Below, in pieces: positions 1 to 64,000 of a DNA stretch of 64,000 nucleotides. The position numbers and the translations under genes are program-made. Source of the stretch: Mobula hypostoma (lineage: Eukaryota); the NCBI RefSeq assembly GCF_963921235.1, contig NC_086097.1, forward strand, positions 142,788,001 through 142,852,000. The letters are read 5' to 3'. Below the pieces are notes generated by a model. It did not search any database and was not told where the DNA came from. It saw only the letters and a program-made list of their open reading frames with translations. How positions within the stretch are numbered: the first letter of the stretch is position 1; every line of letters begins with the position of its first letter.

Positions 1-455
1 ATATGGCATTTCCTGGCAAGAATGAGTATGGAATCTGTTGAGTCCTACTCTCCATCACTGATGAATTTATTACTTGGGGAGGAGCAAGTTTAGTTTCCAA
101 TGTAAGAATGTGCATTTAGATAGAGTATTTTATGACTTCAGGACATCTTGGAGTGCTTGTAGCCAGTTAAGTACTTTTGAAGTGCAGTCACTGTGTAATG
201 GAAGAAATGCGGCAACTAGTTTCAGCACAGAAAAAAATATAGCTGATTTTAATTTTCTTTTCAAATTTTTGCATTTTATGGGACCCAGGCAATGCTCGTT
301 AGGGTAGCATTCATTGTTCATCTCTAATTATATTTGAGAAGGTGGTGCTGATTTGCATTCTTGAAACAGTGCTTTCATTTTGAAAGTACTGAGAGTACTG
401 TTGGAAAAGGACTTCCAGGAATTAAACTCAGTGATAATGAAGGAATGGTAATTTA

Positions 456-2052
456 CAGTCAGCTCTCCTTATCCGTGGGTTCTGCATGCGCGGATTCAAC
501 CAACCGCGGATCCGGAGAACCTGGAAGTTCTCTCTCCAGCACTCATTGTTTGTTCGTCTCGCGTCTTGTGTTGTGAGTGAGAGGAAGGACTTTAATTAGA
601 TTCAACTTTATTGTCATTGTGCCGAGTACAGATTCAAAGCCAGTGAAATGCAAAGAATAGTGTTACTCACAAAATAACTGCGAATAAAAAAAGTGCCACA
701 GCACACAAATATAAAAGTACTGAGACAGTACAATATGGGTGCAATACTGCTTAGTGCTGTGATGAGAGGTTCAGCAGTGTCACAGCCTCAGGGAAGAAGC
801 TCTTCCTGTGCCTGCTGGTGCGGGAGCGGAGGCTCCTGTAGTGCCTACCGGATGGGAGGGAGTAAAAAGTCCATGATTAGGGTGAGATGCATCCCTGATA
901 ATGCCTTTCGCCCTGCCCAGGCAGTGTTTATGGTAGATGTTTTCAATGGTGGGCAATTGGGTGCCGATAATCCACTGGGCAGTTTTCACCACACGCTGGA
1001 GCGCTTTGCAGGCCGATACGGGACAATTGCCATACCACACTGAGATGCAGTTGGTGAGTATGCTCTCAATGGTACAGCGGTAAAAGTCCGTCAGTATCCT
1101 GGGACAGAGGTGAGCTTTCTTCATGCTCTGCAGGAAATAAAGGCGCTATTGCGCCTTTTTGATCAGGATGGAGGAGTTCAGGGACCAGGTGAGATCCTCC
1201 GAAATGTGGACACCAAGGAATTTGAAGCTTGATACACACTCCACTACAGCTCCGTTGATGTAGATGGGGACGTGAGTGTGACTCCTGGCATGCCTGAAAT
1301 CCACAATGATCTCTTTGGTCTTCTGGGTGTTAAGGGCCAGGTTGTTGTCGGCACACCACATGGCCAGGTGCTGGACCTCGTCCCTGTAGGCCGTCTCGTC
1401 ATCCCCTCTGATCAACCACCGTGGTGCTGTCTGCGAACTTGATTATGGAGTTGGAACCACGTACAGGAATGCAGTCATAGGTGAAAAGGGAATACAGAAG
1501 AGGGCTCAGCACACAGCCTTGAGGCACACCAGTGTTCAGGGTGAGAGTTGGGGAGGAGAGGTTGTCTAACTTAACTGATTGGGGTCTGTTAGTCAGAAAG
1601 TCCAAGGTCCAATTGCAGAGGGATACGCTGATACCAAGCTGGCGAAGTTTGGTGATCACCTTGAGGGGATCACAGGATTGAATGCCGAACTAAAGTCAAT
1701 GAACAGCATTCTGACGTAAGAGTTGGGGCTGTCCAGGTGGGTCAGGGCAGAGTGAAGTGCTAGTTCTTAAGGCTAGTAAGCAATGGCTGGCTAGGTATGT
1801 AAAGCACTACAGCCTCAAGAACTTCAGGATCACGGGAGAATCGGGATTGGCTGATGCGGAGGCGGCATCAGTGTTCCCAGAAGAGCTACGATGGTTGCGT
1901 CCGTACTGAACACGTACAGACTATTTTTCTTGTCATTATTCCCTAACTAACTATCTAACTAATAATACAGTATAACAACTATTTACATAGCATTTACATT
2001 GTATTAGGTATTATGAGTAATCTAGAGATGATTTAAAGTATACGGGAGGATG
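456..2052 (-). mobile_element. MER2-like non-autonomous Tigger (Tc1/mariner) element, interrupted by a Rex LINE, one end missing
   Basis: TA then cagtcagctctccttatccgtgggttctgcatgcgcggattcaaccaaccgcggatc at 456; 1893-2052 resembles the reverse complement of the MER2 body as I recall it; no second TIR found. Confidence 0.75.
593..1760 (-). mobile_element. 5'-truncated Rex1/Babar LINE (RT C-terminal half and 3'UTR)
   Basis: Frameshifted ORFs with [70 protein letters not shown]. Confidence 0.9.
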
Positions 2053-2054
2053 GT

Positions 2055-3645
2055 CGGTGGTCCTCAACCACCGGGCCGCAAAGCATGTGCTACCTGGCCA
2101 CAAGGAAACAATATGATTTGGTGATATGAAACAATATGAGTCAGCTGCACCTATCCTCATTCCCTGTCATGCCCACTGTTGAACTTGAACGCACACAAGG
2201 TCATTGCCCATATGTCATCCATGTCAGCGTGGGAAGAAGATCAACTCCTCGAGCTTGCAAATGACGGCGGGCTGAAAAGTATGTTTGACATAACATCTCT
2301 GCCAGCATTCTGGATCAAAGTCAAGGCCAAATATCATGAGATAGCCACGGAAGCACTGAAAAAGTTGCTTCCATTTCCAACATAATATCTCTGCGAAGCG
2401 GGGTTTTCTGCAATGAATGCAACAAAAACTAAATTGCGGAATAGACTGGACATAAGGAACCCCCTTCGAGTATCGCTGTCTCCCATCACCCCTCGATAGG
2501 ACCATCTTATTGCAGGAAAACAAGCCCAGGGCTCCCACTGATTCAGCGATATTGGTGTGTTGCAATGATTTTACATGTCCATACGAGGAAAATATGCGCT
2601 GTGTGTTTAATATCCAAATGTTACTTAAGTCATAGTCATAATCATAGTCATACTTTATTGATCCTGGGGGAAATTGGTTTTCGCTACAGTTGCACCATAA
2701 ATAATTAAATAGTAATATGTAAATTATGCCAGGAAATAAGTCCAGGATCAGCCTATTGGCTCAGGGTGTCTGACCCTCCAAGGGAGGAGTTGTAAAGTTT
2801 GATGGCCACAGGCAGGAATGACTTCCTATGACGCTCTGTGTTGCATCTCGTTGGAATGAGTCTCTGGCTGAATGTACTCCTGTGCCCAACCAGTACATTA
2901 TGTAGTGGATGGGAGACATTGTCCAAGAAAGCATGCAACTTGGACAGCATCCTCTTTTCAGACACCACCGTCAGAGAGTCCAAGTTCCATCCCCACAACT
3001 TCACTGGCCTTACGAATGAGTTTGTTGATTCTGTTGGTGTCTGCCACCCTCAGCCTACTGCCCCAGCACACAACAGCAATCATGATAGCACTAGCCACCA
3101 CAGACTCGTAGAACATCCTCAGCATCGTCCGGCAGATGTTAAAGGACCTCAGTCTCCTCAGGAAATAGAGACGGCTCTGACCCTTCTTGTAGACAGCCTC
3201 AGTGTTCTTTGACCAGTCCAGTTTATTGTCAATTCGTATCCCTAGGTATTTGTAATCCTCCACCATATCCACACTGACCCCCCGGTTGGAAACAGGGGTC
3301 ATCGGTACCTTAGCTCTCCTCAGGTCTACCACCAGCTCCTTAGTCTTTTTCACATTAAGCTGCAGGTATGATGTTATTGACTTATAAGTGACTTATAATT
3401 AACTTGTCACTATATTCATGCAAGGAAAATATGCACTGTGTTTAATATTAAATTCATTAGATAGAACCTTTTAGAAACAAAATTGAGCGTATTAGCTACT
3501 TATAAGTGACTTACAAGTGACTTATAGTTGACTTATCACCTATATTTCAGTCGTGATTAACACCCCCCACCCTCTGTCGGCCGGTCCGCAAGAATATTGT
3601 CGATATCAAACCGGTCCATGGTGCAAAAAAGGTTGGGGACCCCTG
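2055..3645 (+). mobile_element. Internally deleted hAT/Charlie element retaining the transposase C-terminal dimerization region
   Basis: Termini cggtggtcctcaacc / ggttggggacccctg; translation LPAFWIKVKAKYHEIATEALKKLLPFPT*YLCEAGFSAM...KQAQGSH. Confidence 0.85.
2629..3366 (-). mobile_element. Rex1/Babar LINE 3' fragment nested in the hAT element
   Basis: KTKELVVDLRR...YKYLGIRIDNKLDW...RLYFLRRLRSF; (tatgac)n-like tail at about 2629-2652. Confidence 0.88.
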
Positions 3646-4226
3646 ACTTAGAGGGTAACATGCAGGTAGTGGTGTTTCTATGTGTCTGCTTAAAGGTATT
3701 TGGTGTGCTATCACAGTAGCCTAGACAAGAAAATGCACTGCGTACTGTAAATAGTACATGCTGCAGCCACTGTATGTTAGTGGTGGAAGAATGAAATTTT
3801 TAGAGTTATGGATAAGGTGTCAGTGAGGTGGGCTATTTAGTCCTGAATTGTGCTTTACAAATGGTGGGGTAACAGGAGGTGAAGCACCCAGTGCAGCATA
3901 CTCAGCTTCTGACCTGCTCTTGTAGCCATGATATTGATTTGGAGAGTCATGTTGAGTTTAGTAAATAGTAACTTCCAGAATGTTGATGATGTGGTACTTG
4001 ATAATGCTAGTGTAATTGACTGCCAAAGGTAGTGAATGAATCTTCTCCAACTTGAGCAGTCCAGGAGTTAAGTGGGCACATGCTTGATTTGTTTTCTCTG
4101 CCTCCAACCCTATCATCATCTTCTTTGGAATTGAGTTAATTTAAGTCTATTTTGTTGTTATCATAAATGTATTTGCATATTTAATTTAAATGTATGCTCA
4201 TGCTTTCATTCTTCTGTTTTTGATAG

Positions 4227-4337
4227 ATGTCAAGTATTTTTCATGGTATGTGAAAGCCAGAGGCATTCTGATACCCTGGTCATGTATTTCAGGGTGCAGA
4301 GCTTGCCATTTACACCGTTTTGGTGTGCAGCCAATTG
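4227..4337 (+). CDS. Candidate internal coding exon (111 nt) of an unidentified host gene
   Basis: Acceptor cttctgtttttgatag, donor G|gtaagt; phase-2 frame CQVFFMVCESQRHSDTLVMYFRVQSLPFTPFWCAAN; a second frame is also open. Confidence 0.5.
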
Positions 4338-4574
4338 GTAAGTGTAACTTGAGCAGCAGCAGGTGTGATGAGCCCACAGTACGGACATAAGCATACCACA
4401 GTCCAGTTGTTTACCACAGGAACTGTAATTGTCTTTTTAAGTTCACCTCAGAGGGCATAAGGGATCCTTCTTTAAAGTTTCACTTTAAAAATCAGAAACT
4501 CCAATGTCCTTGTACTTTGCATATTGTACTTGAAGGGCCTGTTACTATGCTGCATCTTTAAATAAAAATAAATT

Positions 4575-7500
4575 GGTACAGTGAAAAAGAGCTTTGACCA
4601 GTGGACAATCTGGACATCAGAAGTTTTGAGAGGAGGGGACTTCAATCAGGTCCACTACCCGAGTACAGAAGGCAGCAGTGGGTCAGTACAGTGAAAAAGA
4701 GCTTTGAACAGTGACCAATTGGAGGTTGCGATTGATTAGCAAATTAAAGGAAGGCAGGGGCAAGTGCAGTGATGGTTGTCTGAGTGAAGAAAGTCAGAGT
4801 GGTGATATTGAGGCTTTAGCTCTTTGAGGCTTCTGAGAAGAGAAGACTCAGTCAAAGAAAACAGAAGAAAAGAAAAGCTCTAGGTGAAGTTTTTTTTTCC
4901 TTCCCTTCTAGACTAGAATCAGCTAGGATATTAGAGATGCCAGGCAGGAAATTGAAATGCTCCTCTTGCAGGATGTGGGAAGGCAGGGAGACCTCCAGTG
5001 TCCCCGATGACTACAACTGCGAAAAGTGCATCCAGTTGCAGCTTCTAACAATATGTTTTGGAGCTGGAACTAGATGTACTCCGGATCATTTGGGAGACTG
5101 AAGGGGTGATAGGTAGAACATACAGAGTGGTATTTACAGCCAAGGTGCAGGACATAGGGAGATTGAGTGACAGTTAAGAAGGGGAAAGAGGTTAAGGAGC
5201 CAGTAGGGAGTACTCCTGTGGCCATCCCTCTCGACAACAGGTATATCACTTTGGATATTGCTGGGGCGGGGGGGGGAATGACGTAACAGAGGGAAGTCAC
5301 AGTGGTTGGATCTCTGGCACTGAGACTGCCTCTGTGTCTCAGAAGGGGGAAGAAAAGGCATGCTGTGGTGATAAGGGACTCATTAGGGGAACAGACAGGA
5401 GGTTCTGTGGGTGAGAGTGAGATTCCCAGACAGTACATTGCCTCCTGGGTGCCAGGGTCTGGGACATCTCAGATGATGTCCTCAACATTATTAAGTGGGA
5501 GGGTGAACAGCCAGAAGTTGTGGTCCATGTAGATACCAATGAAATGGGTAGGACGAGTGACAAGGTTCTGCATAGGGAGTTCAGGGAGTTAAGTGCTAAG
5601 TTAAAGGGTAGGACTTCCAGGGTTGTGATCTCAGGACTGCTACCTGTGCCACGTGCTAGTGAGGCTAGAATGAGGAAGATTATACAGTTTAATACGTAGC
5701 TAAGAAGTTGGTGTAGCAGGGAGGGCAAAAGATTTTTGGATCTTTGGGCTCTCTTTCAAGGAAGGTGAGACCTGTACAGAAGAGACAGTTTGCACCTGAA
5801 CTGAAAGGGGACTAATATCCTAGTGGGAAGATTTGTTAATGCTGCACAGTGGGGTTTAAACTAGAGTTGCAGGGGCTGGGAACCAGAGTGCCAGAACAGT
5901 TAGTGGAGAGTTTGTGGAGGCAGATGTTGGTAAGACCTCTGACAATGTTAGGAATAAAAAAGTTGAGCATGGTGTGACTAGTGTCTTGAGCTGCCTATAT
6001 TTCAATGCAAGAAGTATTGGAGGAAAGGCAGATAATAGTGCTGAAGATGAGGTAGCTGGTTTACAAACAGAGACAATGTGTAGTGAGGAGAGGCTGTTGA
6101 TAGGGCAAAGTTATAGTCAACAGGATAAGCTGCAATGTAAAAGGCGGCCAAAATTGAAGAGGGTGAATACAGGACTGAATGTTTTCTCTTTGAATGTGCA
6201 CAGTATACGGAATAAGGTCGATGAACTTAAAGCACAGTTACAGATTGGCATATATGATGTTGGCTGAATGAAGATTTATGAGGGAGTTTAATGTCCAAGG
6301 ATACACATTGCATTGAAAGGACAGAGAGGAAGGCAGGCAGAGGGGGTGGTGTGGCTCTGTTGGTAAAAAACAGAATTAAATCATTAGAAAGAGGTGACAT
6401 AGGAAGGTGTTAAATCATTAGGAAGGTGTTGAATCATTGTGGATAGAGCTAAGGAACAGCAAGGGTAAAAAGACCCTGATGGGAGTTGTATACAGACCCC
6501 CAAATAGTAGTAAGGATGTGGTCTACAAGTTACAACAGGAGATGGAAAATGCATTCCAAAAGAGTGATGTTACAATAGTCATGGGGGATTTCAATATGCA
6601 GGTAGATTGGAAAAATCAGGTTGGTGCTGGATTCCAAGAGGGGGAGTTTCTATAATGTCCAAGAGATGGCACTTTAGAGCAGCTCGTGGTTGAGCCCACT
6701 AGGGGATCAGCTATTCTGGATTGGGTGTGGTGCAATGAACTGGAATTGATTTGAGAGCTTAAGGTAAAGGAACCTTTAAGGAGAAGAAGCTAAAGTTAGA
6801 TGTAGCGGTATTACAGTGGAGTAAAGGGAATTACCAAGGTATGGGAGAAGAGTTAGTCAGAATTAATTGTAAAAGAGCACTGGCAAGGATGACGGCAGAA
6901 CAGCAATAGCTGGAATTTCTGGAAGCAATTCAGAAGGCACAGGATAGATACATCCCAAAGAGGAAGAAGTATTCTAAAGGCAAGATAACACAACCATGGC
7001 TAACAAAGGAAGTCAAAGCCAACATTAAATCTAAAGAGGTGGTATATAATAGAGCAAAAATTAGTTGGATGTTAGAGGTTTGGGAAGCTTTAAAGTACCA
7101 ACAGAAGGCAACTAAAAAAAGTAATTAAGAAGATAAAAATGGAATACTAAAGTAAGATTGCCAATAGTATTAAAGAGGAAACCAGAAGTTTCTTCAGATA
7201 CATAAAGTGTAAAAGAGAGGCAAGAGTGGTTATTGGACTGCTGAAAAAAGGCGCTGGAGAGGTAGAAATGGTGGAATAATTGAATAAGTATTTTGCATCT
7301 GTCTTTACTGTGGAAGACACTAGCAGTATGGTTGAAGTTCCAGGTGTCAAGAGTCATGAAGTGTGAGAAGTTACCATTATTAGTGAGAAGGTTCTAGGGA
7401 AACTGAAAGGTTTGATGGTAGATGATGTACACCCCAAGGTTCTGAAAGAGGTGGCTGAAGAGTTTGTGGAGGCAATAAGCAATATAATATTTTGATCCTT

Positions 7501-9532
7501 CAAGAATCACTAGATTCTGGAATGGTTACTGATGACTGGAAAATTGTAAATATCACTCCACTCTTCAATAAGAGAGTGAGACAGAAGAAAGGAAATTATA
7601 GGCCAGTAAGTCTGACCTCAGTAGTTGGGAAGTTGTTGGGAGTCGATTGTTAAGGATGTGGTTTCAGGGTACTTGGAGGCACATGTTAAAATAGGTCGTA
7701 GTCAGCATGGCTTCCTCAAGAGAATATCTTGCCTCACAAACCTGTTGGAATTCTGTGAAGAAATAACAAGCAGGATAGACAAAGAAGAACCGGTACATTT
7801 TCAGAAGGTCTTTGACAAGGTACCATGGTATTACATGAAAGATTTTAGCATGGATAATGCAGTGGTTGATTGGCAAGAGGCAAAGAGTAGGAATAAAGGT
7901 AGCCTTTTTTGGTTGGCTGCCAGTGACTAGTGGTGTTCCACAGGGGTCTGTGTTGAGACCAATTCTTATTATGTTATGTGTCAATGATTTGGATGATGGA
8001 ATTGATGGCTTTGTTGCAAAGTTTGCAGCCGATACAAAGAGAGGTGGAGGGGTAGGTAGTTTTGAGGAAGTAGAGAGTCTACAGAAGGACTTAGACAGAG
8101 TAGGAGAATGTGCAAAGCAATGGCAGAAAGAATACAGTGTCAGCAAGTGTATGGTCATGCACTTTGGTAGAAGAAATGAAAGGGTTGACTTTTTTCTAAA
8201 TGGAAAGAAAATGCAAACAATGAGGTGCAAAGGGACTTGAGAGTTCTTGTGCAGAATTCCCTAAAGGTTAATTTGAAGGTTGAGTCTGTGGTGAGGAAGG
8301 CAAATGCAATGTTAGCATTCATTTCAAGAGGACTCCAAGATAAAAACAAAGGATCTAATGTTGAGACTTTATAAAGCACTGATGAGGCCTCACTTGGAGT
8401 ATTGTGAGAGGGTTTTGAGTTCTCCCTGAGAACTCAAAAAGAAACGTTTTATCAAATCTGGAATAAATGGATTGAATATATAACCCCAATGCGAGCAGAC
8501 TTTAGATGACTCTCCTAATGATTTATATTGCTCTTCTCATCAACACAGTAATATTGCTAATGTAAGCACCCCTAGTCTAAATGTTTGTTTTTTTTTGGAA
8601 AATAGAGAATTAACACAAGTAAAGGGAACGATTTGGGAAAGGGATAAAAAAAAATGAAAAAATTAAGTAAATAAGTACATAGGGATTGGATAATTATGTC
8701 TGCGGGCAGGAACAAGCACGAACAAATTGGGATATAAACACCTACAATGGTTGGTATATAGGCTTGTATGCAACATTTTGGACCAGTGGAAATGGTCCGG
8801 AAGGGTTGTATGGAAACTATTATTACCATTTTTCTTAACAACTAATTTCATTACTTAGCCTAATAGGTTAGATTTACCACAGTACATAATTATCTATTTA
8901 AATGTTTATTTTCCTTTTATATCATCTCAATGTGTACTTAAGAATGTATAAATAATTGTAGTTTTATACATATAACCTTTTCCATTTTTTTATATGTGTG
9001 AAAAAAGTACATGATAAATGTGAATTCCTTATCCAAATAAAAATAAAATTTAAAAAAAAAAGAAAATGATTACAGGATTGAATGCCCTGTCATATAAAGA
9101 ACGTTTGGTAGCTTTGGGCCTGTACTTACTAGAATTCAGAAGAATGAGGGCTGACTTCATTGAAACCTATCACATGGTGAAAGACCTTGATAGAGTGGAT
9201 GTGGAGAGGATGTTTCCTATGATGGGAGAGTCTAAGGCCAGAGGACACTGCCTCAGAATAGAGGGGCAACCTTTTAGGACGCAGAGGAAGAAAAATTTCT
9301 TTAGCCAAAGCGTGGTGAGTCGAATTCTTTGTCACAGGCAGCTGAGAAGGCCAAGTCTTTATGTATATTTAAGGCAGAGGTTGATAGATTCTTGATTGGT
9401 CAGGGCTTGAAGGGCTATGGGGAGAAGGCAGGAAATTGGGGCTGAGAGGAAAAATGGATCAGCCATGATGAAATGGCAGAGCTGACTCAATGGGCCAGTT
9501 GGCCTAATTCTGCTCCTTTGTCTTATGGTCTA
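4575..9532 (+). mobile_element. Near full-length degenerate CR1 LINE (5'UTR, ORF1 zinc finger/esterase, ORF2 APE endonuclease and RT, 3' tail)
   Basis: ORF1 CSSCRMWE...DYNCEKC at about 4957-5030; YRPPNS and MGDFN; GVPQGSVL and KFAADTK; 3' end cctaattctgctcct...tcttatggtc. Confidence 0.92.
8421..9065 (+). mobile_element. Severely 5'-truncated L1-clade LINE inserted in CR1
   Basis: SLRTQKETFYQIWNKWIEYITPMRADFR* resembles fish-type L1 ORF2 C-termini; AT-rich 3'UTR, AATAAA and A-rich tail at about 9036-9065. Confidence 0.7.
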
Positions 9533-9664
9533 AATAAAATAATTCACTTACAAAAGTAAATTGATTTTTGAAAGGAGCACCATGATTTATGGGTCGTATC
9601 GGACTATTTCAAAAATTTGAGTAGGCGTATCTAGTCTCAAATTATGCTTGTATTGGTGATTATG

Positions 9665-12600
9665 CCTTATGTGCTCATTTTGACCATCAAAACACGGAGG
9701 AACCATCACAAACTTCCACATCCTCTGATGATCCAATGATTTCAGTCTCTGAAGCCAACGTCCGAGCAGCCTTCAGGAGGGTGAACCCACAATAACATCT
9801 GGCCCAGATTGGATACTTGGCCAAGCACTAAACACCTGTGCTGAACAACTGACTGACCTTTAACCTCTCAGTTTGGCAGTGTTCGGTACCCACCTGCTTC
9901 ACACAGGCTTCAGGTACACCAGTGCCCAAGAGGAGTGTGGTAACTTGCCTCAATAACTATTGCTCAGTAGCACTTAAATCCACAGTGAAAAAGCACTTTG
10001 AGAAGCTGATGATGAAACACATCAGCTCTTGGCTGAGAAGCGACTTTTAATCACTCCAATTTGCCTACCTGAGCAACAGGCCCACAACAAATGCCATCTC
10101 ATTTGCCTCTCACTCAACCCCAGAACATCTGGACAGCAAAGATACATAAATCAGGATGCTCTTTATGAACTACTGCTTGGTATTCAATATGGTCATCCCC
10201 TCAAAACTAATCAATAAGCCTCAAGACCTTGGCATCAATACCTTCTTATCCTGGATATAGGAGGGAGACTGAAAATCTGACTGAGTGATGTCAACCTAGA
10301 ACAGAGAACAGTACAGCACAGGCACAGGCCATTCAGCTCACAATTTTGTGCTGAACCAGTTAAAAAGCAAATCAGAAACACCCAAACACAAATCCCTCCT
10401 ACTTACACCATGTCCATATCCCTCCATTTTCCTTACATCCATGTGCCTATCCAAACGTCTCTTAAAAGCCACTAATATATTTGCCTCTACCATCATACTA
10501 GGCAGCACATCCAGGCATCTATGACACTCTGAGTACAAAACTTACCCTTCACATCCCCCTTGAACCTACCCCCTCACACCTTCAATGCATGCCCTCTAGT
10601 ATTTTAACCCTGGAAAATAGATACTCTCTGTCCATTCTATCTATGCCTCTCATAATCTTGTTAACCTCTATCAGATGTCCCCTAAGCCTCCGACGCTGCA
10701 GAGAAAACAATGAAACTTTATCCAGCTTCTCGTGATAGCCACTGCCCTCTAAACCAAAAAACATCCTGATAAACCTCTTTTGCACCCTCTCCAAAGCCTC
10801 AAACATCCTTCCGAACTGTACACAACACTCCAGGTGTGCCCTAAGCAGAGTTTTATAAGTTGCAACATTAATCTCCTGACTTTTGAACTCAATGCCTCGA
10901 CTAATAAAAGCAAGTATTCCATAAGCTTTCTTAACCAACTTATTGATCTGTGTAGTCACTTTCAAGGAGCTATGAACTTGGATCCCAAGATCTCCGTGCT
11001 CAGCAACACTTCAGGATCTTGCCCTTAACAGTACAATGTCTCCTTGCATTTGCCCTACTGAGGTGCAAAACCTCACATTTATCTGGGTTAAACTCCATTT
11101 GCCATATCTCAGCCCATCTCAGCATATCTTTGCCAGTCTTCTACACTATCTACAACTCCACCAGTCTTGGTATCATCCACAAATTTACTAACCCATCCAT
11201 CTACATTTTTATCCAGATCATTTATACACATCACAAACAACAGAGGTTCCAGCACTGATCCCTGTGGAACACCACTATTTATGGACCCCCAGCTCAAATA
11301 AGTCCTTCAACCATTACCCTCTGAATCCAAACAGCCAATTCGCCAAGGACCCCACGCATCTTAATCTTCTGGATTAGCCTGCCATGAGGGACTTTGTCAA
11401 ACGCCTCACTAAAATCCATGATGACAACATCCACTGCCTTGCCCTCATCAATCCCTCTTTCAACTTGTCAAAAAACTCAGTCTGGCTCTCTCAAATTAGG
11501 CTATGGATTTCCAAATGCTCATACATTCTGTTCCTAAGTATTTTTTTCCCTTCAATTTCCCTACAACTGATGTGAGACTCACTGGTCTATAGTTCCCCAG
11601 ATTTTCCCTTGTTCCCTTCTTAAATAGAGGTACATTAGCCACTCAGCAGTCCTCTGGGACCTCGCCTGTGGCTAGAGAGGACAGGAACATACTAGTCAAG
11701 GGCCCAGCAATCTAGTCTCTTGCCTCCTTAAATAACCTGGTGTAAATCTCATCAGGCTCTGGGGACTTAACCACCTTAATACTCATTAGAAGACCCAACA
11801 CTTCCTCCTTCTTGACCTCTAAATGCACAAACATATTTATAAACTTATCCCCTGGGCCTCCATAATCTTTTCTTCAGTAAATACTAAAGCAAGGTACTCA
11901 TTAAGTACCTCACTCATATTCTCTGCACCCAAGCAAATGTTCCCCCTTTATCCTTAGTGGTCCCACTCTCTCCTGAGTTATCCTCTTACTCTTGATGTAT
12001 GTATCGAATGCTCTGCGATTCACCTTAATCCTACTCGGCGAGGACTTCTCATGATCCCTCCTGGCTTTCCTAATTCCCTGCTTTAGTTATTTTTTTGGCT
12101 TCTTTATACTCCTCATGTGCTTTGTTTTACCCCAACTTCTGAAGCTTTACGTACTTTTCCTTTTTTGACTAAATTCATCACCTCTCTGGACATCCAAGCT
12201 TCTCTTAACTTTCCATCTCCGTCCTTACTTCTAACAAGAACAGACTCCTCCTGTATTCTGTGCAATTAATCTTTAAGAGACCCTCCAAGTGGGGTGTGGA
12301 CTTGTCAGAGAAAGGGTGTTGCCAATTAATACTTCTTAGTTCCTGCCTAATGCCCATGTAATTTGCCCTACTTTAAAACTCTCCCAGAAGGACCATAACT
12401 ATCCTTATCTATAGCTATCCTGAAAGTTAATGAGTTATGATCACTGTCCCCTAACTGTTCTCCCATTGAAAGATTAGTAACCTGGCCAGGCTCATTACCC
12501 AAAACCAGGTTCAGCTCCTTTTGTTGGACAGTCTGCACATTAATTTAAGAAAACTTCCCGGATACACTTCACAAATTCTGCCCCATCTAAACCCCTTGTT

Positions 12601-13996
12601 CTAAGGTGGTCCCAGTTTATATAATGGAAGTTGAAATCCCCCAAGACAGCAATCCTATTATTTATACAAATTTCCTTAATCTGTTCCTCAATGTCCTGGT
12701 GGCGGATAGGGGGTCTGTAGTACAGTCCCATCAGTATGATTGCACATTTCCTATTCCTTAGTTCCACTGAAGTGGTCTCAGTGTCTGACCCCTCAATTAT
12801 GACTGCAGCTGTGATATTGTCCCAGCAACACTAACCCCCCTCAGCTTACCTCCTCTATCGTTTCTAAAACTTTGAAAACCTGGTACATTAATCACCCATT
12901 TCTGCCCCTCTCTCAACTAAGTTTCAGTAATGGCTACAACATCATAGTGTTGTGAACTATGTCCATCAACCTTACCCATAATATTCCTAGCATTAGAATA
13001 TACATACTTCAAACTATCTGACCCATCATACCTGTTATTTCGATCTTGCCTTTCAATACTCTCCCTGACATCTACCTTCTGGTTCGATTCTTCCCTTACT
13101 GACATGTGGCTCTGGTTAAACTCTCCTGAGTAGCATCAGCAAACCTCCCGGCCAGGATATTGGTTCCCCTGAAGTTCAGGTGCAACTCTTCATAGCAACA
13201 ACCTCTCACTCAGTGTCAGCAAGACCAAGGAGCTGATTATTGACTAGAGGAGGAGGAAACCGTTGTTCCATGAGTCTGTCATTATTGGGGGATCAGAGGT
13301 GGAGATGGTCAGTCGCTTTAAATTCCTTGGTCCTATCATTTCAGAGGATCTGTCCTGGGTCCAGCACTTAAGTGCAATTATGAAGAAAGTACTGTGGCAC
13401 CTCTACTTTCTTTGGAGTTTGTGAAGATTTGAATGACACCTAAAACTCTGACAAACCTCTATAGGTATGTAGTGGAGAGTATAGTAACTGCATCACAGCC
13501 TTGTACAGGTACACCAATGCCTTTGAACAGAAAATCCTACAACAACTAGTGTTAACGGCCCTGTCCATCATGGGTAAAGCCCTCCCAAACACTGAGCACA
13601 TTGTCATGAAACACTGTTGCAGGAAAGCAGCATCCATCATCAGAGACCTCACCACCAAGGGAAAGCCCTCTTCTCGTGCTGCCATCAGGAAGAAGGTACA
13701 AGAACCTCAGGACCTGCACCACCAGGTTCAGGAACAGTTACTACCCTTCAATCATCTTTCAAGAACTCTTCATCGCATGTTCTCGACAAGTCCAGATCAT
13801 ATGTGGAGGGTCCTTTTTTGTATTTTTGTTGACTTTTGCACTCTGGTCGAACACTGTAGTTGGACAGTCTTTCATTGTTATTATTATTATTATATTATTC
13901 TGTAGATTTATTAAGTATGCCCACAAGAAAATGAATCTCAGGGTTGTATTTGGTTACATATATGTACTTTGAAATAAAATTTACATTGAACTTTGA
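9665..13996 (+). mobile_element. Degenerate Rex1/Babar LINE split by a CR1 insertion
   Basis: Rex RT motifs at 9700-10295 resume at about 13195 (NNLSLSVSKTKELII); 3' tail ttgaactttga at about 13986-13996. Confidence 0.85.
10297..13190 (-). mobile_element. CR1 LINE with internal deletions (endonuclease to 3' end) nested in Rex
   Basis: YYRPP, VLGDFNF, GVPQGSVLEPLLF, LERVQKRF; 3' tail gtgctgtactgttct. Confidence 0.9.
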
Positions 13997-14005
13997 TTTC
14001 TATAG

Positions 14006-14068
14006 CAAATTCATGTGGAAGAAAAAGTCATTCTCTATGAAGTACTCCGACTTAATAGCAATGTCAAG
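14006..14068 (+). CDS. Candidate coding exon (63 nt, phase 0-0)
   Basis: tttctatag|CAA...AAG|gtattt; QIHVEEKVILYEVLRLNSNVK; splices in frame to 16153. Confidence 0.5.
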
Positions 14069-14509
14069 GTATTTTGGGGCGCACTTATCACTGGGCATAA
14101 TCAACAACATGCAGTTTTGAAAAGTGCTGTACTCTAAGCAGGTTCCAACCATGGGCTGATTCCCCACCCAAGTAGATTCTCTCCTTAGTTCCTCTCCTTC
14201 AGGGCTTCACCACTGCAACAATTCCCCAACTGGCCTCAGATTTTACCCAATTCATTACCTCTTACTTCCTGATCTGACACCTCACTGAGGTCGCCAAATG
14301 ATCCTAACTAAGGTGATGCCTTAATTTCACTCCATGTTCTCTCTCTCTGCAATTTTCTGGATCTAGATTCCATCCTGGAATTAACTACCTGATACTTCAC
14401 TTCATACACTGTGTAATGTCACAGCTTGCAAATATAAATTTAAAAGGGCTGTTCAGTTGCATCCAGTATTGATGAAATCTATCAACTTCAGCCTGTAGTG
14501 TACCTCCAA

Positions 14510-15650
14510 ATACCTTGAAACCTCATGCTTAATAATGGACTTCAATATTTTGCTAACCACTGAAGTCAGGCTAAATGGCCAATAATTTCCTGTCTTTTCC
14601 TCCCTCTTCTCTTAAAGAGTGGAGTGACATTTGTGAACTTCCAGTCCACGGGAACCATTCCAGAATCTAGTGATTCCTGGAAGATTACCACTAATACTTC
14701 CACAATCTCTTTAGCTACCTCTTTGAGAGCCCTAGGGAGCAGTCCATCTAGTCAAGGTGAGTTATCGACTTTCAGACCTTTCAACGTTCCAAGCACCTTC
14801 TCCTTAGTAATAGTGACTACACTTACTTCTGCCCCAACACTCTTGAATTTCTGTCATGTTGTTGGTGTCTAACAAGTGAAGACTGACGCAAAATATCCAT
14901 CCAGTTCATCCACAATTTCTTTGTTCCCTATTACTACCTCTCCAGTGTCATTTTCTTGCCTTTTGGTATCCTCTGATATTATTGGCTTGCATACCTTCAT
15001 ATTTCATCTTTTCTCTTATCACTATTTTTAGTTGCCATCATGGGTTTTCGAATGGTTCCCAATCCTGTAGATTCCCACTTTTTTTTTTCTGTATTGTATG
15101 CCCTCTCTTATGTTTTAATGCTGTCTTTCATTTCCCTTGGCAGCCACAGTTGCCTCATCCTCCCTTTTCAATACTTCTAATATGGGGTGAACTGATCCCA
15201 GTTCTTTCAAATTACTTCCAGAAACTCCAGCCAGTGGTGCTCTACCATCATCTCTACTAGTGTCACCTTCCAGTCAATTCTGGCCAGCTCCTATCTCAAG
15301 TTTCTGTAATTAACTTTACTCAACAACAATACCAATGTATCCAATTTTAGCTTCTCCCTCGCAAACTGCAGGGTAAATTCTATCAAATTATTATCACTGC
15401 CTCCTAATGCTTCTTTTACTTTAAGTGTGCTAATTGAATATGGTTCATTACACAAAACCCAATCCAGAATTATCTTTTCTATAGTGGGCTTGACCACAAG
15501 CTGCTCTAAAAAGCCACCTTGTATGCATACTAAGAATTCCTTTTCTTGGGATCCAGTGCCAACCTGATTTCCAATCTACCTGAATTTTGAAATCCCCTTC
15601 ATGACTATCATAACATTGCGTTTCCTACATGCCTTTTCTATCTCCCATCA
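14510..15650 (-). mobile_element. Degenerate CR1 ORF2 internal fragment
   Basis: ILDWVLCNEP...LGGSDNNLIEF; similar to other CR1 copies in the window. Confidence 0.85.
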
Positions 15651-15687
15651 TAAAATTTATGTTTTCTAGATTGTTAAACCAATAATA

Positions 15688-15857
15688 GGTGGCTGGTGGT
15701 GGTGTGACATCAGCACCGAACTTTGAGGCGAATGGTCCCAAGTTCGAAACCGTGCTGGTTAAGCTAGGAGCTCAGCCTCATAAAAAAAAGTCAAATGCTA
15801 CGGAAACTGCAAAAATGCTGCCCAAAGCGCCAGAAAGCGTGAAAGGGAACAACAAAC
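15688..15857 (+). mobile_element. Probable tRNA-derived SINE
   Basis: A-box-like tggtggtgtga, B-box-like agttcgaaacc, (aac)n-like tail. Confidence 0.45.
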
Positions 15858-16152
15858 CAATAATACAACAGCCATTTAGCCAAATATTTTTAAATTCATT
15901 GCCATTTTAGAAACATGGTTGCTCCATTAACTCGTGGTTCAGTCCAATTAAACATCCTTGTCAACTGAGTTAGACTTTCACTGTAAACTAGTACCCATCT
16001 TCATTCCATAAATGTCCTACTTCTTTTCACCCATTTCCCATATCCTAGTAATCCATTCTTCCTCATATATGGTAAATGTTGTTTGACTAAATACTGGACT
16101 TTAAAAAGCCACCTACCGTCTCAATCTTGCTTTGGAGTTTTATTTACCCTAG

Positions 16153-16252
16153 CAACGAGTTCAACAAAATCTTGAAATCAATGCGAACTTCAATGATCTT
16201 GTACTGAGCCTTTCAGTTTTTAAACACACAATAATCCTTGGCAACGAGGCAG
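16153..16252 (+). CDS. Candidate coding exon (100 nt, phase 0-1)
   Basis: ttttatttaccctag| ... CAG|gtaagt; only one frame is open: QRVQQNLEINANFNDLVLSLSVFKHTIILGNEA. Confidence 0.65.
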
Positions 16253-16447
16253 GTAAGTTCTTTGCAAAGAAATGTTTTGAAACTGTCCTCTTAACATAAA
16301 CAAATCTAACAAACTTCATCATAAGAGGTATAATTATTTAACTAGCTTAAAAGCTGTGTTTGGAAATAATTGGGGAACTGTGTATACAATAGCTGTTTAG
16401 GCATGTTTTTGCCTTGGAGTTTTCCATTTTTTATCTTTTTATTCAAG

Positions 16448-16578
16448 ACCATAAATCCCAAATAATTATGGATGAAGATGACAAATTTGGCCAAACTGCT
16501 ATGCCTGTCATTGCAACATCAGTTATTTTTTTCAACCAATGTCAGGCTAGTTCAGCTGATTGCAATCCCAATTACTGA
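16448..16578 (+). CDS. Candidate (terminal) coding exon
   Basis: Long pyrimidine tract and caag acceptor; phase 1 matches the previous exon; DHKSQIIMDEDDKFGQTAMPVIATSVIFFNQCQASSADCNPNY*; AATAAA at 16584. Confidence 0.6.
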
Positions 16579-16592
16579 GGTTTAATAAATTA

Positions 16593-17095
16593 GGAACATA
16601 AGAAGTAGGAGCGGGAATAGACCATATAGCCTCTGGAAGCATTGTGCCATTCAAAACATGATGGTTTTTGTCTTGGGTTCAATGCTTTTCCTACTGATAG
16701 CCTACTTTTACACTGAAAATCTATCTCAATGCTGAATATACTTAGTAACCCTATCTCCACAGAAATCCAAATAATTATAACCTTCTAAATTAAAAGATTC
16801 TTTCTCATCCCCATCTCCTAATTTCAAATTATGTTTCCTTGTTCTAGATTCTTCCACAACAGCTAACATCCTCTCAGTATCTATCCTTTTCAGAAATGTT
16901 TTGATAAGACTACCTGACATTTTACAAATTTCCAGTGAGCATAGACCAAACCTGGTCAATGTTTCCTCATAAAGCAAAACCTTTAAGCCATAAGTTAAAA
17001 TGGTGAACTCCTTAGAATTGCCTCCAATAATATTCTTTCTTAAACAAAGGATAAAATCTGTACCAACTACTCCAGCCATGGTCTTACCAAAAACG
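16593..17095 (-). mobile_element. Old CR1 3' fragment
   Basis: LLYEETLTRFGLCSLE...SRTRKHNLK; CR1-type tail. Confidence 0.75.
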
Positions 17096-17099
17096 TAAG

Positions 17100-19382
17100 A
17101 GATTCTGCAGAGTGACACATACAAGATGCTGGAGGAACTCAGCAGGTCAGACAGCATCTATGGAAAGGAATAATCAGTTGATGTTTTGGGACGAGGGGAA
17201 GGAATACAAGCTAGAAGGTGACAGGTAAAGTCAGGTGGGTGGGAGAAGAGGGATGAAGTAAGAAGCTGCACTATTCTCCACAGCTTCCACCAGCTTCAAC
17301 AGGTTCCTACTACCAAACACAATTTTATCTCTCCCTGCCCCCCCCCAACCATCTGCTTTCTGTAGGGATCACTCTCCCTGTGATTCCCTTGTCTATTAGT
17401 CCTTTCCCCCTAACCTCCCTTCTGGCAATTATCCCCAAAAGGGGAAGAAGTGCTATACCTGCCCATTTACCACTTCCATTACCTCTGTTCAGGGGCATAA
17501 AACAGTCCTTCCAGGTGAGGTAACACTTCACCCGCAGGTCTCTCGGGGTTATTTACTGTATCTGGTGCTCCTGATGTGGCCTCTTCTATTGTCAGACCCA
17601 ACATAGATTAGAGTACTGCTTTGTCAAGTATGTACCTTTGCTCCATTCACAAAAAGCAGGATTTCCCAGAAGCTAATCATTTTAATTCCAATCCCTATTC
17701 CCATTCTAATATTTTGGTTCATAGCCTCCTTTACTGCCATTATAAGGCCACTCTCAGGCTGCAGGAGAACACCTCATATTTTGTCTGGGTAGCCTCCAAC
17801 CTGATGGTACGAACATTGATTTCTCTAACACCCGATAATTCCCACCCCAACAACCCCTCCCCCCCACCATTTCCCACTCTTGGGATTCTGCAGATGCTGG
17901 AAATCCAGAGTAATGCATACAAAATGTTGGAGGAACTCAGCATGTCAGGCAGCATCAATGGAAAAGAATAAAAGGAGTCAAATTTTTGGGCCAAGACCCT
18001 GCATCAGGACTGGAAAGGAAGAGGAAAGAAACCAGAATAAGAAAGTGAAGGAAATGGAAGGAGTATAAGGTAGAATATGACAGGTGAAGCCAGTTGACTG
18101 GGAAAGATGGTGACTGGGGGGGGGGGGGGTAAAGACGTGAGAAGCTGGGAGGTGATAGGTGGAAAAGGTAAATGGTTGAAGAAGAAGAAAGCTGATAGGA
18201 GAGGGGAGTGGACCATGGAGGAAAGGAGGAAGGGCACCAGGAGATGGGGGTTGATATGCAATTGAGGAGAAGAGAAGAGGTAAGAGGGGAAGGGAAGAAG
18301 ATGGAAAGGGGAAGGGGAAAAATTATGGAAAGTTAAGAGAAATCAATGTTCATGCTGTCAAGTCGGAGACTACACAGATGGAATAAGAGCTGTTGCTCCA
18401 CCAACCTGAGAGTCGAGGAGGCCATGGACCAACATGTTGGAATGGGAATGGAGATTGAAATTAAAATGATTAGCCACCAGGAAATTCTGCTCATTGTGGA
18501 TGGAGCGAAGGCACTTGACAAAGTGTTTCCCAATCTACATCGGATCTCATTGATGTAGAGGAGACCACAGTGGAAGCACTGGATATAGTAGATGACCCTG
18601 ACAGGCTTGCAGGTAAAGCGTTGCCTCACCTGGAAGGACTGTTTGGGCTGTTAATGGAGATGAGGGAGGAGGGGAATGGACAGGTACTCCTGCTTTCAGG
18701 GATAATGCCAGAGGGAGACTGGAGGTGAAGGACAAATTGACAAAGAAACCATGGAGTGAGCAATCCCTGAGGAAAGAGAAGAGTTGGGGGAAGGTAAAGA
18801 TGTGTTTGGTGGTAGAATCCCATTGAAGATGGCAGAAGTTGGGGAGAATGATGTGCTGGATGCAGACGCACATGGAATTGCAATTAAGGACAAGAAAAAC
18901 TCTATTCCAGTTAAGGTGGTGGGAACATGGGTAACGGTGGATGTCCGGGAAATGGAGGAGATGCAGGTTAGGGCAGCATCAATGGTGGAGGAAGAGAAAT
19001 CCCATTCTTTGAAAAGGGAATACATCCCTCATCCTGAGAACAGATGCAGCAGAGTTGAAGGAACTGAGAAAAGTGAATGGCATTTTTATAGGTTACAGGG
19101 TGGGATGAAGTATAGCCAAGATAGCTGTGAGAGTCAGTAGGTTTATAAAAGATGTTGGTAGACAGTCTGTCTTCAGAGATGGAGACAGAGAGATTGAGAA
19201 AGGGGAGAGAGGTGTCAGAAATAAACTTAGTGAATTTAAGGATCGGGTGGAAGCTGGAGGCAGTTTATGAAATTGATGAGCTCAGCATGGGTGTACGAAG
19301 CAGCATTAATGCAGTCATTAGTCTAGTGCAGAAAGAAATGGGCAGCAAGACCAGTTAAAGCTTGGAACATGGGCTGTTCCAA
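17100..19382. mobile_element. Cluster of older Penelope-like fragments in -/+/- orientation
   Basis: GIY-YIG remnants (VIYYIQCFHCGLLYINE) on both strands; terminal motif gatgctggaggaactcagc at about 17125 and 17925. Confidence 0.85.
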
Positions 19383-19499
19383 ACCTTGGTCTTATTAAAT
19401 TCTACAGAATTGTAGTCAGAATTTTTTACTTTGTATTCCATCCTCTGTGCAAAGTAAAAACCTTCCTAATTACATGCTGTATCTTCATTCTAACTTGCT

Positions 19500-19950
19500 G
19501 TGACTCATGTTGCCTGGATTGGAGATCATGCCTTAATGAGAATAGGTTCAGTAAACTTGCCTTTTCTCCTAGGAGCAAGAGAGGATGAGAGGTGATCTGA
19601 TAGAGGTGTATAAGATGATGAGAGGCATTGATCTTGTGGACAGCCAAAGGCTTTTTCCCAGGGCTGAAATGGTGTTTTAACATGAGGGGTATAGTTTTAA
19701 GGTGCTTGGAAGTAGGTGCAAGGGGGATGTCAGAGGTAAGTTTTTCACACAGGGTAGTGGCTGCGCGGAATGCACTGTCAGCGACGGTGGTAGAGGCGAA
19801 TACAATAGGGTCTTTTAGATAGGGACATGGAACTTAAAAATAGAGGGCTATGCAGTAGGGAAATTCGAGGCAGTTTCTAGAGTAGGTTACATGATCCTCA
19901 CAACATTGTGGGCCAAAGGGCCTGTAATGTGTTGTAGATTTCTATGTTCT
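19500..19950 (+). mobile_element. CR1 3' fragment
   Basis: RMRGDLIEVYKMMRGID; tail tttctatgttctat. Confidence 0.85.
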
Positions 19951-20129
19951 ATTACTTTTCTATAAATTGCATGTAAAATTGGAACAGGAGTATGCCATTT
20001 GGCCACTCAAGTCTGCTTTGGCAATATACTCCTGAATTCAGTTCTATTTGGCTTGCATATTATTTTGAGATTCTGATCCCTTATCTTATTACCTGGAAAT
20101 ACCCTTCCCATGTCTACACTGCTGAGCCC

Positions 20130-23100
20130 TCTAAGGATTTTGTCATTGAGTCTGCTCCACCATTCCATCATCCCGGATCTCACTCAACCCGATACACATG
20201 CCTTCTCACCATATTCCTTGATGCCCTGATCGTCCAGGAAACTATCAACTTCAACCTTAAGTATACACTGATTTAGCCTCTACCGCAGTCTGTAGTAGAA
20301 CATTCCACAGATTCACTACTGTCTGCCATAAAAAATTCCTCCTTACCTCTGTTCTAACACAGAGGTCCCCAACCAGCGGGCCGCAAAGCATGTGCTACCG
20401 GACCGCGAGGAAACGATATGATTTGGTGATATGAAACGATATGAGTCAGCTGCACCTTTCCTCATTCCGTCACGTACTGTTGAACTTGAACACACACCCC
20501 CCACCGTTGGCCAGTCCGCAAGAATATTGTCAATATTAAACCGGTCTGTGGTGCAAAAAAGGTTGGGGACCCCTGTTCTAACAGGTTGCCCCTCAATTTT
20601 GAGACCGTGCCCTCTAATTCTGGATACACCCACCATAGGAAACATTCTCTCCACATCCATGTTATCTATGTCCTTTCAACATTTGGTAGGTTTCAATAAG
20701 ATCCCCCAGCATTCATCTAAATTCCGGTGAAAATAGGCCCAAAGTTGCCAAACGCTCCTCGTATGTCAACCCCTTTATTTTACGAATCATCCCCGTATAC
20801 CTCCTCTGGACTCTCTCCAATGGCAGCACATTTTTTCTGAGATATGGGGCCCAAAACTGTTGACGGTATCCCAAGTGTGGCCTGACTAATGTCTTATAAA
20901 ACCTCACCATTATCTCCTTGCTCTTATATTCTATTCGCCTTGAAATAAATGCCAACATTGTATTTGCCTTGTTTAACACAGACTCAACCTGTAAATTAAC
21001 CTTCTGGGAGTCTTGCACGAGGGTTCCTGAGTCCCTTTGCTCCTCTGACGTTTGAACCTTCTCCCCATTTAGATAATATCTGCACTTTCGTTCCTTCTAC
21101 CAAAATGCATTATCATATATTTCCCAACACTGGATTCCATCTGCCACTTTTTTGCCCACTCTTCCGATTTGTCTAAGTCTTGCTGCAATCGCATTGCTTC
21201 CTCAGCACTACCTACCCCTCCACTTATCTTTGTATCATTTGCAAACTTTGCCACAAAGCCATCATTTCTATTATCCAAATCATTGACAAGCAATGTGAAA
21301 AGTAGTGGTCCCAACACGGAGCCTTGAGGAACACCACTCGTCACTGGCAGCCATCCGAAAAGGCCTCCTTTATTCCCATTTGCTGCCTCCTGCTTGTTAG
21401 TCATTCCTCTATCCATGCCCGTATCTTTCCTGTAACGCCATAGGATTTGATCTTGTTAAGCAGCATCATGTGTGGCCCCTTATCAAATGCCTTCTTAAAA
21501 TCCAAGTAAATGACATTCACTGCCTTTCCACTCCACTTCTTACTTCCTCGAAGAACTCTAACAGATTTGTCAGGAAAGATTTCCCTTCACAGAAACCATG
21601 CTGACTTTGACTTATTTTATCATTAGTCTCTCAGTACCCTGAAATAGCATCTCCTTAATAATAGACAACACTTTCTCAACCACTGAGGTTAGGCTAACTG
21701 GCCTATAATTTCCTTTCTTTTGCCTTCCTCCCTTTTTCAAGAGTGGAGTGACATTTGGAATCTTCAAGTCCTCCGGGACCATGCCAGAATCAAGATCATG
21801 ACCAATGCATCCGTTATCTCTACAGCAACCTCTCTCAAGACTCTGGGACGTAGTCCATCTGGACCAGGTGACATATCAACCTTAAGACCTTTCAGTTTGC
21901 TTAGCGCTTTTTCCTTTGTATTAACAATGGCACTCACTCCTGTTCCCTGACACTCACAGACCTTTTCCACAGTGAAGACAGATGCAAAATACCCATTAAG
22001 TTCATTTGCCATTTCTTTGTCCCTCATCACTAGCATCAGTTTCCAGTGGTCCAATATCAACTCTCACCTCCCTTTTACTCTTTAAATAACTGAAAAAACT
22101 TTTAGTATCCTGCTTTATATTATTGGCTAGCTTGCTCTCATATTTCATCTTTTCCCTTCTTATCGCTTTTTTAGTTGCCTTCTTAGTTCAATCCTTAGTT
22201 GGATTTTAAAAGCTTCCCAATCATCCAACTTCCCACTCACTTTTGCTACCTTATATGTCCTTTCATTAGCTTTTATGCAGTCCTTAACTTCCCTTGTCAG
22301 CCACAGTTGCTTACTCCTGACATTTGAAAACAACTTCTTCTGTGGGACTTACCTATTCTGTGCCTTATGAACTATTCCCAGAAACTTCAACCATCACTGC
22401 TCTGCTGTCATCCCCGCCAGTATTCTCCTTCAATCCACCTGGTTCAGCTCACCTCTCATGCCTCTGTAATTCCCTTTATTCCATTGTGATACTGATACAT
22501 GTGACTTATGCTTCTCCCTCTCAAATTGTGGTATGAATTCAATTATATTATGATCACTGTCCTTAAGGGTTCCTTTACATTAAGCTCCCTAATAACAACT
22601 GGGTTATTATACAATATCCAATCTAAGATAGCTTTTCCCCAAGTAGGCTCACGCACAGGCTGCTCTAAAAAGCCATCTTGTTGGCATTCAAAAAATTCCC
22701 TGTCTTGTAATCCAACACCAACTTGATTTTGCCAATCCCCTTGCATACTGAAGTCCCCCATTACAATTGCATCATTACCCTTATTACATGCCTTTTCCAG
22801 CTTCCTTTGCAATCTCAACCCCACATCTTGGCTACTATTTGGAGGCCTATATACAATTCCCATAATGTTTTTTTTTACCTTTTCAGTTTCTTAACTCCAC
22901 AAAGATTTAACATTCTCTGACCCTATGTCACCTCTTCTAAAGAAGTAATTCCATCTCTTACCAACAGAACAACACCACCACCTATGCCTTCCTGCCTGTC
23001 CTTTCAATACAAAGTATATCCTTTGATGTTAAGCTCCCAACTATGGCCTTCTTTCAGCCACGACTCAGTGATGCCCACAATGTCATACCAACCAATCAGT

Positions 23101-23900
23101 AATTGCGCCACAAGTTCCTCCACCTTATTCCAAATGCTGCACGCATTTAAATACAGCACCTTCAATCCTGCACTCTTTGCTCATTTGAATTTTGTCCCTG
23201 TAGTACAATTTAACTTTTTGCACTCTCCGCATTTGTACCCAATCATTGGCTTGTCCTTCCTTACATTCATGTTACATCCATCATCTATTTGTAAATCTGC
23301 TGGCTCATCCTGAGCTCTATCATCATGGTTCCCATTCCCCTGCCATATTAGTTTAAACCGCTCTCAACAGCTCTAGTAAATGTGGCTGCAAGAATATTGG
23401 TCCCCCTCAGATTCAAGTGCCTTTTGAACAGGTCACACCTGCCCCAAAAGAGGTCCCAATTATCCAGGAATCTGAATCCCTGACCTCTGCTCCAATTCCT
23501 CAGCCACACATTTATCTACCACCTCATTCTATTCCTATCCTTTCTGTCGTGTGGCACGGGCAGCACTTCTGAGAATAGTACCCTTGAGGTCCTGCTTCTC
23601 AGTTTCTTTCCTAACTCCCTGTATTCTGTTTTCAGGACCTCCTCCCTTTTTCTGCCTATGTCATTGGTACCAATATGTACCATGACTTATAGCTGCTCGC
23701 ACTCCCTTTTCAGAATATGTTCAGAAGCATGAGCCCTGGCACAGGGGAGGCAAACTACCATCCGTGTTTCCTATTCGCATCCACAAAATTGCCTATCTGC
23801 CCCCCTAACTATAGAGTCCCCTATTACTGCTGCCATCCTCTTCAGAAGCAAAGCTGTCTTTGCTTCCCCCAGGTTGGTCGTCTGCCCCCCCCCCCCGCCC
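20130..23900 (-). mobile_element. Long degenerate CR1 LINE (ORF1 remnant, ORF2, 3' end)
   Basis: YRPPNS, MGDFS, SPGPDGLRPRVL, GVPQGSVLGPLLF, YKTLVRPHL. Confidence 0.92.
20360..20575 (+). mobile_element. 216-bp hAT/Charlie MITE
   Basis: TIRs cagaggtccccaacc / ggttggggacccctg; perfect 8-bp TSD ttctaaca (20352-20359, 20576-20583); shares both ends with the element at 2055-3645. Confidence 0.95.
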
Positions 23901-23904
23901 AACA

Positions 23905-24722
23905 GTACTCAAAATGTTGATGATAATTGGGCAGACATTTCTTCAAACAAGCCTGACTGAAGTCCCTGACAATGTTTTGAAAGGTGTCAGTGCAGGTTGT
24001 TTCTCGTTTGCCGATGGCAGTACTGAATATTTCGAGTGCTTGTTTAACATTGGTCCTTGGTGGTATGTAAACTACAGTCAGAATCATGGAGGGGAAGTAG
24101 AATGGTCGGCACTTAATCGTTTGGGGAACAAAAATGCAACAAGACCACTGTGTCTGAGCACAGGAAATAATTTATCATGAAACACAGACTCCCACCATTT
24201 GGCTTCTCCGAATCAGCAGTCCAGTCCAGTCCATCCTGTGTATCAAGAAACCCTCAGGTCTTACTAATGTATCAGGCATGCCCAGAGTGAGCCATGTCTC
24301 CGTGAATCACATAACACTTAAATTCCTCATTTCCCTTTGATACAGCAGTCTTGTTCTTCAGCAACTGTAGGTTTGCTAAAATGATGCTGGGTTTCATTCC
24401 TTCATACTTCAGCCTGGCTTGGAGCTTTCCCTTCCTCCACCTCTTTTGGCCATGGCGATGTACCTTCATCCGTTTAAAGGTGCTGTACCTGCATGCTTGA
24501 GAGCTAAGTTCGCCAGGTTCTTCAGAGGATCGTGAAATTGCTAGTTCATTAAGACAGTTCAAAATTACATTGCTTAAAGAGAAATTACAGGCAGTGAGTG
24601 TAATTACCTTCCTTAGGCCAGCTAAGCACCAGTGGTGTAACGGGTAGAGAGCAATTCAGAAGTACATTAAAAGTTTTGTAAGCAGCCTGTAGCACATCGC
24701 TGTGGTTCACCAGCGCCATCTT
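23905..24722 (-). mobile_element. Rex1/Babar 5' region (endonuclease remnant)
   Basis: PSIILANLQLLKNK and ILTVVYIPP...VRDFSQA; starts with aagatggcgctgg on the - strand. Confidence 0.75.
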
Positions 24723-25744
24723 GAGCATCAGTCTTGTACAGCAACATCTGCAAACTTTCATTATTTAAATGGTATTCTGTTTATACCAACATGGTTAACC
24801 TCACAATTCCCCACATCAAATACTGCCAGCTGTACTGCCCACTTGCTTATCCTATATGTTTTTATTTTACAGCTTCTTCACAACTTGTTTTTCCACCTTT
24901 CTCTGATCATCAACGAAATTGGCAATAATATACTCAGCCCCTTCTTTCAAGTCATTGATGAAGCAGCTAAATAGTTGAGCACCCAGGACTGATCCCTCTG
25001 GCAACCCTCTAGTTACAACTTGACAACATGGAAATGAACCATTTATCCTGCCTTAAGCAAAAAAAAAGCTCATTTTTTGGTGTGTTAGTGAGAGGCTCCA
25101 CTTTGCACATGAGATGTTAAAAGGAGGCCTGGTGTGATCTCAAATATTCCATGAAACTGATCTATAAATTCCTTTGCATAACTATAAAACAAAATCTGTA
25201 CATTTGAAAATGAAATTGCTTGGAATAGAGCTATTGCTGGCACTGTTCTCTGCTAGCCTATCCATTATTCCAAATACAAATGGCCACTCAATCACCAACA
25301 TCCTCTCCACTCCTCTTCCTCCTCTCCTCCATTATGAAGCAACACCCCTTTGCTGCTGGAAGAGTGCCATGTGGCATGTATCTTTGAAAGAGATCACCTT
25401 GAAAAGCTAAGTGCTGGTAAATTTAATATCAATTGAAAGCAATCTGTTGAAATTGGCATAGAGTAATGTTAGACAGGAAATCTGTGTATTTTGCAACTGA
25501 ATATTTTAATTCTAAGGAACCATTCATAAACAGCATTAGAGTGACCTCAGAATGTCATTTTAATGTCACTAAAAGCTAAGAAAGAAATTTCTAGGCTTCT
25601 TTGTTCGAAAGTAGAGCAGGTTATTAATCCAAGTACCTGGTCAATAGTTACTCCTCAGTTTACATCATTAAAATTCAGAATTATCATTATCACATTGCAT
25701 TTACTGCAATTCAAAACTCAGTGAACAGTGGGGCAGGGATCTGG

Positions 25745-26403
25745 GAATACAGCTCCATAATTCATTAAAAGTGGCATCACAGGTAGACAGGGTCATAAAG
25801 AAAGCTTTTGGCACGTTAGCCTTCATAAATCAAAATATTGAATACAGGAAATAGGATGTTATGTTGAAGTTGTACAAGACATTGTTGAGGCCTAATTTGG
25901 AAAGATGTAAATAAGGTTGAAAGAGTAGAGAAAATTTACAAGGATGTGCTGGGACTGGAGGACCACAGTTATAAGGAAAGATTGAAAAGATTTGGACTGT
26001 ATTCCTTGGAACGTAGAAAATGGAGAGGAGATTTGATAGAGGTATACAAAACTATGAGGGGTATAGATAGGGTAAATACAAGCAAGCTTTTTCCACTGAG
26101 GTTGGGTGGGACTACAACCAGAGGTCATAGGTTAAGGATGTAAGCAGAAAAAATTAAAGGGGAACATGAAGGGAATCTTCTTAAGTCAGAAATGCCGTGA
26201 GAATGTGGAATGAGCTGGCAGCACAACTGGTGCATGCAAACTCGATTTCAATGTTTAAGAGAAGTTTGGATAGGAACATGGATGGTAGGTACATGGAGGG
26301 CTACGGTCCTGGTGCAGGTTGATGGGATTAGGCAGTTTAAATTATTTGCACCGACTAGATGGGCCAAAGAGCCTGTGTCTGTGCTATATTTTCCTATGAC
26401 TCT
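25745..26403 (+). mobile_element. CR1 3' fragment
   Basis: YKERLKRFGLYSLERRKWRGDLIEVYK...TRGH. Confidence 0.9.
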
Positions 26404-26815
26404 AAGTGGACCTTGTGATTTTAATCAAATGATAGAACAGATTCAAGGAGTTGATTAGCCTGCTCTTACTCCTGTTTCTGATGTTCTTAAAAAGAATTTA
26501 ATTGTTTGTGAAGTGCTTTGCAGCATTCTGGAGTCATTACAGATGCCTTAGAGCTACAAATTCATTCTTTCGGAATATTAAAATCTTTCAGACAGTATTT
26601 ACTTACAATAGCCTACTAGGATTTTTCTGCTCACTCTGATCTTTTTTTTCTTGGGACTGAATGAGTAGTTAGAGTACAACGTTGCAGCCAAAACACAACA
26701 GTTATGACTCAGATCATCTGAGCCTTCAAATGAGCACACTGCAGCCAAAAGTGTGCATAGATGAAAAGCAAAAGCTGTACTTTTATGTCTGTATTTTTTG
26801 TCTTTCTTACACTAG

Positions 26816-26847
26816 ATATCCACAGAGAACTTCAATTTTATGAATGG
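26816..26847 (+). other. Candidate 32-nt exon
   Basis: ttttttgtctttcttacactag| ... GG|gtaagg; two frames open (ISTENFNFMN or IHRELQFYEW). Confidence 0.35.
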
Positions 26848-26908
26848 GTAAGGAATTAAAAGGAATATAGGAGCAGAAGGAGGTTGGGATTATTTAAAAT
26901 ATATTTTT

Positions 26909-27020
26909 AGAGATACAGCACAGAACAGGCCCTTCTCGTCCAATGAACCCTGCCTCCCAGTAACCACCTATTTTTTTTAACACTAGCCTAATCACAAGAC
27001 AACTTACAATGACCAATTAA
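26909..27020 (-). mobile_element. SINE 3' half with CR1-like tail (V-SINE/HE1-like)
   Basis: Reverse strand ttaattggtcattgtaagttgtc...gaagggcctgttctgtgctgtatctct. Confidence 0.55.
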
Positions 27021-27021
27021 T

Positions 27022-28945
27022 GTCAAGTTTATTGTCATTTAACTATACACATGTATGTAACGTATATAACCATATAATGTATTTAGAAATGAGACATTTC
27101 TCCAAACCAGGGTGTAAAGCACAGTAGTACACATAACATCCATAACACACTAAAACTTATGAAAGCAAGGATACAATCCACAGATGAATCATACATAAAT
27201 TACAAAGTAAAGTACATTAATATTAAATATTGTGAGGTATGGAACAGGTTAACCAGTGACACTTCAAATACGATGCAGCGGGGAGTTCAGAAGCCCAATG
27301 GCCTGGGGGGCAAAAGAATCTCTTTCCCATCCTGACCGTTCTTGTTTTATGCATTGTAGTCTCCTGCCTGATGGAAGAAAGTTAAAGAGGATGCTGGCTG
27401 GATGGGTGGGATCCTTATGAACACTAAGGGCCCGGTGTACGCAGCGGTCCTGATAAATGTCCCCAGTGGATAGTAGGGAGACCCCTATGATCCTCTCAGC
27501 TGTTCTCAGTCCTTTGAAGGGACTTCTGGTCCAATGCTCGACTGCTCCCATACTAGATGGAGATGCAACTTATCGGGACGCTCTCAATGGTGCTCCTGTA
27601 AAACGCCTTTAAGGTGTGGGGGAAGCTTTGCTTGCCTTAATCTTCTGAGGAAATGGAGGTGCTGCTGTGCCTTCTTGTTCAGGGAGGTGATATTAAAGGG
27701 CCAAGTGAGGTCATCCGTGATGTGAACTCCCAGGAATTTAGTGTACTTTACTCTGTCTATAGAGGAGCCATGTATTCGCAGAGGGGTATGCACCTTCCTG
27801 AAATCCACAGTGATTTCCTTTGTCTTCTCCGCATTCAGGCTTAGGTTGCTCTTCACACCAATCCACCAGCTACTCCACTTCCTCTCTATACCCCATCTTG
27901 TCATTGTTCTTGATAAGGCTCACCACTGTTGTGTCATCCACAAACTTGATGATAAGGTTTGAACTGGATCCTGCGACACTGTCATGAGTCAGCAGTGCGA
28001 ACAGCAGTGGGCTGAGCACACAACCTCGGGGCGCACCACTGCTCAGCGTAATGGGATTATAGATATTGCAGCCCACATAGGCTGTCTGTGGCCTTACTGT
28101 TAAGAAATCCAGTATTCAGTTGCAGAGGGAGGTGTTGAGGCCCAGCAAGGACAGTTTCTCAGTTTCCGGGGTATGATGTTGTTGAATGCCAAAATGAATT
28201 CTACAAACAGCAGCCTGGCATATGAGACCCCATTTTCCAGGTGGGACAGGACAGAGTGGGGGGCAGAGGCTACTGCATTATCAGTGGATCGACTTGAGCA
28301 ATAAGCAAACTGAAAAGGGCCCAGTGTAGCCAGGAAAAAGGCTTTAATATGCTCCATAACCAGCCGTTTAAAGCATTTCATAATGGTTGATGTAACACCA
28401 CAGGATAATAGTCATTTAGGCAGATTACTGTTGCCTTCTTTGGCACTCAAATGATGTTTGCCACCTTGAAAACCAAGAGGACAATGGATTGTTCCAGAGA
28501 TATGTTGAATATATCCGTCAGCACCTCCATCAGCTGGGCTGCATAGTCTTTCAGAACCCGACCTGGTATGTTATCGGGCCCTGTAGCTTTGCATGGGTTG
28601 ACTCTGGCCAGGGTCTTCCTCACCTCAGCTTCAGCCAGATGGAGTATTTGCTCCCCTGGGGGAGGGGTGCCTTCCTTGCCAGCATTTCGTTCTGCACATC
28701 AAACCAGGCATAGAAGTCATTCAGCCTCTCAGGGAGTGAAGCATCCTGGTCACTGGCGCGCAGGGTAAACTTGTAGTCTGTAATCCTCTGAATTCCCTGC
28801 CACATGTGCCCCATGTCTCTGATGTCGCAGAAGTGGCTGTAAGTCCTCTGAGAATGCTCTCCTTTCACCTTCCTGATGGACCGGGAAAGCACATCTCTTA
28901 CTTCCCTGAGAGCTCTTGCATCCCCTGAACTAAAGGCAGCATCAC
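27022..28945 (-). mobile_element. Rex1/Babar LINE (RT to 3' end)
   Basis: [44 protein letters not shown]. Confidence 0.9.
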
Positions 28946-29757
28946 GATTCTTCATATGTTTCAGTAAGATCCCCCCTCAATCTTCTAAATTCCAGAGAGT
29001 ATAAGCCTAGTCGATACAGTCTTTCATCATATGAAAGTCCTGCCGTCCCAGGAATCAATCTGGTGAACCTTCTTTGTACTCCCTCTATGGCAAGAATGTC
29101 CTTCCTCAGATTAGGGGACCAAAACTGCACACAATACTCCAGGTGTGGTCTCACCAAGGCCTTGTACAACTGCAGTAGCGCCTCTCTGCTCCTGTACTCG
29201 AATCCTCTTGCTATGAATGCCAGCATACCATTCGCCTTTTTCATCGCTTGCTGTACCTGCATGCCCACTTTCAATGACTGGTGTATAATGACACTCAGAT
29301 CTCATCGCACCTCCCCTTTTCCTAATCGGCCACCATTCAGATAATAATGTTTTCCTGTTTTTGCCACCAAAGTGGATAACCTCACATTTATCCACATTAA
29401 ATTGCATCTGCCATGAATTTGCCCACTCACCTAACCTATCCAAGTCACCCCGCATCCTCTTAGCATCCTCCTAGCATCCTCCTCACAGCTAACACTGCCG
29501 CCCAGCTTCGTGTCATCCGCAAACTTGGAGGTGTTGCATTTAATTCCCTCATCTAAGTCATTAATATATATTGTAAGCAACTGGGGTCCCAGCATTAAGC
29601 CTTGAGGTACCACACTAGTCACTGCCTGCCATTCTGAAAAGGTCCCGTTTATTCCCACTCTTTGCTTCCTGTCTGCCAACCAATTCTCTATCCACATCAA
29701 TACCATACCCCCAATAGCGTGTGCTTTAAGTTTGCACACTAATCTCCTGTGTGGGAC
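28946..29757 (-). mobile_element. Young CR1 internal fragment, same subfamily as 46870-49045
   Basis: Very similar to about 47255-48035; KFADDTKLGG, YKALVRPHLEYCVQFW. Confidence 0.92.
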
Positions 29758-29759
29758 TA

Positions 29760-32700
29760 ACCAAGAACCTATCAATCTCTGCTTTAAATATATTCAATGA
29801 CCTGGCCTCTATAGCTGCCTATGGTAATGAATTCCACAAATTCACTACCTTCTGGCAAAAGGAATTGCTCCTCATATCTGTTCTAAATGGTCATCTCTTA
29901 TTTTGAGGCCTTGCCTTCTGGTCCTAGACACCCCCACATCCTCTCCACATCCACTTTATCCAGGCCTTTAAATATTCAATAGCTTTCAATAAGATCTCCT
30001 GTTCATTCTTCTAAATTCCAGCCAGTACAGGTCCAGAGCCATCAAACACTCCTCATACTTTAACCCTTCAATTCCAATCCTTTCTAATGATAGCACATCC
30101 TTTCATCGATGAGGGGCTCTATACTATGAACAATACTCCAAATGTGGTCTACCCATTAACTTATAAAGCCTCAGCATTATATCCTTGCTTTTACAGGAAA
30201 GCTCTACAACAGCTGCCAAAACTGTCCAAAGCATCACCAACACCAGCCTCCCTGCCATCAGACATATATAGAGAAAGGTGCTGGAAAAAGGCCAGAAACA
30301 TCATGAAGGATCCAATCCACTGTCCTCATGGACTGGTTGTCCTTCTCCTATCAGGGAAGAGACCTTGCCAGGACCACAAGCCTTAAAAACACTTACCCTT
30401 TTATACTATTGGCTCACATCCCTACATATTTCATCTTTTCTGCCTTTATTGCTTTTGTAGTTCCCATCTGTTGGTTTTTAAAAGCTTCCCAATCCTCTAA
30501 CTTCCCACTAATTTTTGCTATATTATATGCCGTCTCTTCTTTTTTTGCCCTGTTTGATTTCCCTTATTCTTCCACATCTACCAAATTGCTTCCAATCAAC
30601 TTTGGCTAGTTCCTCTCTTATGCCTCTGCAATTCCCTTTATTCCACTGTAATACTGATACATCCAATTTTAGCTTCTTCCTTTCAAACTACAGGGTGAAT
30701 TTTAAATTACACTCACTGCCTCCTAAGGATTCTTTTACCTTAAGCTCCCTCGTCAAATCTGGTTCATTACACAACACCCAATTCAGGATTGCCTTTTCCC
30801 TAATGGGCTCAACCATAAGCTGCTCTAGAAAGCCATCCTGTAGGCATTCTACAATTTCCTTCTCTTGGAATCCAGCACCAACCTCTGAGTTTCCTAATCT
30901 ACCCGCATAGTGAAATCCCCCATGAACATCGTAACATTGCACTTTTTACATACCTTTTCTATCTCCCATTGTAATAAGTACCCCACATCTGACTACTGTT
31001 TGGAAGCCTGTATATAACTTCCTTCAGGATCTTTTACCCTTGCATTTTCTTAACTTTATCCACAAGGATTCTACACTTTCCAATCCCATGTCTTCTCTTT
31101 GTAAGGATCAGATTTCGTTTTTTTTTACCAACAGAACCTGATGGGATTTACCCCAGGTTATTGAAGGAGGCAAGAGGCAAGATTACTGGGCCCTTGACCA
31201 GTATCTTCTTGTCCTCTGTAGCTACAGGCAAGGTCCCCAAGGACTGGTGAGTGGTTAATGTTGTACCTCTATTTAAGAAGGGAACAACGGAAAATCCTGG
31301 GAACCATAGACCGGTGAGTTGTCAGTTGTAGGGAAATTGCTTGAGAAAATTCTTAGGGATAAGATATACAAGCATTTGGAAACCCATGGCCTATTGAAGG
31401 ATTGCCAGCATGACTTTGTGCATGGCAGGTCGTTTTATTGACAAGGTGACAAGAGATTGATGAGGGTAGGGCAGTGGATGTTGTTGACATGGATTTTAGT
31501 AAGGCGTTTAACAAAGTTCCTCATTGGAGGCTAATCCAGAAGATTAAGATGCATGGGATACATGTCAAATTGGCTGTTTGGATTCAGAACTGACTTGCAC
31601 GAAGAAGTCAGAGGGTAGTGGCTGAAGGGACTTATCCGACCTGGAGGTCTGTAGTTAGTGGTGCTCCACAGGGATTTGTGCTGGGACCTCTGCTGTTTGT
31701 GATGAAAATGTCGAAGGGTGGGTTAGTAAGTTTGTGGATGATACCAAGATTGGTGGAGTTGTGGATAGCGTAGAAGACTGACAAAAAATACAGCGTGATA
31801 TAAATCAGTCCCAGATATGGGCAGAAAACTGGCAGATGGAGTTTAACCCAGATAAATATGAGGTGTTGCACCTTGGCAGGGTGAATGCAAGGAGACAGTT
31901 CACTGTTAGGGGTAAGATCCTTAACCGTGTTGCTGTGCACAGAGATCTTGGGATCCAAGTTCATTGCTCCTTGGAAGTGGCTACACAGATCAATAAGATG
32001 GTGAAGAAAGCTTATGGAATACTTGCTTTTATTAGTCGAGGCATTGAGTTCAAAATTCAAGAGATTATGTTGCAACTTTATAAAAATTGAGTTAGGCCAC
32101 ATCTGGAGTATTGAACACAGTTCTGGTTTACCCACTATAGAAAGAGTGTTGAGGCCTTGGCGAGGGTGCAGAAGAAGTTTTACCAGGATGCTGTCTGGTT
32201 TAGAGGGCATGTGCTGTCATGAGAAGATGGATAAACTTGGGTTGTTTTCTCTGGAGCACTGGAGGCTGAGGGGAAATCAGATAGAGGTTTATAAGATTGT
32301 GAGAGGCATAGATAGAGTGGACAGAGTATTTTGTTTTCTAGAGTTGAAGTGTCTAATATGAGAGGGCATGCATTGATGGCAAGATGGGTATGTGAGGGGT
32401 AAGCTTTTTACTCATAGAGTCATGGATGCCTGGAATGTGCCGCCTGGTATGGTGGTAGAGGCAAATAACATTAGAGGCTTTTAAGAGACATTTGGATAGG
32501 CTCATGGATGTAAGGAGGATGGAGAGATATGGACATTGTGTAGGTAGGAGGGCTTAGTGTTTGGGTGTTTTTGATTTGCTTTTTAGCTGGTTTGTATGTG
32601 CAATACCGTTCTATGTTCTATGGAGCCACCCACCCTCTCTGCCAACCTGTTTGTCCTTTCGATACAATGTGTATCTATGTATGTTAAGCTCCCAACTATT

Positions 32701-32793
32701 CTTTCAGCCACAGTGTCATACCTGCCAATTTCTAACTGTGCTACCAGATCACCTACCTTGTCCTGTATCCTGTGTGCATTCAAATATAACACC
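29760..32793 (-). mobile_element. Fragmented CR1 (-) containing a Rex fragment (about 30190-30380) and a nested CR1 (+)
   Basis: ILNWVLCNEP at about 30780; LYLNAHRIQDK at about 32790 continues the same element past the nested copy. Confidence 0.75.
31137..32621 (+). mobile_element. 5'-truncated CR1 (RT to 3' tail)
   Basis: MEFNPDKYEVLHLG, KAYGILAFISRGIEF; tail ttctatgttctat; related to 10297-13190. Confidence 0.9.
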
Positions 32794-33699
32794 TAATAAC
32801 ATAGACAATACACAACGAATGGAAAGGTCCCAGGGAATGCTGTTGGTACAGACAGCCCTTTGGGTACAAGGCAAACTTTCCTAGGCTGCCCCAAAATCAT
32901 TTCGGAAAGTCTACATAGTAATGGTCATTTGTAAATCTGTTGGGTTTTAGGTCAATCCAATGAATGAGAACTTCTTGTAGTCATCTCACAAATGACAAAC
33001 GTTTTGATTTGAAACATGGCCTTTACTATATTCATTTACAACGTTGTATTTCAGCTTCCAAGAGTTTTTGACAAGACTCTGCCAGAAAATTAAGCCATGT
33101 GATTTGCAGATAGAAAAAAATGGATTAAGCATAAAAACAAACGAGTTTTGAGAAGTTTATATTCTTAGGAATGGTAAGATTGCTGAGCATGTTCTTCTGA
33201 TGATGAATTCTGGTTTGTTGCCATTTCAGTATTACATGAATAACTTAGTTAAATAAATTGGTCAAATTTTGGTGCTGAGATTTGCTATAATGATACAGAT
33301 GTTCCCTGCTTTTCGAACGTTCGCTTTACGAAACCCCACTGTTACGAAAGACCTACGTTAGTACCCTATTTTCGCTAACAGAAGGTGTTTTCACTGTTAC
33401 GAAAAAAGCAGCGCGTGAAAAAGATCAGCGTGTGCCCCGAGCAGCCGCTCTCTCCCCGGATTCGGAACTGCATTCTCGCTGGCATTGCTTAAACACGTGC
33501 CTGTGAGCAGCTGTTAGCAAGATGAGTTCTATGGTATTGGAAAAGCCTGAAAGAGCTCGTAAGGGTGTTACACTTAGCGTAAAACTAGACATAATTAAGC
33601 GCAAACAACAGGAATTCTGCAGATGCTGAAAATTCAAGCAACACACATAAAAGTTGTTGGTGAACACAGCAGGCCAGGCAGCATCTCTAGGAAGAGGTG

Positions 33700-33737
33700 C
33701 AGTCGATGTTTCAGGCCGAGACCCTTCGTCAGGACTA
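33700..33737 (-). ncRNA. Minimal hammerhead ribozyme motif (variant GAAACAUC)
   Basis: Reverse strand tagtc-CTGACGA-agggtctcggcct-GAAAC-ATC-gactg. Confidence 0.65.
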
Positions 33738-36700
33738 ACTGAAGGAAGAGTGAGTAAGGGATTTGAAAGTTGGAGGGGGAGGGGGAGATCCAAAATGATA
33801 GGAGAAGACAGGAGGGGGAGGGATGGAGCCAAGAGCTGGACAGGTGATAGGCAAAAGGGATACGAGAGGATCATGGGACAGGAGGTCCGGGAAGAAAGAC
33901 AAGGTGGGGGGGGGACCCAGAGGATGGGCAAGGGGTATATTCAGAGGGACAGAGGGAGAAAAAGGAGAGTGAGAGAAAGAATGTGTGTATAAAAATAAGT
34001 AACAGATGGGGTACGAGGGGGAGGTGGGTCATTAGCGGAAGTTAGAGAAGTCGATGTTCATGCCATCAGGTTGGAGGCTACCCAGACGGAATATAAGGTG
34101 TTGTTCCTCCAACCTTGAGTGTGGCTTCATCTTTACAGTAGAGGAGGCCGTGGATAGACATGTCAGAATGGGAATGGGATGTGGAATTAAAATGTGTGGC
34201 CACTGGGAGATCCTGCTTTCTCTGGCGGACACAGCGTAGATGTTCAGCAAAGCGGTCTCCCAGTCTGCGTCGGGTCTCGCCAATATATAAAAGGCCACAT
34301 CGGGAGCACCGGACGCAGTATATCACCCCAGCCGACTCACAGGTGAAGTGTTGCCTCACCTGGAAGGACTGTTTGGGGCCCTGAATGGTGGTAAGGGAGG
34401 AAGTGTAAGGGCATGTGTAGCACTTGTTCCGCTTAGTGCCAGGAGGGAGATCAGTGGAGAGGGATGGGGGGGACGAATGGACAAGGGAGTTGCGTAGGGA
34501 GCGATCCCTGTTGAATGCAGGGCGGGGGGGAGGGAAAGATGTGCTTAGTGGTGGGATCCCGTTGGAGGTGGCGGAAGTTACGGAGAATAATATGTTGGAC
34601 CCGGAGGCTGGTGGGGTGGTAGGTGAGGACCAGGGGAACCCTATTCCTAGTGGGGTGGCGGGAGGATGGAGTGAGAGCAGATGTACGTGAAATGGGGAAG
34701 ATGCGTTTAAGAGTAGAGTTGATAGTGGAGGAAGGGAAGCCCCTTTCTTTAAAGAAGGAAGACATCTCCCTCGTCCTAGAATGAAAAGCCTCATCCTGAG
34801 AGCAGATGCAGCGGAGACAGAGGAATTGCGAGAAGGGGATGGCGTTTTTGCAAGAGACAGGGTGAGAAGAGGAATAGTCCAGATAGCTGTGAGAGTCAGT
34901 AGGCTTATAGTAGACATCAGTGGATAAGCTGTCTCCAGAGACAGAGACAGAAAGATCTAGAAAGGGGAGGGAGGTGTTGGAAATGGACCAGGTAAACTTG
35001 AGGGCAGGGTGAAAGTTGGAGGCAAAGTTAATAAAGTCAACGAGCTCTGCATGCGTGCAGGAAGCAGTGCCAATGCAGTCGTCGATGTAGCGAAGGAAAA
35101 GTGGGGGACAGATACCAGAATAGGCACGGAACATAGATTGTTCCACAAAGCCAACAAAAAGGCAAGCATAGCTAGGACCCATACGGGTGCCCATAGCTAC
35201 ACCTTTAGTTTGGAGGAAGTGGACATCAACCATCTTGACTTCACCGCACCTTGTCCCCATTCCAACCTCACTCCTTCGGAACGCTCTGCTCTCCACTCCC
35301 TCCGTACTAATCCTAACCTTATTATTAAACCTGCCGATAAGCGGGGGTGCTGTTGTAGTCTGGCGTACTGACCTCTACCTTGCCAAGGCACGGCGACAAC
35401 TCACGGATACCTCCTCTTATTTACCCCTCGATTGTGACCCCACTAAGGAGCACCAGGCCATTGTCTCCCACACCATCACCGACTTTATCCGCTCAGGGGA
35501 TCTCCCATCCACTGCTACCAACCTTATAGTTTCCACACCTCGCACTTCCCGTTTCTACCTCCTACCCAAGATCCACAAACCTGCCTGTCCTGGCCGACCT
35601 ATTGTCTCAGCTTGCTCCTGCCCCACCGAACTCGTTTCTGCATACCTCGACACGGTTTTATCCCCCCTTGTTCAATCCCTTTCAACCTATGTTCGTGACA
35701 CTTCTCAGCTCTTAAACTTTTCGAAGATTTTAAGTTTCCTGGCCCCCACCGCTTTATTTTCACCATGGATGTCCAGTCCCTATATACTTCCATCCCCCAT
35801 CAGGAAGGTCTCAAAGCTCTACGCTTCTTTTTGGATTCCAGACCTAATCAGTTCCCCTCTACCACCACTCTGCTCTGTCTAGCGGAATTAGTCCTTACTC
35901 TTAATAATTTCTCCTTTGGCTCCTCCCACTTCCTCCAAACTAAAGGTGTAGCTATGGGCACCCGTATGGGTCCTAGCTGTGCCTGCCTTTTTGTTGGCTT
36001 TGTGGAACAATCTATGTTCCGTGCCTATTCTGGTATCTGTCCCCCACTTTTCCTTCGCTACATCGACACTGCATTGGCGCTGCTTTCTGCACGCATGCAG
36101 AACTCATTGACTTTATTAACTTTGCCTCCAACTTTCACCCTGCCCTTAAGTTTACCTGGTCCATTTCCAACACCTCCCTCCCCTTTCTAGATCTTTCTGT
36201 CTCTGTCTCCGGAGACAGCTTATCCACTGATGTCTACTATAAGCCTACTGACTCTCACAGCTATCTGGACCATTCCTCTTCTCACCCTGTCTCTTGCAAA
36301 AATGCCATCCCCTTCTCGCAATTCCTCCGTCTCCGCCGCATCTGCTCTCAGGATGAGGCTTTCCATTCTAGGACGAGGGAGATGTCTTCCTTCTTTAAAG
36401 AAAGGGGCTTCCCTTCCTCCATTATCAACTCTGCTCTTAAACACATCTCCCTACGTTCCCTACGCAACTCCCTTCTCCATTCGTACCCCCCATCCCTCCC
36501 CACTGATCTCCCTCCTGGCACTAAGCGGAACAAGTGCTACACATGCCCTTACACTTCCTCCCTTACCACCATTCAGGGCCCCAAACAGTCCTTCCAGGTG
36601 AGGCAACACTTCACCTGTGAGTCGGCTGGGGTGATATACTGCGTCCGGTGCTCCCGATGTGGCCTTTTATATATTGGCGAGACCCGACGCAGACTGGGAG

Positions 36701-37225
36701 ACCGCTTTGCTGAACATCTACGCTGTGTCCGCCAGAGAAAGCAGGATCTCCCAGTGGCCACACATTTTAATTCCACATCCCATTCCCATTCTGACATGTC
36801 TATCCACGGCCTCCTCTACTGTAAAGATGAAGCCACACTCAAGGTTGGAGGAACAACACCTTATATTCCGTCTGGGTAGCCTCCAACCTGATGGCATGAA
36901 CATCGACTTCTCTAACTTCCGCTAATGACCCACCTCCCCCTCGTACCCCATCTGTTACTTATTTTTATACACACATTCTTTCTCTCACTCTCCTTTTTCT
37001 CCCTCTGTCCCTCTGAATATACCCCTTGCCCATCCTCTGGGTCCTCCCCCCACCTTGTCTTTCTTCCCGGACCTCCTGTCCCATGATCCTCTCGTATCCC
37101 TTTTGCCTATCACCTGTCCAGCTCTTGGCTCCATCCCTCCCCCTCCTGTCTTCTCCTATCATTTTGGATCTCCCCCTCCCCCTCCCCCTCCAACTTTCAA
37201 ATCCCTTACTCACTCTTCCTTCAGT

Positions 37226-37263
37226 TAGTCCTGACGAAGGGTCTCGGCCTGAAACGTCGACTG
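37226..37263 (+). ncRNA. Minimal type I hammerhead ribozyme motif, intact core
   Basis: agtc-CTGACGA-agg..cct-GAAAC-GTC-gact: stem I agtc/gact, short stem II, palindromic ACGT in place of stem III, GUC cleavage triplet. Confidence 0.8.
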
Positions 37264-37791
37264 CACCTCTTCCTAGAGATGCTGCCTGGCCTGCTGCGTT
37301 CACCAGCAACTTTTATGTGTGTTACATAATTAAGCGTTTCGATCGTGGTGAACGAAGTAAGGACTAAGTGAGTTTGGCTTGTGGAAGCTGATGAAGATGA
37401 TGTTGAAGAGGTTTTGGCATCCCATGACCAAGAACTGATAGATGAAGAGCTGAGGCAATTGGAAGAGGAAAGGATAACAATCGAAACCGAATGAGTAATG
37501 ATTAAGTACGACTTCAATTTTGAAAGGGTACGTCGGTTTAGGGGATTATTTGCAGGATGGTTTGAGTGCTTACAAAGAACTGTATGATAGAAAAATGCGC
37601 GAGGCTCAGCAGTTAAGCAAGCCTTCCACATCAGCCACAGCAGACAACGAATCTCGACCTTCGACATCGAGGCGGGCAGTTATAGGAGAAGATGAGCTGC
37701 CTGCTCTAATGGAAACAGACGATGAGATTGCACCCCAGTGTCCCACCACCCCAACCCCCAGGCCGCGGACAGATACTGATTCGTGGAGAAT

Positions 37792-38025
37792 GCAGCGGTA
37801 CCCGGGAGGCACACAGCACATCTTTAAGAAAAATGCCGAAATAAACATGCTAATTAATTAGGTGCTGCCTGACACATAATTGTCGGCCCAGATCAGAGGC
37901 AATGCAATTGGCAATCGGCACTGATCTGGGCTGACAATTACGTGCCGGGCGGCACCTAATTAATTAGCATGTTTATTTCGGCTTTTTTCTTAAAGATGTG
38001 CTGTGTGCCTCCCGGCTACCGCTGT
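37792..38025. repeat. Long imperfect hairpin (about 105-110-bp arms) inside the Tigger element
   Basis: gcagcggtacccgggaggcacacagcacatc...cagatcag pairs with ctgatctgg...gatgtgctgtgtgcctcccggctaccgctgt. Confidence 0.95.
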
Positions 38026-39734
38026 ACTGCTGCATGCTTCGCGATCGGTATCGGTTCGCTGCCAGGAGGGTGCCACTGCATCACCCAAACTCCGACGACT
38101 CAGTCTAACACACCATCATCAGTGTGCTCTGTGATGTCCCAATTCCAGTAAGTGATACTACACTGTACATACATTATTTCTACTTTATATTGGCTGCGTA
38201 CCTTAACGTGTTATTTGGTATGATTTGGCAGCTTCATAGCTTAAAGGTTACTGGAGAGCGCTTGCGTCGTGCTTTTGCTGACGGTGCTTGCGTGAGATTT
38301 TCGCTACGGAGAACAGTTCAGGCAATGATTGTGGAAAAGTATTTCTACTTTATATAAGCTGTGTATTTATCATATCATTACTGCTTTTACTATATATTAC
38401 TGTTATTTTAGGTTTTATGTGTTATTTGGCATGATTTGGTAGGTTATTTTTGGGTCTGCGAACGCCCACAAAATTTTCCCATATAAATAAATGGTAATTG
38501 CTTCTTCGCTTTACGACATTCCGGCTTACGCACCGTTTCATAGGAATGCTCTACCTTCGGATGGCGAGGGAAACCTGTACCAGACAAGAATCTTCAGTTA
38601 TGAAAAAACAGTTCAAGGGTATATTTTGGATAAAATACATAACTGGGCAGAGGAATAGAAGATGAAAACTTAATTTGCCATTAAATATAAAAAGATAAAT
38701 GTCCAACGCACCTGCACTTCATGAATAGTGTTTAAAAGATGAAAAGGTTCTTGAGAGTTAACGCAGACTTAATGCTCAAGAAGTCCTACAAATGTGAAGT
38801 AGCAAACAGGATGTTTCAAAATTCACGTCTGTGTCAACCATGATGCCAAAACAAACTAATCCCATCTGCTTCATGTGGTCTATATCCCTCCCTTCCCTGC
38901 CAGTTCACATTTCCTGTATATTGGCCCTCACCCCATCCTCCCACTACGATAACAGGGATAGGGTTCCCTTTCTCCTTACCTGCCACCACACGAGCTTCTG
39001 TATCCAGCCAATCATCCACCGTAACTTCCACCATCTACAGCGGGACCCCACCACTTTGCACATTTCCCTCTCCGCACTCTCTCTGCCTTCTGTAGGGATC
39101 ACCTTATACGTGATGCCCTTGTTTACTCATCCCTCCCCTCTGATCTCCCCGCTGGCACACTCCTACACCTCCCCTCTCCTACAATTAATGTCCTTCCAGG
39201 TGAGGAGTCTCCAAGTCTGTTAGAGTTATCTATTGTATTCAGTGCTCCCAGTAAGGCTTCTCTACATTGGTGAGGCCCAATGTAGACTGGGGGACTGCTT
39301 TGTTGAACACCTTTACTCTACCCGCTGCAAAAACTTAAATTTCCCTGGTGGCCACTCATTTCAAATCGACTTCCCATTCCCTTTACAACATTCACAGTCT
39401 TCTCTACTGCTACGATGAGGCCACACTCAAGTTGGAGGAGCAACACTCCATATTCCATCTCAGTAGCCTACAACCTGATGGCATGAATATAGACTTCTCT
39501 AACTTGGTAATTTCTATCCCGCCCCCTTTCTCTCTCTTTCCATTTCCCATTCCAGTTCTCCTCTTACCCTTCTCCTCACCTGCACATCACCTCCTTCTCG
39601 TGTTCACTCCTGTTTCCCTTACTTCCATGGTCCATTGTCCTCTCCTTTTAGATTCCTTCTTCAGCCCTTTACCTCTTCTATTTATCCAGCTTCTTACTTT
39701 ATACCTTCTCCTCTACCCATCCACCTTCCTCCTC

Positions 39735-40237
39735 GGACTCTTTCTCCCCGGACCTCCTCTCCCATGGTCTTTCTCCCTGGACCTCCTGTCCCATGTAACT
39801 TCCGCTAATGCCCCACCTCCCCCTCGTACCCCATCCGTTACTTATTTTTATACACACATTCTTTCTCTCACTCTCCTTTTTCTCCCTCTGTCCCTCTGAC
39901 TATACCCCTTGCCCATCCTCTGGGTTCCCCCCCCCCCCGCTGTCTTTCTCCCCGGACCTCCTGTCCCATGATCCTCTCATATCCCCTTTGCCAATCACCT
40001 GTCCAGCTCTTGGCTCCATCCCTCCCCCTCCTGTCTTCTCCTATCATTTTGGATCTCCCCCTCCCCCTCCCACTTTCAAATCTCTTACTAACTCTTCCTT
40101 CAGTTAGTCCTGACGAAGGGTCTCGGCCTGAAATGTCAACTGTACCTCTTCCTAGAGATGCTGCTGGCCTGCTGCATTCACCAGCAACTTTGATGTGTGT
40201 TGCTTGAATTTCCAGCATCTGCAGAATTCCTGTTGTT
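39735..40237 (+). mobile_element. Young solo Penelope terminal repeat
   Basis: Matches about 36913-37323; 13-bp TSD caccttcctcctc at 39722-39734 and 40238-40250. Confidence 0.92.
40105..40142 (+). ncRNA. Minimal hammerhead ribozyme motif (CpG-decayed)
   Basis: tagtc-CTGACGA-agggtctcggcct-GAAAT-GTC-aactg. Confidence 0.6.
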
Positions 40238-40952
40238 CACCTTCCTCCTCACCTGGTCTCACCTATCACCTACCAGCTTGTACTCCTGCCCCTTTCCCAC
40301 TGCCTTATTCTGGATTGTGGCCCTTTCCTTTCCAGTCCTAATAAAAAAAAACACAATATGAAATGTCTTTTGTTCATACCCCTCTATAGATCCTGCTTGA
40401 CTTGCTGAGATCCTCTTGCATCTTGTATGTGTATATCCTCTTAAAAACCAAGATTTCAGATACAGTAGAACTCTGTTAATTCAGCACACTCCACACTTCA
40501 GTGGTGGTAAACTAGCAGACTTTCTGGGCTTTTGAATATTATTCTATTAATATTCTATGACTATTAATTAATTTTTTTAGAAAATGTTGCACAGAGGAAT
40601 CATATTTTTTTCCAGTGAACCCAATAAATTTAAAGGGACCACATGATCCTGGAGAGTCTAAAGAGAGCTGTGTATTTCCAATTTGTTTTTTTTTGTTTAT
40701 TATTAAGAATGATTCAAGGATCATTTCTTTGATGATAGAACATTGAACAGTACAGCGTAGTATAGGCCCTTCGGCCCATGATGTTGTGCTGAAGTTTTAA
40801 CCTACAAGACTAGTCTAATGCTTCCCTCACACATAGCTCTTCATAACCCACCCTTGTGATTAGTTGGCTATATTGTTAATTCTAACAAGCTTATAATGTT
40901 ATGTGAAAAATTCCCATTAATTTAGAGGCCTTACAAAACATAATCTACTTAC

Positions 40953-41016
40953 AGGTTATCTGTCATGGGCTTTTGCCAGAGGATGAAAACGCTTACTTTG
41001 CTGCATTTTGGAAAAC
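40953..41016 (-). other. Candidate 64-nt exon on the - strand
   Basis: Acceptor ccatctctttctacag and donor gtaagt in unique sequence; coding status unclear. Confidence 0.4.
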
Positions 41017-41604
41017 CTGTAGAAAGAGATGGAATAATTGCATTACAATCAGTCACAGCAGTGCATCCAGAGTAATGGCACTGGTTCTGGTGAGCAAACT
41101 AATCTATTTACCTATTGTACAAGATGATTTCTGTCTCTAGCTAAAAATGATTCAGCTACCTGTTGAAGATCTAGAGGGAATCCATAATAAGAAACAGAAA
41201 ACTGTTTTACCAGTTTGCTATTCCTTAGAAAAAGAACACCCTTACATCCAATCCACATCATATTTGTGCTAATTTATATGTCATGCCAAAGCGGGAAGCA
41301 TTGAATCACAGAATAATTAAACATAGAACGCTATTTAGCATGGGATATCTCCTGAAAAAAAAAGTCCTTTCTTCTTCTCCAGTGAAATGCAACATTTTCC
41401 TCTTTCATTAATTGTCCAATGTCTTTACATTAACTTTTTGGCCTAAATCTGATTAACTACCCTCTGAAAAGTTTCTTCCCATTTGTTGTAAGAAATTAAA
41501 AATTCAAAATATCTTTACACTCCCTTTAAAGACTCTTAATATGATTACTTAGGCCACCACCACTTAAAACAACCAGAGATTCAGTCAAGCTTCATTTAGA
41601 GATA

Positions 41605-42262
41605 TAGACGGTTGAAATGGCAGATGAGGTTTAATCTGGAGAAGTATGAGATGTTAAATACAGTAAATAGCAAGACCTTTTGGAGCACTGATATACTGAG
41701 GAATTTTTTGGTGAAAGTCTGTAGCTCTATGAAAGTGGCAAGATGTATATATGATGATAACAAATGGCATTGCCTTTATTGGTTGAGGCATTGAGCATAA
41801 AAGTCCAAAAGTCAAGTTACAGCTATATAAAACTTTAGTTTGGTCACATTTATATGACTTCGAGAACTTCTGATCTCCATATTACAGGAAGTCTGTGGAG
41901 GCTTTGGAGAGGGTACAGAAGAGGTTCACCAGGATGTTGCCACAATTAGAGAGTGATAGCTGTTTGGAGAGGTTGGACAATTTGGATTGGTTTTCTCTGA
42001 GGCACTGAAGGCTGAGGGGAGAAAAAATAAAAGTTTAAAAATTATGAGGCATGAAAAGGATTGTCAGAGTTTTTCCCTCAGGGTGTAAATTTCAAATACT
42101 TGAAAGCATAGCTTTAAGGTGACAAGGCATTTAGACAGGTATATGAATACATAGCGAACAATGGATATGGATCCCATGCAGGCAGATGGGATTAGTTTAA
42201 TTCGGCATTATGGTCAGCAGAATCACTATGGCCTGAAAGGGCCTGTTCCTTTGCTATATTCC
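41605..42262 (+). mobile_element. Degenerate CR1 3' fragment
   Basis: KWQMRFNLEKYEM; ttggagagggtacagaagaggttcaccagg. Confidence 0.85.
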
Positions 42263-42697
42263 AAATAATTTCTGACTAAAATAACCGTATCCAGAATACT
42301 GTCACTTTATTGCTTCAATGACACAAATAACTTTCCCCAATGTCTATGTTTGTAAAAGCTAACTAAATATGCTCACTGCAAATTCACTGCTAAACAATCA
42401 CTGCAAATTGTTTTCTTCATATGTTTTATCCATTTCCTTTTTAAAGTTTTTACTGAATACTCTTGCACTGCCAACAGTATTCAAATCATGAATTCCAGAT
42501 CACAGCTTACTGAGTTTCAGTGAATGGGATCAGTCTTAATTATTAGCCTCAAAAATATACCAATAATATCTTCTGTAACAATTTAACAAGCAAATTTTAA
42601 TGTAGATGTGTGTTTGATGGTTGGCATAGGTTAATGTTTGTTGTTGTATTTATGACACTATAGGTGTTATAACTGTTTGGACAAGGTTATTCCAGAT

Positions 42698-42780
42698 CAA
42701 GGGTTACCAACCTTTTTAATGTCATGGAGTCTTACATTAACCGAGAGGTCTGTGGACCCCAGGTTGGAAAGCCCTCCCTG
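42698..42780 (+). mobile_element. About 80-bp hAT MITE
   Basis: caagggttaccaacc...ggttggaaagccct; degenerate 8-bp TSD ttccagat/ttctagac. Confidence 0.7.
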
Positions 42781-43562
42781 TTCTAGACCTTCCATATTTT
42801 GAATCCATCTTGTAAGGGTTCTTCTGTTGGAAGAGTTTTCCTTTAGGTGAGAAGCTTAGTCAAAGCTCATTCTAACTATTAAAGTGCATATTATTTGAAC
42901 ATGAATAGAGGGCCCTTTTTGGGCAATAATTAGGGTAATCTGGTCAACAGTTTCCATTAAATCTAGTTTCACTACTTTTTCAGTTAGTATACACAATCTC
43001 TCTTCTCTCTCTCCTCCTCGCCCTCCCCCTCTCTCTCCTCATGATGAACTTTTGACCACGTGGAATCAAGGAGTAAATGGAGATGAGATCAGTGATATGT
43101 TAACAGAAAACAGTTCATAAATTAATGGCTGGGGAGGGTTCCAGAAAGATTAATTCTGGAACCTATGGTCATGTACATAAATGAGAATTAATCATTGAAG
43201 GGACAGTTTCAAAATTTCCAAAGGTGCCATCAAATTCAGAGTACTGCAAGACTGAGAAAGTTTAGGATTATCATTCAGTGAATTAAAATATTGATAAATG
43301 TGACATTATACAATTTGGAAGAGAGAAATCAGAGAACACATGCTTCTTGGATAAAAATATACTTTAGAAAATGGAAAACTTAAGTATGATTATGAAAGAA
43401 TTTAATAGAGTAGAATTGTCAAGATATTTCTCCATGAGTTAAAAAAAACTCTGGATGCAAGTAATAAATCCAGTAAGAATTCCAGAGAATCTTATTTTTC
43501 AATGCCATAGATTTAAGAAAACATGAGTAGCTTTGAGAAAATCGCTATAGGTGCATTTAAAA

Positions 43563-43642
43563 CAGAGGTTCTCAACCTTTTTCATGCCATGGACGAATAC
43601 CAATAGGCAAGGAGTCCATGGACTCCAGGTTGAGAACCCCTA
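43563..43642 (+). mobile_element. 80-bp hAT MITE
   Basis: cagaggttctcaacc...ggttgagaacccct; TSD atttaaaa/atttaaag. Confidence 0.82.
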
Positions 43643-43849
43643 ATTTAAAGGGTAGCTGGATACATATATAGGAGAATGGAATAAAAGGTGTAAAACAGAA
43701 AATGGTGGGAGGATCCTCGTATGGGGCATAAATATCAGGAAAGATCAGCTGAATCAAATGACCCTTTTCTATCCTGTAAACTCTTACTGTGAAACAACAG
43801 GCCTAAAGCTTTTCAGTCTTAAGCATCTACTGCACATTTTCTTTTGCTC

Positions 43850-44525
43850 TATCCTAGGACCAGCATGTAAGTGCCATTACAACGAAGGCATGACAGTGCC
43901 TCTACTTTCTTAGAAGTTTCCGCAGATGTGGCAAGACATCTGAAACTTTGACAAACTTCTATAGATGTACATTGGAGAATTTCCTCATTGGTTGTATCAC
44001 GGCATTGTATGGAAACACCAATGCCTAAGAACAGAAAAGCCTACAAAAAGTGGTGGATGCGGTTCAGTCTATTACAGAAAAAGCCCTCCCCATCTACAAG
44101 GAGAAAGCAGTATCCATTATCAAGCACCCTCAGCATCCAGGCTATGCTCTCTTCTTGCTGCTGCTACCGGGAAGGAGGCACAGGAGCTGCACCGCCAGGT
44201 TCAGGACAGTTCTTACCTTTCAAACATCAGGCTCCTTCCTACACCTGCATAGATAGCTTCACCCCCCACAATTCTGAATTGATTTCACAGGGGCTCACTT
44301 TCAAGGGCTCGACAACTCATGTTTCACTATTATTCATTTAGTTATCTGTATTGATTTATTTATTCATTTTAGTGTTTGCATATTGGTTGTTTGTCATTGT
44401 GCGTAGTTTTTCATTGATTCTACAGTATTTTTGTTCTAATGTGAATACCTGCAAGAAAATGAATCTCAGAGTGACACATTTTTCTTTGATAATAAACGTG
44501 AAATTTGAATTTTATTGAACTTTGA
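43850..44525 (+). mobile_element. Rex1/Babar 3' fragment
   Basis: KAVSIIKHPQHPGYALFLLLLPGRRHRS; ttgaactttga tail. Confidence 0.85.
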
Positions 44526-45541
44526 TTGTAAATAATTGGGAATCCAAAACTTCTTCCAAAATATAAAAAAAGACCTGTTTGAAAGATCTGTGAATTGAAT
44601 TTCCACAGGTACAATGAAAAATGTACTTGCAGCAGCATTACAGGCACAAAGTTCAAAAGAAAAACACAAATTACACAAAAATTGTACAAGGAACAACATG
44701 ATTAGAACTAAAAAAAGATGATATGAATTTTTCCGGGATACTTTGCTTTCTTTGCATATCCTAAAACATTGCTGATCGTGGGGTTAATTAAGTTACTCAT
44801 CATGTAAAGTAAGTGGTAGGAGAATCAGAAGTAGTTGATGTGGAAGAGAAAAGGGAAAGAAGTGGGAGAGTGAGGTTAAGGAAACTGTTTGGAATAGACT
44901 AGATGGATCAAATGGCCTCCTACACTATAAGGAAAAAGAAACATTTTGTCACACTATTTGAAACAGATGCTCAAATCTGCTGAATTTAAATTCTGTTAAT
45001 TTGGAATTGTAACAATAAAATAGTTCTAGTACTGATGATACTGCTATAAAGCCCATTTAGTTCACTAATATTCTGCCATCCTTACATAGTCAATGCATAA
45101 GGGTACATCTCCAATTAGAGTCTAAACATGGAAAAATATTGAAGAGACAGGATTGAAGGTTTTTCATTGATGCTGCAGATAACCAGATTGATGAATTAAT
45201 GGCAGAAACAGAAATAATTGGGTTTGGAATATAAGAATTTATTGAAATATGATGGCAAAATAGCCAAGTGTTGGGAACAAAATGCCCAATTTTTATTAAG
45301 TAATAGATAAAGAAGAAAATGAGAATGGCTAGTCCTGATAAGAAAAAAAAGTCATGAAGACATATGAATGAAAGGATCATAGCTCAGGAAATCAAATAGA
45401 AGAATCAGTTTGGGTAGAGCTAAGAAATAGCAAGTGACGGAAAAAACTAATGGGAATTGTCAAAAAGCCCCAAACAGAAGTGAAAGTAAGGAATCATGGA
45501 CTTGGATGTGCATAAGAACAAGAGTAGGAATAGGCCACTTA

Positions 45542-46474
45542 GGCTACATCCACACTAGACCAGATAATTCTGAAAATGCCGGTTTCGCGTAAAAACGACA
45601 GGCATCCACACTAGGCGTTTTTAAAAATACCTCTGTCCACATTAAAACGGATATTTGGGCGAATCTCACTGGGCATGCACAGGACACACGGAAAACGAGC
45701 AAAGAGGAAACAGTATACTTGGTGTGCGTTTGTCCAGTTACAGACTAGAAAAACTTAAAAGGAAATTGCCAAACGATAGACTTGCTGCATGTTTGTTCAG
45801 TTACAGACTAGAAAAACTTAAAAGGAAATTGCCAAACGAAAGACTTGGAGCGTGTTTGTCCAGAAACATTTCCTACAGCCATAGTCTCTTCACCGATGAA
45901 AGGGACAACAGCTACAACTCAATGCCATAAGGCTCGTTACTGGGCAAAAGTGAAATTTGCTGTTACCTCATTTGTTTGCCTTTACTCTTGCCATGTCTTT
46001 GTATTATTTTGCTGTATTTAACATGTGCAATAAAACAAGTTACTGGGCAAAAGTGACAATTGCATCTATTGAATGTTTGCACAAGCAATACATAAATAAA
46101 GCACCTTGTTAAGTGTATAAAACATGTCTGCATCAGTGTTATCTTGTATTTCCATACAATGTTACATTAGGCTGTTACACATCTATTGTCAGATATTGTT
46201 GTGGTGCTGGAGGTTGCATTCAAGAAAACAATGAAATGCCACGCTGCCACCACCATTTGTTCCAGCATGTCATGACAGCGGTTTTAAAAATAGCTGGTTA
46301 CCCCGTACACACTATGCCGGTTATTAGGTGTTTTCAGATTTATTTACTCTGGAGAGCGTTTCTGAAAACCTCCGTTTTCGGGGGAGGAAAACACCGTTTC
46401 AGTGTGGATGGAGGGTCAAAACGAAGAGAAAAAGCTTCGGTTATGGATTTATCCGGTCTAGTGCGGATGTAGCC
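45542..46474. mobile_element. Non-autonomous PIF/Harbinger element inserted in a CR1 3' tail
   Basis: TIRs ggctacatccacactagacc / ggtctagtgcggatgtagcc; 3-bp TSD TTA (45539-45541, 46475-46477); subterminal ccacac repeats. Confidence 0.9.
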
Positions 46475-46869
46475 TTAGTGCCTCATGTCTACCGTGACAT
46501 TCAATATAATCATGGTTGATCTGCTCCAGGCTTCACCTCTTTTGTGCCAGTTCCTCATTGTTCTCAGTTCTCTGATCTTTCATCAAATTATCTACTTCCT
46601 CTTTAAATATTTCCCAGTGATCTAGCTTCCACAACACTGGATCCCACAATAAAGTTGCACTAGAAAGGCTGGAATAACCTGTTCCATGCTGTATCTCAAT
46701 AAATTAAAAATATAATTTCTACCTTGCTCATTTTATGTTATTTCCCTTTCTTATTCTATTTTTCTTGAACCTTGTCTTACAGCTCCAATACTGTACATTC
46801 TATACTCCAATAGATCCTTACCACATTTAAATATTTGTTGCAGGTCCTCTTTTTTTTGTTTGCCATATC

Positions 46870-49045
46870 ATAGAAACATAGAAACATAGAAAATAGGTGC
46901 AGGAGTAGGCCATTCGGCCCTTCGAGCCTGCACCGCCATTTATTATGATCATGGCTGATCATCCAAATCAGAACCCCGCCCCAGCCTTCCCTCCATACCC
47001 CCTGACCCCCGTAGCCACAAGGGCCATATCTAACTCCCTCTTAAATATAGCCAATGAACTGGCCTCAACTGTTTCCTGTGGCAGAGAATTCCACAGATTC
47101 ACCACTCTCTGTGTGAAGAAGTTTTTCCTAATCTCAGTCCTAAAAGGCTTCCCCTCTATCCTCAAACTGTGGCCCCTCGTTCTGGACTTCCCCAACATCG
47201 GGAACAATCTTCCTGCATCTAGCCTGTCCAATCCCTTTAGGATCTTATACGTTTCAATCAGATCCCCCCTCAATCTTCTAAATTCCAACGAGTACAAGCC
47301 CAGTTCATCCAGTCTTTCTTCATATGAAAATCCTGCCATCCCAGGAATCAATCTGGTGAACCTTCTTTGTACTCCCTCTATGGCAAAGATGTCTTTCCTC
47401 AGATTAGGGGATGAAAACTGCACACAATACTCCAGGTGTGGTCTCACCAAGGCCTTGTACAACTGCAGTAGTACGTCCCTGCTCCTGTACTCGAATCCTC
47501 TCGCTATAAATGCCAGTATACCATTCGCCTTTTTCACCGCCTGCTGTATGCCCACTTTCAATGCCTGGTGTATAATGACACCCAGGTCTCATTGCACCTC
47601 CCCTTTTCCTAATCGGCCACCATTCAGATAATAATCTGTTTACCTATTTTTGCCAACAAAGTGGATAACTTCACATTTATCCACATTAAATTGCATCTGC
47701 CATGAATTTGCCCACTCACCCAACCTATCCAAGTCACCCTGCATCCTCTTAGCATCCTCCTCACTGCTAACACTGCCACCCAACTTCGTGTCATCCGCAA
47801 ACTTGGAGATGCTGCATTTAATTCCCTCATCCAAGTCATTAATATATATTGTACACAACTGGGGTCCCAGCACTGAGCCTTGCGGTACCCCACTAGTCAC
47901 CGCCTGCCATTCTGAAAAGGTCCCGTTTATTCCCACTCTTTGCTTCCTGTCTGCTAACCAATTCTGCACCCACACCAATACCTTACCCCCAATACCGTGT
48001 GCTTTAAGTTTGCACACTAATCTCCTGTGTGGGACCTTGTCAAAAGCCTTTTGAAAATCCAAATATACCACATCCACTGGTTCTCCCCTATCCACTCTAC
48101 TAGTTACATCCTCAAAAAATTCTATGAGATTCGTCAGACATGATTTTCCTTTCACAAATCCATGCTGACTTTGTCCGATCATTTCACCGCTTTCCAAATG
48201 TGCTGTTATCACATCCTTGATAACTGACTCCAGCAGTTTTCCCACCACCGACGTTAGGCTAACCGGTCTATAATTCCCCGGTTTCTCTCTCCCTCCTTTT
48301 TTAAAAAGTGGGGTTACATTAGCCACCCTCCAATCCTCAGGAACTAGTCCAGAATCTAACGAGTTTTGAAAATTTATCACTAATGCATCCACTATTTCTT
48401 GGGCTACTTCCTTAAGCACTCTAGGATGCAGACCATCTGGCCCTGGGGATTTATCTGCCTTCAATCCCTTCAATTTACCTAACACCACTTCCCTACTAAC
48501 ATGTATTTCGCTCAGTTCCTCCATCTCACTGGACCCTCTGTCCCTTACTATTTCTGGAAGATTATTTATGTCCTCCTTAGTGAAGACAGAACCAAAGTAA
48601 TTATTCAATTGGTCTGCCATGTCCTTGTTCCCCATAATCAATTCACCTGTTTCTGTCTGCAGGGGACCTACATTTGTCTTTATCAGTCTTTTCCTTTTTA
48701 CATATCTATAAAAGCTTTTACAGTCCGTTTTTATGTTCCCTGCCAGTTTTCTCTCATAATCTTTTCTCCCCTTCCTAATTAAGCCCTTTGTCCTCCTCTG
48801 CTGAACTCTGAATTTCTCCCAGTCCTCAGGTGAGCCACTTTCTCTGGCTAATTTGTATGCTTCTTCTTTGGAATTGATACTATCCCTAATTTCTCTTGTT
48901 AGCCACGGGTGCACTACCTTCCTTGATTTATTCTTTTGCCAAACTGGGATGAACAATTGTTGTAGTTCATCCATGCAACCTTTAAATGCTTGCCATTGCA
49001 TATCCACCGTCAATCCTTTAAGTGTCATTTGCCAGTCTATCTTTG
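46870..49045 (-). mobile_element. Young 5'-truncated CR1 with nearly intact RT domain
   Basis: Long ORF with KSPGPDG, NYRPVSLTS, YLDFQKAFDKVPH, GVPQGSVLGP, KFADDTK; frame disruption near 47550-47640; (ttctatgt)n tail; TSD catatc (46864-46869, 49046-49051). Confidence 0.96.
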
Positions 49046-49689
49046 CATATCGTTTGACATCCACAACATCAGGATTTAAGAGATTCCTTTTCACTTTACA
49101 GAAAGCAGATTTGAGTCCAATCCCTTTAATACGCCTTAAAGGGTTATTATCCCACTGCTCCAATACTGCTTTTCCTTTGAGTAGCATGTCAAGTCTTCTT
49201 TTGTTAAATCACACAGCTTGACAAAATTGACCTTGTCCAAATTTAGCATACCTTCAGCCTTTTCCATCATACTAAATCTAATAAAATATATTTTTGCCTC
49301 CAAAATCCTCCACCGCAATCACTCTTTTCAGCTTTCCAAGTTATTCCCTAAAGAGGCCAATCCTTTTTCTCCCTCCTCAGACTTCCCACTTGTTTGGCCT
49401 ACAACAAATTGCATTTATTGATCTCAGTTACACAATAATTATAGAATAGCAACTCATACAGACCAGAATGAGCAAGCATGGGCTTCAGAACAGCTTCTTA
49501 GTCACTTGTAGGAAGAGTGAAAAATCAGTTAAGCTTCTTCCTCTGCTTCAGTATAATAACTCATGCAAAGAAGTTATGGATCAAGTTTAAATATCATACA
49601 CTCATGTTTCCCCTCCACATGGATGAAGAGTCTAATATATTTGATGAGTATTTATTTAGGCGTGGAGAATGGGCCCACAGGAGGTGCAA

Positions 49690-49872
49690 GAGACTGCAGA
49701 TGCTGGAAGCTGAAGCAACACAAAAATGCTTGAGGAATTCTACAGGTCAGGCAGTATCTATTGAAGATAATTGGGCAGTCCAAATGAAGAACCCCAAACT
49801 GAAATGTCTATGATTCATTTTCATCCATAGATGCTACCTGACCAGCTGTTTTCTTCCAGAATTTTGTGTGTT
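49690..49872. mobile_element. Miniature foldback of Penelope termini
   Basis: About 49717-49772 is inversely matched by about 49818-49872 around a decayed hammerhead-like centre. Confidence 0.7.
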
Positions 49873-50699
49873 AGAAGGAGATTGAGCTGTTGGCAATCCT
49901 AAGTAAATATAGTACCTCAAAAACTATTTGATGGTGGCTGAATAAAAACTGCAGGGCAGGGTGACCATTGAGAACAGATGTTGGCCTCTAATGCTATTAA
50001 AACTCACTGCACTCCTGGCATAGTAATATAAAAATAGTCCATTCAGTTCCACCACCAATTAAATATGATTAATTTGTTTTTTTAACTTAGATCAATTTCC
50101 TTCATTACTCTTACTTCATGAAAAACTAATAATGTGTTTTGAAGTTTTGTATTGATTCAGTGTGACTGAAGGGTTGATATGAATAACCACTGTGCATCCA
50201 AATCCCATCATCGTGTGGTTTAAAAAAAATGGAGCACTAAGGCTTACAAACGTATACCATTCGTAAATTACAAGATTTACTTGTCTACCGTAGCTGCAGT
50301 AGTGGCAGCAGGACCAACAGACTAGAGGCCTAGGAACCTAAATGCACTAAACGCTAATACATTTGTTCTAGTGAAGATCCGGTCACATTGTTTCCACAGC
50401 CGCGGGCAGGCAAAGGGAATCCTAGTATAAATGACAAATTATTTTATTCAGCGGGCTGTTACGTTTGATCAATTGCCTGAAAAGATTGTGGATACAGATT
50501 CCAAAATAATCGTCGAAAGTAGTGTATATATTTGAAAAGCAAACAATCTATGGGTAAAGAGCTGGGACTCTATATATTAAAAAAACATTGATAAAGGTTA
50601 GAATTGCCTTGTATTTTCGCTCTACCAATCTGGCAAATGACCTGAAGGCTGAAGGAGACTCTTAAGTAAATGAAAATCTTCCTCTTCTGAGCCTAATGT

Positions 50700-51420
50700 C
50701 CTTCAGATCTCAGAAATGCACGCCCAGGCTCATGGTGACTGGGAATGCTTTTCTCTACTGAAAGATCCTCTATCGCTGGCCGATTTATCGACTGATCAGC
50801 TCTTCCCCCGACCCCGGCTGGTAATCAGTTGTGGCTTCGCTGCCATTTTAGGAGGGCAAAATGAGCGCCAGTCTGAAGACCTGGGCCTCAAATCCGGGCA
50901 ATGGAGCACGTTGTGGGCCCACTCCCCCCACCCTCCGTCCATTGTATACCGGCCTAAAGCATAAACCCCGCTGATTAAAAGATGTGTGTTCCCTTCCTAC
51001 CCTCGCCTCCTGGGGCACGATTCCATGAGACTGTAGGTCAGCTTCCGACATCTTAGCAAGGCTTCCCCTCGTAAGTGATCGCGAGCGCCTGGGCCGTTTC
51101 ACCTGCCGGGTGCGCTGCTCGCGGAGCCAGGCCGGTGGTTGGGACATCTCCCGCAGAAGCGTGCGTAAATGCAGCCGGGCGACACTGGAAACCGAGGGTA
51201 ATTTGCGAATGGTCATTAATGTGAAATGTGCCTTCCTCACAGACTTGGATGGGGCAGATATTGGTAGATAAAAGGGGCGAATTTTTTTTAAAACACCTCA
51301 TTTCGGGAACTGCAGGTAGGAAACATTAGTTCTCTCAGCATCTCTACTAAGATTTTGGAGTGCCGATTGCACCTACATTACAAACCAGATATAGGCTCGC
51401 TGGCGGCGATTACTAACATT
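50700..51420. promoter_or_regulatory. CpG-rich unique region, putative promoter/first exon(s)
   Basis: CpG density far above the flanks and no TE motifs; YY1-like cgctgccatttt 50838-50849, ETS/YY1-like cttccgacatctt 51042-51054, TCGCGA 51079-51084, donor gtaagt 51071. Confidence 0.65.
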
Positions 51421-51701
51421 TTCGGTCCTACATTTTAAGGCTGTCGGCAAAAGATCTGGCTCAACAAATTACGAGATTAAAAACTTTTTTTTTCATGAAT
51501 TTAATGGATTGTATAGCTGTCTGTAAAGGGCAGTGTGGAATAATAGTGAACAAGTCCACTGAGAAAGGTATATACATTTTCTGAGAAATTTAATGGTCGG
51601 GTTGACCCTAATGGAGAAACTGTGTCTGGGGAAATGAGATTAAATTAGCAGCAGTAGTGCATCTGTGGTTGTGCAAGTTCTGCAAGCTAAGATTATTATA
51701 T

Positions 51702-53257
51702 CAATACACACAAAATGCTGGAGGAACTCAACAAGCCAGGCTATGGAAAAAAAATACAGTCGACGTTTCCCGCCGAAACCCTTGGGTTGGGCAAAACTGG
51801 AGAAAAACAGCAGAGGAGTAGATTTGAAAGGTGAAGGGAGGATGTGAAACTTGGAGAGGAGGGATGAAGCAAAGAGCTAGAAAGTTGATTGGTGTAAGGG
51901 ACAGAAGGTCATGGAAGAAAGGGGGGACAGAGGAGCACCTGAGGGAGGCAATGGTTGGGCAAGGAGATAACGAGGCAAAAGGGGATGGGGGGGAGGCGTT
52001 ACTGGGTTTGAGAAATTGATGTTCATGCCATTGGGTTGGAGGCTACCCAAATGAAATATAAGGTGTTGTTCCTCCAACCTAAGTGTGGCTTTATCACAAC
52101 AGTGGAGGAGGCCATGGATGGACATATCAGAATGGAAATGGGAAGTGGAATTAAAATGGGTGGCCACTGGGAGATCCCACTTGCTCGGTGAAGCCGGACT
52201 CCCAGTCTGTGCTGGGTCTCACCAATATACAGGAGGCCACACTGAGAGCACTGTACACAGTTTATGACCCCAAGGACTGTTTGAGGCCCTGAATGGTAGT
52301 GAGGGAGGAGGTGTAGGGGCAGGTGTAGCACTTGTTCCGCTTGCAAGGATAAAGGCTAGGAGGGAGATCAGTATTAGAACACTACAGCACAGAAACAGGC
52401 CCTTCAGCCCATCTAGTCTGTGCCAGACCATTAAACTGCCTCAGCCTATCACCTTGCTGCCAGACCACAGTTTTTCCATACCCCTCCTATCCACATACCT
52501 ATCCCAATTTCTCTTAACTGTTATCTAACTTATATCTACCACTTGTGCTGGCAGATCATTCTACAATCTTACCATCCTGAGTGAAGATGTTCCCCTTAAA
52601 CATTTTACCTTTCACCCTTAACCATGACCTCTAGTTCTAGTCTCACACAAACTCAGTGGAAAAAGCCTACTTGCATTTACCCTATCTACACCCCTCATAA
52701 TTTTGTATACCTCTGTTAAATCTCCCCTCAGTCTTCTACAGGAATAAAGTCCTAATCTACAAGTCCTAACCTTTGAGAAAGGTAAAATTATAAAAATAGG
52801 GGAAAGATAGCCACTAGTCTTCAAGGTATAGATTCCAGCAAATCAATGGCTCAAAGCAGCACAACCTGGAGTACTCAGATTGAAAATCTGGCTAAATCGA
52901 GCTATAGCAACAATCTCTTACTTGACAGTGGGGAGGGACGAATGGAAAAGGGAGTTGCATAGGGAGCGATCCCTGCGGAAAGCCAAAAGTGGGGTGGGGG
53001 GGGGGAAGAAAGATGTGTTTGGTGGTGGGATCCAGTTGGAGCCGGCTGAAGTTTCAGAAAATTACATGCTGGATGTGGAGGCTGGTGGGGTGGTAGGTAA
53101 GGACAAGAGGAACCCTATCCCTGATAGGGTGGCCGGAGGATGGGGTAAGAGCAGATGTGTATGAAATGGAAGAGATGCAGTTGAGGGCAGCTTTGATGGT
53201 GGAGGAAGGGAAGCCCTTTCCTTTGAAAAAGGAGGACATCTCCTTCGTTCTAGAATG
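51702..53257 (-). mobile_element. Older Penelope-like fragment interrupted by a CR1 3' fragment (about 52375-52765)
   Basis: CSQCGLLYIGET, LEEQHLIFHLGSLQP, DRVPLVLTYHP; CR1 RRLRGDLTEVYKI. Confidence 0.85.
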
Positions 53258-53777
53258 AACAGAACCTGAAGATTATTATGTAGTTGGTTTGAATTTATGG
53301 GAGCGGGGAGAAGTGAAGAATTGGTTAGTCAGCAGAAAGTATCAGTTCTATGGAAGGAGTGGTCTGTTTTTATTTAATCAACAATCATCTGGAGGAGCTC
53401 AGCAAATTCAGCAGGAATTGTTGACATTTCGGGTTGAAACCCTACATGCATCAGGACTGAAAATGGGGAGGTGAAGTGGCCAGCAATACAGAGGACAAGG
53501 GAGTGAGGTGAATGGTGGATTGAAGAGGGGTATAAGATGACAGGGCAGATTGCACCAAATCAGGGAAGGGATCAGGAGTGGCTTTGGGAGACTCGAGCAA
53601 GTAAATAATAGAGGTAAGAATTGAGAGGTAGATAGATCAAGGTAGAGGGAGGGGAGTGTGAAGGCTGGAGACTACTATGGAAAGGGGGAAGTGGGAACAC
53701 AAAGGACAGACAGTGATGGAATCTGATAAGGGGGAGATAATGGGAACCCTTGGAGGCTTAGAGAGAGCCAAATGGCA

Positions 53778-54160
53778 GCACCTTCATGGACACTAGCCTC
53801 CATGACGTCCAGGATATCTTCAAGGAGCAAAGCCTCAAAGAGGCACCATCCATCATTAAGGACCTCCATCACCCAGGAAATTGCCTTCTCATTTCTACTA
53901 TGAAGGAGGGGGTACAGGAGCCTGAAGGCACACACTCAACACTTCAGGAACAGCTTCTTACCCTCTACCATCAGATTTCTGAATGGACTTCTAACCCATG
54001 AACACTAACTCACTACTTTTTTTTTTCTTTTTGCACTACTTTTAATTTTTAAATATATATCTATACTTCTTACTGTAATTTAGTTTTTATTATTATATAT
54101 TGCAATGTATTGCTGCTGCATAACAATAAACATGACTTTATTAAACCTGTTTCTGAGTCT
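53778..54160 (+). mobile_element. Rex1/Babar 3' end
   Basis: SIIKDLHHPG; 3'UTR ending ttaaacctgtttctgagtctg. Confidence 0.8.
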
Positions 54161-54285
54161 GAAACAGAATGGAGGGAGGAGGGAACTGTGTGTGTAGTGG
54201 GTGGATGAAGCCAGAAGAGTGATTCTGAAACAGAATGGAGGGAGGAGGGAACTGTGTGTAGTGGGTGGATGGAGCTAGAAGGGTG
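54157..54285. repeat. About 66-bp tandem duplication
   Basis: tctgaaacagaatggagggaggagggaactgtgtg...agtgggtggatg occurs twice. Confidence 0.9.
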
Positions 54286-54607
54286 AGGGTGACAAACGTG
54301 GGATGGAGGGGGGTGGGGTGGGGTGCTTTGAGAGGAAATGTACAAAATCGGAGGATCGGAAGGGACAGAGGTTACAGTGGTTCTCATTGTAAAAGAAAAT
54401 GTGGCAAAGTCAGCCCTCCCAGAGCTTGCGGATAAACTACCACAATCCTCCTTGCTATTTTGCATGGTTTCTCATCACACCTAATTTTCATAAATTTAGG
54501 TTTTGCAGTTACTATTGTAACTGTACTCTAAATCCATACTAAATCAGCAATTGAATTTTGATCATACAGTGAAATAACATACAATGTAGGCTGTGGTCTG
54601 AACCATG

Positions 54608-55629
54608 ACTTTTTTTCTTGTAACTTGGAATGTAATGACATTGAAGATTGGAGGGTGGCTTGTTCTTGATAGTTGAGGTGATCATTCCTGGTTTCTTCTT
54701 TATGGTTATTGGTTGGGGCTGCCCCATGGCTTTGGTATAATTGTGCTGAAAGGAAGGAAAAATTCATATAGTGAAATAACATGCCATTTAACAGGAGGCA
54801 TAATATTCTGTTATAAACAACTCTAGCATTTTGCATTGAGTATTGGACATTAGGTCTTTGGGGGTATAAATCTGAAACACACTGCCACTAAAAAAATGAG
54901 TGCTGAGTCAACTGAAACTTTCAAGACTGAGATCCATAGTTGTATGACATTAGTTAACTCACTGTGAATTAGGGATAGAACTTTGAACCATAAAAAGGGA
55001 TAAACTTACTCAGAACAGGCTGGGTACTTAACGCTAATGCTTTGGATAAGCACCATCCAAATTTTCAGCTTTGTATCTGAAAACTGTTTCTGAGAACAGT
55101 TTCAAAGTAAAGATAAAGACACTTCTATTCAGTGAAGCACAATATGATCTTAAATACTTTATTAAACTTTGTACAGTACTTATTTTCAGAAGGGCCTGGC
55201 TTTAATTTTTTTGCCAGTAATTTCAGTCTCTATCTCAAAACTAAATAATATATTCTTCATGCAGAAGACATGACTGGGTTCCTTTTGGTCACTTTTTTTC
55301 TTGTAACTTGGAATTTAATGACATTGAAGATTGGAGGGTGGCTTGTTCTTGATAGTTGAGGTGATCATTCCTGGTTTCTTCTTTATGGTTATCGGTTGGG
55401 ACTGCCCCATGGCTTTGGTATAATTGTGCTGAAAGGAAGGAAAAATTAATATAGTGAAATAACATGCCATTTAACAGGAGGCATAATATTCTGTTATAAA
55501 CAAATCTAGCATATTGCATTGAGTATTGGACATTAGGTCTTTGGGGGTATAAATCTGAAACACACTGCCACTAAAAAAATGAATGTTGAATCAACTGAAA
55601 CTTTCAAGACTGAGATCCATACTTGTATG
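54608..55629. repeat. 339-bp direct duplication (54608-54946 and 55291-55629) around a 344-bp unique spacer
   Basis: Colinear copies offset by 683 bp, differing by scattered substitutions. Confidence 0.95.
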
Positions 55630-57232
55630 TTGACTAAGGATGTGGAACAAAGGAAAGTAAATAGTTTGAAGAATGGAAGTAAAACTAGACCCTTACGAAT
55701 CCTTGCAGCATCTGGTGACGCTGTAATCTCTGTCTCAGGCCGAAGTCAACATCTTTCAAGGGAGTGTATCTTTGCAAGGCGTCAGGCCCCAATGGTGTAC
55801 CTGATAGGGCACTGAAAACCTGTGCCAATCAACTAGTGTTCAAGGATATCTTCAATCACTCAGTGCTGTAGTTGGAGGTTCCCACCTGTTCGAAAGGGTG
55901 TCAAACATATCAGTGCCCAAGTAGAGCAGAATGAGCTGCTTGAATGATTATTGCCCAGCTGCACTCACATCTACTGTGATGAAGTGCTTTGAGAAGTTGG
56001 TCGTGGACAGAATTAATTCCTGCCTAAGCACGGACCTGGACTCACTTCATTTTGCCTACCGGCACAATAGGTCTACAGCAGATGCAATCTCACTGGCTAT
56101 CCATTCGGTCTTGAACCACGGAGCCAGCAGCAATACCTACACCAAGCTGCTGTTTATTGATTTCAGTTCAGTGTTCAACACCATCATCGCCTCAGTATTA
56201 ACCAATAATTTTCAAAACTTTGGGCTTCTGTACCTCCCTCTGCAACTGGACCCTTTATTTCCTTATTGGAGATCACAGTCAATGCAGATTGGAAAAACAT
56301 CTCCCCCTCACTGACAATGAGCATCGGCGAATCTCAAAGATGTGTGCTTAGCCTGCTGCTCTCTCTACATCCATGACCATGTGTCTAGGCACAGCTCAAA
56401 CACTATCTATAAGTTTGCCAAGACACAACTGTTGTTGGCAGAATCTTAGATGGTGATGAGGAGGCGTACAGCAGTGGGATATATTGTCTGGTTGAGTGGT
56501 GTTGCAACAATAACCTTGCACTCAATATCAATAAGACTAAGGAATTGATTGTGGACTTCAGAAAGGCAACTCGAAAGAAGACACACCAGTTCTCATCAAG
56601 GGATTAGTAGTGGACAGGGATGAGCAGTTTCAAGTTCCTGGGTGTCAACATCTCTGAACATTTATCCTGGGCCCAACATATTGATGCAGTTATGAAGAAA
56701 GCACCCTAGTGGTAAGTAGAGCAAACTCATCTTCAGATTCCTAGACCTGGGACTCAATACCACCCCCCACCCTTTCATCTGGATTGTTGACTTCCTGTCC
56801 AACACACTGCAATCAGTAAGGATAGGCAGCAACACCTTCACTATGATTATCCTCAGTGCTGGTGCCCCACAAGGCTGTATGCTCAGTCCTCTACTTTACT
56901 CCTTAAACTATGAGTCAGAATACGGGAAGAAATATAGAGCCAAGCCATGTCAACAACCTTTACCTCAGTGTCAGCAAAACAAAAGAGCTGGTCATTGATT
57001 ACAGGAAGGGACATCAATGGAACTGAGGATGACATGCTTGAGAGCTTCATGTTCCAGGATTAAACATCACTCTTAGCCTGTAGTCGTCCAAACACATAGA
57101 TACCATAACCAAGAAAGCACACAAGTGCTTCTACTTCTATAGGAGGCTAAAGAAATTTGGCATGTCCCCGTTGACCATCCATTACCAATTTTTACAGATA
57201 TACTATAATAAATCAACCTATTCATTTGCATT

Positions 57233-58291
57233 CAACATTCATCAAAGTTGCTGGTGAACGCAGCAGGCCAAGCAGCATCTATAGGAAGAGGTGCAGTGGA
57301 CGTTTCAGGCCGAGACCCTTCGTCAGGACTAACTGAAGGAAGAGTGAGTAAGGGATTTGAAAGTTGGAGGGGGAGGGGGAGATCCAAAATGATAGGAGAA
57401 GACGGGGGGGGGGCGGTGGATAGAGCCGAGAGCTGGACAGGTGATAGGCAAAAAGGGATACGAGAGGATCATGGGACAGGAGGTCCGGGAAGAAAGACAA
57501 GGGGGGGGGTTGACCCAGAGGATGGGCAAGAGGTATATTCAGAGGGACAGAGGGAGAAAAAGGAGAGTGAGAGAAAGAATGTGTGCATAAAAATGAGTAA
57601 CAGACGGGGTACGAGGGGGAGGTGGGGCCTTAGCGGAAGTTAGAGAAGTCGATGTTCATGCCATCAGGTTGGAGGCTACCCAGACGGAATATAAGGTGTT
57701 GTTCCTCCAACCTGAGTGTGGCTTCATCTCCACAGTAGAGGAGGCCGTGGACAGACATGTCAGAATGGGAATGGGATGTGGAATTAAAATGTGTGGCCAC
57801 TGGGAGATCCTGCTTTCTCTGGCGGACAGAGCGTAGATGTTCAGCAAAGCGGTCTCCCAGTCTGCGTCGGGTCTCACCAATATATAAAAGGCCACATCAG
57901 GAGCACCGGACGCAGTATATCACCCCAGTCGACTCACAGGTGAAGTGATGCCTCACCTGGAAGGACTGTTTGGGGCCCTGAATGGTGGTAAGGGAGGAAG
58001 TGTAAGGGCATGTGTAGCACTTGTTCCGCTTAGTGCCAGGAGGGAGATCAGTGGGGAGGGATGGGGGGGGACGAATGGACAAGGAAGTTGTGTAGGGAGC
58101 GATCCCTGCGGAATGCAGAGAGAGGGGGGGAGGGAAAGATGTGCTTAGTGGTGGGATCCCGTTGGAGGTGGCTGAAGTTACGGAGAATAATATGTTGGAC
58201 CCGGAGGCTGGTGGGGTGGTAGGTGAGGACCAGGGAAACCCTATTCCTAGTGGGGTGGTGGGAGGATGGAGTGAGAGCAGATGTACGTGAA
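57233..58291 (-). mobile_element. Young 5'-truncated Penelope-like element (GIY-YIG and terminal repeat)
   Basis: Very similar to about 33640-34692; 13-bp TSD attcatttgcatt at 57220-57232 and 58292-58304. Confidence 0.95.
57294..57331 (-). ncRNA. Minimal hammerhead ribozyme motif
   Basis: Reverse strand tagtc-CTGACGA-agggtctcggcct-GAAAC-GTC-cactg (one stem I mismatch). Confidence 0.7.
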
Positions 58292-60031
58292 ATTCATTTG
58301 CATTACCGCTTTGTATGGCAACTGCTCTCCCCAAGATGACCATGTAAGAGAGACTAGATTACAGGGAAATAGGTGATGGAATAGGACTGATGGGAATGCT
58401 CTGGAAGCTGGCCTTGTTTAAGTGGGCCTCCTGAGTTCTGAGACCAAAATGAAAACTACACTCTTCCTTCATGAGCCTAAAGATCTGCCTCTATTTCTGC
58501 CAATCCTGAGATCAGTTAATATTTAGATGGTAGCACATCCTTGAGTCCAAGTATTACTCTTTATGGAAGTGTTGAGAGCAAGTGTCTGGATATTTAAAAA
58601 CAAATGCTTTAAATTTAACCAATCTGCCAATCATGTGATTGATGGCCATTAGTTGGTCTGAGTTCGTGATTTTCAACCTTTGCATTTGATATCTTTGGAA
58701 TTTCAAGAATCTGATTCAGCAATAACAGAATACTGAACCAGCACTTGTACAATAACAGCTTTGACAAAATATGTTTTCCAATAAATGTAGCTACCAAAAT
58801 TCTGGCAAGATATTATAGAACAAACCACAGGCAGCAGGCATAGTATGTTAGTAGTAGGGCAGACAGCTGACCAAACTTGTGGCTCTCTCCTGGGAAGCAC
58901 CAGTTTCTTAAGTATCAGTTCCAATTCTCTGCTGAAAGCTTAAAATTAATTTCACTGCTGTAAAACTTCTATTCATTGCTGTGTTCCTAATTTTGTTTTG
59001 GTATTTATTGAGTTAATCCTTAAAAATGTAATGTATTCTGATCAGTCACACACCAAAGGGAAACATTCCATATTTGAGAGGTGGTCCAGTAGCTAAAAAT
59101 CTTGGACTATTATCCAGAAATGTAAATAGAAATTCTATCTTGGTATCTTGGTATCTTGGGAAAATTTTTAAAGGACGCTGAAGCTTAGAGAGTATTACTA
59201 AATGTGATCATGAGTTGATGTAAAAATCCAGCTATTTCACACTGTCTTAGGTAAGGTGGTCTGGTTGCACCTGTGACTATAGTCCCATATCAATGCAGCT
59301 GATTCATAACTTTAAAGCTGTACAAGATATTTCGGCACTGACGAGGGCGATTTATTCTGTTGAATCTGTGCTGGCAATTTGCAAAGCAATACAGGTAGTT
59401 GCAATATTCCTTTCTCTGGAACCTTGCAAATGATCTTCCCTCAAATACTTTAAAAAACCCTGATTGGATGCATTCCTTTCATCCTTACAGCACATTATTT
59501 CAAGAACTTAGAAAACTCCCACTTTTGCTCCTTATATTCTGCTAATCACTTTAAATATGTGTACTTTGATCCCTAAGTTATTTCCTAAGGAGAATAACTC
59601 ATATCTTCCTATCTGAACCCATAACGTTCTTGTAAACGTCTTATATGTCCATGGAACACTCTCTGCTCCAAAGATCAATCCAAGTTCTTCCTCCTGTTCA
59701 ATACTTTTGTGTGGAAGTTCCTCATCTCAGGAATTTTATTTACAAATCTTCTTTGCATCTTTCCTAGAATTTTTACAATCTTCCTAAAGTGTTGCCAATG
59801 TAATTATATGCAATATTCCAGTTGGAGCCCAGTCACTATTGTAGAAGTTCAATTTTTTTTTATCAAATCAGAACAAATCGCAGTGCAGAAGGACCTCATA
59901 CAGCTACTCAGGCCCTTCTTTTGGCCAAAACATTGAACCATTTGGGTTACTGTCACTTCTCATAGAGAAATATGGCATCAAAACTTGCCCTTCAGTCTTT
60001 ACGCTCATCCCATTTATTTCCCACTTTCTAG

Positions 60032-60061
60032 CAATTTCTCCAAAGGCTAAAGAGGCTGAAG
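60032..60061 (+). other. Candidate 30-nt microexon
   Basis: cccatttatttcccactttctag| ... AAG|gtgagt; QFLQRLKRLK or ISPKAKEAE. Confidence 0.4.
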
Positions 60062-61017
60062 GTGAGTAGCCTTGCAGATTGCTATTACTTAAATGATCAT
60101 ACAGATATTTTTTAAATGTGATGTTATGATGGAATCTGAGAACTGCATCTTTATCTTCCAAAGAGAAACCATTGATAGGCTTTGGCAGCAAACCTACAAC
60201 TAATGAACTAAAATAATGAACATTCTTTGTGATAATTCTACTGTCTCAGAAAACTGGTGTCCTTTAGTCATCTAAATCGCAGAAAAAAAATTAAAACCCC
60301 TATTTACGTTTTCTCTTGGACTTTTCCTAAATCCATGTTCTGAAGGACAGCCGGTCAGAATGTGATGCACCAGACAGAATTCTAAATCACCGCTGCATAA
60401 AAACTGAAGACTGCATCCTGAAATTTTGACAACTTCATATGTTGTCTGTTTCATAGGTGAAAACGAAACAAAGGAGAGATGGCATTGGTTATGCTGATTA
60501 AGCAAACAACAACAAAGGAAATATAATAAAAATACATTAAAGTAAGAAAGGTTTTGCTTGTTGGGGGAAGAAATTTTCTATCAGTATTTCTAGAAGCAGA
60601 ACACTGAAAGCAGGTTTTATGCATTAATTCTGGTGGAAAACCATTGTTTTCCTTTTCCCATTTACAGTACATCATTAACGTTTGCATCATTTAACATAGC
60701 CAGTTAACTTTATTTAAAGGCTTTGGTTCTGCATCTGTTGACCTTGAGAGAGAAGTTGCTGAGAAAGTGGGGAGAATTAAAATGGTTTAGTGTAAATGGG
60801 TGGTTAATGCTCCGCACGGACTTGGTGGGCAGAAGGGCAAGGTATTGTGCTGTATTTCTCATTGTTTTTACTTCATCAGTGCTTAAAAGTATATCAGTTT
60901 TGGCTAATCTCTGAATAAATGCTTTCAATGTGGAATAAAGAAGTCACTAATTTACTTCCATTTGACAGTACAATGAAGATTTTTCTTAATAAGTAACTCT
61001 TGGTCTGAATCTCTTAC

Positions 61018-61148
61018 CAAGCACTATCCACATCTTCACCTACCCGTTGTTCCAGCTTCATTTGTGCTTTGTAAAATGACACTGACTCTGGATTCAACAT
61101 CAGGATTTCATGTTGGATGCGCTGGAATTTCTCTTTATCATCTTCTTC
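61018..61148 (-). CDS. Candidate coding exon (131 nt, phase 0-2)
   Basis: cttcatcatttag| ... TG|gtaaga; only one frame is open: EEDDKEKFQRIQHEILMLNPESVSFYKAQMKLEQRVGEDVDSA. Confidence 0.5.
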
Positions 61149-61371
61149 CTAAATGATGAAGTCACAAGATATTTAAATGGATAATATGCACCAATATTCT
61201 CCTCTCTTGAAGTTGATTTATTTTGCTAAGGAATGAGATAAATTTTTTCAGGTTTTTCCTGCAGCAACACCAAGCACAGTACTTATTAAACATTTCCCTT
61301 TTGCCATTTAACATTTTCCTTTATTTTTCTTCCAACTTCAAAATTGGATTTATTAAGCAATTGGCTTTCAT

Positions 61372-61917
61372 TGGCTTTATAAGGCATTGGTCATACTGCA
61401 CTTGGAATATTGTGAGCATTTTGGGCCCCACATCTAAAAAGCTGTGCTGGCATTAGAGATGGTCCAGAGGAGGTTCATAAAAATGATTAGGGTAATGAAA
61501 GGGTTAATGTATGAGGAGCATTTGATGGCTCTGGGCCTGTACTCACTGGAGTTTAGAAGAATGGGGGTGGGGGGAATCTCATTGAAACCCATCAAACACT
61601 GAAGGGTGTAGACAGAGTGGATGTTTCCAATAGTGGGGGAGTCTAGGCCCAGAGGGCACAGCCTCAGAATAGAGGGACGTCCACTTAGAATGGAGATGAG
61701 GAGGAATTTTATCCAGAGGGTAGTGAAATTGTGGAATTTATTGCCATTGGATATATTTAAAGCGGAGGTTGATAGATTCTTGATTAGTCAAGGTTATAGG
61801 GAGAAGGAAGAATAATGGAATTAATAAATCTACCATGATGGAATGGTGGAACAGATTTGATAGGCCAAATGGCCTAATTTTGTTCTTATGTCTTATGGTC
61901 TTATGGTATTTATGGCT
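61372..61917 (+). mobile_element. CR1 3' fragment
   Basis: MFPIVGESRPRGHSLRI; (tcttatgg)n tail. Confidence 0.88.
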
Positions 61918-62996
61918 TAATTCAAATAGAATGGGGTTTCAATAGCTACTGCAATCAATTCCTACATAAATTTTTTAAACTCTTCTTCAATCTATGCAGC
62001 ATGCCAATATCATTATTCCTCTACTTAAATGGAACCTAACTGAATTGTATAGGATCCCATGTTCTGAAAGGTGATTTCTTGTTTGAGAACTAATTAATTG
62101 CTACTCCAAAGTCTTACTCATGTTAAAATCTGAACTTCCCAAGCAAGGATAGCATTCAGAAAATTATTATATAGTTTATCCCTTAAATTTCTTTCATCAT
62201 GTTGTATTGTCTGTTTTGATTTCCGTGTTCTGCTTTTATGCTATTTCTTACCTCAGGTGACAATACTCAATTTTTTAGTTGTGCTTTTCATGATTGAGTG
62301 TGCTAGATGTTCAAACAATGAACCAGGGAAGCAAATCACCATTTGTTGCTCTGGTGAAATATGCATATAATTCTACATGCAAATTCAGAACATCATAAGC
62401 TGCTTTTTCTCTACTTTCCCAGATAGGTTACAGAACTGCTCTAGGTTTGCCTGTTGCAAACAACTCATCTGTGTTATTAATCTCCAAGGAAGAAGAACAG
62501 TTAGAGACAACCGGGAATGACTGCTTCTTTCACGTTATCTTACCATGATTTATGTGCTACAGTTTAGGTATTGACACTTGTTTGCTAGTTGCTTAATAAA
62601 AAAAAAAGGACTCTTAAAGCTTGATTTTCAACTAGAATGACAACTTGTAAATGTTGCAAGAAACATCATCCAGAACCTGGATCTATGAGGAAAATGACTC
62701 ACAGTATCTACAACAGTCAATTTTTTTCATCTGGATGGACTTCCCAAGTGTATGGAGACCAAGCAACAGCAGGATTAGGTAGAATAAAATATTAAAGGGA
62801 ATAGGGAGGAAGTAGGTTAGATTAGTTGGCATTGAAAAGTATATAGGAAATGGGAAAGATTTAAATTGCACAGTATATGGAAGGGGTGCATTTACAATAA
62901 GTAGAATCAAAGAATCTGAGGATTAAGACCAAGCATGATATTGAAAGAAATGTACATGAATAGGAATGGGGTTAGATAAGGTAGAATAGTTAAATA

Positions 62997-63835
62997 CAGT
63001 GGATTCTGGTTAATTGGGACACATCAGGACCAGAACATTTATCCCCAATTAAGCGGCTGCCCCAATTGGCAGAAGTTTCATGAGAATAGTTAAAAAGATA
63101 TTAAAAAAAAGACAACTATTGTTTAACTCAGTAACAAAATATGTATTTAAATGAAATACAGAACAAATTGGAACACTACCAATACTACTACAGTACTATA
63201 AGACTGTGTATTTGTTCCTAATACTTATTGATGGAGGCATTCATCTAGTGTACACGGCACTGTTCTTTTGATTGAGTAAATTAACAAAATCAGCGCAGAC
63301 ACCTAGTACAGATAATGGATTGCCTTCATACAATTCTTTCGACGATTGTATCCAACAAATCTTTATTTTTCATTGTAACATTCAAGATGATTGTCAATAT
63401 ATTCAAATTCTTCATAGTTCCTAACTTGCTGAAGTGGTGAAATTGCTTCATTTTTACTCCCAGCCGTTTTTAGTATCTCAAAGCCTGTAACCTTGAAACC
63501 ACAGTGAGCAAAACAGTTCTGAATTGTCTTACTGTTTATTTCTTGAGAACCATCCGTGACAAAAATCACTGCTTTTTGAAAAATAACATATGCAATTGAT
63601 GCTATTTAAAAACTGTCTGCTCTATGCATGGTGTAGTGTCTAACAGCCACGAAAATGCAAAATGCCTGGCGCTAGTTAGAAACTGTTTGGCAGCAATTCC
63701 TGTCCCAATTAAGAGGCGCAGTGTCCCAAATAAACAAAGGTAATCTTGGCTATTTTCTCAATTTGTTTTTGTTATTTAAGGGTAATTAGTCAGCTGTCTC
63801 GATTAACCGATAGCTCATTTAACTGGAATCCACTG
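62997..63835 (-). mobile_element. Non-autonomous Tigger element with a transposase C-terminal remnant
   Basis: TA|cagtggattctggttaa...ttaactggaatccactg|TA; INSKTIQNCFAHCGF on the - strand. Confidence 0.88.
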
Positions 63836-64000
63836 TATATGAGAAAAAAGCAAAAGTAACATTAGAGTGTATATGTATTATTAAAGGACAAGGGGAAAAA
63901 AACAGAAGGGTGGGATTAGACAATGTGGGACATTAACAAATGTTAGACCATAAGGACAAGATCTGGCAGAATTAGCCAGTTTGGCCCGTCGAGTCTTCTC

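Follow-up and report, generated by a model that had tools for sequence, protein, structure and literature searches.

Twin priming of L1 elements produces an inverted retroelement when both target strands prime reverse transcription; the inversion point carries microhomology, one target-site duplication (TSD) surrounds the product, the second primer is internal and the 3' end is present once. In Penelope-like elements (PLEs), a typical insertion is described as carrying an inverted, 5'-truncated copy at its 5' end, together with one TSD and a one-sided tail of 30–40 bp, and the head-to-head arrangement is given as the commonest PLE inversion (PMC3846280, PMC8557442). For example, the Pen2a/Pen2 copies of Adineta are reported with inverted pLTRs, a TSD of 9–10 bp and a 31-bp tail at one end (PMC3846280). 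In vitro, the Poseidon protein of the anole nicks both strands and extends them, shows a preference for ATT and is predicted to be dimeric; it uses two start sites for reverse transcription (RT), the interval between them corresponds to the tail, and the account states that the steps of PLE integration after priming are unvalidated (PMC11167929). A CX2-5CxxC linker is described as a mark of the Neptune and Nematis groups that is missing from Penelope and Poseidon (PMC8557442), single minimal hammerheads are reported not to cleave in vitro (PMC4209133), and biased gene conversion has been reported in the palindromes of the human Y chromosome (PMC3723533).

Here, we describe an inverted PLE dimer in a 64-kb stretch of the Mobula hypostoma genome (the window, which means the whole stretch analysed). 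Its layout follows the described pattern, while an unusually even patch shared by its two arms probably reflects gene conversion that took place after insertion.

Structure of the insertion

In the assembly sequence, the insertion measures 3,722 bp and consists of two 5'-truncated PLE copies joined head-to-head at 35222|35223 with their 3' ends outward. The left arm runs on the minus strand from 35222 to 33602 (1,621 nt) and the right arm on the plus strand from 35223 to 37323 (2,101 nt). An exact 13-bp duplication, at 33589–33601 and 37324–37336, bounds the dimer; it has no further occurrence in the window, and the chance of such a match is about 3e-6 over 100 offset pairs. The first-pass annotation of this DNA had proposed these two outward-facing truncated copies, the single TSD and a single insertion event, and all three proposals hold. 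One integration is supported by the single TSD and by the true element 3' ends that abut both of its copies. A palindrome and a second duplication were sought at the junction, where 1–2 nt of microhomology are possible, and neither was found; two independent insertions are ruled out because the junction has no second duplication. The right arm begins within a conserved Asp codon, the first base of which is the last base of the left arm.

Pairing between the arms extends over two blocks, of 524 nt and 860 nt, with the right-arm deletion between them. There, 199 nt are missing from the right arm and 9 nt stand in their place, a net loss of 190 nt that agrees with the deletion of roughly 190 bp noted earlier; the 9-nt insert would fit templated-insert end joining. 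At its 3' end, the left arm extends 38 nt beyond the right arm, a value that replaces an earlier estimate of about 35 nt. At the 5' end it is the right arm that is longer, by 703 nt, a feature missing from the first-pass annotation, and this gives an asymmetric dimer with a loop of about 0.7 kb.

These extensions bear on how the second arm was made. Fold-back DNA synthesis, which had been suggested as a way of copying one arm from its partner during insertion, would account for the high identity of the arms in the outer block, but neither arm's sequence is a subset of its partner's, and the 3' end of the right arm lies at a canonical end abutting the TSD; fold-back would require a loss of the right tail precisely to the canonical short end that left the TSD intact. 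Because each arm has sequence that is missing from the other (the tail on the left, the 5' extension on the right), fold-back copying is excluded as far as this locus can tell, and we give it almost no weight. Self-priming on an antisense template has been modelled for palindromic head-to-head PLE inversions (PMC3846280) and addresses the same arrangement of arms; the junction described here has no palindrome, however, and the arms stand 703 nt apart, which makes it highly improbable for this dimer.

The outer ends could be compared with independent copies in the window. The right-arm 3' end lies at most 1 nt from that of the 57233–58293 copy, and the left-arm 3' end at most 2 nt from that of the copy at 39735–40237; the 57233 and 40237 copies each have their own 13-bp duplication. 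This match indicates that both outer ends are true priming ends, one of each class. One other young copy in the window has a C/T-rich target.

Table 1. Features of the inverted dimer and its target, in window coordinates.
Feature	Position	Strand	Remarks
Host Tigger-type DNA transposon, left part	33296..33588	+	TA precedes the TIR at 33296; CENP-B-type HTH frame with its ATG at 33522
Left TSD copy	33589..33601		13 bp
3' tail	33602..33639	-	38 nt, left arm only; similar 36-nt tail on the 39735-40237 copy
Left arm	33640..35222	-	C-terminal half of RT (YIDD intact), thumb, linker, GIY-YIG (+1 frameshift), 3' UTR/pLTR
Minimal hammerhead motif, left arm	33701..33736	-	G>A at 33707 breaks the palindromic 15.2-16.2 pair; criteria as given in PMC4209133
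Homogenised patch, left copy	33708..34457	-	One substitution and a 6-nt slip relative to the right arm; no substitution within 33913-34457
Head-to-head junction	35221..35223		Right arm starts inside the D codon of the relatives' R-D-I-N motif
5' extension unique to right arm	35223..35925	+	703 nt, N-terminal half of RT; forms the inverted-repeat loop
Right arm, part paired with left arm	35926..37323	+	1-nt deletion in YIDD; +1 GIY-YIG frameshift; no tail
Scar of right-arm deletion	36449..36457	+	9-nt insert, 7 nt of it repeating the downstream flank
Homogenised patch, right copy	36500..37255	+	
Minimal hammerhead motif, right arm	37227..37262	+	Core intact
Right TSD copy	37324..37336		13 bp
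Host Tigger-type element, right part	37337..38577	+	Internally deleted; right TIR ends at 38577 before TA

Identity of the element

The arm fragments match the RVT_1 and GIY-YIG profiles, both under the curated cut-offs, and the GIY-YIG match is over the cut-off in relatives. By tblastn, the arms are collinear with an 806-aa RT/GIY-YIG relative; the nearest named proteins belong to sharks and rays, at 75% and 70% identity, which points to a cartilaginous fish as the host. RT followed by a C-terminal GIY-YIG domain in a single ORF is the layout of EN+ PLEs, and the minimal hammerhead in the 3' repeat, the inverted 5'-truncated copy, the tail on one side (optional in these elements) and the TSD are likewise as expected for this class. 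In the arm translations and in relatives, CxxC in the GIY-YIG core is accompanied by two downstream His residues, the CCHH endonuclease motif.

Of 120 matches, 46 relatives have a recognisable GIY-YIG core, and 42 of these carry a CX2-5CxxC linker upstream of the domain; so do P0002, the nearest shark protein, and, judged by its sequence, the older 52-kb copy. In the arms and in the copy at 57233, 9 nt of this linker are missing, the first Cys among them, and the arms keep CxxC only. Judged on the relatives, the lack of a linker that marks Penelope and Poseidon does not apply here, and a linker of the Neptune and Nematis kind is present in those relatives, its first Cys being deleted in the subfamily of the arms. 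The element looks like a high-copy, endonuclease-bearing Penelope-like element with a linker of the Neptune/Nematis rather than the Penelope/Poseidon type. The earlier name "Penelope" is appropriate at the level of the class, while at the level of the clade it is probably wrong, given the linker in most relatives. The insertion itself is a dead fossil copy.

The target site and support for the assembly

The dimer interrupts a Tigger-type element with imperfect, TA-flanked TIRs at 33296 and 38577. A CENP-B_N feature match was obtained with a score of 0.93, the family being found on 34% of cluster members, which makes it a lead; Pfam and PDB gave no match for the 26-aa Tigger piece. In the reconstructed empty site, the frame from ATG 33522 stays open across the site of insertion, which bears out the earlier proposal that the TSD splits a Tigger reading frame. 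The left part of the host element has high contig depth.

Public contigs from 4 of 24 runs were compared over 32900–35925. Among the contig pieces listed, none bridges 33601|33602 or 35222|35223. The unique left flank shows 0 differences in 413 nt in organism A and 3 differences in 424 nt in organism B. The missing flank in run X18 (organism F) was rejected as evidence of an empty site, and a contig joint 35222->35925 annotated as "opposite strands" was rejected as proof of the junction, since it is the normal continuation in any intact copy. Summed contig depth reaches millions, against 8.8 on the unique flank (X1), and does not measure copy number. In the public contigs of two organisms, other head-to-head-type joints of the family were found at 34656->35344 (runs X1 and X5) and 34187->35367 (X1), among the 15 joints (out of 1,558) and the 12 insert rows (out of 609) listed. 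The TSD is exact, the reading frame is open through the empty site and each arm has decayed in its own way, so that a wholesale artefact appears unlikely; an artefactual patch is less well excluded.

A homogenised patch between the arms

The arms differ by 23 substitutions in 1,384 aligned nt, and these are unevenly spread: 16 fall in the inner block of 524 nt, 3 in the following 42 nt, 1 in the next 750 nt and 3 in the final 68 nt. Permutation with 200,000 random placements gave P = 1.9e-4 for 545 nt free of differences and P = 1e-5 for a stretch of 750 nt that contains no more than one. Transitions make up 21 of the 23 differences (9 of the 23 are CpG transitions), as in neutral decay. The patch contains 20 CpG sites, none of which differs between the arms, and its inner edge is 42 nt from the right-arm deletion.

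Within the patch, both arms carry bases that are rare in the family: by public contig depth, 97% have another base at 34029 (X1) and 99% at 34232, and at 34115 family contigs clip or omit the additional base. Outside the patch, among the variant sites listed (40 of 109 rows), the only inner-block sites at which more than 90% have another base are 35068 and 35165, both changed in the left arm only, and over the 703 nt unique to the right arm such private sites number at least 9. Gene-conversion tracts take the form of a delimited stretch of identity, with derived and rare bases in common, between paralogs that have otherwise diverged, here by about 3%, and the patch is probably of this origin. 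Conversion would then fall within roughly the final fifth of the time since insertion.

The first-pass annotation had taken three variants common to the arms and absent from the 57233 copy as a sign that both arms came from the same defective source. The sharing itself stands: the +1 base at 34115/34116 frameshifts the GIY-YIG C-terminus in both arms, and the other two variants are likewise common to the arms against the 57233–58293 copy. The third (34133–34134), however, may be the 57233 copy's own change, as two older copies carry the arms' base at 34133. The argument for a defective source fails because all three variants lie within the homogenised patch, where the arms differ by one substitution, with divergence of about 3–5% around it.

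One already-defective template could nevertheless have given both arms the +1 base and the other variants with no later conversion. The rare variants held in common would follow from it directly, and so would a shared change at 33649, which falls outside the patch and counts against conversion, and the agreement of the arms at five family-polymorphic sites beyond the patch (chance about 0.05 if unlinked). It would also fit the number of shared derived changes identifiable in the patch, 3–6 against about 11 expected from a recent full conversion (P 0.003–0.06). What it leaves unexplained is a single substitution in 750 nt, where the rate of the inner block predicts 23, and the confinement of all three cited variants to the patch; we consider it quite unlikely as a full account. 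A common template or subfamily behind both arms is likely in any case, and the inner block may also hold shared derived changes, given the share of variant rows listed. The shortfall of shared changes means that conversion must have been repeated or ancestral/GC-biased, or that such changes are undercounted.

Another explanation keeps the dimer as real and attributes the identical patch to assembly or polishing that copied one arm over the other. The arms come without resolving read evidence, and inverted PLE structures are described as a source of trouble in assemblies (PMC8557442). In polishing, though, reads from a family of very high copy number should favour the majority base, and the bases in the patch are absent from 97–99% of the depth; moreover, the 6-nt slip and one substitution survive inside the patch, and both of its margins are divergent. 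We regard such an artefact as unlikely.

The arms might also have differed from birth, if the source locus was already an inverted dimer that was transcribed through and copied as a unit. This would yield a single TSD, and at 34844, a site at which the family is divided (50–86%), the arms do differ. Against this, 34844 is a CpG transition, the left end lies at the canonical tail end and not at a random truncation point, and the private changes are, by our own polarisation, about evenly divided between the arms, as in decay in place. An inverted source is very unlikely on these grounds.

Hammerhead motifs and RNA pairing

A pattern search recovered the hammerhead core in all four young copies (4/4), while Rfam gave no hammerhead match in the sequence. 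Rfam miRNA matches at 37857–37960 were rejected; they are far under the gathering scores and reflect a DNA hairpin. A read-through RNA, as proposed in the first-pass annotation, could, speculatively, pair over 860 and 524 nt, which is geometrically possible; the predicted duplex energies (-1873 and -1047 kcal/mol) only restate the complementarity. Only one of the two hammerheads would be sense in such an RNA, and it would sit inside the predicted duplex; the left motif, moreover, carries the core change at 33707. No host exon was found in the 88 open frames tested (of 245 with at least 70 aa, mainly those outside in-window repeats). These frames gave only four Pfam matches, all to RT/endonuclease or ALKBH8_N, and the ALKBH8_N match is presumably LINE-associated.

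A model for the insertion and its later history

Taken together, the evidence leads us to lean toward a history of one insertion, two-ended priming, decay and later arm-to-arm conversion. The sequence at both ends shows one integration at a 13-nt staggered cut in the AT-rich Tigger site. Both 3'-OH ends may then have primed reverse transcription, the distal start site giving the left arm with its tail and the proximal start site the right arm without one. The cDNAs would have ended at 1.6 and 2.3 kb (the latter before the deletion) and been joined head-to-head over 1–2 nt. Thereafter the arms appear to have decayed neutrally by about 1.5% each, mainly through transitions, and a deletion took 199 nt from the right arm. 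Finally, late conversion between the arms across a gap of 2 kb may have rewritten some 750 nt in the part that lies between the 3' ends and this deletion, so that private changes such as the +1 base became common to both arms.

Priming from both nicked target strands, which had been one of the routes first suggested, is plausible and the best fit that we can infer, with both classes of 3' end present in the dimer. The evidence for double-ended priming comes from in vitro work on another clade, and we count this against it. The locus excludes fold-back and fits two-ended priming at two start sites, and in this way it bears on how PLE integration is completed. The homogenised patch is also a warning that variants common to inverted arms may not come from the template. 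Alone, this dead copy carries little weight, and its layout was already described; it is a clean example.

A broader extension is possible but doubtful. In this abundant family of sharks and rays, two-ended priming could regularly pair a tailed with an untailed arm in tail-out dimers, leaving thousands of mini-palindromes that convert arm-to-arm in tracts stopped by large indels. If this were true, the genome would preserve, in vivo, the way in which PLEs bring integration to its end, and it would serve as a natural assay for the rate and GC bias of short-range conversion; arm identity would be unusable for dating such insertions.

Comparison with known systems

The dimer shares with L1 twin priming the proposed priming of both strands, the possible microhomology and the single TSD. 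Unlike L1, in which the 3' end is single, both arms here have a 3' end, and we rejected a twin-priming inversion of the L1 type on this basis.

Neptune and Nematis (PMC8557442) resemble the element in the CX2-5CxxC linker of its relatives (42/46) and in the CCHH endonuclease, and the missing 9 nt of linker in the arms and the 57233 copy set it apart from them. The Poseidon element of Anolis (PAc), as described in PMC11167929, has in common with it RT plus a GIY-YIG domain at the C terminus, a minimal hammerhead, two classes of 3' end about 37 nt apart and an AT-rich target with ATT; in contrast to Poseidon, the relatives of the present element carry CX2-5CxxC, and the target of another young copy is C/T-rich.

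Inverted arms homogenised in tracts are also described for the Y-chromosome palindromes (PMC3723533). Those palindromes are very large and segmental, whereas the arms here measure 0.9 kb, belong to a dead retroelement and are separated by about 2 kb, and the conversion between them is suggested by one locus. In the open-access literature searched, we found no paper that describes conversion between the arms of inverted PLEs.

The closest likeness in structure is to the inverted Pen2a/Pen2 copies of Adineta (PMC3846280), which also show an inverted 5'-truncated copy joined at the 5' ends in head-to-head orientation, one TSD, a tail at one end and an internal deletion in one copy (scheme in the legend to Fig. 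2 of PMC8557442). Compared with the 0.2-kb pLTR described there, the arms here are 1.4 kb long and the TSD is 13 bp, and the dimer differs further in its 703-nt spacer, the lack of a junction palindrome and the homogenised patch between the arms. The inverted termini, recognised from the outset as known for Penelope elements, are published as typical (PMC3846280, PMC8557442), and in its layout the dimer is an ordinary member of this known kind.

Linker deletion and young insertions

In both arms of the head-to-head Penelope-like element (PLE) dimer and in the independent young copy of the same family at 57233-58293, the linker joining RT to EN lacks 9 nt, and the gap removes the first Cys of the CX2-5CxxC motif. 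The same 9 nt are present in older PLE copies and in many public contigs. The shortened Zn-finger linker is a trait of a subfamily that was mobilised at least twice.

The independent copy has a 3' end of the short class. The tailed young copy lies in an older PLE (38908-39505 onward), whose 3' part was its target; at its own 5' end it carries short repeats of an internal segment, a pattern as from template jumps. Within the window, 13-bp duplications accompany all three young PLE insertions.

Features of the young PLE insertions and the host Tigger-type element
Feature	Position	Strand	Details
9-nt linker gap, left arm	34434-34435	minus	
9-nt linker gap, right arm	36522-36523	plus	
Near-perfect hairpin	37752-38072		111-nt arms, 91%, 10-nt loop; right part of Tigger-type element
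Young PLE copy, tailed	39722-40250		13-bp C/T-rich duplication at 39722 and 40238
Simple 5'-truncated monomer, dimer's family	57220-58304		own 13-bp TSD at 57220 and 58292

Surrounding repeats and deletion scar

The hairpin region is self-similar across about 320 nt and is probably a MITE. Two old PLE fragments, at 17272-17846 (plus) and 17882-19381 (minus), match the dimer arms at about 68-74% and lie tail-to-tail, the reverse of the dimer's arrangement. Another older copy (52006-53262, minus) is split at 52372-52931, where about 550 nt unrelated to it, probably a LINE fragment, intervene. At 54608-55590 a sequence of at least 300 nt is locally duplicated in direct orientation; the copies share 97% identity, and their spacing is 683 nt.

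The scar of the right-arm deletion (36449-36457) consists of 7 nt that duplicate flanking sequence and 2 further nt. Flank-copy inserts at deletions are a signature of polymerase-theta end joining, whose products this scar resembles.
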